Shown here in pieces: positions 1 through 64,000 of a stretch of DNA of 64,000 bases. The notes under the pieces are model-generated. The model saw only the letters and a list, made by a program, of their open reading frames with translations, was not told the origin of the DNA and did no database searches. Each line of letters starts with the position of its first letter. The first letter of the stretch is position 1. Source of the DNA: Trichodelitschia bisporula (taxonomy: Eukaryota); NCBI GenBank assembly GCA_010356995.1, contig ML996705.1:62001-126000 (forward strand). Reading direction: 5' to 3'. A program made the position numbers and the translations under genes.

Positions 1-251
1 GTATTCGCGAATCACGGAGGAAGTTGTCGACCTCGTCGGCATTTATCTCAGTCTCCGCACCAAAGGTCGGTGCTGTAGCGGCCTTTGACAGAGGTTCTGC
101 GCTCGTCAATTACTGTCTCTCAGAACCCAAATGTAAACTTACTTGGGGTACTGCAGATGTGGTCGGCGAGGCTAGCAATCTCAATCTCGTCGCCGCAAGT
201 CGAGCACTTGATGGACGGCAGCATGCTGGATGCGCGCAGAGTACCCGCCAT
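1..251 (-). CDS. 5' end (partial) of a probable paxillin-like LIM-domain protein (Pxl1-like); gene continues beyond window start
   Basis: ATG at 251 gives MAGTLRASSMLPSIKCSTCGDEIEIASLADHICSTP. GTAAGT intron 142..97, then exon 2 stays open to position 1. The LPxIKCSxCGxxIEIxxxxDHIC motif resembles the N-terminus of filamentous-fungal paxillin-like proteins. The LIM domains are not in the window. Confidence 0.65.
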
Positions 252-2639
252 CACTGCCGATGCCAGACTCGGAGGGTAGTTATCAGAGCGTCATGAATGC
301 GGTTTCAATGCCTCAGCAGGCGACCAGGCGGTAAGCAGCGGAGATTTGGTACAGCGGATAGAGTGGTGAGTGGGCAAATCGGGTCAAATGGTAAGATCTT
401 GGATGGGAGCTGTGAATGGCTGGTTAGAGAAATGAGGTTACAGGGCAGCTCTTGGAACTGCCCTATCCGGTTGTCAACCACGCACCTGTTGTAGTGTACA
501 AGAGACAAGTATTAGGAAGCTAGAGGCAGAAGACACCAAAAGACCAAAAGACCAAAAGATGACGACGAGAACAAGATGAAGATAGAGGGAGAGAAGGAGT
601 GCACAAACAGATGGAGTCGCAGGTAGTTCCGGAGGGATTGTAGCTAGAGGTTCTGTGGCTTTCATCTCTCCCACCTGCTAGCCACCTGGACCCTGTGTGC
701 ATCTAAACTTCGATTGGTTTAGCGCGTGGGTGTCGGTTGCGCGAGTTGCTTGGGGTAAGAGGAACAGGGGTGTGCACGGGCGGGTACCTGGGATACTAGT
801 CCGAAAGCAGGAAAGCCATATGCATTTGGCACGGGAAAAGCTGAGGGACTGTGCGTCGGAGAGACGAGACGGGGGTGAAGAGTCGATACGAGACGAGTCG
901 AAGCGACAGAGATAGACTCCACATCACTTTCTCTGAAGGAGACTAGAAATCCGGGGAAACAAGCGCTTTGATATCCCGGGAAAATGCAGATGATGCGCAG
1001 CATGCATCTTTGTGCAAACCGTTGATGCAAAAGAAACCAATGCTCAAGAATCGCCCGCCTCAACCTGCCCTACAGTAACCTTCCATTCCACTGATCGAGA
1101 AGATCTGTTGTTGTCGTCGTTCTCCTGTCTTGCGGAGCATTTCAAATCCCCAATCAGCTACGCCGACGCCCCTGATCTACGCCCATTCTTTCCTTTCCAA
1201 TACTTCACCTTCCCCACTGTCTCACGGCACGGCCGACGCCCGACGCCTCTCAGCGGCGCCTCTTTTCTCTTCAAGGCTTCAGGGCTCTTCACGCACACCA
1301 TCAACCCTTCATTCCACGAGCAACCCCACGGAAGAAACATTGCGCCGTACACGATGCTATGGTTGGTGCGTCATGATCTCACAATCCTTTCGCAAGGACA
1401 AGCGGCTTACAACTCACACATCGCGTGCTCCAAACCCACGGGCTTGAGGCGCCTCACGCAACGTCTCGAGTTCCAGGTCGTAAGTGATAGCAATGCTAGG
1501 CATTTTTGCATTGATTCGGCTGCCGCAGCCCACTCCTCCACAGTCTGCCTCTTCTTATCCGCCGGGTTTAGTCACGAGCCCGGAACTCCCCCCGTCGCCG
1601 CCGGCCATCATGGCCATCGTCGTACGGATCTCCGTACACGGTCATCGGTCCAGGGCATGGCCCAGATCACCGTTCGTGTGACACGAGCGCAAGCCCGGCG
1701 CGACCTGCGACTTCGATTTACCCCCACCATCGCCAGTCGTCAACCCTTCAATCGCCCGCCGATGCCTTGCTTGCGACATCCCGATCTTCGACGAAGCGAG
1801 ATCGCGTAACGGAAAGAAAAAGCAAATCCGTGGCCAACTCACTCGCCTGCATCAATGGCTTGAGGAATGCAGCGGGCAGGCCTCGGCGTATCGATCAGCT
1901 GGATTGTCCGGACCACACCGGAACGTCACTTCTAGCCTATTTCTAGCTGCATGCTAAAGACGTCTTCCTGCGACGACATCTCACTCCCTTGCTCGTTTCT
2001 GCTAACTTTTCCCCGCTCCCCTCACTTCCCCAGTTCAGCAAGCGGCCAGCAGCCAGCTTCCAGTCAGGCCAGCATCTCTGCAGCATCGTTGTCCTATGCA
2101 AGTATGAGTAACCGCGTGGCCAACAGCATGGCGAGCTGTTGAACGGTAGACATGCTACCAGAATGCCGGACTTAAGCATACAGTATATCCACCAATATCG
2201 CCCACAGACATCGCACATAGCAATCTTCAACCCCTCATCGACATGCAATGCCCGCATCGCAGTGGCGATCCTTGACGCGTGTTGAGCTGGCATATGCAGC
2301 GTCTGGGCTCAGCTTCCACTTTAGCTCAAGCTATCCGGCCTCGTGCCGTTCATAGCGCAGAGTATTCTCTCGAGCAAAGTCAACATTCCGGCCGATACTC
2401 CAGTATATGCTTTAGCCACCCGCCGTTGCCGCAAAGTCCGAGTCAAGAGATACCGGCTGCCGGGCTCCACGCAATTTCTTTGCTGGTTAGTATGCAGGAC
2501 CTGAAGGCTTCCCTTTCCGGTGGGACCTTGCGATAGCTTGGCGGGGAGTATGTAGTATAGACGGTGATATCTTTTTTGCGTATGGTCTCACTCAGGGGGG
2601 CTTCCTACGTAGACGGCGATTATGAGTTTAACTGCGTAG

Positions 2640-2715
2640 TTGTCTTACTTTTTCGTGTGGATTTGGATGATGGAGAGTTCTCCATAATCCAAATCCACAC
2701 GAACAAGTGAAACAA
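2640..2715. repeat. Near-perfect inverted repeat / hairpin
   Basis: 2652-2676 (ttcgtgtggatttggatgatggaga) pairs with 2679-2703 (tctccataatccaaatccacacgaa) with 1 mismatch. Imperfect pairing extends about 12 bp further out. Confidence 0.9.
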
Positions 2716-3682
2716 CTACACAGATAAACCCATAATCGCCTCATTCACCTCCGACGGTTCCACCTCATCGCCGTCCACTGCTAATGCCCCTGCACTCATA
2801 GTTGCTGCCAACCTGGTTGCCGATGGAACGGGCAACCTTGTCTGCATTGCGCTGAGATGAAGAATATGAGAAGTGCCATTGGCGCGGTTCGGACAGCCCG
2901 ATAGCCGGAACCGGGGAAATGGCGATAGATGACAGTGGTGGACGTCGAGCGTTGGGAATCGGTTGCAGAGTGCGTCGTAAACAAAGGCCAGCAAAGGTCA
3001 GCAGTGATGAAACCGTAGCAACCGACGACGTCCGGAAATTGAAGCGGGTGGAGACGGCAGAGTATATATCCGCACACAGAGGAAGGCCTCGAACCGCAAG
3101 AGCCGAGCTCCACTGCCTGGCTATTGAATCTCCGTGCCGTCTCCGCTTTTATTCCGCACGCCGCTCGAAAAACTCGCACGAGAGTACGCGCTTCTTGCCG
3201 TCTCTTTCTGCGGTCTGATTAATGGTGTCTGCCCAACGCGTCTGCACGTCGAATCCCGTCGTCTCGCGCCACTGGCCAGGTTACGCTAGCGGTTCAGCGT
3301 CCAGCATGCCGTAAGTTCGCAAGCCTCGCATCCTCGCAAACTTTGATCCTCTGTGTCCGACTGGTCCGGTAACCATGGCGGTCACTGAAATGCCGGCCGA
3401 GTGGGGCTCATGCCATTGGATGCGGGGTGGGGACTGGTGGGGTTCACGCCTGCAAGGTCTATCCAAGCTTATCGATAAGCAGCAGGCTGGCCTTTCCTGC
3501 ATCTTCACTGTACCACAGAAGGACTGGTACCCTGTCGCACGCCGTGCAGTGCCTGTACTAGCGTCCGAGCGCGGCCGACCGACGACGAAGGTCATCACGA
3601 GGAACCAGAACTTCGCTTCTCACTGCAGTAGCTCGCTCGACAGTCTCCACACTCACCACCACCACCACAACCCGTCCGCCCG

Positions 3683-3688
3683 TATAAA
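3683..3688 (+). promoter_or_regulatory. TATA box of INO1
   Basis: TATAAA about 330 nt upstream of the INO1 ATG, followed by a pyrimidine-rich leader. Confidence 0.6.
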
Positions 3689-3831
3689 GCTCCAGACCGC
3701 CGTTCCCGAGATCCTTCTGTCCCGTATCCGCCACTTCACCAGATTTTTGCCCTTCAACCGCATCTCACTACCGGCACTCCCCAACCTTCGACCTTATCTC
3801 ACTTCACTTGGGCCATTGCCCGGATCCCAAG

Positions 3832-3971
3832 ACGTTCTCCAATCTCCTTGTCTCGTAAGTTGCCATTGCTGTTGCAGAGGATGTTTCTAACCGTTCAGTA
3901 CGCATCACCCGTTCGCCGGCCGTCGCTCTTGCCCTTCAGGTGGAGCCTCGGAAGCTTTAAGAGCCCAGTAA
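3832..3971 (+). CDS. Spliced, ACG-initiated upstream ORF (31 aa) in the INO1 5' leader; candidate regulatory peptide
   Basis: caag-ACG at 3832. Intron 3855..3898 (GTAAGT...CTAAC...CAG). The spliced frame reads (M)FSNLLVSTHHPFAGRRSCPSGGASEALRAQ* and ends TAA 3969-3971. Confidence 0.7.
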
Positions 3972-4016
3972 AGAAGTCTCCCAGACACCAAACAACCAAC
4001 CCCCTCAATCCACACC

Positions 4017-5655
4017 ATGGCCCCTCACGCGGATGACAACGGTTTCTCTGCCAGCGCCTCGAGCGCCGCCAATGCCGACCTGTTCATCGTCGACTCGCCC
4101 AATGTCGTTTACACCGACGACGAGATCAAGACCAAGTACACGTACCGTACCACGGACGTGAAGCGGGATGCCTCCGGCAGGTTCGTTGCTAAGCCCAAGG
4201 AGACTCTCTATGACTTCAAGGTCGACCGCAAGGTCGGCAAGGTCGGCATGATGCTTGTCGGCTGGGGCGGCAACAACGGCACCACTGTCACCGCCGGCAT
4301 CATCGCCAACCGCCGCGGCCTCGTCTGGGAGACTAAGACGGGCAAGCACGAGCCCAACTACTACGGCTCTGTGCTCATGGGCTCCACCGTCAAGCTCGGC
4401 ACTGAGGTCGAGACGGGCAAGGATGTCAACATCCCTTTCAACCAGCTGCTCCCGATGGTGCACCCCAACGACCTCACCATTGGCGGCTGGGACATCAGCG
4501 GTCTGAACCTCGCAGAATCGATGGACCGTGCGTGCGTGCTCGAGCCGACCCTCAAGAACCTAGTGCGCAAGGAGATGGCTTCCCTCAAGCCGCTTCCCAG
4601 CATCTACTACCCCGACTTCATCGCCGCTAACCAGGAGGACCGCGCGGACAACCTGATTGCAGGCTCCAAGGCCAGCTGGGAGCATGTGGAGCAGATCCGC
4701 AAGGACATCCGCGAGTTCAAGGCGGACAACGCCCTCGACAAGGTCATCGTCCTCTGGACGGCCAACACCGAGCGTTACGCCGACATCATCGAGGGCGTCA
4801 ACGACACCGCCGAGAACCTGCTGCAGGCGATCAAGGCCGGTCATGAGGAGGTGTCCCCGTCGACCGTCTTTGCTGTTGCCTCGGTCCTTGAGGGCGCGCC
4901 CTTCATCAACGGCTCGCCGCAGAACACCTTCGTTCCCGGCGCCATCCAGCTCGCCGAGCAGCACAATTCCTTCATTGGCGGTGACGACTTCAAGTCGGGC
5001 CAGACGAAGATGAAGTCGGCTCTTGTCGACTTCCTGATCAGCGCCGGCATCAAGCTGACGTCGATTGCCAGCTACAACCATTTGGGGAACAACGACGGCA
5101 AGAACCTGAGCTCGCACAAGCAGTTCCGCTCCAAGGAGATCAGCAAGTCCAACGTCGTCGACGACATGGTGGCCGCCAACTCAGTGCTGTACAAGGAGGG
5201 CGAGCACCCCGATCACTGCGTTGTCATCAAGTACATGCCGGGTGTCGGTGACGACAAGCGTGCTCTTGACGAGTACTACGCTGAGATCTTCATGGGCGGT
5301 CACCAGACCATCAGCATCTTCAACGTGTGCGAGGACTCGCTGCTGGCGGCGCCGCTCATCATCGACCTGGTCCTGACGACCGAGATGATGACCCGCATTC
5401 AGTGGAAGGCTGGCGCCGAGGCGGACTACACCCACTTCCACAGCGTGCTGAGCGTGTTGAGCTTCATGCTCAAGGTGCGTTTATCACTCTTTTTCTGGTC
5501 TTCTAATGCTGACATATCAGGCTCCCCTCACGCCTCCTGGCACTCCCGTTGTCAACGCCCTGGCCAAGCAGCGCGCTGCGCTGACCAACATCTTCCGCGC
5601 GTGCGTTGGTCTTGAGCCGGAGTCGGACATGACTCTTGAGCACAAGCTCTTTTAG
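4017..5655 (+). CDS. INO1: myo-inositol-1-phosphate (inositol-3-phosphate) synthase
   Basis: Motifs [37 protein letters not shown]. Intron 5475..5520 restores the C-terminus [15 protein letters not shown]...LEHKLF*. Confidence 0.98.
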
Positions 5656-6018
5656 GTAACACTGAAGAGCACGGCTGGGTATGACAACATGTCCGGCGCC
5701 GTGTGAGTGGTGAATGTCAGGGTGGCATACCAACATGCCGAGGATTTCCTTGATAGTTATCTTAGCGATTTACGATTGCGTCAATATCAGATTGTTTTGG
5801 ATATTTTTCTACCGCAAGACTTGAATTCGGTGGTGGGGTTGACGTTCGTTGAGATGTGCGTGTACCCCGCTTTTGTCAGAGAGGGAAGGCACGATGGGCG
5901 CGATGATGTCTCTCTCTACGTTCATTTTTTCTCTTCGTCGTTCAGCTTTGCGCTGTCAATTCATCATATCTTCTCCAATCGTTGATTTTATCACGGTGCA
6001 TTGAAGTCTAGCATCACC

Positions 6019-7717
6019 ATGGCGCAAAACGGTTCGATCATGTCCTACTTCCCCAAAACGCCCAAGAAGACCCCGTCCTCTCCTCTACCGGGCGATGGGT
6101 TCACGTCCGCCGAGATTGCGAGAGTCACAGACCCAACCTCTGTGCCATGGGAGCCGCCGCAGCCTTACAGCGAGGTCTCTATCGATAAAATCACACCGGG
6201 TCCGCGTTGCATCTCTTTCACGGGCCGTGTCGCTAATCTTTACGAAACAACCACCAGCTCTAAGAACCCGCAGGCAGCAAAGGGGTTTCTACGGATCGTC
6301 GTCAAAGACACAAGCGGCACCATCATGGTGAAGCTCTGGTATACCAAAACCAAGTACGCCCTGCGGTTGGGGCAGCTGGTGCGGGTGTGGACGTACCATG
6401 TCAGTTTCGGAGACAAGAAGGGCCCCGCCGGGGAGGGTCTGTTCACGAGCATATTCCCGGAGACGGACCGGGCGTGCTGGTTTGAGGTTATTGAAGGGTG
6501 TGAAGAGGAGGCGAGGACGCCGCTGGGGTGGAAGAGGCGTGGGGTGTGGCTTATGACGTTGAAGGACTTTGTGAGTGTTGGGTGTGATGTGCCTGATGCG
6601 AGGGTGCTGGTTTGTGTGAAGAGCGTTGGACCGAAGAAGAAGAGTATTTTTGTCCTGCGCCGTTTTGCGGGATGGGTTGCTGATGGGTATAGCGACGAAC
6701 AAGAACGGCGTCTCGAGCGAAATGGTCACGGTCAATGTCTTTGATCATACGGGAGAAGCGAGCCTTACCGTGTGGAATGTTATCACGGCCTCGGCGGCGG
6801 AATGGACTCCTTCAGAAACGGTCCTGCTCCTTTCCAACCCGAGCCTGCGAGTCGACAAATACACACGTCTGTCGCTGAGCGCGCGCTCACTCGTGGATGT
6901 CGATCCTGCTATCCCGGATGCCGACTGGCTGCGCAAGTACGCGAAGCGTGCTATTAGGCGGGAGCATGTGAACCCGCCGTGGCCGGAGGGTGGTAAGTTG
7001 ATCCCCTTTACTCTGGGAGGTGCTGATGGGGGAGTCTTTGATCTGGAGGCTGCGGCGAATTCGCAGAATCGGGTGCTCTTTTCGTTTGCATTTTTAGATG
7101 AGTTGTGAGTGTGTTCATATGAGCTGACTTTTACTGATCGATGACAGCGCGCGTGTTGCGCCAAAGGGTGTGTGGAGGCAGCTTGAGGAGTGGGACTGAC
7201 AGGTATAGAGAAGTTTACTGGATATCTCAGTGTGATTATCATGGAGCTGAGGATATCGGAGCTCTATCGCCGGGAACGCCTCATGTGCAATGAGTGGTAT
7301 GCTGCCTTACCCCTATCCGGACTGACTAACTCGGCAGCTGCGGCATCCCACTCTTCGCCAACGCGCCAACCCTGATGTGCAGGAACTGCGAGAAACCAGT
7401 TGCGTTGCGGATGAATCCCAAGATTGTACGTCTCCCCCCGCCCCTTTACTCCGAGAATACGCCGCTCACACTAATAGATCGGTCAAGTCATCGACGAAAC
7501 GGGCTGCGCGGGCCCAGGTAAGCTCCTGCTGTCAGAGAAGGCATGGGAGCAGCTCCTCGGACGGACAGCAGCGGAGTTCGTGCGCCTCGATGCCGCGAAT
7601 TTGAGGTTCATCGAGCAGCGTCTGCTGTTCTTAAGGGTGACGATGCGGTTTGCGTGGGCGGCGGAGGAGGGCGAGGGGGGTGTGGGAAGGGTGTGGATTT
7701 GGGGGGTTGAGCCGTGA
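6019..7717 (+). CDS. MEIOB-like (RPA1 paralog) meiosis-type ssDNA-binding OB-fold protein
   Basis: Spliced model with introns 6644-6692, 6993-7034, 7105-7147, 7168-7208, 7297-7337, 7426-7477. Contains VLVCVKSVG...VFDHTGEASLTVW...WTPSETV...DPAIPDA and a C-terminal OB fold with zinc ligands CC...CRNC and IDETG...WEQLLGRTAAEF. These match my recollection of MEIOB motifs. Confidence 0.75.
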
Positions 7718-8063
7718 GCGAGGAGCTTGAGAGGCTGGGATGGTTTCAGCCTTGTTGAAATGTGGGAGTCGGATCTGGGTGCTCGTGTTGGCCCGACGAG
7801 GCTAGTATATTTGCCTACTCATGTGTTTGAAGCGAATATAAGCTGTTTTCTTCGGTTCTGCGTCTTCATGTCCTCGGTCTTCTCGTTTCGCCTTTCGGGA
7901 TGACAACATGCTGCACTGAGTGTGGGATAGGAAGGAGGGGATGCAGTGCTTTTGATTAAGTGATTCTAGCTACGTGCCGGACAGGCGTAAAACAATGCAT
8001 GTTGCTGTGTGAATATTGTACTCTCTCGCGCCCCTGCGCTTCACTCCTACCCCTCACCACCCA

Positions 8064-11000
8064 TCACCCCTCAACCTCAAACTCCGCCTTCCTCCCCCCC
8101 ATAAGCGCCAAAACCTCCCCCGGCGGCCCCACCGTAACCACCTTCCCATTATCCAAAAGCACAACCGCATCCGCCTCCCTAATCGTATCGAGGCGATGCG
8201 CCACAGTAACCACCGTATTCCCCCTAAACTCCTCCTTAATAACCTTCTGAATCCGGCCCTCAGTCTCAAGATCCATATTACTAGTCGCTTCGTCCAGGAC
8301 CAGCACACACCGTCCCCCCATCGCCCGTTTCCGCAGTAAAGCCCTCGCCATAGCCAGGAGCTGCTGCTCGCCATGACTCAGCGCATCGGGCTTAATCGCC
8401 TCGCCCTCAGCGTACCGCGTCTGCAAATCACCCAGCCCGACCGCGGCGAGCACTTCGCCGTACGCAGCGGGCGAACTCAGGCCATTCGGATCTAGATTGA
8501 ACGCTAGCGTCGCCTCGAATACCAGCGCGTCCTGCGGCAGGCAGATCAAGCGATCGCGCACCGTCTGCCGCGGCACAGTTGCTAGGTCGATCCCGTCGAT
8601 GAGGATGGCGCCGGAGGTGGGGTCGATGAGGCGCATGAGTGAGGCGAGGAGCGTGGATTTTCCGCTCCCCGTGCGCCCGCAGATGCCGATTTTCATACCC
8701 GCCTCCAGCGCGAAGGATACGCCGCGCAGCGCGGGCGTCCCGTCGGCGTACGCGAAGCCGAGGTCTTTGACGCTCAGCGCGCCGACGGGCCATTCCGGCC
8801 CGGGGTCGATGGGGTGTTCGGGCTCGGGCTCGGCGGGGGTGTGTTTTTCGAAGGCTTGCGTGCGGGCGACGCTGCCGAGGGAGGTTTCGGCTTCGGTCCA
8901 GGCTTGGATGAGCATGGTGAGGGCGAGGTTGAAGCCGAGGACGGAGGAGAGGGCGACACCGAGCGCCCCCGGGCTACTGTGGGTTGGGACGCAGAGCGCG
9001 AGGGCGACGAGGAGGACTGCGACGCCGGCGACGAGTAGGCCGAGGACGAGGGAGAGCCAGCGCTGGATGCAGTAGAGGAGGAAATAGGGGCGCTGGGAGT
9101 TGTTCAGGCGGCGGAGGGCGGCGGCGTCGAAGTGCGTTTGCCAGCCGAGGGCGCGGATTGTGGCGATGCCTTCTAGGGTTTCGGTGAAGTGTTGGTAGAG
9201 GGGCGTTTTGTGTTCTAGGTCTAGGAGACGGACTTGGCGGGAGGTGCGCAGGTAAAAGCGTTGGATCCAGTACAGGGCGAGGATTACGCCGGGGATGGAG
9301 ATGGCCATGAAGCTGCTGCCGGTGGCGATGAGGGCCATGGACATGATGCAGGTGGCGACTTGGAGGTAGACCATCATGCTGGACATGGGCAGGTTGAAGT
9401 CGACGAGGGTCATGTCTTGGCTGAAGCGGTTGAGCAGGATTGAGGAGTCGGTTGCTTCGAAGAAGGAGATGGGTGCTTTCATGGTTGCGCTGATGAGGAT
9501 TTGGTGCAGGTAGGATGCGGACTTGGGCAGCATGACGAGGAAGACTTCGCTGAGAAGAGTCAGTAGGGGCTTCAGTGAGGACGGGAGACTTACGCCATCG
9601 TTGCGATCTGGAACACAAAGGCGAGCACCACGAACATAGCGTAGATGCCCAGGAACTTGCCCAGCGAGGGGTTGGATACCCCCGTGTTCCACTGCAGCCA
9701 CAGTCCTGTACATTGTCAGCAGTGACCAAAAAGAGCGCGGGTTCAACATACTCTGGAAGTTGGTCGTGAATACCGTGATAGCCCCAAAGACAATGAGCAC
9801 AAGGGTGACGACAATGCCAAACGACTTCCCGTAGTATAGCCACACGCCAACATCTCCAGTCTGGCGCTTGATATTGTCGACATTCTCATCAAACATCGCC
9901 ATGTGCTCCTTCCCATCATCCTCTTCAAAGTCCTCAGGCTTCAGCGTATGTTCCGCGATAGGCGTGTCCGCGACATCCTCATCCTGCCCCTTCTTGATGT
10001 CCTCATTCTGGCTCGTCCAGTTCCCGGGCGGGCCAGTGTACGTCATGGAGCCCCTGGAATCCAGAACAACGATATTATCCGCCAAATGCAGAAAATTCGT
10101 AATATGCGTCGCCATCACCACCGTACACCCATGCCGCGCCACATACCCGTCTTTCCCAAGCAATCCCTGCGCAACATGCCTCTGCGTCTTCCGATCCAGA
10201 CTACTCAAAAAATCATCCAGCACCAGCAGCTCACACCGCGAATACAGCGCCCGCGCAAGCGCAACCCGGTGCTTCTGCCCACCGCTCAGCGTAATCCCGC
10301 GACTGCCGATGAGACTCAAGTCCTTGCGCGGCATTTGGGACAGATCGTATTCCAGCGCGCACAGGTGGATGACCGTGCGGTACCACACGCGGTCGAAGGT
10401 CCCGGCGCCGATGATGTTGTCCCGTAGTGTTGCATTGCGCAGCCAGGGCGCTTGGCCGCAGTAGCCGACGTACGGGGTCGCGATCCTGACGGTTCCGGAT
10501 TGGGGGTGTAACTCGCCGAGGAGGGTCTTTAGGAGAATGGACTTGCCGGAGCCGACGGGGCCGAGGATGACGGTTACTGAGCCCTTTTTTGCTGAGAACG
10601 AGATGGGCGTTTTCGGGCCCACGGGTACCTCAGGCTTCTTCTCGGCCTCGGACTCCGAGCCGCCCATTTCCTTTGAGATTGGTGCTTCTGATATGGCCGG
10701 CAGTTTTGTGCCTTCCGCCGCCGTGGGCTTTGTTGCATCGGTGGGACCCTTCTTCGCCTCCTTCCTGCTGAACCAAGCCTTCTTCTCGCCCTTCGTCTTT
10801 CCAGCGCCGCCCGGGAAACCAGCACCAGGAGGGAAACCAGAGAGGGTCTTTCCCGCAACCTTAGGCGGGTACGTCTTCGCCACAAGATCCACAACGGAGA
10901 GCGTCGCTGTAGGGATGTCATCCCCCGCCAAACTAGCCGACTTCTCGTTGGACGAGCCCGAGCGACGATCCTGATCCCCGGAGAACTCACGCCCATCCTG

Positions 11001-12858
11001 AAACCCCTTCGCAAGCAAGAAATTCTGCACACGCTTGATACACCCCGTCGCCGCCGCAACCTGCGGCAGCGTCTGCAGGAGCATCATACTCGGCGTGGTT
11101 AGCAAGGCGAGGATAGTAAGACTCGTAAACGCCTGCGCCGTTGTCAACGGCGGCGTCCCCCGAACCTTCGCCTCAATCGCAAACGCCGCAAACACAATCA
11201 AACTGCTCAGCAAATTCGGAATCGAGGATACCGCCCACGTCATAACCGTGAGTTTCCGAAACCGCATCGCCTGCTTAATCTCCGTAACCCGCTCCTGCTG
11301 CAGGAACATGCCCATATTCAGCGCGATCCCCGTAAGCTTGACACTCTTGATGCTGCGCAGCGCGGAACTAGTCACGCCCACGCGGTGCTGCACGGCGCGC
11401 ACCCAGCGCGCCTGGCTAGGGCCCATGCGCTTCGCGGTCTGCGATTGCAGAAAGAAGCAGAAGAAGGCGACGAGCGTGGGGGCGACGGCGGTGGCGCCGA
11501 GTTGCCGCCAGAGGAGCCAGATCCCTATGCCGATTTGCGTGAATTGGGCCCAGAGTTCGGAGGCCTGAACGAGGGATATGGCGATGCGGTCGATGTCGGT
11601 GCTCATCAGCGTCACAGCGGCGAGGTTGCCGTGATCCATGTCTGCGGAGAGCGCCTTGGTGTAGATTAGGGAGGCGGTGGCGCCGCGGAACATGGTGATC
11701 ATGCGGAAGACGTTGTAGTAGTACTTTGCCGTCGCGAGCTGGGCCCGTCAGCTTCATCACATCACAGCGGGATACATGAACCTACCGCAACACCCCCGTA
11801 AATCAGTGCCGCAGCGCCAATGAGCCCGTAAGCATGGTTCTTGTTCCGGAACCGCGCCGGCGTCTCAAGATACACGATCGCATCGGTAATAAGGAAGGTC
11901 TGCGCGTAGCTCAGCGCGATCATGCAGGCGCGGACGGGGACGGTGCGCAGGATGGCCCATTTGAGGCAGGATACGCCGGCGAAGACCATGGGGTAGGATT
12001 CTTTCGTTTTGTCTGCGGGGATCAGTGACAGCCCGAGCGGTTAGCTTACTTCACATACACTTCTCCCATGCGGCCTGCATCTGGTCGCGCAGCAGCTCGG
12101 AGTGCAGCCCATGGTCGAGCGTGTCGATGTCGTCGAGGCCGAGAATCTTCTTGTTCCCGAGGAAGAGGATGGGTGTGAGCCACCACATGAAGAGCCGGTT
12201 GAACGGGCCTGCCGTATCGGTTGGGCCGAGCGGATAATCGCTCGGCAGCAGATATGCGGTCTTGGGCCAGGAGTCAACGCAGAGGAGGATGAATTTGGCG
12301 GCGAGGCCGGCCGCCGTGACGGCCGCGATCTTGGGCACATAATGGCGGATATAGAGTGTGCGGACGAGGAGGACGTCGCCCGTGAGCGTCGAGAGCAGAT
12401 AGACGAAGGTCAGTAGACCGGGGCGCGTGGTGCGGCTGTGCTCAAAGGCGATAAGGCCCGTTAGAGCCAGCGCGGCTATTAATTCCAGGGCGCTGGTTGC
12501 GACGGCGACGTGGATGATTGGCTGCTTGGTCCAGAGGGCGAGCCTTGCGATTGAAAGGCCGATGACGATAACGGCGAGTCCCTAGATATTTAGCGCTGCA
12601 TCCAATCAAATGGTCCTAAGGGCTGAATCCTACTATCTTAAATGCATATATAGGGTGAGACCGCGTTTTGGTAGACGCACGGCGGAGCAACCACAGGCGA
12701 AGAGGGAGCAGGAGCAGGAACAGCGACGAGACGCCAATGCCGAAGATACTCTGCTCGAAGGTAACGGTAAAATCGAATTGATCACATTTGACCCCAGGGC
12801 CGAAGCTCCGGTCGGCGAGCACATCGCAGGATCGCGACGTACTAGAACTAGCAGCCAT
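8064..12858 (-). CDS. ABCC/MRP-type ABC transporter (TMD0-TMD1-NBD1-TMD2-NBD2)
   Basis: N-terminus DRSFGPGVKCDQFDFTVTFEQ. NBD1 has GPVGSGKS / LSGGQ / LLVLDD; NBD2 has GRTGSGKS / LSHGEQQL / VLVLDEATS. Introns 12633-12582, 12058-12013, 11785-11739, about 9751-9706 and about 9593-9550. Confidence 0.95.
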
Positions 12859-14822
12859 TTACAGCTCAGAGACGAAAGTAGTAACAACAGAGATTAATGA
12901 ACATTGAGCAATTAAAGCCATGCGGATATTGTGCGCCCAAGGCCGAACTATAACCATCAAGCTTTTGTTTCGCCCTCCCGCGGGCAGGCAGCAACCTCAC
13001 GGCTAATGCGTCAAATCAGAGTTCACTGTCAAAATGCTCTTGGAAGATCAAACGGGCAAGACAGCTATCAGGCGACTCAGAGCAGCCCCTCGGCAAGGGG
13101 CGCCAATGAAACCAGGAGGTGGAGAGCGGACGAGCATGCAGGCGATCTGGGATAGGGGTGGTGGTCGGTGAACGAGATGGAAACACCGATGCCTGGACAT
13201 GGATAGGAGACCAGATTGGGAAGAGATGGATGGGTGTAGGCGGACGATTGATAATTCCGGGGAAGGCAGCAGAATATTCCATGTTCTCACTGGAGCTGTT
13301 GTGCAGCTTATGCATCTCGGATGTCGCCCTGCATGCGCCATCGCCGTCTTGCGGCTATTTCTCCTCGCTCGCTTAGGGTACGAGGCAGCATCCAGTAGAA
13401 TCATAGTAGAACATAACCGGCCCGGCTTCGATGAACCATAATCGGAATCGAGAAGTTTATAGAGTAACTGATGCCTGGACCTTAGTATCGTCCGTGTCGT
13501 CCAAAAGTCCATTCTCTGTAGCACCGCTGAGACTCCAAGAAAAACCTCCCGTTTTAACTCCCGTGCGGCTCTTCGCAATTCTCTGACCGCAGTGCCCAAA
13601 GCGCCCGACGTCCATAGTCTCGCCCGCCACATCCCAGGAACGGAGGTGCAGTGCAGGCCAGAGCATGTACCAATGGCCAGCGTCAGGGCTGCAGAAAAGT
13701 GAACAACCTCGGATCTCCGACGCGTCGGAGGTTTTGTAACGCCGACCTGATCGGTGGCCGCCCCATGCCAAAGCCTAGCATCGGGCGTCAAGCGCTCTCG
13801 CTCTCGCGGTCCCCTGTATACGTAGTAGTAGCCCTTGTCTCGATGCGGAATCCTTCGGTCGTAGGCACAGCGACGCTGCAGCTGGACCGGGAGGGTCGCG
13901 ATGGGGATGTTCCTGGTGGTGAGGGGCCGGTGGGCCGCGTGCGAGACCGAGAGATTAAGTTCTAAGCCCAATGTGATAGTTGAAGGGGAGCCGATCAGGG
14001 CGAGAGCGAAGTTTAAGTCGAGATAAGAAAGTGATGATGAGGCACGTCGAGTGCCGGGGTGCAACTCGAATCCGAGTTGGGGTAAACATGGAACCCAGCC
14101 CGAGATAGTCTAGGCGTCGTTCCGAGGGCGAAGGGATAACCAAGTCTGACCTCTATCCCGTCCTGGACAGGATGGCCTCGATCCGGACTCTTTTATGTCT
14201 AGTCGGTGATGAAATGGATGTCGGCATTCTTCCCATACCGACCGTGACGAGCCTGGCGGGGTGAAAATGCCACGACAAAAGCCAGGACATCCGAAATTTT
14301 ATGCAATGGAAACACCAATTTGAAAAGTGTGCGGTGTGCGGTGTGCGGTGAACCGAATTTCATGCTTTCAGATGGAGATGCGATGCGAACAAGACTAAAT
14401 CCGAAGGGCCAGAAACAGCAAGTGCAGCCCGCTTAATGGTGTAACGCGGGGAAGACAACCGTCGAGTGCTTTTAGGCTTCAGGCAAAAATGGAAGTAGAA
14501 GTCATCCGAAGGTACCACAGAGTGAATCACGATGATAATGAATTAACCGGGCTTTGGCTTCGGCAGGTGAAGGTCAACACAGATAGGGACTGAACAAAGG
14601 CCTTTAATACATAATGCACATAGATGCCAGCGGGATCACTTGCATAAATCAATAAAATCTGCGAATAGATGCATTCAGCGGCAAAAGAAGCCGAACAGCT
14701 ACCTAATGCCCATCGACAAAAGCGGAAACCAGATATAATTGCAATCTATGAAGCCATTATCCCCGAGAACCGTCCCCGCCTTATCCCCTAGTCATGAAGA
14801 GATCTCGAACCACGATACGACT

Positions 14823-17523
<2,701 letters not shown>

Positions 17524-18388
17524 GTTGGAAGCTGGCGTGTAGTCTAAATGTGGGAACGATGGCTGACAGTAACCAGCAAAGTCAATAGAAACTCCGTCTG
17601 TGAAGATGCGGAGATCCGAAATAACAGGCAGAGCGTTGGAATGAGTGGGATGAAAGCAGATGGAGGTGGATGGCAAAACAGAGGGTGGGGGTTGTGGAGA
17701 TGATGAGGTTGTGGAAGCTGTGTTGGTGGCCATGAAGTGCTGGAGCTCCTCTTGCCGCACGCCTAGCGCCAAGCCAACCGGGGCCCATTCACGTGCATTA
17801 TATGAGGCAGCGGCAAGGCACTCTTTCACACAGACCAATAGCTAACCGCCGGCCCAACCCATCTCCGACGCCGCCGAAGCCTCTGGAAGCTTCAGTCAAG
17901 TGATAAGTCACCACCTTACCCTCACCCACAAAGAAATCAATCTGTCCTCATCCCGTCGATTTGTCACCAAGTCATCACATATCGCGCTTCGGCGTTTGCA
18001 AGCTACAGTCGAACTGCGGATAGCGTCCGGCGTGCCATAAGGCTTTGATGGCAAATTTGCCGCCCATGGCCACCACAACGGTCAAGTGCTGGACGGGCAA
18101 CAGGTAGCCAGATGGCCGGCGACATGCTTTCATTCTCGTGGCTCTTTCCGTTGGTACCGCTGCCTGCCACGCCTCACCGTTGAACCAGTCTTTGGCATGC
18201 CATGCAGGGTTCCGTTTGGTGTTCACGCTCAGCCTCACTTTGTCAGCGACAAGGCTGGCAATACAGCGACCCAAAGTTAAGCAAGAGGCCTCTTGATTTT
18301 GAAGTAAATACATGCGAAATAAGTCAACGGAACCCCATGTACAGTCACCCCTTTTGCGTCCCATTAGCAGCTCGACGCGGCTGGAGCT

Positions 18389-18820
18389 CTAGCAGCGCCT
18401 CTCGCGGAACTCGCGTTCAATCCGCTCGCAGTGTTCGCGAGGCCGGCGGTCACTGTGTGTTATCAGTATTGACCTTCTACTAACAAGTCCAGTATTACAT
18501 ACCGCCAGCAGTAGTCAAGATCATCTCTAAGCCGACGGCACTCGTGTTGGTGGTTGTTGCGGTGCTCCCAGTCGTCGCGGTCACGGCCCCCGTAGCTACG
18601 GTCCCGGCGGCAGCGTTCCCTAGCCGTGTCAGCACTTACCGCGCAAACAAGGCTACACTACGAACCTTTCATCCCTGTTGTTGTAGCGATCGCAGTAGTC
18701 AAACGCGGCGACCGGAGCCGCATCAACAGCCGCGGCGTTGACGTTGGCCTCCGCAGGAGCAGCAAAAGCACCCGCCGCCAGGCAGATGATGGAAATGAGG
18801 GCAGTCTTCGTGAAGAGCAT
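18389..18820 (-). CDS. Small secreted Cys-containing, Arg/Asp/Glu-rich protein (111 aa, 3 exons)
   Basis: Exons 18820-18666, 18619-18503, 18452-18389 with GT..AG introns and CTGAC/CTGAT branch sites. Signal peptide MLFTKTALISIICLAAGAFA. TATAAA at 18927-18932 on the minus strand. Confidence 0.8.
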
Positions 18821-20968
18821 TGTGTCGTTCTGACTTGTGGGTGAGACTGAAAGAATGTCTGAAGTAGGCTTGGGAAGGAATGTAAGCTGCTTGCTGATGA
18901 TCTTTCCAGGAGAGCAGTCGTGGAGCTTTATACCCTCGAGCTTCTCTAGAAGGTAGACCAACTTCCCAAGGCTAGTTGTGGCCAGTGGCTTCCGGATACG
19001 AGCTGTCAATCAAAACCTCATGCGACTCCACCATCTCCTCCTTTCTGTTGATTAAGCACCACACCCTTCGCCGATGATTCCTGGGTTGAACAGTGTCCAG
19101 GCGTCGCTCTCGGCTAATGAGGATGGAATCTAATGCTGCAGATTATTGAGATGCGGGTATTATTTCTCTGCGCGGTCGAAAATAGAAACCTTGTGCAAGT
19201 ATACGCCAGCAAATAAGAGCAACAGTGTTCCTCACTGTCAGTGAACAGTGCGGACGATGGCACACGTCGGAATATCAAAGTACGGCCGAACCTTATCCTT
19301 CTTGCGGTCCGCGCTCAAGGCACGGTATCAGGAGGCGGGATCCACGGAGCATCGGCTGCCTCGCAGGGCGCCCAAAGCCCGAAGCAGTCTCACAATCCCG
19401 GGTCACCAAGTCCACGCCGTGACGCGTATGAAAGGGCCATTCCCCGTGAGGCCAAGATCACGGCCAAGGCTACTTAATGAGAGGTTTACGCAAGTTGGGG
19501 AAGCTCCGCCACAGCCAGGTGCATGTACCGCTCTCCTTGCACTCTCAATGAGACTGTCGAGCCTCTTGGTATCAATTATCAAAGTTCCTGATAAAATCCT
19601 AACCGGGTTTTCAGCGCAAGCCTTCCCGTCTGCTGATTGCGATTGCGTAGACATGTACACATAACAGTCTCGTCGATCTGCCCTCGGCACTGGTCAGGCA
19701 CATCACCAAGTGTGGAGCAACATCCTCGTCATGCCCCGCAGCAGCTTCATCATATCGCAAATATGGCATCCAGGTACCTGATTTCTGGGAAAACCAGCAG
19801 CGAGACATCCTTGGGGGTTGAACGGCTCGACGACTGCAATATGCCACAGCGACCTTCAGATATCGTTGTACGACGAGATTGATGAATTTGGCCATCGAAC
19901 GGCAAGCTCTGAAAAAGTCCTTGAGAGAGCGTCACGGATGTCAAAGACTCCCTCTGCCCGCAACAGTGCGGAAACTGGAAGGGGACCAGAAAACGATGGA
20001 AACCTCCCCCGCCTTCGCTAACAACCGCGTGGCACCGCTCCCCCACGCCCCTCGCGCCGGCTCGTGGCCGTATCCTCGACTGCCTAGACCATCGACTTCG
20101 GCAGTGATAACGATCCGAGAGAGATTGCTGAAGAACACAGGTTGATTGGGCCAAGACTCCTGGTTCCATAGATGTCGATGTCGGTGATTGGACCAGCACC
20201 TCGTTTCGGCCCATATGCCTGGATTGCAGTCCCAAAAATAGGCTAAGCGTCACTTAGCTATCCCAAGACACGGCCAAGAAAGTCTTGAATGGATTAACAT
20301 TCTAAATTTTCATGGTTGTTTGTGGGGTAATAAGCAAGGACGGTCGGCAATGCGAGTGATCTCAATGGCGGCAGGGGTGACAGTGGATGTTGCTGTCTCG
20401 CTCCAAAGCACACGACAACAGGACATGCTGTTGGCTCACGATGTCCGAGCTTGGGCTTCTCGATGAGATATGGGTCGAGACTCCATGGCAGGGGTGGGAG
20501 TCTAGGTTCTGTTCGAAAGCCGATGGGGTTATTTGGCAGGCCGCCCGACATTCCAGCCCGGGGTTGGGTGGACAATCGGATGCCCCAATATCGGGAAAGG
20601 TTGCGTATCGTCGTTCCCAGGTATTGCAGCTCATGTCAGTGCCTGTGCTTCTAGGGCAGCTCGGAAATCGTGGCCCACGGATAAAGTGCAACAGGGCCGG
20701 AGCCGAGGGGCAATGACAAGAGTTCAGATGTAAACACTCCTTCGCGCCCGATTATTGATGTATGAAATTGATAGCAAGGCATCAAGGCAGAAGTTGAGAC
20801 CGAAGTCATGTGAGACTTTGTGGTCCGTGCGCCGGGGTTACTATGTTCCACGGCGCGGCTCTAGATGGCGGTGCAGGAAACGGTCGCGGATAACGCGTCG
20901 ATTATACGGGCTGGAAGCTACGAACCCCGTCATCAAATTTACGTCCAATCTCTGCCGCCGCTGTCAGA

Positions 20969-22565
20969 ATGCTCTGTGCTAGTAAGTGCGTTCATGTGTG
21001 GAGAACTGCTCCTAATAGTGCACAGTTTCTGGCGAAGCGCCGCAGGTGCCCGTTGCCTCGCGCAAAAGTGGTGAGTTCGGCCGTCCCGTTGCCGTTTTAC
21101 TGCTAATAAGGACAGGGAATGTGTTTGAGAAACGTCTAATCGAGGCGTATATTGCCGACCATGGCACCGACCCCGTCACCGGCGAAGAGCTTACAGTCGA
21201 TGACCTGGTCGAACTGAAGACCGCGCGCGTCGTCCGTCCCCGCCCTCCGACTCTCACCTCGATTCCTGCGCTCCTGGCTACATTTCAAAACGAATGGGAT
21301 GCATTGGCGCTTGAGTCGTACACTCTCAAGCAGCAGCTGGCGCAGACGCGGCAGGAACTCAGTTCCGCGCTCTACCAGTATGAGGGAGCTCTCCGCGTGA
21401 ACGCCAAGCTGATCAAAGAGCGCGACGACGCGAGAGATGCCCTGTCCAAGGTTACCATCCAGAGCGGTGGTGCGCCAACGAACGGCAGTGAGATGGAGGT
21501 CGACTCGAAGGCGCTGCCTGAGGCCATAGTAGAGAAGGTAGAGGCTACTTACCAAAAGTATGTTGCTCATCACGATATCTTTGCGTCACTAACAGCCACA
21601 GGTCATCGTCCACCCGTAAGAAGCGCACCATCCCTGAAGGCTGGGCCACGGCCGAGACGATTCAGGCTTTTGAGCCAACGCCAACCGGAACTGTGGTGCC
21701 CGGATCGCAGGCGCTTGCCGTGGACAAGAGCGGAGACCTTGCCCTGTTGGACGGTAGCGACGGCATAGTGATCGTGTACTCTTTGTCGCAAAAGAAGACG
21801 CTCCACACTCTGAAGGCTGGTTCTGCTGTGACCGACGCGATCTGGTGGGGTTCGCGGGCAATTATCGCGCTTACCTCCGGCGCCATCGTGGTCTTCGAGG
21901 GCGAGTCGCAGGTGGCCAAACTGGCAGCGCATGCTGGGCCGGTAACTGGCCTGGCCTTGCATCCCTCTGGCGATCTGCTGGCGTCCGTTGGTGCCGACAA
22001 GAGCTACATCCTCTACGACCTCAGTACACTCAGCCAACTGACGCGCACCTTCACTTCATCCCGTAAGCGGTCTGTCATCCAGTGCGACGTTGGCTAACTA
22101 CCCGCAGAGCTCACATGCGTTCAATTCCATCCCGACGGCCATCTCCTGGCTGCTGGTGGTGTAGACGGCGAGATCAAGGTATTCGAGGTGAAGACCGGGA
22201 ACAACGCGGCAAACCTTGCCGGCAAGGGGCCCGTCCAAGCACTTGACTTTTCCGAGAACGGCTTCTGGCTCGCGTCCGTCACGGCCAACAGCAATGATGT
22301 CACGATCTGGGATCTGCGGAAGGTCGCCGCCGTCAAGACATTGGAGATTGGGTCGTTGGTCAGCAAGATCGAGTGGGACTACAGTGGACAGTTTTTGGCG
22401 ATAGCAGCGGCTGGATGCGTTGCCGTTCAGCAGTACTCCAAGTCCTCGAAGAGCTGGTCCGAGCCACTCCGCAAAGCGGTCCCCTCCCAGGACGTCGCCT
22501 GGGGCGCTTCGGCCAGCACCTTGGTGGCGCTCAGCGCGGAGGGCGAGATCATTTTACTGGCATGA
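20969..22565 (+). CDS. PRP19: Pre-mRNA splicing factor / U-box E3 ligase Prp19 (Cwf8)
   Basis: [29 protein letters not shown] U-box, TSIPALLATFQNEWDALALE coiled coil, WD40 repeats. Introns 20982-21025, 21071-21115, 21558-21601, 22063-22107. Confidence 0.96.
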
Positions 22566-23674
22566 GGAGCAGACAGACTGACCGGACACGTGTAATATAT
22601 GCATTTCTGTTTTTGCGGTTGAACATTGTTCAAAGTGACTGGGCAGCTTTGTGGATCGGAGTTAAACGGAAAAGAGTTCGGGATTATGGCCACGACTTGA
22701 GGGGCGACGGAAAGCATGATGTCAAGATGCACGGTGTCAATGGACAGTGCGATCTATGCGGAGGCATCAAGACAGTTAGCAAGACAGTTGAGAAGATAAT
22801 TCTACCATCCGTAGGGGCTGCGACCTCGGTCTTGCTGCAACTTCAATCTCGCGGCGATGTTTGAAACATGCTCGGCGGGAACGGGCAACGGTACACCAAG
22901 ACAAGTCGACAAAGGTGGAAGGTGGCTATCTGCGATTTCTATCCAGAAGTCTATGGTGTTGCCGGAAGGACTCACTGGATCCATATCAGACGCGTCGGAA
23001 CTGGCTTCCACGGTCCAAACTGATTCACGGACAACCATACTGAAGGGGTGGTGAGCGAGGGGCCAAGGGCCATGCGAGAAAGTCATGGCTGTGCCGTATC
23101 GAAGTCTTTGCGGAGAGGATGGCTACGAGTTTTTCGGACGGCCGTCAGCGGCGGGAGAGGGGCATAAGTTCGCTAAACGCCGACGACTCGCGGAAAAGCT
23201 TCTTGGTAATGTGATTGCTCCTGTCAGCAGGAGTCGCTGCGATTCTTGCTCCCCAAGGGTGTGGCCAATTCCTATCACGTGCGTGAGTGAGTTGGAATTC
23301 CCCCAAAGTTGATGGAAGTGTACGTGGTGTGGGTGGCACGGCTCTGGACCTTGCCCGTCCCAAAGAAAGTGAGAGAGAGCGAGAGGCTTGGGAGAGCGGG
23401 TGAGACCCCCCAGAACGGCGACCACTTGAACAACTACCGCCACCACCGAGACCCAGCAACCAACACCACGCAACTCACAACCTCCTCTTCCCCACTTCAC
23501 CACCTCCACAGCCTCTGTCCCTTTTACAACCCCCCACACCCAACCCTCAGACTCGCCAACGCCGCTTTTCAGCACCGTATCCCCACAAAGAATACGCTTC
23601 CCGATCGTTTGCTGTAAAAGGAGGGTCCCTTTCACTCTCTCGCAGCTCGCTGCAGCACCGTCCGACGGCGGAAC

Positions 23675-24900
23675 ATGGACAGCCCCCCACCTCCTCACCA
23701 GACATTGTGGTCGCGGGGAAACAAGGTCTGTCACTCCTCTTACAGCTGCATTACCAGCTCCCTATCCCCGCGATCCCGCCAACTGACTTCCTCGCAGCGA
23801 ACACACTCGCAAATGGAGTCCCGCAACAGGACCCACGCAGGCCGGTCTACCAGCCCTTCTTCCTCCTTAAGGGTGCCAGGTGCGGAACGCAATAACACCA
23901 TCTCCTTAGGCCAGCTACGCCTGCCACTGCCCAATCCGCAATTGAATCCAGAAAGAGGCATGACAATCCGGTGGCTGACCGACAACACAGAGCCCCGTCG
24001 CCGCCGCCCCTCTCCGGCCATGGAGCGTCCCGAGCCTCGCAACAGCGCACAGCCAGCGCCTGTCGTCATCGATCTGACCGAAGACAACGAAGACGATGTC
24101 GTTGTGAACACCGGCACCAATGCCCCACGCCATGTGAACCCTACGAGTCCCACGGGTCTCGGAAGCGCCTCGCGCCCGCCGCGCTTCTCTCGCGAGATCA
24201 TCGACTTGGTGTCCGACGACTCCCCTCAAGGCGAGCGACCTCCGGTGGTTCCACGTCCTGCAGCGGTTCCACATCCTGTCATAACGGTCGACGATGCGGA
24301 GGAGGATAATTCTCCCGACGTGGAGTTCGTTCGCGAGAGACGTAGAACTCCGGTACCGACGCCGCTCTGGGTGCAGACCCATCGTCTTGCGGAGGGCGTG
24401 AACGCTCACCATATCTTCCGACAGATATTGGCGCAAGGCTTCATGCGGTCGGATCCTGACAACTTCCAGTTCATCACTCCTGATATGGAGTATGACTCCA
24501 TAGGGTTTCCTATGCGAGCGCCCTCGACTCCCGCGCCTACCGTTACACCGAGCTATATAGCTCCACCCAAGCCGCCGGCTGGGTTCACGCGGTCCCTCGA
24601 GGAAGATGACATCCTCCTCTGCCCCAACTGTGACGAAGAGCTGTGCACGGGCGAGACCGACATCAAGCGTCAGGTGTGGATTGTCAAGAAATGTGGTCAT
24701 GTAAGTCTGCCAAGTACGCGACACACACTTGTCACTAACGCAAGCAGGTGTACTGCGGCGAGTGCACGAAGAGCCGTGCCATCACACGGTCCAAGAAGAG
24801 CAAGGAGCCGCAGCATGTAAAGCCCTTCAAGGAGTGCGTTGTAGAGGGGTGTAAAACCCGGGTGATAAGTCGGACGTCTATGATACAGATCTTCCTCTGA
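23675..24900 (+). CDS. SIM-containing RING-finger protein, SUMO-targeted ubiquitin ligase subunit (Slx5/Rfp1-2/RNF4-like)
   Basis: SIM-like motifs VVIDLT, IIDLV, VITVD, VEFV next to acidic residues. C-terminal RING CPNC...CGH|VYCGEC...CVVEGC ending IQIFL*. Introns 23726-23797 (probable) and 24701-24747. Confidence 0.8.
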
Positions 24901-25609
24901 GATGGTAGGCTATCTCTTGCGCGTTTATGCGGCGTACGGGTCATGGGATGCTGCTTTGTATGGCGGCAGTTATATCCTTGCATTCATGGTGGATAGGGGG
25001 GGGGGGGGGGGTCGGGCGCTTAGGACTCGGAGTTGAAGATGGGCTCATAGAACGGATATTCGCACGGTGAGCGGTCACGGTGGCCGTCATTCCCTTTTTG
25101 CGGACGACTCCATGCCAGATACCAATTTCATGTTGCGGCTCTGCTCAATCTGTTTGTTCACTGTGATACACGTAGCTTTGCATCTTCGAGAACGGGTCGC
25201 GCCTGGTGAGGGCCAATCACAGCGTGCTGCGACTTGCCAGCCTTGGGACGGATGGACTCGATGGATGATGGATTTACGGGAGCGTGCGGGAGGAACGTAA
25301 ATTACTTGGAGTATGAGAATTATCCACTGCGATTCATCCTTCGTGTTTATTTGTTTACCCCGCCCAGAGATACCGCAGTGTAGCCAACAGCCCCCAGCGG
25401 ACAGACATTCGCCGCCCGCCCACACCAAACACCAGTCCGCCGCTGCTAGCCCCAACAGCTACGTAAAGTGCCAAGCCTACAGCTCCCAACGACAAAAAAG
25501 GTAGCCAACAGCAAACACCCAACAAGGCCACTCACCACCACGACTCTCCGCTCCCGACCACTTCTTCTCCCCCCATCTCCTCCCCTCGACATCTCGACGA
25601 GAGAAGAAC

Positions 25610-26448
25610 ATGGCGACTCCAACCCGCACGCAGGTGCCCCCGCGCACTGCGGCCTCCCCGCTCAACACCCTCTACCTCACGCTGTACAACTTCGTGTCCG
25701 CGGCGCTGTGGACGGGGGTCCTGATTCGCACGGTGCAGATCGGCGTTTTGGGGGGGGAGCCGCGCGGGGTGTATACGGGCATTGGGGAGTATACGAAGTG
25801 GACGCAGACGCTGGCGCTGTTGGAGGTTGCGCATTCGGTGCTTGGTGAGTCGGCCTGGGGAGCTCGCTCGTGAGAAGCAGGGCTGTTTGGTGGACAATGG
25901 CTGATGGGTGCGGGATAGGGATTGTGCGCGCGCCGGTTGTGACTACGGTTATGCAGGTCGCGAGCCGCATCTTGCTCGTCTGGGGCATCGCGGATGTGTT
26001 CCCGCGCGTCGCGGCGGGCAGCGCGGGGTACATGAGTATGCTGGTAGCGTGGAGCGTGACGGAGGTGGTGCGGTACTCGTACTTTGTGTTTTTCCTGACC
26101 GGGCGGGTGCCGGGCGTGCTCTCGTGGCTCAGGTACACCCCCCCCAGGCCCACACACTACACCGACGGTACTGACAAACCAGGTACAACGCCTTCTTCGT
26201 GCTCTACCCCCTCGGCATCAGCAGCGAGGTCTGGCTCGTGTACCAGGCCATCCCGTCGGCTATGAAGCTGTCCCCGTTGTTTGGGTATGGGCTGTGGGCT
26301 GTGCTGGCGGTTTATGTTCCAGGTAGGTTTGGGCTGTGGCATGGGTGTGTTGCGTGGGCTAATAAGGGTAGGCTCGTATGTGCTGTATTCGCATATGATG
26401 ACGCAGCGGAGACGGATTATGCGCGGGAAGCAGCGCGCGCGCGAGTAG
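25610..26448 (+). CDS. PHS1: Very-long-chain 3-hydroxyacyl-CoA dehydratase (PTPLA family)
   Basis: YLTLYN, QTLALLEVAHS, MQVASRILLVWG, WSVTEVVRYSY, LRYNAFFVLYPLG, LYSHMMTQRRR. Introns 25845-25918, 26133-26182, 26323-26371. Confidence 0.95.
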
Positions 26449-27171
26449 GGCGGCGGTGGGAGAGTGTACGGTACTTGTGGGGTCGGAGGGAATGGGTGTG
26501 CGACTGTGAGGGCTGCAGCTCCTGCTGCGGAGGAGCGAATGCGAACTCGGTGTCGTTCAAACGATTTGGGCTAGAGATAGGATTCACAGACGCCTAACGG
26601 ACGTTGCTCACGGCATAATATGGCACGCTATCACCATTTGCATCTCACCTCTTCATCGCAGCATCTCAAACGCCCATTCTCCACGTGACACGGCCATCTG
26701 GAACGCGTTCGTGGCGTTGCCGGATGGACGGGGGTGCAGCGCGCCAATTGGCCACTCCGTGTATACGCTCAAACCGCGATTAAACAAACCCCAACACCCC
26801 CCCATCTCCCTTTGTGCGTCTGGCATAGACAAGCCAAAACCCCCCTCTTCCCCAATCCTCCCCAGAAGTCGTCGAGTGAGAGGAAACAATGTCCTCTCAA
26901 TTCCACTCACTCCCACCTTCCACCTAATCATCTGATAACTTATTCCCTTCAGTCTCGCACTCATTACTATTTCTACAGCCTTAGGGCTACGCTCATTTCC
27001 CGCGTTCTGTAGACCACGTTTCACACCCCCTTTCCCCAATTTGACACGAACGCTCAGAGCCGCGCACACAACGCACATTACTTTCCTTAAACCACACGCT
27101 CTCTACGCTATATTACCTCTCCGTCGCACAGAACACGCGTTCTCTTATATTCACCCCCCCGCATGCACACC

Positions 27172-29184
27172 ATGGCCGACCTCTCGAAGGCCCGCCACTC
27201 CGCAGTACACGCCATGCCGACGCTGGGCCAGAAACTGCGCAAGCTGGTGGGTGGCGGAGGGGGTAAACGGAGTACTGGGAAGGAAGAGAAGAGGGGATGG
27301 GGCAGGCGCAAGCCGGCGGAGTGGCATGCGCCGCCTGATGTGTTTGAGCTGAAGCTGGATTTTGGCTCGTTGGAGGATTTGGAGAAGGAGCTTGAGAGGG
27401 GCGAGGGGTTTTGGAAGGGGTTTGACGCGGGAGAGGTTAAGCCAGTTGCGAAGGCGGAGAAGCCGGAGGTGAAGAAGGAGGAGAGGGTTGAGCGGAGGGA
27501 GGAGAGGAGGGAGACGCCTGTTACGCCTGGTGCGTGGACTCGTCCATCTTGCGCTGTGCTCTGCTGACGATTTGTAGTTAAAAGGACAGAGGACCGTCCG
27601 CGCAAGTCTCCGGCTCCCGCTCGACCAGCAAACGCACGCTACCCCACGCTCACCCTCCCCGAGGCTCCACGAGGCCGTCCCCGCGACTTCGAAGCCACGC
27701 GGAGCCCTCCCCGCGCCCAACCCCAACAAGCATCACAACCCCGCGCCCAACCCACTCCCGTCTCCCTCCCTCCCATAGACCCACCAAAGCCCCGCCACAG
27801 CATCCGCGTTGACTCCCTCCTCAAGCCACTAGAAACCAAGGACGACAAGCCCAGCGTCATCAAACCCGTCCCCAACACGCCCACCACCTACGCCCCCAGC
27901 ATATCCTCCTCCATCCCCCCCTCCGCCGCCTCCACCGCCACTACCTTCCCCTCCTACCGCGCCCCCACAACCACGGCCTCGAACCGGCACTCCATCGCCG
28001 ACCCCACCTTGCTTGCCACGCGCGCGCGCCAGCCCAGTCCCGCCGGCGCACGCAGTGTCTCGGCTACTCGCCCGGCCCCGTCGCAGACGCCCACGCTGCG
28101 CACGACCCCATCGGCTGCACGCCTCAGCGAGCGCCTGTCCTGGCTCCGTGAGCTAGAGGCCAAGAACGGAAGTGCCGGGTCCCGGCCCGCGGAGCTGCAG
28201 AAGCTGCAAGGGGGTGTCGCGGCGAAACTGGCGCGATTCGAGGGCGTGGCGGCGCAGGCGGGCCCGCAGCGGGGATTGGTGCGGACAGGGAGTGTGGTTA
28301 GCAGGGTGAGTATGGTTGAGGGGTTGGGGCAGGGCGGGGAGATGCCGCCCCCGCCGCCGCCATTGAGGAGGGGGAGTGGGCTGCAGGGGAGTGTGGTGCT
28401 TGATGGGGAGTTTAGGAGGACGTTGGAGGGGATTACGGCGAAGGGGCCGGAGGTGTTGGAGAAGAGGAAACGGTTGAGTCTTGGGGGTGCTGCGACGGCG
28501 AGTGCTTCGGCGGCTGCGCCTGCTTGGACGAGGGGTGTGTCGGAGAGGAGGGTTGTTAGTGCTGAGAAGGAGATGCCGCCTCCTGCGCAGAAGGGGTTGG
28601 ACAAGGTGCGGACGTGGGACGGGGCGGTGGGACGTACTGGTGCGAGTACGGCGGTGCCGGCGAAGATGGCTAAGAAGGAGGAGAAGGTGGAGAAGCCGAG
28701 GGAGAAGAAGGGGTATCAGGGACCTCCGCGCCCGAGAAGTCTTTTTCTCTCGGCGACGGAGGATGATATGAATGTTGATGAGGAGAGGATTGTGCCTGGG
28801 GTTGTCGGGAAGGAGATTGTTGAAGTGGAGGAGAAGGTTGAAGAAAAGGCTGAGCCAGTCGAGGAGAGCAAGCCGGTTGAGGAGACGAAGTTGGTTGAGG
28901 AGCCGACGCCCGTCGAGGAGAGCAAGCCGGTTGAGGAGACGAAGTTGGTTGAGGAGCCGAAGCCCGTTGAGGAGATCAAGCCCGTCGAGGAGCCGAAGCT
29001 CGTCGAGGAAACCAAGCCCGTCGAGGAGCCGAAGCCCGTCATTGTCACTCAATCGGCTGAGGACACGAAGCCAGTCGAACCAGCCCTGCCATCCTTCAAC
29101 GCCGCCTCCCTCCCCCATTTCACATCGACGCCGCAATACGCCCCCGTGCCGATGAAGCTGCGCCACCCGCCCACCACTTTCTGA
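27172..29184 (+). CDS. Low-complexity, largely disordered hypothetical protein with KPVEE tandem repeats
   Basis: ATG at 27172. Intron 27530-27577 joins into the frame of the 28009-29184 ORF with no stop. Contains an ERLSWLRELE...GGVAAKLARFE segment and a C-terminal Glu/Lys/Pro repeat. Confidence 0.7.
28851..29040 (+). repeat. Coding minisatellite, 18-bp unit (xKPVEE/xKLVEE), about 10 copies with 54-bp higher-order period
   Basis: EPVEESKPVEETKLVEEPTPVEESKPVEETKLVEEPKPVEEIKPVEEPKLVEETKPVEEPKPV. Confidence 0.9.
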
Positions 29185-29563
29185 CCATTGCTTTTTGGTT
29201 AGAGATACAATTTGTTCACGGCTTCACTGCTGGTTTTTTGGTGCCGCCTTGGGGTGGCTTGTTTCCACTAGGGAGGAAGGAGTTGAGTTTATTTGGACGG
29301 AGTGCTGGGGAGGGCTTGAAGCCGATGTTGTATGATATGATTTTTGGCGTTTAGGTGGGGATGGATTATGACTTGTTCATTTGCTTTAATGCTGAGATGT
29401 GAGGTTGTGACACTGTGATGGGCTTCCTGACTGCGAGAGGAAGGATGGGTCTCAGACTTGCCTTCATAGCAACCGCTACGAGCTTGTAGCTCAGACTTCC
29501 ACCCTGTCAGCAGCAGCTGGGAGAGTAGCACGAGTGAGTGGTCTCGATCCGTGAGGTTTAGAT

Positions 29564-29780
29564 GCAGAGTAAGTCACGTGTTATTGGTAGATCTCTCCCA
29601 ATCCACAACATCTTCCTAATGGACGCCTCGAGTTATTGAGAGTTATTGCCAGCCACTGTCCCCTCTCCCAGAATCTACACCAAGCACCCGCAAGTAGCTC
29701 GACTTCCATCTTTAGCGAAGCTCGATGCTATCCTCAAGCGCTCCTTCTGTCTCTGAGCCGCCTTCACCTGCCATATGGCT
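29564..29780 (+). repeat. Copy 1 of a diverged direct repeat of about 220 bp (promoter plus first codons of the F-box ORF)
   Basis: gcagagtaagtcacgtgttatt...caatccacaac.tcttccta.tggacgc...gagttattgcca...ttccatctttagcgaagctc...atgc.atcctc.agcgctccttct recurs at 30247-30484. Confidence 0.9.
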
Positions 29781-30078
29781 CCCGTTCGACCATTACCAGA
29801 CATTCGAACACCTAAGCTATCTTCCAGTCGAACACCACTCTCTCATCATGCTCTTCCTCCCAGATAGCACGCTACTATCTCTCGCCCGCGTATCCCGCGA
29901 CCTGAATCTAATCCTGCAACCCGTTCTCGACGCCCGGAAGCGTATGCAGATCGGCCATTCAACGTCATTCAAGGAGCAGCAAGTCCAGGTGGCTGAGCTG
30001 GTCCACCAGGTCCTCGGGCTTGCCATACTTGCTTGCCTACTGGATTCGGCGTCAGGGAGCGACAGGTCGCGGTGTTGA
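29725..30078 (+). CDS. Short F-box-motif protein (117 aa), possibly truncated
   Basis: LSYLPVEHHSLIMLFLPDSTLLSLARVSRDLNLILQPVL fits the F-box pattern L..LP.E....I..FL....LL.L.RVSR.L. Confidence 0.55.
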   Translation: MLSSSAPSVSEPPSPAIWLPFDHYQTFEHLSYLPVEHHSLIMLFLPDSTLLSLARVSRDLNLILQPVLDARKRMQIGHSTSFKEQQVQVAELVHQVLGLAILACLLDSASGSDRSRC

Positions 30079-30246
30079 AACCATTTTGTTTGTCTGGGCC
30101 GCGCGGTTCGGATATGGTCGGCTATTTTCCTTCCTCTGTGGCGTTGCACTGCAGTAAGCGGTCTTTCTTACGGTGCCAGTAACTTGTTAGATCTTAATGG
30201 AAGCATAGGCTTGAGCAAACATCAGCTGCGATGTGAAGTGAAAGGA

Positions 30247-30484
30247 GCAGAGTAAGTCACGTGTTATTTGATCGGTCTCTCTCAATCCACAACGTCTTCC
30301 TACTGGACGCTTTGCATTATCGAGGACGCCTTGCGTTAAGGTTATCGGGAGTTATTGCCAACCTCCGCGCCCTCTCCCGGAATACTCGCAAGTCGCTCGA
30401 TTTCCATCTTTAGCGAAGCTCTACTGCGTATGCCATCCTCGAGCGCTCCTTCTACCCCAAAGCCGCGCCCACCTATCATACGGC
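30247..30484 (+). repeat. Copy 2 of the direct repeat; carries a truncated paralogous start (MPSSSAPSTPKP...)
   Basis: Aligns by eye to 29564-29780 with substitutions and small indels. The ORF from its ATG loses similarity after about 18 codons and stops at 30567. Confidence 0.85.
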
Positions 30485-30642
30485 CATCGATCACCGATCG
30501 CCATCATCATTCGAGTGGAGGGAATTCATTGATTCTTCTTGCTCATGTCATGTACAAATCCATGTAGCTTTCAGCGGAGTAGGATATTTTACACTCGCGG
30601 GATCCGCCCCCCGAGCCCAACCGAAACGCCCAACGCTCCCAT

Positions 30643-31534
30643 CTACCGCACGCCCAGCAAGATGCTGCTCCCCTTGCCCTCCCCAGACGCGCCACCAGGC
30701 AGATACGCGACATTCGGATTATTCGCCAGCATCTGCGCAATATCCTTCTGTGTCTCAATACGACGGATCATGATAAGCCCATCGCCGCTCTTCGCCACCG
30801 CCCTGCTAATAGTGTCCGCAGCCTCAGCCTCGCCCTCCGCACGAATGACATTGGCCTGGCGCTCCTGCTCCGCCTTCTCGACGATAAACCGTGCACGCTC
30901 GGCCTCCTGCTGCGCAATCTGCTTGTCCTCGACTGCGCGGGTGAATTCCTTGCCGAAGGTCATGTGCGTGATGCTCACGTCTTCGAGGGCGATGTTGAAC
31001 TCCTGCGCGCGCTTGGTCAGGTCGTCGCGGATGCGGTTGGAGACGGCCTCGCGCTGGGTGATCAGCTCCGCGGCGTCGAATTGCGCGACGATGGACTTGA
31101 GAACTTCGTTGCCGATGGAAGGGAGCACGCGCTCGTCGTAGTCGGAGCCGAGATTCTGGGCCGCTAGGTCAGCTTCGAGCTCAGGGGGGGTTAGGGCGGA
31201 GACCGGAGCCTACCTGGTAGATCTTGGGCAGCTGCTTGACCTCCGGCCGGTGCAGCACACGCAGCGTCAGGGACACCATCTGCATGTCCTTGCTCCCCGT
31301 GGTAGTGGCGATATTGCGCGGCCGCGTACGCACATCGAAGATAATGCTCTTCTGCAGCCAAGGTACCAGGAAGTGTGTCCCCTCGTTCATGACCGTTTCC
31401 TTGACACCACTGATGCGGTCGAAGATGACGGCGCGAGTGCCGCCCTTGACATCGTAGATGGAGGCCTGGGCGAGGGATATGCCGACCGCCGCGGGGACGG
31501 CGAGCTTGTAGAGCGCTCCAAGTGCGTTGGCCAT
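30643..31534 (-). CDS. PHB1: Prohibitin 1
   Basis: [62 protein letters not shown]. Intron 31213-31156. Confidence 0.97.
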
Positions 31535-31772
31535 TGTGCGGGTGTGAATTGGTGGGGGTTAGGAGGGGGGTGTTTGCGGCGAGATGGGGTAGCTTTTCGT
31601 GAGACGTCAAGGACAATTCCGAAAATGGCCGGGGCCGGAAAAACTTGGCCCGGGGTTGAAGCTGCAACGACTTTGACCCGCCCACATCGTCACTCCCGAC
31701 ACCCGAGCACCCTCTATCAACCCTCTCGACTCCCAATTTACGCACATCGTCTTCTGCATACACACGCACACA

Positions 31773-32250
31773 ATGGGTGGTGGCGGCGCAAGAACTAGCG
31801 GCCAGTACGTCTCCGTTGCCGCTCGGCCGCAATCGCTCGGCATGATCCGGACTCCAGCTAACAATGCGCAGGCTTCTCGGCCCGTGGGGCGACTTCGGTA
31901 CGCATACTATGCCCAATTGCCCAATGGGCATATCCGACTGCAGCAATTGAGTTCTCCGACTTACATCCGCAGGCTCCCCCCCGCAGAAGGGCATCATCAC
32001 GTATTCCCTCTCGCCCAACCGGCAGCGCCCGCTCGCCGGCACCGCACATGCGGCCATCTTCAACGTCTTCCGCCGCACGCGCCAGCAGGTTCTCTACTGG
32101 GCGCCGCCGCTCATTGCTGGGTACTACCTGATGGGCTGGGCTATTGAGCGGTATGTCGGGCGATGGGGGAAGTGAGCCGAGGCTAATGTGGACAGGAACG
32201 AGTATCTCAATTCTAAGGCTGGGCGTGCTGAGTTTGCCGAGGAGGAGTAA
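31773..32250 (+). CDS. QCR8: Cytochrome bc1 complex subunit 8
   Basis: Spliced with introns about 31805-31871, 31898-31972 and 32151-32195. Reads MGGGG...[29 protein letters not shown]...AIFNVFRRTRQQVLYWAPP...RNEYLNSKAGRAEF. Confidence 0.95.
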
Positions 32251-33038
32251 AGGCTGGACTGGCGGATTGCTAGACTGGCTTTGAGCGGGAGGGCCTGGAT
32301 GTACAAAATATGATAGAGGTAGAGGTGATTGTATGAATCCCGTGCAGTCTTCTGTCTTTGGTGTGTCTGACGTGATCAATTGCGATCAATTGCGATTACG
32401 TCCAACTGCAGAAGGCATACGGATGTGATAGGGCATTGCTTCGAGCGAGCATGAGCGCTGTGTGACTGGATGTCTCATAATCAAGGGGCCAAGACTGACG
32501 TGCGAGACCCCATGGATTGCGTCCCTCCGTCAGCATCCATAACCACGGCAGCTTGCACTTCACTATTTAACTTGACTTCATCCGCAGTATTCGCCGCCTC
32601 GCCTCAACCCCTCTGCACCACTTTGCTTCCTCAAAGCCGGCAACATGTCGTCCCTTCTATGCGCTCAATGGCCAAATATCGTGTCGCAGACTAACCTCGA
32701 GCTATGGAATCTTTTTTTTGCCATGGGACAGGATGGAGGGTCCTGGTCACCCTTTCACTATGAGGTCGACCCGACTTCTTCCCAGCTTTCGTATACCGGG
32801 ATAGGATCCAGTTCCCTTCAGGAATCCACAGGCTTCGCCAACACGAGCCATGGGCACAATCAAGGACAATGAACAGTGGCCATGCAGAACGCGACACAAA
32901 CCAATTCAACAGGCAGCACCATCACCAGCAGTATAGAGGGCACAAAAGCATTGAGAACGAAGGCGCTTTTCAGCTACGAAATTAAACCCTACATTACACA
33001 CACCCTAAACCCCCTCATCCACCCATCAACATATTTAT

Positions 33039-33635
33039 TTACAAAGCAAACACACCAGCCGCCAGCGCCGCCAGCGCCGCAACATCCATCCCCTTCAGGC
33101 CGGCCGCCGCATTCGCCGTCGCAACGGAGCTGCTAGCAGAGCTAGCCCCCGACGCCGCCGCGCTCGACGCGCTCGCCGCAACAGACGACGCCTTGCTCAC
33201 GGCGCTGCTGGCCTTGCTCGCCGCGGAGCTGGCCGCCGAGACAGCGGAGCTCGCCGCCGCGCTGGCGCTGGACACGGCACTCGAGGCGCTCGAGGCCGGG
33301 GCCGAGCTGGAGGATTCGGTGGCCTCCTTGCACAGGGCGTCGGTGTAGGCGAGCACGGCTTGCAGGTCGGAGGCCGAGCAGGAGGTGGCGACGCAGGGCG
33401 TGGCGCTGGCCGTGATGGCGGCTTTGCCGGTTGTGCACTGGCAGGTGCGGTCTTCGGCGGTGCAGCCGGAGCTGGCGATGGCTTTCTCGAAGCAGGAGGT
33501 CTTGGGGGGGTGTTAGGGGGGGGTTTAGGACGGAGTTTGGAGGGTGAGTGTGGGACATACGGCGCAGGCGGGGAGGTCAGCGGCCAGCGTCAGGGCGGCG
33601 AGGGAGAAGAGGACGGCAGAGGCGGTGAACTTCAT
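33039..33635 (-). CDS. GPI-anchored CFEM-domain cell-surface protein
   Basis: Signal peptide MKFTASAVLFSLAALTLA, intron 33560-33501, 8-Cys CFEM (LPACA-TSC...GCTAEDRTCQC...PCVATSC...LC), Ser/Ala linker and hydrophobic GPI signal NAAAGLKGMDVAALAALAAGVFAL. Confidence 0.92.
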
Positions 33636-35699
33636 TGTTGCGGGTGGAGCGAATGGACGCGGTGTGTGGTTATAGTGGAAGTATGATTTGGAGAGAGTGT
33701 TGCGGTTGGGGATCCGCCTCGACGCAGGGTGCGAAGCGACCTATATACCGCACGCCCTGCATGTTGCCAGAGCAGCACATGTCCAGGGTGTGCCTGAGAG
33801 CCGAGCAGCAAGTGGGATAGGGGAGCTAGCTAACGGCTTAGTCCCGTAGCAATGTCGCTTTCCCCGGTTTCTGTAGCGCGGCGAGTGGGCCGAGAAAGGA
33901 CCTAGGCTGGGAGAAAAGCTGGAGAAGGGCGCGGGCTAACGGCTGGGGTTGGGGGGGGATCGGAGATGGAGTCTGTTTGTGTGCTCGGTGGGTGGTGGGC
34001 GGTTGGCAGACTTGGTTGGGTGGGCATTACGGTGTGTCTGCGGAGGCTTCCAATGGGGGATGCCCGGTTGTGGTGATCCTTGGAATGGGGATGCATTGTT
34101 GAGTGGTTTGGGATGTCTTGCGGTCCATTGGCTCGAGGGGGGAGTTTCATCGTTTTTTTCATCCGACTGGCTCGCGGGCCGCAATTCTGGCTCTCGAGCC
34201 TCAGCCTCGATGCACATTTCTGGACCGGTTGTTAGCTTTGCGCGGCTCAATTCGAGGCATTGCAAAGGGAAGCAAAAGGTGGCGATGCCGAGCGCAATCC
34301 CCTCCCAACGTACGTCAGTCCTGACGCGTAACTAGCAGGACACCGGCATGGAATCGAGCCAGTCGTATTGCTCGCAATCCCGGATGCATGGCGACGCGGC
34401 TCCCACAGAGCCATGATCCGGCTATTCATTTTGTTTGCTAAGTAGCAGTTAGTGTGCACTCGTTCTCAAGGATCATGTGCGGGGATGGGGCTTGGGCTAG
34501 ACCGGAAGGGTACTCCCGCGCCGTTGATGCAGGGTGGTCCCTGTGCTACGGCAAGGCACTGTTTACTCCGCATTTCTAGTCGCCTCGTGGCTGGGATGAA
34601 GCTATCCGTCAATTCCGCTGGTAGTTATCATGACTCAAGGAATTAACGGGCCAGTTCAAGGCTTGCAGTGTTAGCTTGCTGATTTGCACCTTTTAGGGCG
34701 GACGTGATGCGCGACACAGGTGCTTAGGAAGCACGTTAAAGGGGTGAAGTTAAGTCAGCGTTCGTCGGGGTGGCGATGCTATTCCAGCTTTTCCAAGATT
34801 TTTAGTTCTTTCGGCATTGCATAGCGCGGACACGGCCGTGGTTGGCATGTGATGGTTAGCCCCTTTGAAGACTTGATGTCCGGTACTCATTTTCCATGTC
34901 GAATGGCCCTTCTTGAGCGATTGGTGTTTGTTGGCACGCCTTTGTGATTGTTGTTTGTGATGAATGGATGTCGTTGATGCTGGCCGCATGGTGTCAGACA
35001 TCTAACCTGCCGGCATCCAGTCAAGCGGGAACGGAGAGTTTCATATCATGTCGACTTTTGATTGGCTCCAGCGCTATGGGAGGTCCTCAACGGTATCGTC
35101 CGAGAGATAAAGTGATGAGAGAGGAAGGTGTCTGGCTCAAGATAAGTAGACAGCTATCGTCTTTGATGATTGCAAAACCCTGGTTGAACCTTCGCGGCAC
35201 GGTATCCATGTATATCGAAACCCGGCAGCTCAGCCGGAGCATCACCTTCCCTAGCGAGCACCCCATGAATGATAACGCCCGGTCTGTCGGTAGGGACAAC
35301 TCGCTCTATACACAGTAAGCTTTAGGGGACCGCTCCGATCATGATGTTTGGTCGTGATATCAGTGGCGTCGTTGAAATCGGATGCCAAGCCCGGACCTGC
35401 TCTGGCTCAACCCGTCGTCTGGTCGGAAATTTCAACATCGCGACCAAATACAGCCAAAATGATGAAGATAGTCTCAGACGATTGTGGGTCGTTAATAAGA
35501 CGGATACATCAGACGTGGCAGTTCGCATTGTGAACTGTATTGTGTTTGCCGTTGATGCGGGATGAAAATAGGATAATAGCAGTGATGATGCAAACGCCCA
35601 AGGGTCTTCACAACACCAACCCAACACCAACTTCATTCAACGACCACATCACCTTTCTCTCTCCCCCTCTACTGTGCGCCATTCGTCCTTACTGTCAAA

Positions 35700-36574
35700 A
35701 TGGCCACCGCATCGCAGATGGTCGATCCCGTCATCTTCGCGAATCTCCAGTCGAAGATCGATGAGGAAGACTCCTTCCGCAATGTGCGATACTTCCCCCA
35801 GTGTAGATGGGAGCTAGAACTAATGCCGACAGGCAGTGCGTGATATCATACAAGAGCTCGACAAGCAAAGCAAGTACATCGTGATCTGAAGTTGTCGTCA
35901 AGGCTGACGATCGCACAGCAAAATTCGCGCTAGCAATCTTGTCCAGAGCTCACTCTACGCCTGCAGCTCGTAGTGAGTATGATACAGCCTGACGCGGGCG
36001 GCGTTGATAAATCTAGTTGGCGAGGTCACCGGTGCCGCCGAAATCACTATCAAAGAGCTGATCAACACCATCGCAAAGCTCTCTGAGACTGCCTCCCAGC
36101 AGCCGTACTACAAGTTCAACTACATCTGGACACGTCATATGCAGGACGCCGTAGGTCTTTTCTCGCACTTCAAGCTCCGCTCATGTCATCCAGTGCTTCA
36201 CTATCCTCTTCGCCGGATGGCTCCAGCACAACGGTAAACTGTTTACGATCGAGGAAGTCGGGGACATCCTAAAGGTACCCGTCAACCTGAAGGACAGGGA
36301 CGCCTTCCACCTTACGGTTGAGGAGTATCTTCTCGCGCTGATAACGCTCATCGACGAACTGGCTCGCTTGTCTCGCAACTGTGTTACGCTGGGCGACTAC
36401 AAGCGTCCGATGGAGATCAACCAGTTTATCAAGGATGTCCACGCCGGCTTCGGCATTCTCAACCTCAAGAATGACATCTTGCGGAAACGCAGTGATGGCA
36501 TTAAGTATCGTATCAAAGAGTGTGAGGACGTGGTCTACGACCTGTCGCTGCGGAATCTGGCTCCTCAGACCTGA
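35700..36574 (+). CDS. TSN1: Translin (C3PO subunit)
   Basis: MVDPVIFANLQSKIDEE, QPYYKFNYIW, DAFHLTVEEYLLALITLIDELARLSRNCVTLGDY, LNLKNDILRKRSDGIKY. Introns 35784-35832, 35870-35918 (GC-AG), 35973-36016, 36151-36193. Confidence 0.93.
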
Positions 36575-36971
36575 GCGAGCATTCTCTTGAAGAATGAGGC
36601 AGTTGAGGAGATCAGTGCTTTGGTTCTAAATACCATATCGGGCCTTCTACCACAGCAGTTATGTAGCCGAATGCTGTCTCAGAAGGAAGCTGAATCTCCA
36701 CCTATCTCTCCATCTCCATTTTAAGCTTCTTCTCGAACTTCGACCCAAGAATGTGATATGCTTTGAGCGTCGTTCATTGGCTACTCTAGCACCTGCTGCC
36801 AAGATGTCCAAACCGGGGTGCGCGAAGCTTCACGCCGCACGCCCTCCACATCCAAAGGCGACGCGCACAACCATCTTGAGTTTCACTTCACCAGCGCCAA
36901 CCGGCACGAACAATGCCATCATAACCGTCTCTACAGCCAACGTCCTTCTTTCCGCAATCGCCATTGCAAGC

Positions 36972-37778
36972 ATGCCATCCTCACCCTCCGCGCCTACCCC
37001 TCCGGCGCCGTCCGACTTCTCTCCTCTCCCCCTTCCGCAACCCGGCCTCGCGCGTCTCGTCTCCATCGCCTATCCTCCACTCCTCCTCTCCGCCTACGCC
37101 GCTTCTTTCAGCTCCATAATAGCCGCCCCCGCACCAGCACTCCTCACACTCCTTCCCCTCACAGCTGCTCTCCAAGTCTTCTACGCAGTGCTCTGCCTCC
37201 CGCTCTCAGCGCAGAACTCGAACTCCAAAGCACAGCCAGCGAAGGCGGTCCAGCGCAAGAAGTCTAGACATGGCGACTGGATTCCACGGCTGAGCGTACG
37301 TGACATCCCTCGCTGCGTACCCATCTAACGCACTCAGACCGCGCTCATCGCGCTCATCATTTCCCTCTCCCTCGGCACAGCCGTCCTCGCCATCACCCTC
37401 GTCCTCTTCGGCGCGCCGATCACAACGCACATCCCGGAGACGCTCGCCTGCGCAGCACACATGGCGCTGCTGGCGGGCGTGCCACTCGTGTACGTGCACG
37501 GCGTGGATGCGGAGCGATGGCGGGCCGTGGCCGCGCTGCTGATGCCCATGGACGAGGTGTACGGTGCGGCGGTGGGAGTGCTGCTGGGGGTGTGGATTGG
37601 GGCGATCCCGATCCCGTTGGATTGGTGAGTGGGCTCGTTTTTGCGGGCTCCGGGCTGACGTTTTAGGGATCGTGAGTGGCAGAAGTGGCCTTGTACGATT
37701 GTGACGGGTGCGTATCTGGGTTGGGCGGCTGGGAAGGCGCTTGGGGTGGGGCTGAGGGGGAAGGTGGTTGTGGTTTGA
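36972..37778 (+). CDS. GPI11: GPI biosynthesis protein PIG-F
   Basis: [25 protein letters not shown] and [31 protein letters not shown]. Introns 37296-37337 and about 37625-37666. The start codon is uncertain because the frame is open further upstream. Confidence 0.9.
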
Positions 37779-38322
37779 GGCGTTTGGCGCGGAGCCTGCT
37801 TGCCGCTAGATATGACGTTAGGGTTTGTGGCGGCCTTGCACGCGGATTACATGGACGATGTGCTTGAGCTGCGGCTTGTTTCGGTTTCTACTGCTGAGAT
37901 TGGACCTCCATGCATGCTGAACTGAACGCTCGGATAGCCCCGCTGCCCGGTCTGAGTTTCATGACGCGCGATCGTCGGAGTTGGGTTTGTTTTGAGACGC
38001 CTTGCGGCGCCCGGTAGGTATCACCAGCCCAGACAGTCGTTGAATGAGGCTGAATTAAGCCTTTTGGACAAAGCCACTTCTGTATCAAGTCGTTCTTGCG
38101 CCTTTCTCGAGTGGATGCCCCGATCTATTCTTGAGGACTACCGATGCCTTCAGACTGGGCGGGTCAATATCAAGGGCGGGGTGGGAATCGCCGATCCCTA
38201 TCCAGACGTCAAGGGACATGCCTTCCACCTCAACCGGTCGACTTATAAACGTGCCAAAAGTCATTATTCCAACCTCCTCTTCCCAACTTATGCAACGTAC
38301 TCCGACTGAAAGTGCAAACAAG

Positions 38323-40498
38323 ATGACACACCCACAAACTGCATTCCAGGGCACGCATACCACCTTCTCAACGGGGTTCCTCGCGAAGAAGCGGTCCGCC
38401 GTATTCAAGAACACCCTCCCATATCAGCTTCACGTGCTCCGCGAAAGGGGCTACTTCGAGGCTTACGACCACAAATGGGAGTTCGACCCCGAGCGCTGGC
38501 CCATTGGCGACGCCCAGTATCATTTGTTCTGGGAGAGCGATATAGCCAAGTGGATTGAAGCGGCGTGCTATTCACTCTATGAGCGGAAGAACGAAGAGCT
38601 TGTGCGCGGGATTGCGGAGCTAGTTGACATGCTGAGAGCGAACCAACATGAAGATGGATATTTGAATCTGCATTACACGCTCATGGAGCCAGGCAAGCGG
38701 TTCACCAACCTACGGGACATGCATGAATTGTAAGTGATCCATATGACCACCGCGCGCAAGACTGAGAGGAAGATACAACGCGGGACACCTGATTGAGGCG
38801 GCAATAGCCCATAAAGAGTACTTCCGGAACTCGGATCTAATGAAGCCAATTCTGAAGTACGTCGACCTTCTCTGCGCAACCTTCGGTCCTGCAGAAGGCC
38901 AGATACGCGGCTACCCAGGGCACCCCGAGATTGAGCTCGCCCTCTGCCGGTTGTTTGAACTGACCAACAACCCAAAACACCTGGCGCTCGCTCGCTTCTT
39001 CCTGACCGAACGCGGTAACCCAGCCGGCGTGGATGGGAAGCACTACTACGACTGGGAGGCAGAGCAGCGCGGTGAGCGGCTCTTCGAGCGGCCGACATAC
39101 TTTCCTACCCGCCGTGCGTACTCGTACCAGCAGGCTCACAAGCCTTTGCTTGAACAGCATACCATCGAGGGACATGCGGTGCGGGCAATGTACCTTTTGG
39201 CTGGTCTTGCCGACGTGGGCCAGACAAGCGGAAATGATGATGAGATAGGTCCATACTGCGACGTCTTAACGAGGCTGTGGAAGAACATGGTGGAGAAAAA
39301 GATGTACTTGACAGGCGGCATCGGGAGTGTCGATCAGTGGGAAGGCTTTGGCATCGACTATTCCCTTCCGCAGTCCAGCGATGAGGGCGGGTGCTATGCC
39401 GAGACCTGTGCCTCGGTGGGGGTGATACTGCTCGCAGAGCGAATGCTACATGTATGTTCGGCTCCCGGGGAAAGGTGATGCTGACAGTGCAGATCGCACA
39501 ATCTGGCAAGTATTCCGACGTCATGGAATTGTGTCTCTACAACACCGTCCTCGGGGGTATGTCCTGCGACGGCTTGCAATTTACCTACACGAACCAATTA
39601 GCCTCCAGTGACGGGGCGCTCTCGGAACGAAAGAAGTGGTTTAACTGCGCTTGCTGTCCGATGAATGTTGCCAGACTGCTGGGCTCACTGGGGGGTTTCA
39701 TCTGGCATGCTTACGTGCACAGCCCTTACGAGGTGTCAATATACATCCACCTCTATGAATCTGCCTCCTTATTCTACTCAGTCGGACTGATGAGAGTTGT
39801 CCAGCTAGAGCAAGAGTCAAACTGGCCTTGGGAAGGAAAGGTCAAGTTCAACTGCAAAATCACAGGGAAAGTCTCCGTCGACATTTACCTCAGGACTCCA
39901 TCCTGGGCTACGGGCTGGACGGTACGAGGCTCACGCATTTTCAGGGGCGTACTAACGAGTACAGGTCACCCCAATGCTCCCCACCATCGTGACAGACCGC
40001 GGATACCTCAAATTGCCTGCAAAGTGGCTGGCGAAGCATTCAGAATTCTGCTTGCATGTTCCGATGCAGCCGCGACTCGTCAGTCCGCATCCCTTTACGA
40101 ACCAAAATGTCGTGGCAATTGCTCGAGGCCCGCTTGTCTACTGCGTCGAAGACTGCGACAACCCGTGGGTCGACGATCATTTCAAGTCGCTGATATTCGA
40201 CGAAGCAGCATGTCTCACTGAAACCAGGAAGGTTGACGAAGTGACCAAGGAGGAGTACGTCGGAATTACTGCTCGGGGTCAGTTTCGGTTCGTTGAAACT
40301 GAGGAGGGTCACCTTCCGGGCCAGGAAATGGCCGAGGTGGTGGTGGAGGAGGAGGAGGAGGAAGAGGAGGAGCGGCCGGCGACGAAAGCTCGCACGACGC
40401 CGGAATCGCCAGTGAAGGAGCTCCACTTTGTCCCATTCTACTTCCGCGCAAACAGGCCGGGAAAGGGCCATATGCGCGTTGGCCTACGCAAGGCATAG
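38323..40498 (+). CDS. Glycoside hydrolase family 127 (beta-L-arabinofuranosidase-like, DUF1680)
   Basis: FWESDIAKWIEA, HELYNAGHLIEA, GHPEIELAL, EGHAVRAMYL, YAETCASVG and CACCPMN (Zn/Cys catalytic motifs). Introns 38730-38772, 39452-39492, 39922-39964. Confidence 0.93.
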
Positions 40499-42257
40499 GT
40501 GTATGCTAACGTAGCTCCCGTCCTCGGCCGCAGAGGCTGAGCACTCGCACACAACCACACAAGCTTCCACTGCGTAACTCGTACCTCAGTCCGTGACATC
40601 GCATGGGAACAACGCTGGAAGCAATATTCTAGCTCAACCGCAAATACACGCAGAGACACGTAGAGACACGCAGACATGCAGACACACAGCAAATGCCGTT
40701 TACGCCTTGGGCAGGCCTCGCCGCCGCACCGCACCACCTCAGCCTCAATCATAACGTCACATGTACTCTGAATGTTTACCATAGTCCATGAGCTTCCATG
40801 CAGTGCTGCAGCACGATCTGCACTGCAGCAACCTGAGGAGCTCAGAGTCCCCGCGGTGTGTGCCGTCCTACGCGCTCAGCGGCACATATTTCTGGCCTCC
40901 GGTGGCATGGTTGCACGACGCTGCCCAGGGGTCCGCCATGTCATCTGGGAGGGATCGGCTCCAGCCGCGCGAGGTCGCGTTCCCGCACTGTGGACCTGGA
41001 TAGCGGGACGGGTTTGTAGGTAAGAATAGAAGCTGGTGACGCGGGGTGGGTTATTGGTATGGGTGCTCAGGACGATCTTTGTGGCGTGTGGATCGGAAGA
41101 CGAGATGCCGATGGGCGATCAAATGGATCGGAGCTACTGTTCCGTTGCGGGTGGAATCCTCTAGTGCCTGCGGCGCTCTGCACGGCATGTGAGGTTCAAC
41201 GTCGTCCGCTGGCGATATATGTGTTGGCCGGGGGGCCGGAGTGCGAGCCAGGTACGACATTGTAGGACATGCAGGGCGACGTAGGTTTAGTGGATTTGCG
41301 GATGCCACGAGGGGTTACACTCGGCCTTGCTAGTGGACGCTGTGAAGGGAAGCTGGGAACTGGTTGGATGTGAGTGTTTTCCTAGTTGGTACGTTGTACG
41401 TCTGTTTGGTTGACATCACCTTAACCTCAACCTCACTCCGCTACTATCACTGCTGAATTTTGATCAATTGCTCGGATTATAATGACGTGAGTTAGCATCA
41501 CCGATGACACAATGGACTGCCACACGCGGGTAAAGCTTCTCATTACGTATTTTCCAGAGCACTCACAGAGTCCTGTCTCACCCCGCCTAGCAACCTGGCC
41601 TGTACGACTACTTCATGCAACGAACACCCCGCGCACAGCATCCCCACAACATAGCTTCACCTACCAACCACTTCCCCAAAGCCACGACCCGCATGCCAAC
41701 CTCCTCGCTTCGTATACCAACGACGCACCCGACATCGTACGTCCGCCTTGCATCCTTACGCCCCCGGCAATAGGGCACCTCCGCTACGCCATTCGCTGCC
41801 GCTCCCCGCTCTGCAGGACCTGCGCCCGGGCAGGCACCGTGCTGCATGAGTGGACGAACTCCTCGCCCAGGTGCTGGAGGAGTGGTGGGAGGGGAGGAGA
41901 CGGGGCCGTAGGGCTCGGGGAGGGTTGCTGGTGCTGTCAGGGCAGAGTTGGAGGGGAGTTCGGGGAGCTGAACGGCCTTACGTTGCGGGCTGCAACCTCA
42001 TGCATGGTTTATTGACATTTGCGACGGTATTGCGGAGAGGGAGGTGGAGTGTCTGCCAACTCAGCGCAGCAGCAGGTATCGACATCATCGGGCATCACTT
42101 CTGCTCCTCCTCCCCCTCGCCAGCACTGCATCCGCAGTGAGAGCAGAAGTCTATATAAACCACTCACCCCTCACTCCAATCCACCCAGCACGCACAGCCA
42201 GCGCACCGCCACAACTACACTCACTCACATTCAAACCACATTCACTCGCTTTTCAAA

Positions 42258-43022
42258 ATGTTCTTCTCAACCACCATCATCGCCCTCCTGGCGTCTTCCG
42301 CCTTCGCCCTCCCCGGCGGCTACGGCGACTCGGGCTCCTCGTCCGGATCCAAGGGCTCCGGCTCGAGCACCGACACTAGCGGCACCGACACCAGCGGGTC
42401 CAGCGCCGGCAGCTCCTGGTCCTACGGCGGCGGCGGCAGCAGCAGCACCACCACCGGCGGCGCCTGCCTGACCGCCCTCTCAACCGGCACCAGCGTAGGC
42501 GCCAGCCCCTCCGTCTTCGTCCAAACCGCCACCATCTACGTGACCGCCACGACCTACACCGCCGTCCTCAGCAGCGCGACTTCCGTCCTGACCCAAACGG
42601 TGCAGTCTACCATCGTCACCTCCTCGCCCGTCGTCGTCACCAACTGGGTGACCAGCAGCTATGTCACCCCCGTCGAGGCGGAGTTCACCACCACCATCGT
42701 CGAGAGCTCGGATGTCCCGGTCGTCACGGCGATTGCTAGTGAGAGCGTTGCAACGGTTACGAGCAATGTGCCGTTTACGACTACGTTTGTGAGCACCGTT
42801 ACGTCGTGTGCGGGTACCGACACTGGGTCCAACACCGGCGGGTGCGGCGCCGGCGGCGCGGGTGGCGCGGGCTGCGGTACTGGGTCCACCGGCTCGGGGT
42901 GCGCGGAGGGCTCCTCGGGCGAGGGGTGCACGGAGGGCTCGGGCGTGCATGCGTCTGGCTCTGGGACGGGTGGCGGCGCGTCGAGCACCGCCTCGGCTGG
43001 GTCTTACGGGTCGGGCTGGTAA
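42258..43022 (+). CDS. Secreted Ser/Thr/Gly-rich cell-wall-type protein
   Basis: Signal peptide MFFSTTIIALLASSAFA, T/V/S-rich core, Gly/Cys-rich tail. TATATAAA at about 42152 and caaaATG context. Confidence 0.85.
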   Translation: MFFSTTIIALLASSAFALPGGYGDSGSSSGSKGSGSSTDTSGTDTSGSSAGSSWSYGGGGSSSTTTGGACLTALSTGTSVGASPSVFVQTATIYVTATTYTAVLSSATSVLTQTVQSTIVTSSPVVVTNWVTSSYVTPVEAEFTTTIVESSDVPVVTAIASESVATVTSNVPFTTTFVSTVTSCAGTDTGSNTGGCGAGGAGGAGCGTGSTGSGCAEGSSGEGCTEGSGVHASGSGTGGGASSTASAGSYGSGW

Positions 43023-44406
43023 ATGGGTGTGTTCGGGGCGAGGTGAGGTGACGGCAAGCTCCGTGCGTGGACGCGAGCGGGTTCGCTTCTTGACTTTCTC
43101 TGATTACATTTTTGACGTGTTGGTTCTTTTTTGATGATGCTGATGATGCTGATGGACGGATGGTGGCACGGCCGCTCCTTAATGGTAGTTTTATGGAGGG
43201 GGATGGGTAAAAATACAAGGTTGTTTTCTTGGATTCTTTGTGGTTGGGTGATGGGGTGTTGTGGCTGTGATGAGCTTCGTGATCAATGTTCGTGGACAAC
43301 CGTGAGGTTGGCCGTCCGTCCTTCCTGTTGGAAGGGCATCTCCAACATTCTCACCTCTAGAACCGGATCAAGATGACAATCTTCACTTTTGGTCGGTTCT
43401 CCCCATTCATATCAAAATGGCCTTGAAGCGTCGGGACGAGGTGAAGGAATTGGCCCGGCTGAGAAGCACGGACTCAGTGTTGTCGTCGACTGCTTAGCTG
43501 CTTGTGAAAGAAGTCGTTGCGCTATCAGACGTCTTCTGATGCCTGGAATAGGGGGCAACGACTTGCTTGGCCGGCGCTGGTACCAACGTCACTTCCTAGC
43601 GCAACGTCAGCTGCTGCTCCTCAACAACACCATGTCCCAAATCTTGCTGCTCCGCCCTCTATTGTCTCCTACCACTGCTGCGAGCTGATGATACGTTCTC
43701 ACCTTCAAGGCTATCCTAGAAGCTAAGATATCTAGCCTTACTAAAGCTTCTAGGAATCACGGCGAGTCGATACCGCTGGAAATATGAGCATCCATCGGAT
43801 GACTCCCCATACATCAGAGCCAAGCACCCGGCGGCCTCAACTATTAGGGATGCTATTGCCTCTTGCCAAGATCCCAGTCAAGATGATGCCCAACCGGGTG
43901 CGTGGCACTTCTCCGACCGGAAAACGTCGCAAGGCAGAAGGTCAGGATCCATGACGATGCGAAGAGTTGGGCATCGGGGTCGGGGAGGGGGTCGAGTGGC
44001 TTTCATCGCGGACAGAGCCGTTAGCTTGACTTCCCAGCAGCGCGATCGAGTATGTTGGGAGCAAAGCGTACCGGAACGTAGGCACTAGCTGATGAATCAA
44101 CCACAGTTCCGTCGTTCAGCAATGAGATATCGTATTCCATGACGTCTGATGGTGTTGCAGAGAACTGGCTCGCCGGAGTTAGCTCCCCGCTGGCTCAGGG
44201 TCCTAGTTCTAGGCTTTCGGTACCGGACATACGAGTGTGCCATCGGAGGACCCAGCAGGTGGAAGCTATAGGAACACCCCGCCTCTCGCTCTTGCTGCAA
44301 GACCAACTTTCACTCTTACCCCAAGCCAGACTCAGCATTCGCAACACTAAGTTTAATCTCAAATACCCGCATCCCACATCCTACACCTCGCTGTTCACAG
44401 AATAGG

Positions 44407-44960
44407 ATGTCCGCATCCGAGGAAGCCGCGATGTCCGAATCAGAGCAAACTACGACACCCGCATCAGAGCATTCCAGTGACGAAGACTCACCGACTCCAA
44501 ACACTGAAGTCCAGGAACGTCCCCACCCAAAGTTATATTTCGTCGACCACGTTCTCCCACCCCTCGAAACGCGCACAAAAGCCCTGCGCCGCGAAATCCG
44601 CGTACGTAGCCCCAGAACCAGCAAGCAGACACTCACATACACGCACAGAGGCTCATGCAAATGCAACGATCCGTGCACGTCCAGATGGCGCGCATGGTCC
44701 GGTCTTCGGAAGACTTGCAGGTTTACATAAGCGAATCGATTGACCAACTGCCCGACGGTACCGACTCGATCGACAGGCCGTACTTCAGGAGAATGCGGGA
44801 GGCGCTGTATGACAAGTTTGACTCTGTTGACACTATGGTCGGCATGCTGGATCAGACAAGCCACCTGCAGAGGGACATCGTGAAGACGGGCACGCGGGTC
44901 ACGCGGGAGATTGTTGAGTGGGTGGAGGACGTCTCGGATAATGTTGTGGAGGAACTTTAA
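44407..44960 (+). CDS. Hypothetical protein (2 exons; acidic N-terminus, helical C-terminus)
   Basis: Intron 44602-44648 (GTACGT...CAG) joins ...LRREIR to RLMQMQRSVHVQ...VVEEL* in frame. Confidence 0.6.
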
Positions 44961-45532
44961 GAGTCGGGGAGGGGCGCGGGGTAGAACGCGGCGGAGAGAC
45001 GAGGGGCGCGGGTGGGGATTGGAGCTTTGCGGGTTGGTGGTACTAGGATTTGTATGTGCATCTGTGCTGGATTTGGATCGTGTTCTTGAGTCGAACTGTA
45101 CTTGGTGACGGCATCACCCCTAATTGTACTCCCCAAAAGGCTCGCTGGTGTAAAACCGCACGTCAGTGACTATGCTCCCTCCATGCCAAAACTAGCAGAT
45201 CCGCTGAGCATCTCGCACGAAGGGAGTGGAAATTTGCCCAGCGGCGACTAGAATCCTCGCCGGCAGCAAGCATGTCCCGAACCTCCATGGGGTTGCGGGA
45301 GTGGAGGCTGGGAAGCCGATGTTTCCGCGTAAATGGGAAGGGAAGGACGGGGCCGATGGGGATCATCCGCGAGACTTGCGAGGGCGTTCAACAGGCAGGA
45401 CCCGAGCTTTGGCCCGCGTGTCGTCCCGAGCCCTTCGGGCCGATGCCGCTCCAGTGATGCCACTCTAGTTCAGGCTGGCCCCCAGGCACCGTTTGGGCCC
45501 GAGGCCACCGTTTCCGAGCCTGTTCCCGGCTC

Positions 45533-46988
45533 TTAAACCACGCCAATCGGCCGCGGCACCCACGCCCCCTCCCAGGCATGCCACCCGGCCTGCTGACGCA
45601 CGGTCTTCATCTTCATAGCAGGGGTATCAACCTGCATCCCGTCTGCCCCATCCGCCTCCTCCTCCTCCTCCTCCTCCTCCTCCTCCGGCTCCTCTACTTC
45701 ATTCTCCGTATCTGCCGCGTACCAGATACTGCCCCACACCTTCCTCACTGCCTTCCGCTTCAGGACCCTGTTCACCAAGCTCGACGGCCAAGAAGCTTCG
45801 CCCACATGCAGCACGCAAGCTTGCAACACCTTGTCGCCAAGGCCATCCCATACATCCCCAGCCGCGAGCCCGCGCCACGCCTTATCGTGGAACAAATGCT
45901 CAATCCACCCCGCCAGCGCCCGCCGCCTCCATGACTCATGGATACCCCGGGGCGGATCGTCCACCTCCAAGGGCGCAAGGAGCACAGCCATAAGCTCCTT
46001 AACAAACACGCTTCGCCGCGCTGCGAGGGCCTGCAGGAGCGGATCCCAGAGTTTAAATGCGCCGTTCATCTGTACCTCGCCCCTATGTGTGTTAGCTGGG
46101 TGTCCAGAAGGGAAAGAAGAGGGAGGACGCACGACCGCGGCAACATCATCTTCTCCCGTATCAGCACCTGCGTAAGCAGTTCCCACATTGTCGCATGCCG
46201 GCCACATATTCGGGAGACCTCACGCACGGTCCGATGCATCGCAGCATCCGACCCAGCTGTCGCGGCGCCCGCCCCGGCCGCCACGGCGCCGAAACCGGCG
46301 TGGGTGGCGGCGCTGGTTTTCACCCGGGCCGTAAGGTCTGCCCTGGCTGCCTGCAACCGGGCCGCAAGATATGCCTTGAGCAAGGTGACCAGCTTCGCCT
46401 CCTCGCCGTCCATTTGCCACTTTTTCCACGCGCAATTTTCAGCCACCCCACCCAGCTTATCCCAGAACTCATCATGCAGCCACTCGACCATCTCCTGCGC
46501 CGTAAGCTCCAGCAGGCGTAGACCCGGCAGGCGCCCATGTGTGATATCGTGTCTTATCTCAACCCACGCGTCGCACACGCCGATGCTGCGCGCAACTTCG
46601 AACATAGACCGCTTGGTGGCAGATGCCTGCGCCAGATCGCAAAGCCCGGTGACAGTGCGGGCGATGGTGGAGGCATAGAGTGTTTGCGCTATGTGCGGGG
46701 GGAGGGCGTTGCCCTCGAGCGGGTACTGGTGCCGTACCAGCACGTCAAAAAGCTGTGCAGTCGAGATCATTGCATGTGGCAGTCGGGTGCGCCGCGCCCA
46801 GGTTAAGACCTGTGGGTTAGAGGGTGTGGTGGTGCTGAGTAAGAGATACTCACTATGGCGATGCCCTGCCTTTGCAGCTCAACATGTTCCGGGTCCGGGC
46901 CTTCGATGCCTTGCGGTGGGTAGAGCATCTCACGCACCTCGAGCAGCTCGGCGGTGTTACGCCAGGCGCGGATGGTGAGTTTGGGCAT
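45533..46988 (-). CDS. LAS1: Las1 pre-rRNA processing endonuclease (HEPN)
   Basis: MPKLTIRAW...LLEVREMLYP, WARRTRLPHAMISTAQL, RTVTGLCD...SMFEVARSIG...WVEIRHDITHGRLP (RxxxxH HEPN motif), C-terminal WVPRPIGVV. Introns 46853-46810 and 46132-46083. Confidence 0.92.
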
Positions 46989-49900
46989 CGCGAGCGGGTG
47001 AGTGGTTGGAGTGCCGGTCGGCCTGGAGAAGTGCTACGCGGATCGAGCCTAGGACCGCAGCGACACAATACGGGCACTCTTTTCTGAAGAAGAGTCCCTA
47101 TAGGCAGAGCTTCAACGGTGGATGAATATGAAGTTTCGAGATTTTATGGGGATACTTGTAGACGACGCGACGTCGGATGGTCTTGAAGATTCGCACCCGA
47201 ACATCGAGAAGTTGGAGGTCGGATGCGCGGCGAATCATACGCCCGAGCTTGGCGGGCGTCCCAAAGTGGTAACTACCACCAACCATTTAATTGTACCGCT
47301 CGCGGTTGACCTCCAAATGCCTAGGTTAGCTGTGGCATCTACTGCAAGCGGTAAGAAGGGCTGATTTTGATGTGCCATGCTGGACTACAATGCCGAAGAA
47401 CGTGACATAGTAAATACCCTCGGTCACCCATTCCATCACCCTCCCCATAATGGGAGCAAGGGCTCATTACGTGCGACAGGGCAATTGTGATAATAGAGAT
47501 TGAAGTGAAGACGAAGGGAAGAAGAGAGTAAGAGGCTCTCGCGACTCAAGTGCACGATGCCAAGTATTCTCCTTTGCTCCTTCCTTCCATCATATTCACA
47601 TTACATCATAGCTCCTTCCCAACATGCAATGCCCCTTCCATGTCTACATCACGCCATAGGACTTAGTATGGGATCTGGCAGGTTTTCATACAGCCAAGAA
47701 TTTCGTCGCACATCTCTCCGGCTTTTACAGAAGCTCAACGCGCTCATCTTGGAGACTTAATGCTGGATCACTGATATTGAGCCTTGTTCAGGCTGTAACG
47801 ACACTCAGCAGTACTTACTAAAGGTGTACAGTACCTAAACGAGCCGAGTCTCGAGAAGAAAATGAATCTCGAATTAGGCCCGACTAGGTCCTTCTCGCAT
47901 AGCAGAAAACCGTACTTGGTATATGGCAAGCAGCCCATGACTGCTGGAGCTGAGAGTCTCAGCCCAGTGACAGTGTCCAGAACCTCATTCCAAGATATAC
48001 GGTCAGTCGGTCGAGGAATGGAGACCAGGCGTCGCTCCTGATTTTCACAATCAGTACCAACGGCCTGGCGAAGACCATCAAGAGTCGGTGAGCCGGCAGG
48101 GACCCGAAGCAGACCGTAAAAAGTCATCTGACCGCTGCCAGCAACGTCCAGCGGAACGACTTTAAGGATATGCCGAAGCATTTTAACGCGGTGGATCCAG
48201 CTCGTCGTGGTTGAGCTCGTTACTCGCGGAGCCGAGAAGCCAACAAGTACTGGCTGTTTACACAACGCGGCAACGTCTTTGGACAAACGCAATATCACCT
48301 GAAATGTGGCAGCAGATGATATGTTCGAGGAGAGATTACCGGCTGGGAGCAGAAGCGGAGTCAAGACGGTTTCTAGTTGCTAGACATCGGTACCACCGTC
48401 ACACCCTTGACGGCGAATGCGGCAGAGGAAGCTCGAGGCAGAGAGTGCGTTTGGACAGGCGACGATTGCAAAGCACATGACGGAGAACTGTGGAAGAGCA
48501 TCGCCAGCTGCGGGCTCAGATCATCAGCCTGCAGCAAGACCAGGTCTCCTCGAACATTCGGCCCATCCGCTTATCACAATAGAAGCCGGAGGACAGGCTG
48601 GTACAAAGATCAGCGGGAGCAATCCAGCAAGCATGGCCGTCCATCCCCATCGCTTATTCGTTGAGTATAGTACCGACAAGGAGCAGGAGGTCCTAACTGA
48701 CGCAGATAAAAACGTAATTGGTCTCCCCGAGGATTTGGCTCTGTCCCGCCTGTCAACGGTTGTTGCGGGTTGCTCTCCAGGCAACAACGCCGTCAAGTCC
48801 CGACCGACGTGAAAGCGGAAATACCGAGGGTAAGTGGAGCAAGATGCCATGGACGTTCATATTGTGACTAGGTGCCGCAGTACTAGGCGTGCTAAGCATC
48901 AGCATCTGTCCGTTTCGCATGGAGCAGTTGAGTACATTGTACCAATATCACCCGAATTTGCGCCGACATTGTCAAGCCGAGACCGACAATCGAACTGCCT
49001 ACTCCGTAAAGCCACCTGTCAACCCGCCGTCAAACACATCGAAATACCCATCACCGTCCATCTCGCCCTCCTAGCTCCAAACAGGCACCTTCCGTCGGAA
49101 TCAACTCCCTCGCTACCAAACTCTTCACCCAAAGTAGGAGCGACCCAGCCCTAACATCCTTTGAGGGAAGTGACAACCCTTCTAGAACCTCGCGTCATCG
49201 GCGGCTCAGCTCCTTTCCCGCCGATACATCTCCCGCACGGACTTGATTCGGGGCGTAGGCTCGGGGCCTCTGTTCCAGGTAAACTCGGCCGCAAATAGCA
49301 CACCTAGGCCCTGCATCGTCTGGCGCCTTCATTCCACACTTTATCTCGCCTCTCGCGTATACTAGTAAATAATCAGACATGAGATCAATGTCTCTCTCGC
49401 TCCACCGCCTGCTAGACTAGCCAGCTGTTATTTGACATACATCCCTCGCCGTCCAAACAAAGTATCCCCACCCCACATCACTCACCGACCCCACCCCACC
49501 CCACCCCACCCGCAGTACCGGCCCCGCACCGACGTCACACGTAACCCCCGCATCGAAAAGGCTCGCGCGGTGCTGCATGTCTAACTCCCGAAATCACGCG
49601 GCCTCGCCGGAACACATTCAGGCAGCGCCAAGTAGTTCTAGTGCCTCCGCGGATCGCTCTCAATATCGGTATCGAAGTTACCCTTCCATCCAACAGCATA
49701 CAAGACCTTCACAAAAAAAAAGCCTACTGTGGCATGCCGCACTGCGGCAACGGCAGCGGTCTCGCCGAGCCCGCGCCACAACTGAAGTATGTGCACAAGC
49801 ATGGCACAATTTTCACAGCCGCGCAGTGTGCAGCAGTACTGCATCGCGAGGTGCTGCATGCAGAAAGCGGGGCTGCCAAGGCGGACCAGGTACGCCTGCG

Positions 49901-52900
49901 GCCGGGCGTGGCGAGCGCAGGGTGGGAGGTGGGGAGCATGGAGCAGGCGGGTTTATTTTTGATGCTGGATTCCGAATCTTGTGTTGTAGAGGAAGCGGGG
50001 TGGGAGGGGGTTAGTGCGCGCTGATGCAAGTGCTGAAGGGTTCACTGGAACTACGGTAGGCTGGGTGAGCAGTGAGGGCTAGGCATGGTGTGCGTGCTGC
50101 AGTTGGGTGGGCTTCTGCTTGCGTTGCTGCTGTTGGGCTCTGCTGGAGGTTGTGGGGCAGCGCTGCTGGCTTACATACTTGCGTGCTGGTGGCGGCGTGG
50201 GTGCTGCCGAATAGGCGTGCGGGCTTTGCGGGCACCACGCGGCCTCGCCGTGGGTGCGTGGGATGTGCGTCGAGGCCAAGCAGTGTTGTAGAGGTCACGA
50301 CCTGCCTTCTCACTCACATTGCCCGGGAGGCGGCGACTGCTTCTGCAGCGCTCCCTTGAGGGGCAGCGTCCGATCGGCAGACTTGAACTGAGCGGCTGAG
50401 GGCTAGCTGATACCACAGTAACGGGCTAGCGGTGCAGGGTGTTTCGCTTGTTTCGAGGGTCATCTGAGGGCAGGAGATTGGGGTGACGATAGCTTTGTAC
50501 TTGACATGTACCTCCCGTAGCGATACTGGGACGATAGGCGAGGAGGCGACGGCGACGTGGCGGGGCTACGGGCGGTGTTGGTGGAAAGTTGGGCCGTGAG
50601 GGCTTTCTGGCGTCTGATAGGGCTGCTGCGTATGCAGTGTGTTTCGTCCTATGAGGAGGATGCTTGGAAGGGCGGTGATGGCGATTTGCTAGATTTCTGG
50701 AGGCCGCCGACGACGAAGGTCATGCCGGTTGATCGTGGGATTAACGAGAGTGGCAAAGCGGCATGGCTGTTTAAGCTCAAACCCGTCCGCGTAGTGAGGA
50801 TTACAGCACCGTCCAAGAATTGGTTAAGGAGATTTCTAGTGTGCCATGGCCAGTTGTCGTCCACCGCCTGACATCTCGTCGCGAGGCGCTCGAGTGGGCA
50901 CTGTGCGCTTACTGGTCATTGCGTTCAACAACCCCTAACCCACAACTCCCCTTTCGCCTTTGACAGACTTCAGCCTCAACTCTCCCCTATGTCAAACTTG
51001 TGGCATACTGAGATTTGGCACTTCGTAATCCGAGCTTCGCAGGACCTCAACTCTGGCATCGCGCGGCCAAAGTTCGCCGCAGAGACGAAACGGTTGATTC
51101 CTAGTTTGCGGAGTCCTTGCGGCTCTCCCTTCTGGACTCAAGTGCTCCGGACACAATACTGCAGTAGAGCGTTAGCATAGCACTTCATGACTAGGAGAGC
51201 CTGCAGAATGGCATAGCAGTTCATCCGATGCCATGCCGTCGTACTTAACTCAGAATGAGCCAAGAGCCCGATCATGTTAAGCGGTGCCGGAGAGCTACTG
51301 TACACTCCTCTGAAGATCTCCTACCATATAATGTGCGGTCCGCGAAGTCATCGAAGGCCTATAACGGCATGCTACAATTATCTCGAGCTTAGCGGCCGAC
51401 TGCCCTTAGCATACAGTGCCTATTAGCATGCGTGGAGACATCACGAACTGGGTGGAGCCCATCGGGCCGAGCTGGGAACAAGGTCGGAAAAGGTAAAGAA
51501 AGCGCACGTCGTAGAGCACGCAACTCCTTCACTCTTAGCAAAGATGCGGCGTGCTCGGTAGTCCTTGTGGTTCGTACATGTCATCGTCCCACCAGACGCT
51601 TCGCTAGATGCGACGATTCCCTTGAGCCTAGCTGTTGATGTAAACACAGGGAAGGAGCCCTCCAGGACACAGACAACAATGTATCAAGATGACCAAGCCC
51701 GCCACTCTCCCACTCTCCCACTCTCCCACGCTCCCACTCCCACTGTCCTCTCTACTCTCTCTTCTGTTCTTCATCTTTGAACAATTCTTTCACTCTGCAC
51801 TCGCTTCCTTTGTACGTGTCTTGAGCCATGCTCCCATTAGGAGTGAGATGCCCAGGGTCGGATAGGCCGATGAGAGGGTCAATCAAAGCTCGAGAGAAGA
51901 CCACGAAGGCACAAGCTCGGCTAGAAGCGGAGCTCGAGCTGACATACCACGACAGCATTAAGACGAAGGAGCCATGTATGGCGTCGAGTTCCACCAGTAG
52001 AGGGATCTTCCTAATCGTGCTACCTGCTCGTTGCAGGGACATATGATCCTTCGACGATGCGAGATCCACATTCAGCTCGTGTAAGGACTCCATATTCCGG
52101 ACAATGTGGTGAAACATTAGTGGAGCGGTCTACATTCGTATGTCACGCTTTGATCCACAAGCGAAAGGTCTCGGCCCGACGTAGAGCACGCAACGTACAT
52201 TGCTTCCTGCGGCTCAATATCCTGCACCGTCTCAGCCCATATTTCGCCAAATAGGCCCGTTAGGAGCGCGACAGGAGGAATAATAAACCTCAAATTAGCA
52301 TGAGCCATATGCTCATACAGCGTAACGCGGTCGTGCAGGTAACGTCCCGCAAATAGACAGCACGCAAATCTCGAAGTGGGGGTCACGACTCACGACTCAC
52401 GAAACTCAAAACTTCCCGAGGTTGAACGCAACCAAACTCCCATCTCACAGCACCAAGCCGAAGGAACGCAAACGACTCACCGAGTCAAGTCCTAGCCGCG
52501 GCGGCGTCCCGCCCCGAGATGCGGAGTTCGAGCTCCCTTCCGCGGGGACAGCGAACGAGTCAGCCCGTACGATCCAACTCCAACGCCCTTCCCTTCTAAC
52601 CCCACCTATGCACTCTAAACCCAACTCACTTGAATCTTCGCATCACCACCCACGGCCCCCAGGCCCGCCAAAACCCACGACGACCGGCATCGACTCGGAC
52701 CGCCCGAGATAAAGCCACTTCCCCTCCGCCCACGTGCGTTTCGTGGCAAGTCAACGCATCACCTTGCACCCCCATTCATCATCCTCCGTTCCTCGACCCC
52801 GTTCATGCGTCGGCACAGTAAAGTATCTTAAGTCACTCTTCACGCCTTGCCGATCCTGGCCCCCTCAGGCCCGCTGCCGTGATTGCTCCGCGAGAACCGC

Positions 52901-55900
52901 TCCTCGGCTGCGTTCCGGGCGAAGGGTACAGGCCGCCGGGAGCTGCAGGTAGGGCTGGCGGATGCCTGTGGTAGGGAGCACCGCAGCTAACGGCCACCCC
53001 CCGGGCATGTGAGTGCTGCTGGCCAACCCGCATCGGGCAGCTGGGCTTGCTTCGCGGGGAAAAAGTGTGCGCGTCGGCTGTGACTCCAGTTGTGACGAGG
53101 GCCGCTGCAACATCGCGAGTCCAGCTGGCCGCGGACTCGCGAACGCACTTTGCATTAATGCGGTGAAGCACCGGCCTGGCTGATCTCGTCGTGAGCCTAC
53201 TTTGCTGATAGATGTCTCTCGTACATCGCCACGCGCACCACGACAAGAATACACTTTCCCTCGAGGCAAGCCAGGCCAGCTTGCACTGCGCACTCCGGCC
53301 CAATCACTGGCCTCCATTCATCGTCCCTACCTCCCTCCCGCCGGACAACATAACCCCAGATCGGCATCGGAAAAAGAAAGTGGGCCAGTCAAGTGCGGGC
53401 CAGGGGCGTGGGGCTCGGAGCGTCGGCTTGCGTCAGGCCCCGCCCGCAACGCTGGGGCTCGATGAGAGTGGGGAGTGGGACTGGGTACTACGTAGGATGA
53501 CCCCGGCGAGACCTCCATGTGTGCGGCGAGCTGGTGATGATGCGGGCATTTGGTGGCATCTAGGGTACGGTGTATCGCGAGGGCGGGAGCTGGGTGGATG
53601 CCAGGCTGGCATGGCCGAGGGGTCATTTCCCGCGAGCCTCCCATGGCACGACCAGCACTCCTCCCCACGCTGGGGTCGTTCACTGACGGAGCAGGAGCAG
53701 GCGTGGTGACAATCCACGCATTCGAGCGAGTCTTGCTTCTTGGGGCCATTGCTAAGCGCCAGCTTCAGCAAGTGGAGAAAGCCAACTAACGCGGGCGTCC
53801 AGCCGCCAGCCGCGCCAGCACGGTAGAAGCCCAACAAGCAGCGACAGCGGGGGATGCGTGTGCAACGCCGGCTCTCGTGAACGCTCGTCTCGCGGCGCTC
53901 AGTCAGCAGGCAGCGCTGCTGCGCGCGACGGTGCGCCATGATTGGCTCGCCGGGGCCGATGCTGCGCGCTGCGGGATCCCACGAATCGGCAGTGTGCTCA
54001 TTTGGACGGGGGCGAGCCGGCGGCGAGAGGCCGGTTTTCACCCGCCCTTGCCTGCTGTACCGGTACCTCTTGTCCTACACTTGTTGTGCAGCTTGGCGCG
54101 CTGCTACGGCTGCGCAGTTACTGCGCTCCTGCTTACACCTTGATCCACTCCACTTCCCAGTGGACGCGTGTCACGTCCAACCGCCGGCCGCACCGAGGTT
54201 TTGGATCGGTTTGATCAGTTCAAGCGGCCCTGGGCCCCGGTGCATGGAGCGGGCTAGGACGGGCAACGGAAGCCGCTTACAGTAACCTTGGTGCGTCCCG
54301 TAAGTGGAGCGTGTTCGAGAGAAAGAGAAGCAGCGCCAGCCGTTGCATTTCGACGCAATCATGCAGCTCGCCTTCACCCCATCCCCGTCCCCCTGCCTGA
54401 TGAACGCGGCAAGAAAAAGCAATCACCAGCGAACAAACACCTGCAGGCAAGCTCGGGCCAGCCAGGCAGTCCCGTTTCAGGCGCCAGACAACCTCCGCAA
54501 TTCGATGAGCGGCGAGGGCGCCGCGCGTGAGCCGCGGAACGACGCCGATGTGAACAGCCACATTTTGCAACAACGTGCCGCGAACCCCGCCACATCTTCT
54601 TCTAGCTCGCACAGCCGAAACGGAGGGCTAAGGGCTACCCGAAAAATTGATGACCGCTCCCCTTAGGAAGTTGTGGCCGCCTCTCGCTAAGGCCTTTACC
54701 GAGTAAGAGAGCAGAGACCATCGAAGGCCGTGGCTATAACTTTCTCGGGTAGGCCTTGGGCTTGTTCGGCCGAGCAGCTGGCTGTTGCAAGCGCGGGGCA
54801 CAAAAAGGGCGTGCCTTTCGCCGGTCGGCAAAGCGTCTGCTGACGCTGGCGCCGACGGTGTGTTTGAAGCGTGTGAAGCGAGCAACAACCGGCGGATGCC
54901 TATTTGGGATAATAAGCTATCTATTGTCGGCGGTGCGGCGGGCGTGACGACTGCACTCCAACCCGCCCGCTTTTTCTTCGTGTCAGATTTCACCGCGCTC
55001 GGCGCTCGCGTACCCAGCCACGGTGGTGCGGGCGGACGGTGCGACGCTGCACGGCGGCACGCAAGCACTATGAGTGATAGTCGGAGGCACAGCGACGGGG
55101 TTCGTTTACCTCCTTGTTGGGTTTGGGCGAAAGAGGATGAGGAGTTAGTTTTGCCGCTTGGATGGAGGCGGCATAAACGAGGGAAGGGGTCGGAGATTGT
55201 AGTGACTTTCCAAACATGCCTTGTTCGGGTTTGTGGGATGGGATGGACAGATGTGGAGGAGACTCGCAGGATTCGGCAGTCTATTCGACGGGCCCGGACC
55301 CGGGCTTCTTTTGACGAGACGAGCGATGACCTTCCGCAGCCAGCAACGGGCGCAAAAAAAAAGCCAAGGGTGGAAAGGATGGAGGGGTGATTTCTGGAAG
55401 CCTGGCCGTGTATCTGCGGAAGAGAGAGGCGGGCCCTCGCTTGCGTGGGTTTTGCTAGGCAATCTTTTTTTTTTTGCGCAAGAAGGAATTTCAGCGCCGC
55501 CCCGAGCAGGCTGTGGCACTCCACTTTACTGGGGCCGAGCGGGGTGTGAGTGAGAGTGAGAGAGCGACAGTGGACGCATGCCCCCTTGAGCGGTAGGGGG
55601 GGGTCTTCTAACTTCAGGCGGGTCTTGACCGTCTCGCAGGGAGGGTGGAGGGAGGAGCAGCGACTAAAGAGCTGGAAGATCAGGCGGGCCCTCGCACCGT
55701 TCCACTCACTCTCCGGCGGCTTTCATGGCTTTCAAGGTCGACTCGTCTCCGAAACCCTACCGGTAGCCTATCCCGCTTATGAGCCGGTCGGCCAGTGTTC
55801 GGCCAGCGAATCTCCCATCGAATCGATGAGACCAGTTCTGTCCGCCTCGAGACCTTGACGATTCCGACCACTACTCCCCACCCAGCAGCCAGCTAAAAGA

Positions 55901-58216
55901 CTAAAAGTTGGGGCATCCGCCGTCCGTGCCTTGGCCGACACGAGATCGTCGCGGGCCCATCTGCATCTGAGGCTGGCGTATCGGTGGCCCGGGCCCATCT
56001 CCATTTGTTCCATTCCTCTCGTAACTGGGATCAGGGGTGGAGCTGTGGAATGTGTGGAAGACGACGAGGAGGCCCACGGACGCTCGTACGATTGGCTTGG
56101 TCCTGCGGCTAACACGTCTCATCAGCGGCGACTGTCTTCTCTCTCTCTGTCACTTGCGTGGGAAATGGGACTAGCATGCATCCCCTTGGTTCGTGACTTT
56201 TTCTTCGCAATGAGAGAAAGTCTGACCTGCGGTAGACGGGCCGGGGGGCTGGCGAGCTCGTTACTGCATTTGGCTGGTTCCTCCTCACTTCACCCCACAC
56301 ATGCTAAAAACTCTCCCAAGGAACCCAAGGACCTGAGTCTGACTTCCGCATGCCATGGCCCGTCCAGCTCATGAATCATTCCCGGCCGAGTGCAGGCCCC
56401 GTCATACCTTGCATCGTCGTCTCGTCTCAGCGACCCTCATCCTAGAGTTGCCGGTACGGTGAAGGTGAACGGCACGGGTGGTGTGCTGCGTGTCCTTGTA
56501 AGAGCGTGAGTGTGAGGATGCCGTGGAATGAGTCTGTAGATCGCGAACAGCCCGTGATGGAGCGAGAAGCGCCGACAACTCTCCGGCGGGGGCACCGGAA
56601 CATTGAGCAGCCAAATGAAGCGACGAGGCCAGGTTATCCCCTAGCCAGCACTGTATCTCGTCAGTCCAGCCTCCTCATCATCACGCCTTTCTCTCACACA
56701 AATCCCATCACCCTTCCATCCGCTCATCGCCTCCACGCTCCCTGCCAGTACCGGCCTCCTAGCTTATTCCGCCCCTCCATCTCTCCGCATGTTTCTTCTC
56801 CAACTCCGGGGCCTTGTCACGGCACCCGCTAACGTGCTAGACCCCCGGATGGGGGAGTGTGCGCCCCATGTCGGCCATGCACGCACCCTTTCGCTCCGTA
56901 CAATAATCTTGTGTGTCTCGTACCGCAGTCAACGACGACGCTTGCGGCACGGCTGTGTCTTGCGCCATGGTACATACCCGCGCAGAGGGTAGCTCGGCCG
57001 CCGGCCAGCCTATCAGGCCACGGGATGGGAGCGTGGGGATCAGGCCTCCTCATCTTTTGCTCACGGGTTAACTAAATACGGCGTGCGAGTTGCCGTGCTG
57101 GACTTGTTCCCGCTACTGTACCTACACTGTACCCGGTGGACCTTGAACACGAACACTCGTACACGCCCCAGCTATGCCTCTTCTACAGGTAACGGGATGC
57201 ACTTACCCATATACACCAACCATCACCCCCTTCCCTTCCTCGCTAGTCCCTCCTCCCTTGATAATTGGCCTCAGCGTTTCGGCGCGCAATCTTTCCTCAA
57301 AACTACGCATCGAACAGGTCGGCCAGCCATCAGTCATTCAATCGTCGACCGCCTCAACCCCACCCTTCCCCCTGCCCCACCCTATGCTCCTTACTCACCC
57401 TCCACCAAAAAAAAAAAAACCTTAAGCCCGATGCTCAACTCGCAGCTTTAGGAAAAAGGGCCAGCCGCATAGCGGGATCGCGCGCGTGTGCCACATACCC
57501 TCTAACCCAATCCAACGCTCGCATTTTCCTTTTCTCACAGCCAACGCCCGTGTTTGTTCTCCCCCACTAAGGAAGGGATACTGAGGAAGGGAATCCATGG
57601 ATGGAGATCCGCAGGGTAGCGGCCCCGTCGGGTGGAGGCTAGAAGCTAGCCCTTTGGCTGAAGCACGTTGCGCGCATCTCATCAGCGTTTCCTCGCTAGA
57701 AGCCAGCCAGGCTGGCCCTAGCTTGTCTGCCTTCTTTTCCTTACGACTGGCGCTGCTTCCTGCTGCTGATGCGGGCGTGGGGCAGGGCCCTGCAGGGAGC
57801 CTGGTGGACAGTAGTGCGTGTGCATGTGCGCTTGCCGCCCAGCCTGGCGTCGCCGGGTCGCACAAGTCGCAGGAAGTAGGAGCAGGCGTCGTTAACCTGC
57901 GAAGGGGAGACGAGGGGAGCTTGCCCTGGCTATTGCGCATCTCCGTGAAGCAAGTGCATATTATAGGCGTCCCTGGTCGCCGCGAGCCTGGCTGGCCCGG
58001 CTGCGCGACTAAATGGATAACTGCTAAAGCTGCGCCTAATAAGCAGGCGACGCTGGGGGGCGGCGTTGATGTGCCTGGCGACATTCCGTTACGGGTGTCC
58101 GAGTTGCATAGCACCCCCCCCTTGGTATTTATCGTTTATATACACCCACCTCCGCCCCCCGACGCTCTCGACTCTCGATTCTCATGGACACATCTCACCA
58201 CATCAACACCGCAGCA

Positions 58217-59197
58217 ATGACTTCCCTCTACCCCCAACAATACACGCAACCCTACGCCTACCACCAATCCTACCGCCCAACGTCCCTCCCCATGGCGACC
58301 ACCACAACCACTCCCTCCTCCACAACATCAACAACCCGCCCCCAGCGCCCCTCCTCCACCCGCTCCTCCTCCTCCCGCCGCCCCCTCTCCTCAACATCAA
58401 TACACTCCACATCTCACCGCGTCGACAAGCCTAAGCCGAACCCCTCCCCCCGCCTCGCCGCCGACCGCCGCCGTACCCTCTCCGCCCGCGAATACCCCTC
58501 CCTCACCGACCACTGGCGCGCCATGTACTGCCGCGACGGGGCCGAAGAAGAGCGCGATACCCGGCCGCAGAGCTGGCACCCCCCAACCAGCGCGCGCTGG
58601 TCCGCCGGCGAGGGGGCGTACGCGTCTGCCTCCATGCCGGAGCCGGAGCCGGAGATCGTCCCCGCTGCCCCCGCCTCCACGCACGCTCCCGCCGTCGCAT
58701 CCGCCCCCGCCCGCGCCGACCGCGCTTGGTCGGACTACATGCACGGCGTGGTGCCGGAGCCGGCTATGGGGGGTACATCCTGGTTTCTGGACGAGAGCGG
58801 CGAGGCGCCTACGCTGGAGCGCAAGGAGAGTAAGGAGCTTATTGGCATGGGGCTGTATGACTCCCCTCAATCGCCGGTCGCCAGTACGTTGGGGCTCAAG
58901 CTAGCGGAGGGCTGGTGCCCCCCTGTACAGGACGAGGACGATGAGGAGGAGGAGGGTATGGTGGATGGGGGGGAGAGTAGTGAGAGCGAGGAGGAGGTGG
59001 AGGAAGTTTGTGGGGATGAGGGCATGGTGGGGGTGGATGTTGGGGTGGGGGTGAATTTGGCGGGCACGAGCTTTTTGTTTGATGAGGAGGAGGAGGGGTG
59101 GTGGGGGACTGGGGGGCTTGTGGAACGCCCGAAGATGGGGTGGCTTGTGCCGGGGCAGGAGATGGGGAGGGTGGAGAGGACGTGGGGGTGTTATTGA
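58217..59197 (+). CDS. Conserved-looking fungal hypothetical protein (disordered, acidic C-terminus)
   Basis: Long single ORF with an alternative ATG at 58184. Motifs RVDKP, RPQSWHP, ELIGMGLYD and GLKLAEGW resemble an uncharacterised Pezizomycotina family as I recall it. Confidence 0.75.
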   Translation: MTSLYPQQYTQPYAYHQSYRPTSLPMATTTTTPSSTTSTTRPQRPSSTRSSSSRRPLSSTSIHSTSHRVDKPKPNPSPRLAADRRRTLSAREYPSLTDHWRAMYCRDGAEEERDTRPQSWHPPTSARWSAGEGAYASASMPEPEPEIVPAAPASTHAPAVASAPARADRAWSDYMHGVVPEPAMGGTSWFLDESGEAPTLERKESKELIGMGLYDSPQSPVASTLGLKLAEGWCPPVQDEDDEEEEGMVDGGESSESEEEVEEVCGDEGMVGVDVGVGVNLAGTSFLFDEEEEGWWGTGGLVERPKMGWLVPGQEMGRVERTWGCY

Positions 59198-60349
59198 GGG
59201 GAGAGTGAGGAGGGGGGGAGCGTGTGGAGGAGTCATTATTGGGCATTGCATAGCATGGCGCTTGGGTTGGGCTTGGGTATACCATCTGGGCAAGGGATGG
59301 GGAAGGGGCATAGGTTAGAGCCCTGAGGGGCGGACTGGACATGCGAATTGAGGTCCTCGCTGCGGCGTCAAGCTGCTGGCGAGGCGGTGCTGAACATTTA
59401 CCGAGAAGCGTGCACTTTGCTGCTGGTGATGGTGATTTGGTGTTGTATGCTCACTTATTGCTTGGGGATGCTGCTCTGCTAAACCTCTGGGGAGCGGAAA
59501 TGTGAACTGGAGTTCCTGGGGTTAGGGTTAGGGTTGGGCCAATGTCCGGTCACAGCCTTGCCAGCGGCTCTCGAGATGCGGTCTTTTGCATCTAGTGATG
59601 GTTCTTTGGTGTTGCGTGTACTGGAGGACGTACATGGGAGCTTCACATGCAATGATATAGGAAGTGAAATGAAGATGGACGTGGAGGTTGATACTGCAAA
59701 TGAATGATCACGTTGATCGCGTTTGATGTTTGTGAGGCACATTTTTCGCCATGTGGTTGAGGCAGGATGATATCATCGTCAAGCAAGCATCTTTGATTGG
59801 TTCGCCAGGCAAGCGTCCCAAAGTGGCAAATACCAGTGTATGTTGCACCACACAATCGCTTTGCTGTAGAGAGCGTCCAGCTCAGCTCTAAATGAAGAGG
59901 ACCTATGTGGCGCCCCAGTAACCACTATCCGCAATTCCACGGCTACCACCGGGGACACAATCGACCGATAAAGGCAGCAAGGGACGGAAAGAGCAGTTAC
60001 ATCGTAACTTCAATCCCCGGCCTCTGCGTCCATCATATACGAGTCCCACCCAGCCGGTCAACCAAGGGAATTTGTCACCGCACGACCCTCAACCCCAGAG
60101 AGCCCCAGCAGTCACACATGGCAACCCCCGTCCCCGCACAATATCAGCGTGCCTTAACGCTCAACACCCGCTCCCCATCGGGCAGCACATGCAACCCCAT
60201 CTTCCCCCCCCCAGCCCAGCAACCAGGCTGCTACCTCCCATCCTCGTCCCTGCCCCCATATGATGCGCCCTAAGCCCTCGCCAACCAGCGTCACATATAT
60301 CCGCCGCTCTCGTCGTGGTATATTACAGCCCCATCTGGCAGGCTGTACT

Positions 60350-60376
60350 CCCCCCCCCCCCCCCCCCCCCCCCCCC
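60350..60376. repeat. Poly-C tract (27 nt; G27 on the NDUFAF6 sense strand)
   Basis: Direct reading. Confidence 0.95.
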
Positions 60377-60440
60377 AGCCGTCATACGGCGCACGAAGTA
60401 CACCCTGCCTCATCCGGCAATCAGAGTACATCGCCCCCCA

Positions 60441-61603
60441 CTATATCTTTCTTCTGCGAAACGCCCACCACGCCTCCCACGGCAACCGCCACCCCGGCCC
60501 CCTCAACCGGCCATCAAAAACATCGAAATCCACAGCCTCTAACCGCTCCAGCCACATCCGCGTCGGCACCGCACCCATCAGCACGCCAAACCCCGCTTCT
60601 ACTTCACGGAGCGCCTTGCCACTCGGCGCATCCGTCGCGGACTGTACCTCGTCGTACCCCGCCCGCTGCGCATCGCCCTCGTGCTCGAACGCATGGCCTG
60701 CGCCCTGGCCCGCCCGGAGCGAGCGCAGCATTTCGCGGGCTGTGATGAGGTGGTCGTTGGCGCGGGTTGCGACTTCGAAGACTGCGTCGCGGAGGCCGGG
60801 GGCTGAGGGGCCGGTGCGCAGGATGGTTTCTTCTTGTACGTTGTGCGCCGCCATGATGTCCAGCGGGAGGAGGACGGCGGGGTGGGGCGCGCTGCCCTGC
60901 GCGGTGCCGCCGGAGGGGGGAGGCGGGAAGGCGAGCAGCGGGAGGCTGCGCAGGACGGCGGCTATGCCGGTTGCTTTGCCGATGTGGGAAGCGAGGTGGT
61001 CGGCTGTGAGGGAGGAGAGGGGAAGGGAGGAGAGGGTTAGGTAGCTGAGTGTTGAGTAAGTGTTTTCGGCGTAGGTTTCGAGGGCGGAGAGGGTGGGGTA
61101 GGGTCTGTTTCCGAGGTACTTTTCGCGCTCGGCGATTATGCGGTGGAGCCAAGCGCGGGAGAGGCGTGAGCGCCCACCGGTTCGTTGTTGTAGGGAGGTG
61201 TTTGCGGCGGCGAGGAGGAGGGGGATGGGGTGCTTGGGCGGGGTGCCGGCGAGGGCGGCGGTGACGGAGTCGCGCCAGAATTGGAAGCGCATGGCGCCGA
61301 TGGTGGGTTGGGTGGTGGTGTCGGCGATGCGGGCGGTTTCGAGGTTGAGGGCGCGGAGGGCGAGGTACGCGTCCCGGGCTTGGGGGGGGATGAAGGTGTG
61401 GAGGATGTAGGAGGGGGAGTCTTGTCGTCTGGATTCGTTAGCTCTGAAGAGGAGAGGTGAGAGGCGTACTGGAGGAGATTTAGGCAGTATTGTCGGGCGT
61501 TGTCTATTTCTGCGGCGGGGGAGGGAGCGGAGCTATATGCCCGGCGTAAACATGAGGCATTACAACGACCGGCGCGGGCGCTGCGAAGGAGGGGTGAGCA
61601 CAT
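60441..61603 (-). CDS. NDUFAF6: Complex I assembly factor NDUFAF6 (squalene/phytoene synthase-like)
   Basis: Arg-rich mitochondrial presequence, ARQYCLNLL, AYLALRALNLE, MRFQFWRD, LETYAENTYSTL, DHLASHIGKATGI, DAVFEVATRANDHLITAR. Intron 61469-61429. Confidence 0.92.
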
Positions 61604-61730
61604 TAGTCACGATGTCAGGATCTCAAAGGACTAGAGAATTGCATTGTGGACGAAGCTCTCGCGCTTGAGATGTTGACGCTGCGCAAAAAGCGATGACGGC
61701 AGCGGCTCTCTCGGCCCAAGATTTTCCGAA

Positions 61731-61780
61731 TGACGCGCAGTCGCGTGAGCGCGCGAAAGCTCTTTGCGCCGGCGCGTCTC
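61731..61780. promoter_or_regulatory. Cluster of MCB/SCB-like CGCG elements in the NDUFAF6-RAD5 divergent promoter
   Basis: tgACGCGcagTCGCGTgagcgCGCGAAAgc...ggCGCGTc within 50 bp, about 200 nt upstream of the RAD5 ATG. Confidence 0.5.
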
Positions 61781-61970
61781 CTTTTCTACCTCAACTAAAG
61801 TCGTCAACAACGTCAGCGAATATCAATCAACTACACGTCAACTAATCCCTTTCCATCCACCCGCGCGCTCTCGAATCCGCCAACCTCTTTCAATCCACCT
61901 GCCGCTCTCGATCTACCCAACTTTTTCCATCTACCCAACGCTTTCAATTCACCTGCTGCTGTCAATCGCG

Positions 61971-64000
61971 ATGGAGAAAGTATACGACCTTGAAGAGCGG
62001 CCTGCGAAGAAGCGCCGCTTCTTTGTTGAGGATCCGCAGTTTGATGCTGCGCTCAAAAAGGAACCTTCAGTCTCGGATGCTACGGCCAAAGAAGAGCCTT
62101 CACTCTCGGATGCTACGATCAAGGAGGAACCTTCACTCCTGGGCACTACGATCAAAGAAGAGCCTTTACTCCTGGGCGCTACGGTCAAAGAAGAGCCTTC
62201 ACTCCAGGACGAGATGGATGCAGTGCCAAAGACGGCTGCCTATGCCGAAAGACTAGCAGCTAACAGGGCAGCTTACGAGGCCTACTGCCCCAAAGATGAG
62301 GAGGCCGAGGACCGCAGAGATGCCGAATTCTTAGCATCTCTCGATTATATAGACCGCAAAGCCTCGCTCCCGCAGTTCGACATGGAGCTCTTTGCGTCCG
62401 TTACCGGCGTCGATAATCTCCCACTTGCCCAGCGGCAGCGGCTGTGGAAGGAGAGCGAACAGAACATGGAGAGGGGTAAGGACGCGCACATCTGTTTTTC
62501 GTATTCTAATAGCGACAGCCATCAACATCTACCTGGATGGTGTCTCCCGTGCGAAGTCGGAACAGCCTGCATCCAGTGCACCCAGAACCACCGCTCGGGA
62601 CCTCGACAATGGGCACCCCCCTGACCCCAACACCTCGGCCCCGCCGCGCAATATTGCACTGCGAGACGTCCCCTCAAAGCGCTACGTAGGCGCCTTCGGC
62701 GTCACAGGCTGGGCAACGCGCAGCGGGTCCAAACTCGCATTTGGAGACACCGTCCTGATCGAGCGCACCAAGCCAGCCCCCACTGCGTACCGGCCGTACA
62801 TGCGCCGATCCACCAACAACACCATCGTGCGCTTCACCAACGCCCAGGGCTCGGAGCTGGGCCGGCTGGAAGACGACTACGCGCAGTGGATCTCGTCGCT
62901 GCTGGACCAGAAGGTGTGCGAGTTTAGCGGGACCTGCATTTATGCGCCTGAGCGGCTCAAGGTTAATGATACGGTTCACCTCCAGTTGCGCGTTTATCTG
63001 TGTAGGGATACGTTTAAGGGGGCGGCGCTTAAGCCGCTGGAGTCGAATCGCGCGGTTAATTTTCATGAGTCTAGGGAGTCAGAGGAGGAGCGTGCTATAC
63101 GAATACGGCAGGTTGGACTGGTTAAGCTGTTTGATGAGATTAGCCTTATCCCTTCCCGCGCCAGCATGCAGACGGAGAAGCACAAGCGTGAGGCCTTGCT
63201 CCGCGTGGCCGAATCGTCCGACAAGCCGAACAGCTCGTCTCATGTCTCGATGGCGACGCAGACGCTGACGCAGGGAGATGTCCCGTCCAGCCCGCCTGAG
63301 CCCGAAGACGGAGAAGAGCTCAAGCAGGACCAACTCGACGCGTTGTACCGGAAGGCGCAGTCATTCGACTTCAACACGCCTGAGGCCGAGCCCGCGGATA
63401 CGTTTGCACTGGATCTGCGCAAGTACCAGAAGCAGGCGCTGCACTGGATGCTGAGCAAGGAAATGGATGAGAAGGATAGGCACCGCCAGCAGTCTATGCA
63501 TCCGCTGTGGGAGGAGTACCAGTGGCCCACTAAGGACGTGGATGGCAAGGAACTTCCCAAGGTGCCGGGACAGACGGCGTTCTACGTCAACCCGTACTCC
63601 GGTGAGCTGTCGGTCAACTTCCCAGTGCAGGACCAGAACTGTCTCGGGGGCATACTTGCCGATGAGATGGGTCTGGGTAAGACGATTGAAATGCTGAGTC
63701 TGGTGCACACGCACGCGGGCCGTCCCCATCCAGCTGCTGCTGATAACCATCCGCTGCCGAGGTATCGCCCTGATGCCATGCAAGCGCCGAACACGACTCT
63801 CGTTGTCGCGCCGATGTCGCTTATCGCGCAGTGGAAGAGCGAGGCGGAAAAGGCATCGAAAGAAGGCACGCTCGAGGTGCATCTCTACTACGGAAATTCA
63901 CGGTCGCCTAGCCTACGTGATCTGTGCAACAAGAGCACCCCGAGCGTGATCATCACCAGCTACGGCACCGTGGTCTCCGAGTACAATGCAGCGGCGTCCA
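61971..64000 (+). CDS. RAD5: DNA repair helicase/E3 ligase Rad5 (5' part; runs off window end)
   Basis: ERPAKKRRFF N-terminus, intron 62476-62518 (ER|AINIYLD), HIRAN domain (RYVGAFGVTGWATRSG...IVRFTN...ELGRL), LRKYQKQALHWM, FYVNPYSGELS, SNF2 motif I GGILADEMGLGKT, TLVVAPMSL. Confidence 0.96.
62052..62204 (+). repeat. Coding minisatellite, 33-bp unit (xKEEPSLxxxT), about 4.6 copies in the Rad5 N-terminus
   Basis: LKKEPSVSDAT-AKEEPSLSDAT-IKEEPSLLGTT-IKEEPLLLGAT-VKEEPSL. Confidence 0.92.

Follow-up and report, generated by a model that had tools for sequence, protein, structure and literature searches.

Conserved-peptide upstream ORFs (CPuORFs) sense small molecules as varied as arginine, polyamines, sucrose and phosphocholine. 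The fungal arginine attenuator peptide (AAP) of arg-2/CPA1 has a conserved core followed by a less conserved C-terminal tail, and its end-product arrest takes place at the stop codon and is coupled to NMD. The upstream conserved coding region (uCC) of antizyme inhibitor and ODC mRNAs pauses ribosomes in a manner that depends on a C-terminal Pro-Pro-Trp and on polyamines and eIF5A. Non-AUG uORFs that report the balance of eIF1 and eIF5 are also known.

In PMC11066809, ascorbate is likewise among the small molecules sensed by CPuORFs, and the plant GGP/VTC2 gene (GDP-L-galactose phosphorylase) is described, citing Laing et al. 2015, as carrying an ACG-initiated conserved uORF for which ascorbate feedback is proposed. 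The uORF that we describe here, in the leader of the fungal INO1 gene, shares with this account the non-canonical ACG start, the conserved predicted peptide, the location in the 5′ leader of a gene whose enzyme is the first one dedicated to a small-molecule pathway, and the proposed end-product-dependent stalling with possible NMD. The two are set apart, by that description, in kingdom, pathway and peptide; the INO1 uORF is shorter, invariant in length and stop, split by a conserved intron, and known from sequence comparison, whereas for GGP reporter data are presented (PMC11066809). A second comparison is with cpc-1 of the Pezizomycotina, for which Ivanov et al. 2017 (PMC5487733) describe ACG, CUG and AUU codons conserved in position, with A at -3. 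INO1 resembles it in subphylum, in these start codons and the A at -3, and in the comparative logic by which the element is recognized.

The window, the whole 64-kb stretch of Trichodelitschia bisporula DNA that was analysed, contains an INO1 gene with the layout given in Table 1. The main ORF matches PF07994 (1.7e-133) and PF01658 (3.9e-35). Its 46-nt coding intron (5475-5520) is joined out in a contig of run X2, one of two sequencing runs, X1 and X2, used as transcript evidence, and the spliced product of 530 aa is exactly P0017, named by NCBI a putative inositol-3-phosphate synthase of T. bisporula. Upstream, an ACG opens a frame of 31 codons that is completed by splicing and closes before the main AUG. 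The ACG, the GTAAGT, CTAAC and CAG of the intron, the TAA, the 45-nt gap, the TATA box and the ATG at 4017 all lie, to the base, where the preliminary description of this locus had placed them. The branch-site-like CTAAC occupies 3887-3891, and the second exon encodes the core H-[HN]-P-[FY]-A-G-R-R-x-S-P-S-G.

Table 1. Features of the INO1 locus, in window positions.
Feature	Position	Strand	Evidence
5′-extended leader, one RNA contig	3106..3831	+	X1 record 1
Proximal TATA box, TATAAAG	3683..3689	+	sequence
Small hairpin-forming element, core GGGC-CATT-GCCC (3810-3821)	3808..3823	+	MFE hairpin in window
uORF near-cognate start codon ACG; A at -3, T at +4 (CCCAAG-ACG-T)	3832..3834	+	
uORF exon 1: start codon, then six codons, then bases 1 and 2 of the split Ser codon; motif F-S-N-L-L	3832..3854	+	
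Leader intron within the uORF, 44 nt, GTAAGT...CTAAC...CAG	3855..3898	+	joint 3854 to 3899, X1 and X2 contigs
uORF exon 2: third base of the Ser codon, 23 codons and TAA (3969-3971)	3899..3971	+	
AUG-free spacer, 45 nt, uORF stop to INO1 start	3972..4016	+	
INO1 (myo-inositol-1-phosphate synthase) CDS	4017..5655 = 4017-5474 + 5521-5655	+	Pfam

The leader intron is removed from RNA, as had been predicted. In contigs of both X1 and X2, position 3854 is joined to 3899, with 44 nt skipped between GT and AG. The two runs come from a single sample of a single study, and their RNA nature is a guess; since three separate GT..AG joints are found, the contigs are taken to be cDNA-derived. With its GT..AG ends, its CTAAC branch-like motif and its removal at the RNA level, the element has the properties of a spliceosomal leader intron. 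The RNA-derived contigs span 3832-3971 minus this intron, and the uORF is separate from the main ORF. Because the contigs of both runs contain 3832, transcription begins upstream of the uORF start and not downstream of it. The X2 contig starts at 3802, a contig end and not a mapped transcription start.

A longer form, overlooked in the preliminary description, is represented by X1 record 1 (1352 nt), which aligns to 3300-3435, 3482-3854 and 3899-4547 and has 194 nt more preceding 3300. The start of this 5′-extended leader near 3106 presumes colinearity upstream of 3300; a TATATAT sequence lies shortly upstream of it, at 3063-3069. A second intron of 46 nt (3437-3482, GTGGGG..CAG) is spliced from this leader, which has six upstream ATGs, at 3222, 3306, 3375, 3390, 3410 and 3420. 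The claim that the spliced leader is free of AUG thus holds for transcripts from the proximal promoter and fails for the X1 contig reaching to about 3106. In the spliced 3700-4016 segment there is no ATG; unspliced, it has one, at 3881 within the intron, the sole ATG of the proximal leader. The extended form is one assembled contig from one sample, and the contig does not establish a single transcript; if it were a major isoform, its AUG uORFs would act ahead of the ACG uORF. A start some 700 nt 5′ of the proximal leader and six AUGs ahead of the main ORF would make it a candidate for comparison with the long undecoded transcript isoforms (LUTIs), which start distally, carry an extension rich in uAUGs, are poorly translated and repress the proximal promoter.

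On the T. bisporula window alone, the uORF is no more than chance would give, a point that had escaped the preliminary description. When the spliced leader is shuffled 1000 times, a near-cognate ORF of at least 31 codons closing within the leader arises in 237 cases; in the actual sequence no stop interrupts the uORF frame from 3700 or earlier, and the leader is stop-poor in all three frames. The significance of the uORF comes from comparison with orthologous leaders, not from the window itself.

The comparison set consists of 32 INO1 loci from metagenomes, whose N-termini are 68-75% identical to that of the window's INO1. They were fetched with patterns from that N-terminus, and all begin MAPHA; being so retrieved, the sample is biased and is silent on yeasts, basidiomycetes and early-diverging Pezizomycotina. 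Going by which named INO1 proteins lie nearest, the loci look like Alternaria, Melanomma, Verruconis, Aspergillus, Hyaloscypha, Sarea, Podospora and Malbranchea, of several classes, these labels being nearest-match guesses among the 120 INO1 proteins listed for the window's enzyme. A complete uORF is present in 28 of the 32 loci, the remaining four are cut by contig ends, and the uORF is missing from none. The partial loci (L001, L021, L025 and L026) have 150, 58, 111 and 207 nt upstream, respectively, and the reachable 3′ part matches the uORF; the stop in L001 is TAG, and L026, read by hand, fits only if GTATCG, an unusual donor, is accepted together with an exon 1 that diverges from the others.

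The architecture of the uORF is held within narrow bounds. Among 29 sequences, those of the 28 complete loci and the window, the homologous start codon is ACG in 23, CTG in four, ATT in one and ATG in one. Every non-AUG start has A at -3, so that a near-cognate codon in favourable context is conserved in 28 of 29. The single ATG start (L011) has T at -3, an in-frame TGA directly upstream and a spacer of 169 nt. All 26 intron-containing complete loci, and the window, have a GT donor exactly 23 nt past the first base of the start; the intron always interrupts the same Ser codon, its position kept and its length ranging from 44 to 319 nt. Two full-length, intron-less, mRNA-like contigs (L018 and L023) show the exact in-frame junction, with uninterrupted main ORFs of 537 and 536 aa. 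Of 21 distinct complete sequences, 19 have a uORF of 31 codons and two have one of 32; the stop is TAA in all 21. The last five or six residues of the uORF vary although the length stays at 31 codons. Apart from that of L011, the spacers of the distinct sequences (20 of 21) are 31-68 nt long. Spacer sequence is not conserved, and the frame of the uORF relative to the main ORF varies among loci. Since spacer length modulo 3 differs between loci and a stop is always present, the uORF does not extend Ino1 at its N-terminus. Averaged over pairs of sequences, identity is 0.68 in the uORF, 0.22 in the spacer, 0.19 in the intron and 0.32 in the region from -60 to -23. The exonic leaders contain one ATG in 4361 nt, which is the L011 start, versus 42 in 2030 nt of intron.

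Selection was examined in the 19 distinct 31-codon sequences, leaving out the two of 32 codons. Out of 30 columns each, 24, 17 and 30 vary at codon positions 1, 2 and 3. In the uORF frame the pooled pN/pS is 0.44, versus 1.26 and 1.42 in the other two frames, which contain stops in 17 of 19 and 8 of 19 sequences. A codon model gives an omega of 0.23, with a log likelihood of -973.09 versus -1016.27 at omega = 1, a 2dlnL of 86. Loci L004 and L030 retain the split Ser as AG-C rather than TC-N. By these comparative measures the 'hidden' uORF is real and subject to purifying selection at the amino-acid level, and the alignments demonstrate such selection on the peptide, its start position, its length and its intron phase. 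Conservation of the peptide in orthologous leaders with dN/dS below 1, of the intron position, and of a near-cognate start at the homologous codon had been put forward as tests of the proposal, and each is borne out in this sample.

A further feature, missed in the preliminary description, is a small hairpin whose 3′ end is separated from the uORF start codon by about 9-10 nt. Each of 12 representative leaders folds into an MFE hairpin at the equivalent site, as do most of 20 distinct upstream sequences, with stems that vary by lineage (GGGC/GCCC, AGAC/GUCU, GGGUC/GACCC, GGGCUU/GAGCCC and GAUCAC/GUGRUC). On energy alone, in only six of the 12 leaders do at most 10 of 200 shuffles fold as well. 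RNAalifold predicts no consensus pairs 5′ of the start on the MAFFT alignment, because the hairpins are out of register there. The foldings are suggestive of a conserved hairpin near the uORF start.

In the window and the databases searched, the peptide is hardly to be found outside INO1 leaders. There is no second copy of the motif within the 64-kb window, no Pfam match, and against the PDB only a chance match (E = 1.7). A phmmer search with the peptide of 1.84 billion representative proteins gave 14 matches at E <= 0.001, four of which (P0004, P0005, P0007 and P0015) are ORF calls ending in or running through the uORF. The other ten are read as low-complexity or repeat sequences, judged from many matched stretches and from one inspected sequence (P0013). 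A word-index search returned P0004, P0005 and P0007 only, two of which NCBI names as hypothetical proteins, of Alternaria dauci and Plenodomus biglobosus. The preliminary description had mentioned, as unverified, earlier reports of a conserved near-cognate uORF on fungal INO1/inl mRNAs; a full-text search of the literature outside subscription journals found no such report, and no publication that describes uORFs ahead of the INO1, inl or inositol-phosphate synthase reading frame. The terms 'inositol', 'inl' and 'NCU06666' are absent from the text of Ivanov et al. 2017 (PMC5487733) and 10 supplementary files.

The reading that we favour, with confidence somewhat above the midpoint, is that the INO1 leader element is a genuine CPuORF of the Pezizomycotina, acting in cis through an inositol-responsive arrest. 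Its parts differ in strength. It is almost certainly a real, translated, conserved uORF; the peptide probably represses INO1 in cis; and inositol or a derivative may be the effector, at slightly less than an even chance. Since the peptide is kept across distant filamentous fungi, the uORF very likely serves to control inositol synthesis at the level of translation. We infer its translation, and the repression of INO1, from selection. We likewise infer that the peptide acts in cis and arrests ribosomes at termination, that queuing and NMD ensue, and what the effector is; for stalling by inositol or a derivative, queuing and NMD we draw on analogy together with the fixed length, the invariant TAA and the short AUG-free spacer. 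The constant length is the ground for proposing queuing, and the 31 codons, the TAA in 21 of 21 sequences, the spacers of 31-68 nt and the AUG-poor leaders fit termination arrest combined with leaky scanning.

The proposed mechanism is as follows. Most scanning ribosomes would bypass the ACG, a near-cognate codon whose context is good for fungi, and would begin translation at the AUG of INO1. A minority initiating at the ACG would make the 31-residue peptide from the spliced leader, and the peptide core (residues about 2-26), inside the exit tunnel, would bring the ribosome to a halt on the invariant TAA or close to it. The arrested ribosome would obstruct later scanning subunits, and a queue may put a 40S subunit on the ACG, strengthening the block. 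INO1 translation would drop, and the mRNA would possibly be exposed to NMD. The likeliest effector would be the end product, inositol or a close derivative, giving feedback at the first committed step. Counting against such an arrest, the residues adjoining the stop show little conservation, in contrast to the pause motifs that some arrest peptides have, and the peptide contains no polyproline or other recognizable known stalling motif.

AAP and uCC also invite comparison. Like AAP, the INO1 element is a peptide that a fungal uORF encodes ahead of a biosynthetic gene, with a conserved core and a more variable C-terminal tail; AAP differs in its AUG start and its response to arginine, and is not known to be split by an intron. 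The INO1 peptide is set apart from the AAP family by its position upstream of INO1 and the absence of a Pfam or PDB match rather than by direct alignment. With uCC it shares a near-cognate start in good context, whose use could be raised by a queue behind a paused ribosome, a conserved peptide and, as proposed, metabolite feedback. A C-terminal Pro-Pro-Trp pause motif occurs in none of 16 distinct INO1 uORF peptides, and the C-terminus is variable; with no Pro-Pro-Trp and with the last five or six residues variable, the INO1 uORF is not a member of uCC, although it may work similarly.

It is tempting to extend the proposal to a complete translational inositol sensor made of an arrest peptide, a 31-codon ruler and the hairpin, with feedback as the ancestral main control, but we regard this extension as doubtful. 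Here the peptide would arrest the ribosome at the TAA when inositol or a derivative is abundant. Queued ribosomes are spaced about 10 codons each, and with codon 31 in the P site a three-ribosome queue would place a 40S subunit on the near-cognate start. A queue reaching the start would amount to positive feedback on uORF initiation, and the hairpin, about 10 nt 5′ of the start, would re-form at the mRNA exit and help to retain the 40S subunit. The intron, 23 nt into the uORF, would set an exon-junction complex over the start codon on new mRNA, if the usual loading distance holds. Translational feedback, and not the Opi1-Ino2/Ino4 circuit of yeast, would then be the ancestral main control in filamentous ascomycetes.

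Among the alternatives, the one that survives best, though we consider it rather unlikely, is that the peptide arrests or slows ribosomes in cis in response to something other than inositol: a phospholipid precursor, glucose-6-phosphate, polyamines and eIF5A, or how initiation or termination factors stand in general. The same structural evidence supports it, and nothing in the data singles out inositol among metabolites. However, the usual logic of such uORFs is end-product feedback at the first committed step, and the peptide is without a polyproline stretch of the type tied to eIF5A and polyamines. Less probable still is that the uORF damps translation constitutively, or senses start-codon stringency, and sets the share of ribosomes reaching the INO1 AUG without sensing a metabolite. 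The near-cognate start in its conserved good context, the short spacer and the AUG-free leader would all suit such a start-site device; yet it would need neither peptide, length nor stop to be conserved, and here omega is 0.23, with 31 codons and TAA maintained. We think it very improbable that the product is a free micropeptide acting in trans, with Ino1 or lipid metabolism as conceivable targets and its leader position merely providing co-expression. Amino-acid conservation by itself does not tell cis from trans, but a near-cognate start yields little product; an unchanging length and stop, together with a distance to the main AUG that stays short, suggest a role in cis; and the peptide has no second copy within the 64-kb window, no Pfam or PDB family and, among the 1.84 billion representatives, a presence only at the C-terminus of four unnamed ORF calls. 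A chance open frame, or conservation of RNA or DNA (a structure or binding site) rather than of coding, has next to no probability, for the shuffles and stop-poor frames that speak for it in the window alone are contradicted by the dominance of third-position variation, the omega of 0.23 with its likelihood-ratio statistic, off-frame pN/pS above 1, the off-frame stops, a split Ser that switches codon family, and a start that varies solely among ATG and its one-base neighbours.

In budding yeast, INO1 serves as the textbook example of how lipid metabolism is controlled at transcription; to our knowledge, the control of inositol synthesis in filamentous fungi is far less clear. The system is easily tested, since Neurospora cell-free toeprinting and Aspergillus and Neurospora reporters already exist. 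Natural experiments are at hand in the start swaps among ACG, CUG, AUU and AUG, including one AUG variant with a long spacer, and the invariant uORF length bears directly on the ribosome-queuing model. The editing of such uORFs is described in PMC11066809 as a proven route to higher pathway output, e.g., with GGP in plants. If inositol is the effector of the proposed CPuORF, a new small molecule would join the short list of those sensed via the ribosome exit tunnel. The common ancestor of the Pezizomycotina is placed no less than 320 million years back in PMC5487733, and a non-AUG, intron-split coding uORF conserved across several classes of this group would point to a translational feedback layer that is invisible to gene annotation.

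The leader of the INO1 gene carries a uORF (upstream open reading frame) that is spliced, starts at a near-cognate codon and conserves its peptide, and that lies on the INO1 mRNA. The main ORF encodes myo-inositol-1-phosphate synthase (Pfam PF07994 at 1.7e-133 and PF01658 at 3.9e-35), and its 530-aa product is identical to the NCBI "putative inositol-3-phosphate synthase" of the dothideomycete Trichodelitschia bisporula. The positions that the preliminary description assigned to the TATA box, the ACG, the intron, the TAA and the main ATG are all exact on re-reading of the sequence. Its statement that the spliced leader has no AUG is likewise borne out, with zero ATGs in spliced 3700–4016; the sole ATG of the unspliced segment, at 3881, is intronic. 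If the intron were retained, a 51-codon frame from ATG 3881 (3881–4036, + strand) would run over the INO1 start in another frame. Stops are few in all leader frames, and that of the uORF stays open from 3700 at the latest. When the spliced leader was shuffled 1000 times, 237 of the shuffled versions held a near-cognate ORF that was 31 codons or longer, had a purine at −3 and closed before the main ATG. Judged on this single sequence, the uORF is not more than chance.

Features of the INO1 locus in the window
Feature	Position	Strand	Remarks
Second leader intron, 46 nt	3437–3482	+	spliced out of the X1 contig; weak donor GTGGGG, ..CAG
TATA box TATAAAG	3683	+	sequence
Small predicted hairpin	3808–3823	+	8–15 nt 5′ of the uORF start; same place in loci L002–L031
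uORF start ACG	3832	+	A at −3
Leader intron, 44 nt	3855–3898	+	GTAAGT, CTAAC, CAG
uORF stop TAA	3969–3971	+	sequence
INO1 main ATG	4017	+	sequence
INO1 CDS	4017–5474 plus 5521–5655	+	spliced product 530 aa

The RNA evidence consists of contigs from two runs, X1 and X2, of one sample in one study, the run kind being only guessed as RNA. The joint of 3854 to 3899 (GT..AG), expected from the proposed leader intron, is present in contigs of both runs. The joint of the CDS intron, also GT..AG, is found in the X2 contig, and a third GT..AG joint, that of the upstream 46-nt intron, in the X1 contig. Three such joints in the contigs mark the material as derived from cDNA, in which the leader intron of 44 nt has been removed. 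The X2 contig begins at 3802 and the X1 contig extends further upstream, so that the ACG is inside both. All three introns (3437–3482, 3855–3898 and 5475–5520, + strand) are very short, at 46, 44 and 46 nt.

To assemble orthologous leaders, metagenome contigs were scanned with residues 1–228 of the enzyme, giving 32 loci with 68–75% identity; the patterns used for retrieval were taken from the N-terminus encoded in the window itself, and the sample is thus of fungi matching those patterns. The complete element is present in the leaders of 28 of the 32 loci. The remaining four have just 58–207 nt upstream, and there the matching 3′ part is visible as far as the contig reaches; one of these four, L026, is readable as complete only by hand and with an unusual donor. 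Among the 120 proteins listed, the nearest named enzymes are from Alternaria (99.5, 95 and 92%), Melanomma, Paraconiothyrium/Bimuria, Verruconis, Aspergillus (83%), Hyaloscypha (82%) and Sarea (83%), as well as Podospora (86%) and Malbranchea (79%), the contigs of the last two carrying just the 3′ part of the uORF. These nearest-hit guesses suggest that the loci span Dothideomycetes, Eurotiomycetes, Leotiomycetes, Sordariomycetes and a Sarea-like lineage.

The near-cognate start and the intron position proposed for the window are conserved. The homologous start codon is ACG in 23 of 29 sequences, CTG in four, ATT in one and ATG in one, with A at −3, within CA[AC]N, wherever the start is not AUG. 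Only in the Hyaloscypha-like locus L011 is it ATG; the base at −3 there is T, a TGA in the same frame immediately precedes the start, and the spacer is 169 nt as compared with 31–68 nt in the others. In this locus (L011:2102–2500, + strand), TATAAAG is found about 10 nt past the uORF stop, so the main transcript there might begin downstream of the uORF. The distance from the start codon's first base to the GT donor is exactly 23 nt, and the donor splits a Ser codon that is kept as AG|C in L004 and L030 and as TC|N elsewhere; the introns vary in length between 44 and 319 nt. Two mRNA-like contigs (L018 and L023), whose main ORFs run without interruption for 537 and 536 aa, lack the intron and have the predicted in-frame junction. 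Counting the window, the uORF occurs in 21 different nucleotide versions, which encode 16 different peptides. The uORF has 31 codons in 19 of these versions and 32 in two, and TAA is the stop in all 21; that of the partial L001 is TAG. The exonic leaders contain one ATG in 4361 nt, which is the L011 start itself, and the introns contain 42 in 2030 nt. Because ATGs are confined to the intron in the window and in the orthologous loci, intron retention would silence translation of the main ORF.

Conservation at the peptide level is also found. With the two 32-codon versions excluded, the 19 versions of 31 codons have 24, 17 and 30 variable columns of 30 at codon positions 1, 2 and 3, and a pooled pN/pS of 0.44 in frame; the other two frames, where it is 1.26 and 1.42, have stops in 17 and 8 of the 19 sequences. 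Under a codon model omega comes to 0.23, and fixing it at 1 lowers the log-likelihood from −973.09 to at best −1016.27. Averaged over pairs, the uORF has an identity of 0.68; the spacer has 0.22, the intron 0.19 and the −60 to −23 region 0.32. Since the frame of the conserved 5′ block relative to the uORF varies among loci, peptide conservation starts at the near-cognate codon. From these comparisons, it is very probable that the uORF is real, translated and conserved.

The hairpin just 5′ of the uORF start is in the predicted fold of all 12 representative leaders. The dothideomycete-like stem is GGGC-loop-GCCC, with pairing-keeping variants AGAC/GUCU, GGGUC/GACCC and GGGCUU/GAGCCC; Aspergillus-, Hyaloscypha- and Sarea-like loci have another stem at that place, GAUCAC/GUGRUC. 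Ten or fewer of 200 shuffles fold equally well in only six of the 12 leaders, and RNAalifold on a MAFFT alignment of the region gave no consensus structure; we therefore rate the case for a real, position-conserved element as suggestive. The predicted hairpin may keep a 40S in place at the weak start codon, or it may be a protein-binding site.

The X1 contig (1352 nt) matches 3300–3435, 3482–3854 and 3899–4547 and begins 194 nt before 3300, that is, near 3106 if colinear, about 40 nt past TATATAT at 3063–3069 (+ strand). Its extension has six upstream ATGs, and the frame from ATG 3410 reaches 4036, crossing the main start. This form, seen in one contig, could be a distal-promoter, poorly translated isoform resembling a long undecoded transcript isoform, or an upstream non-coding transcript overlapping the INO1 leader. 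Elsewhere in the window, a 1212-aa ORF (8064–11702, − strand) looks, by eye, like an ABC-type transporter in translation.

The uORF peptide has no relative in Pfam or PDB. Among 1.84 billion representative proteins, the only ones to contain it, terminally or internally, are four ORF calls without a name. Two of these are NCBI hypothetical proteins, P0004 and P0005, from Alternaria dauci (94 aa) and Plenodomus biglobosus (118 aa), which end in the spliced uORF peptide and are evidently spurious small genes built by annotation pipelines across the leader intron.

How might the uORF act? The arginine attenuator peptide of fungi arrests ribosomes at termination, and for antizyme inhibitor a queue has been proposed to place a 40S on a near-cognate start. 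The INO1 uORF resembles both in logic. The criterion for the upstream conserved coding region of antizyme inhibitor is Pro-Pro-Trp, which the INO1 uORF peptides lack. Most scanning subunits would leak past the weak near-cognate start, which would account for the selection against AUG in the exonic leader. Initiating ribosomes would make the peptide, its conserved core being inside the exit tunnel once the stop is reached. A fixed number of codons from core to an invariant TAA, in spite of a variable tail, would be expected if arrest takes place at termination. Held up 31–68 nt short of the main AUG, a ribosome would stand in the way of scanning subunits, and a queue behind it could set a 40S on the ACG, since ribosomes in a queue are spaced by about 10 codons and 31 codons equal three such spacings plus the start codon. 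Action in cis through the peptide is likely. Inositol, or a derivative, as effector in end-product feedback is the most economical guess by analogy, and a tentative one.

The closest analogue is the conserved, ACG-started uORF of plant GDP-L-galactose phosphorylase, as described in PMC11066809. No report of an INO1-leader uORF was found in the openly accessible full-text literature or in the searched portions of Ivanov et al. 2017 (PMC5487733) and its supplementary files. Of the interpretation in the preliminary description, the structural half is strongly supported by sequence comparison, and the inositol-sensing half is a reasonable hypothesis. The INO1 uORF joins the non-AUG uORFs with conserved peptides as a new case, in a classic metabolic gene.
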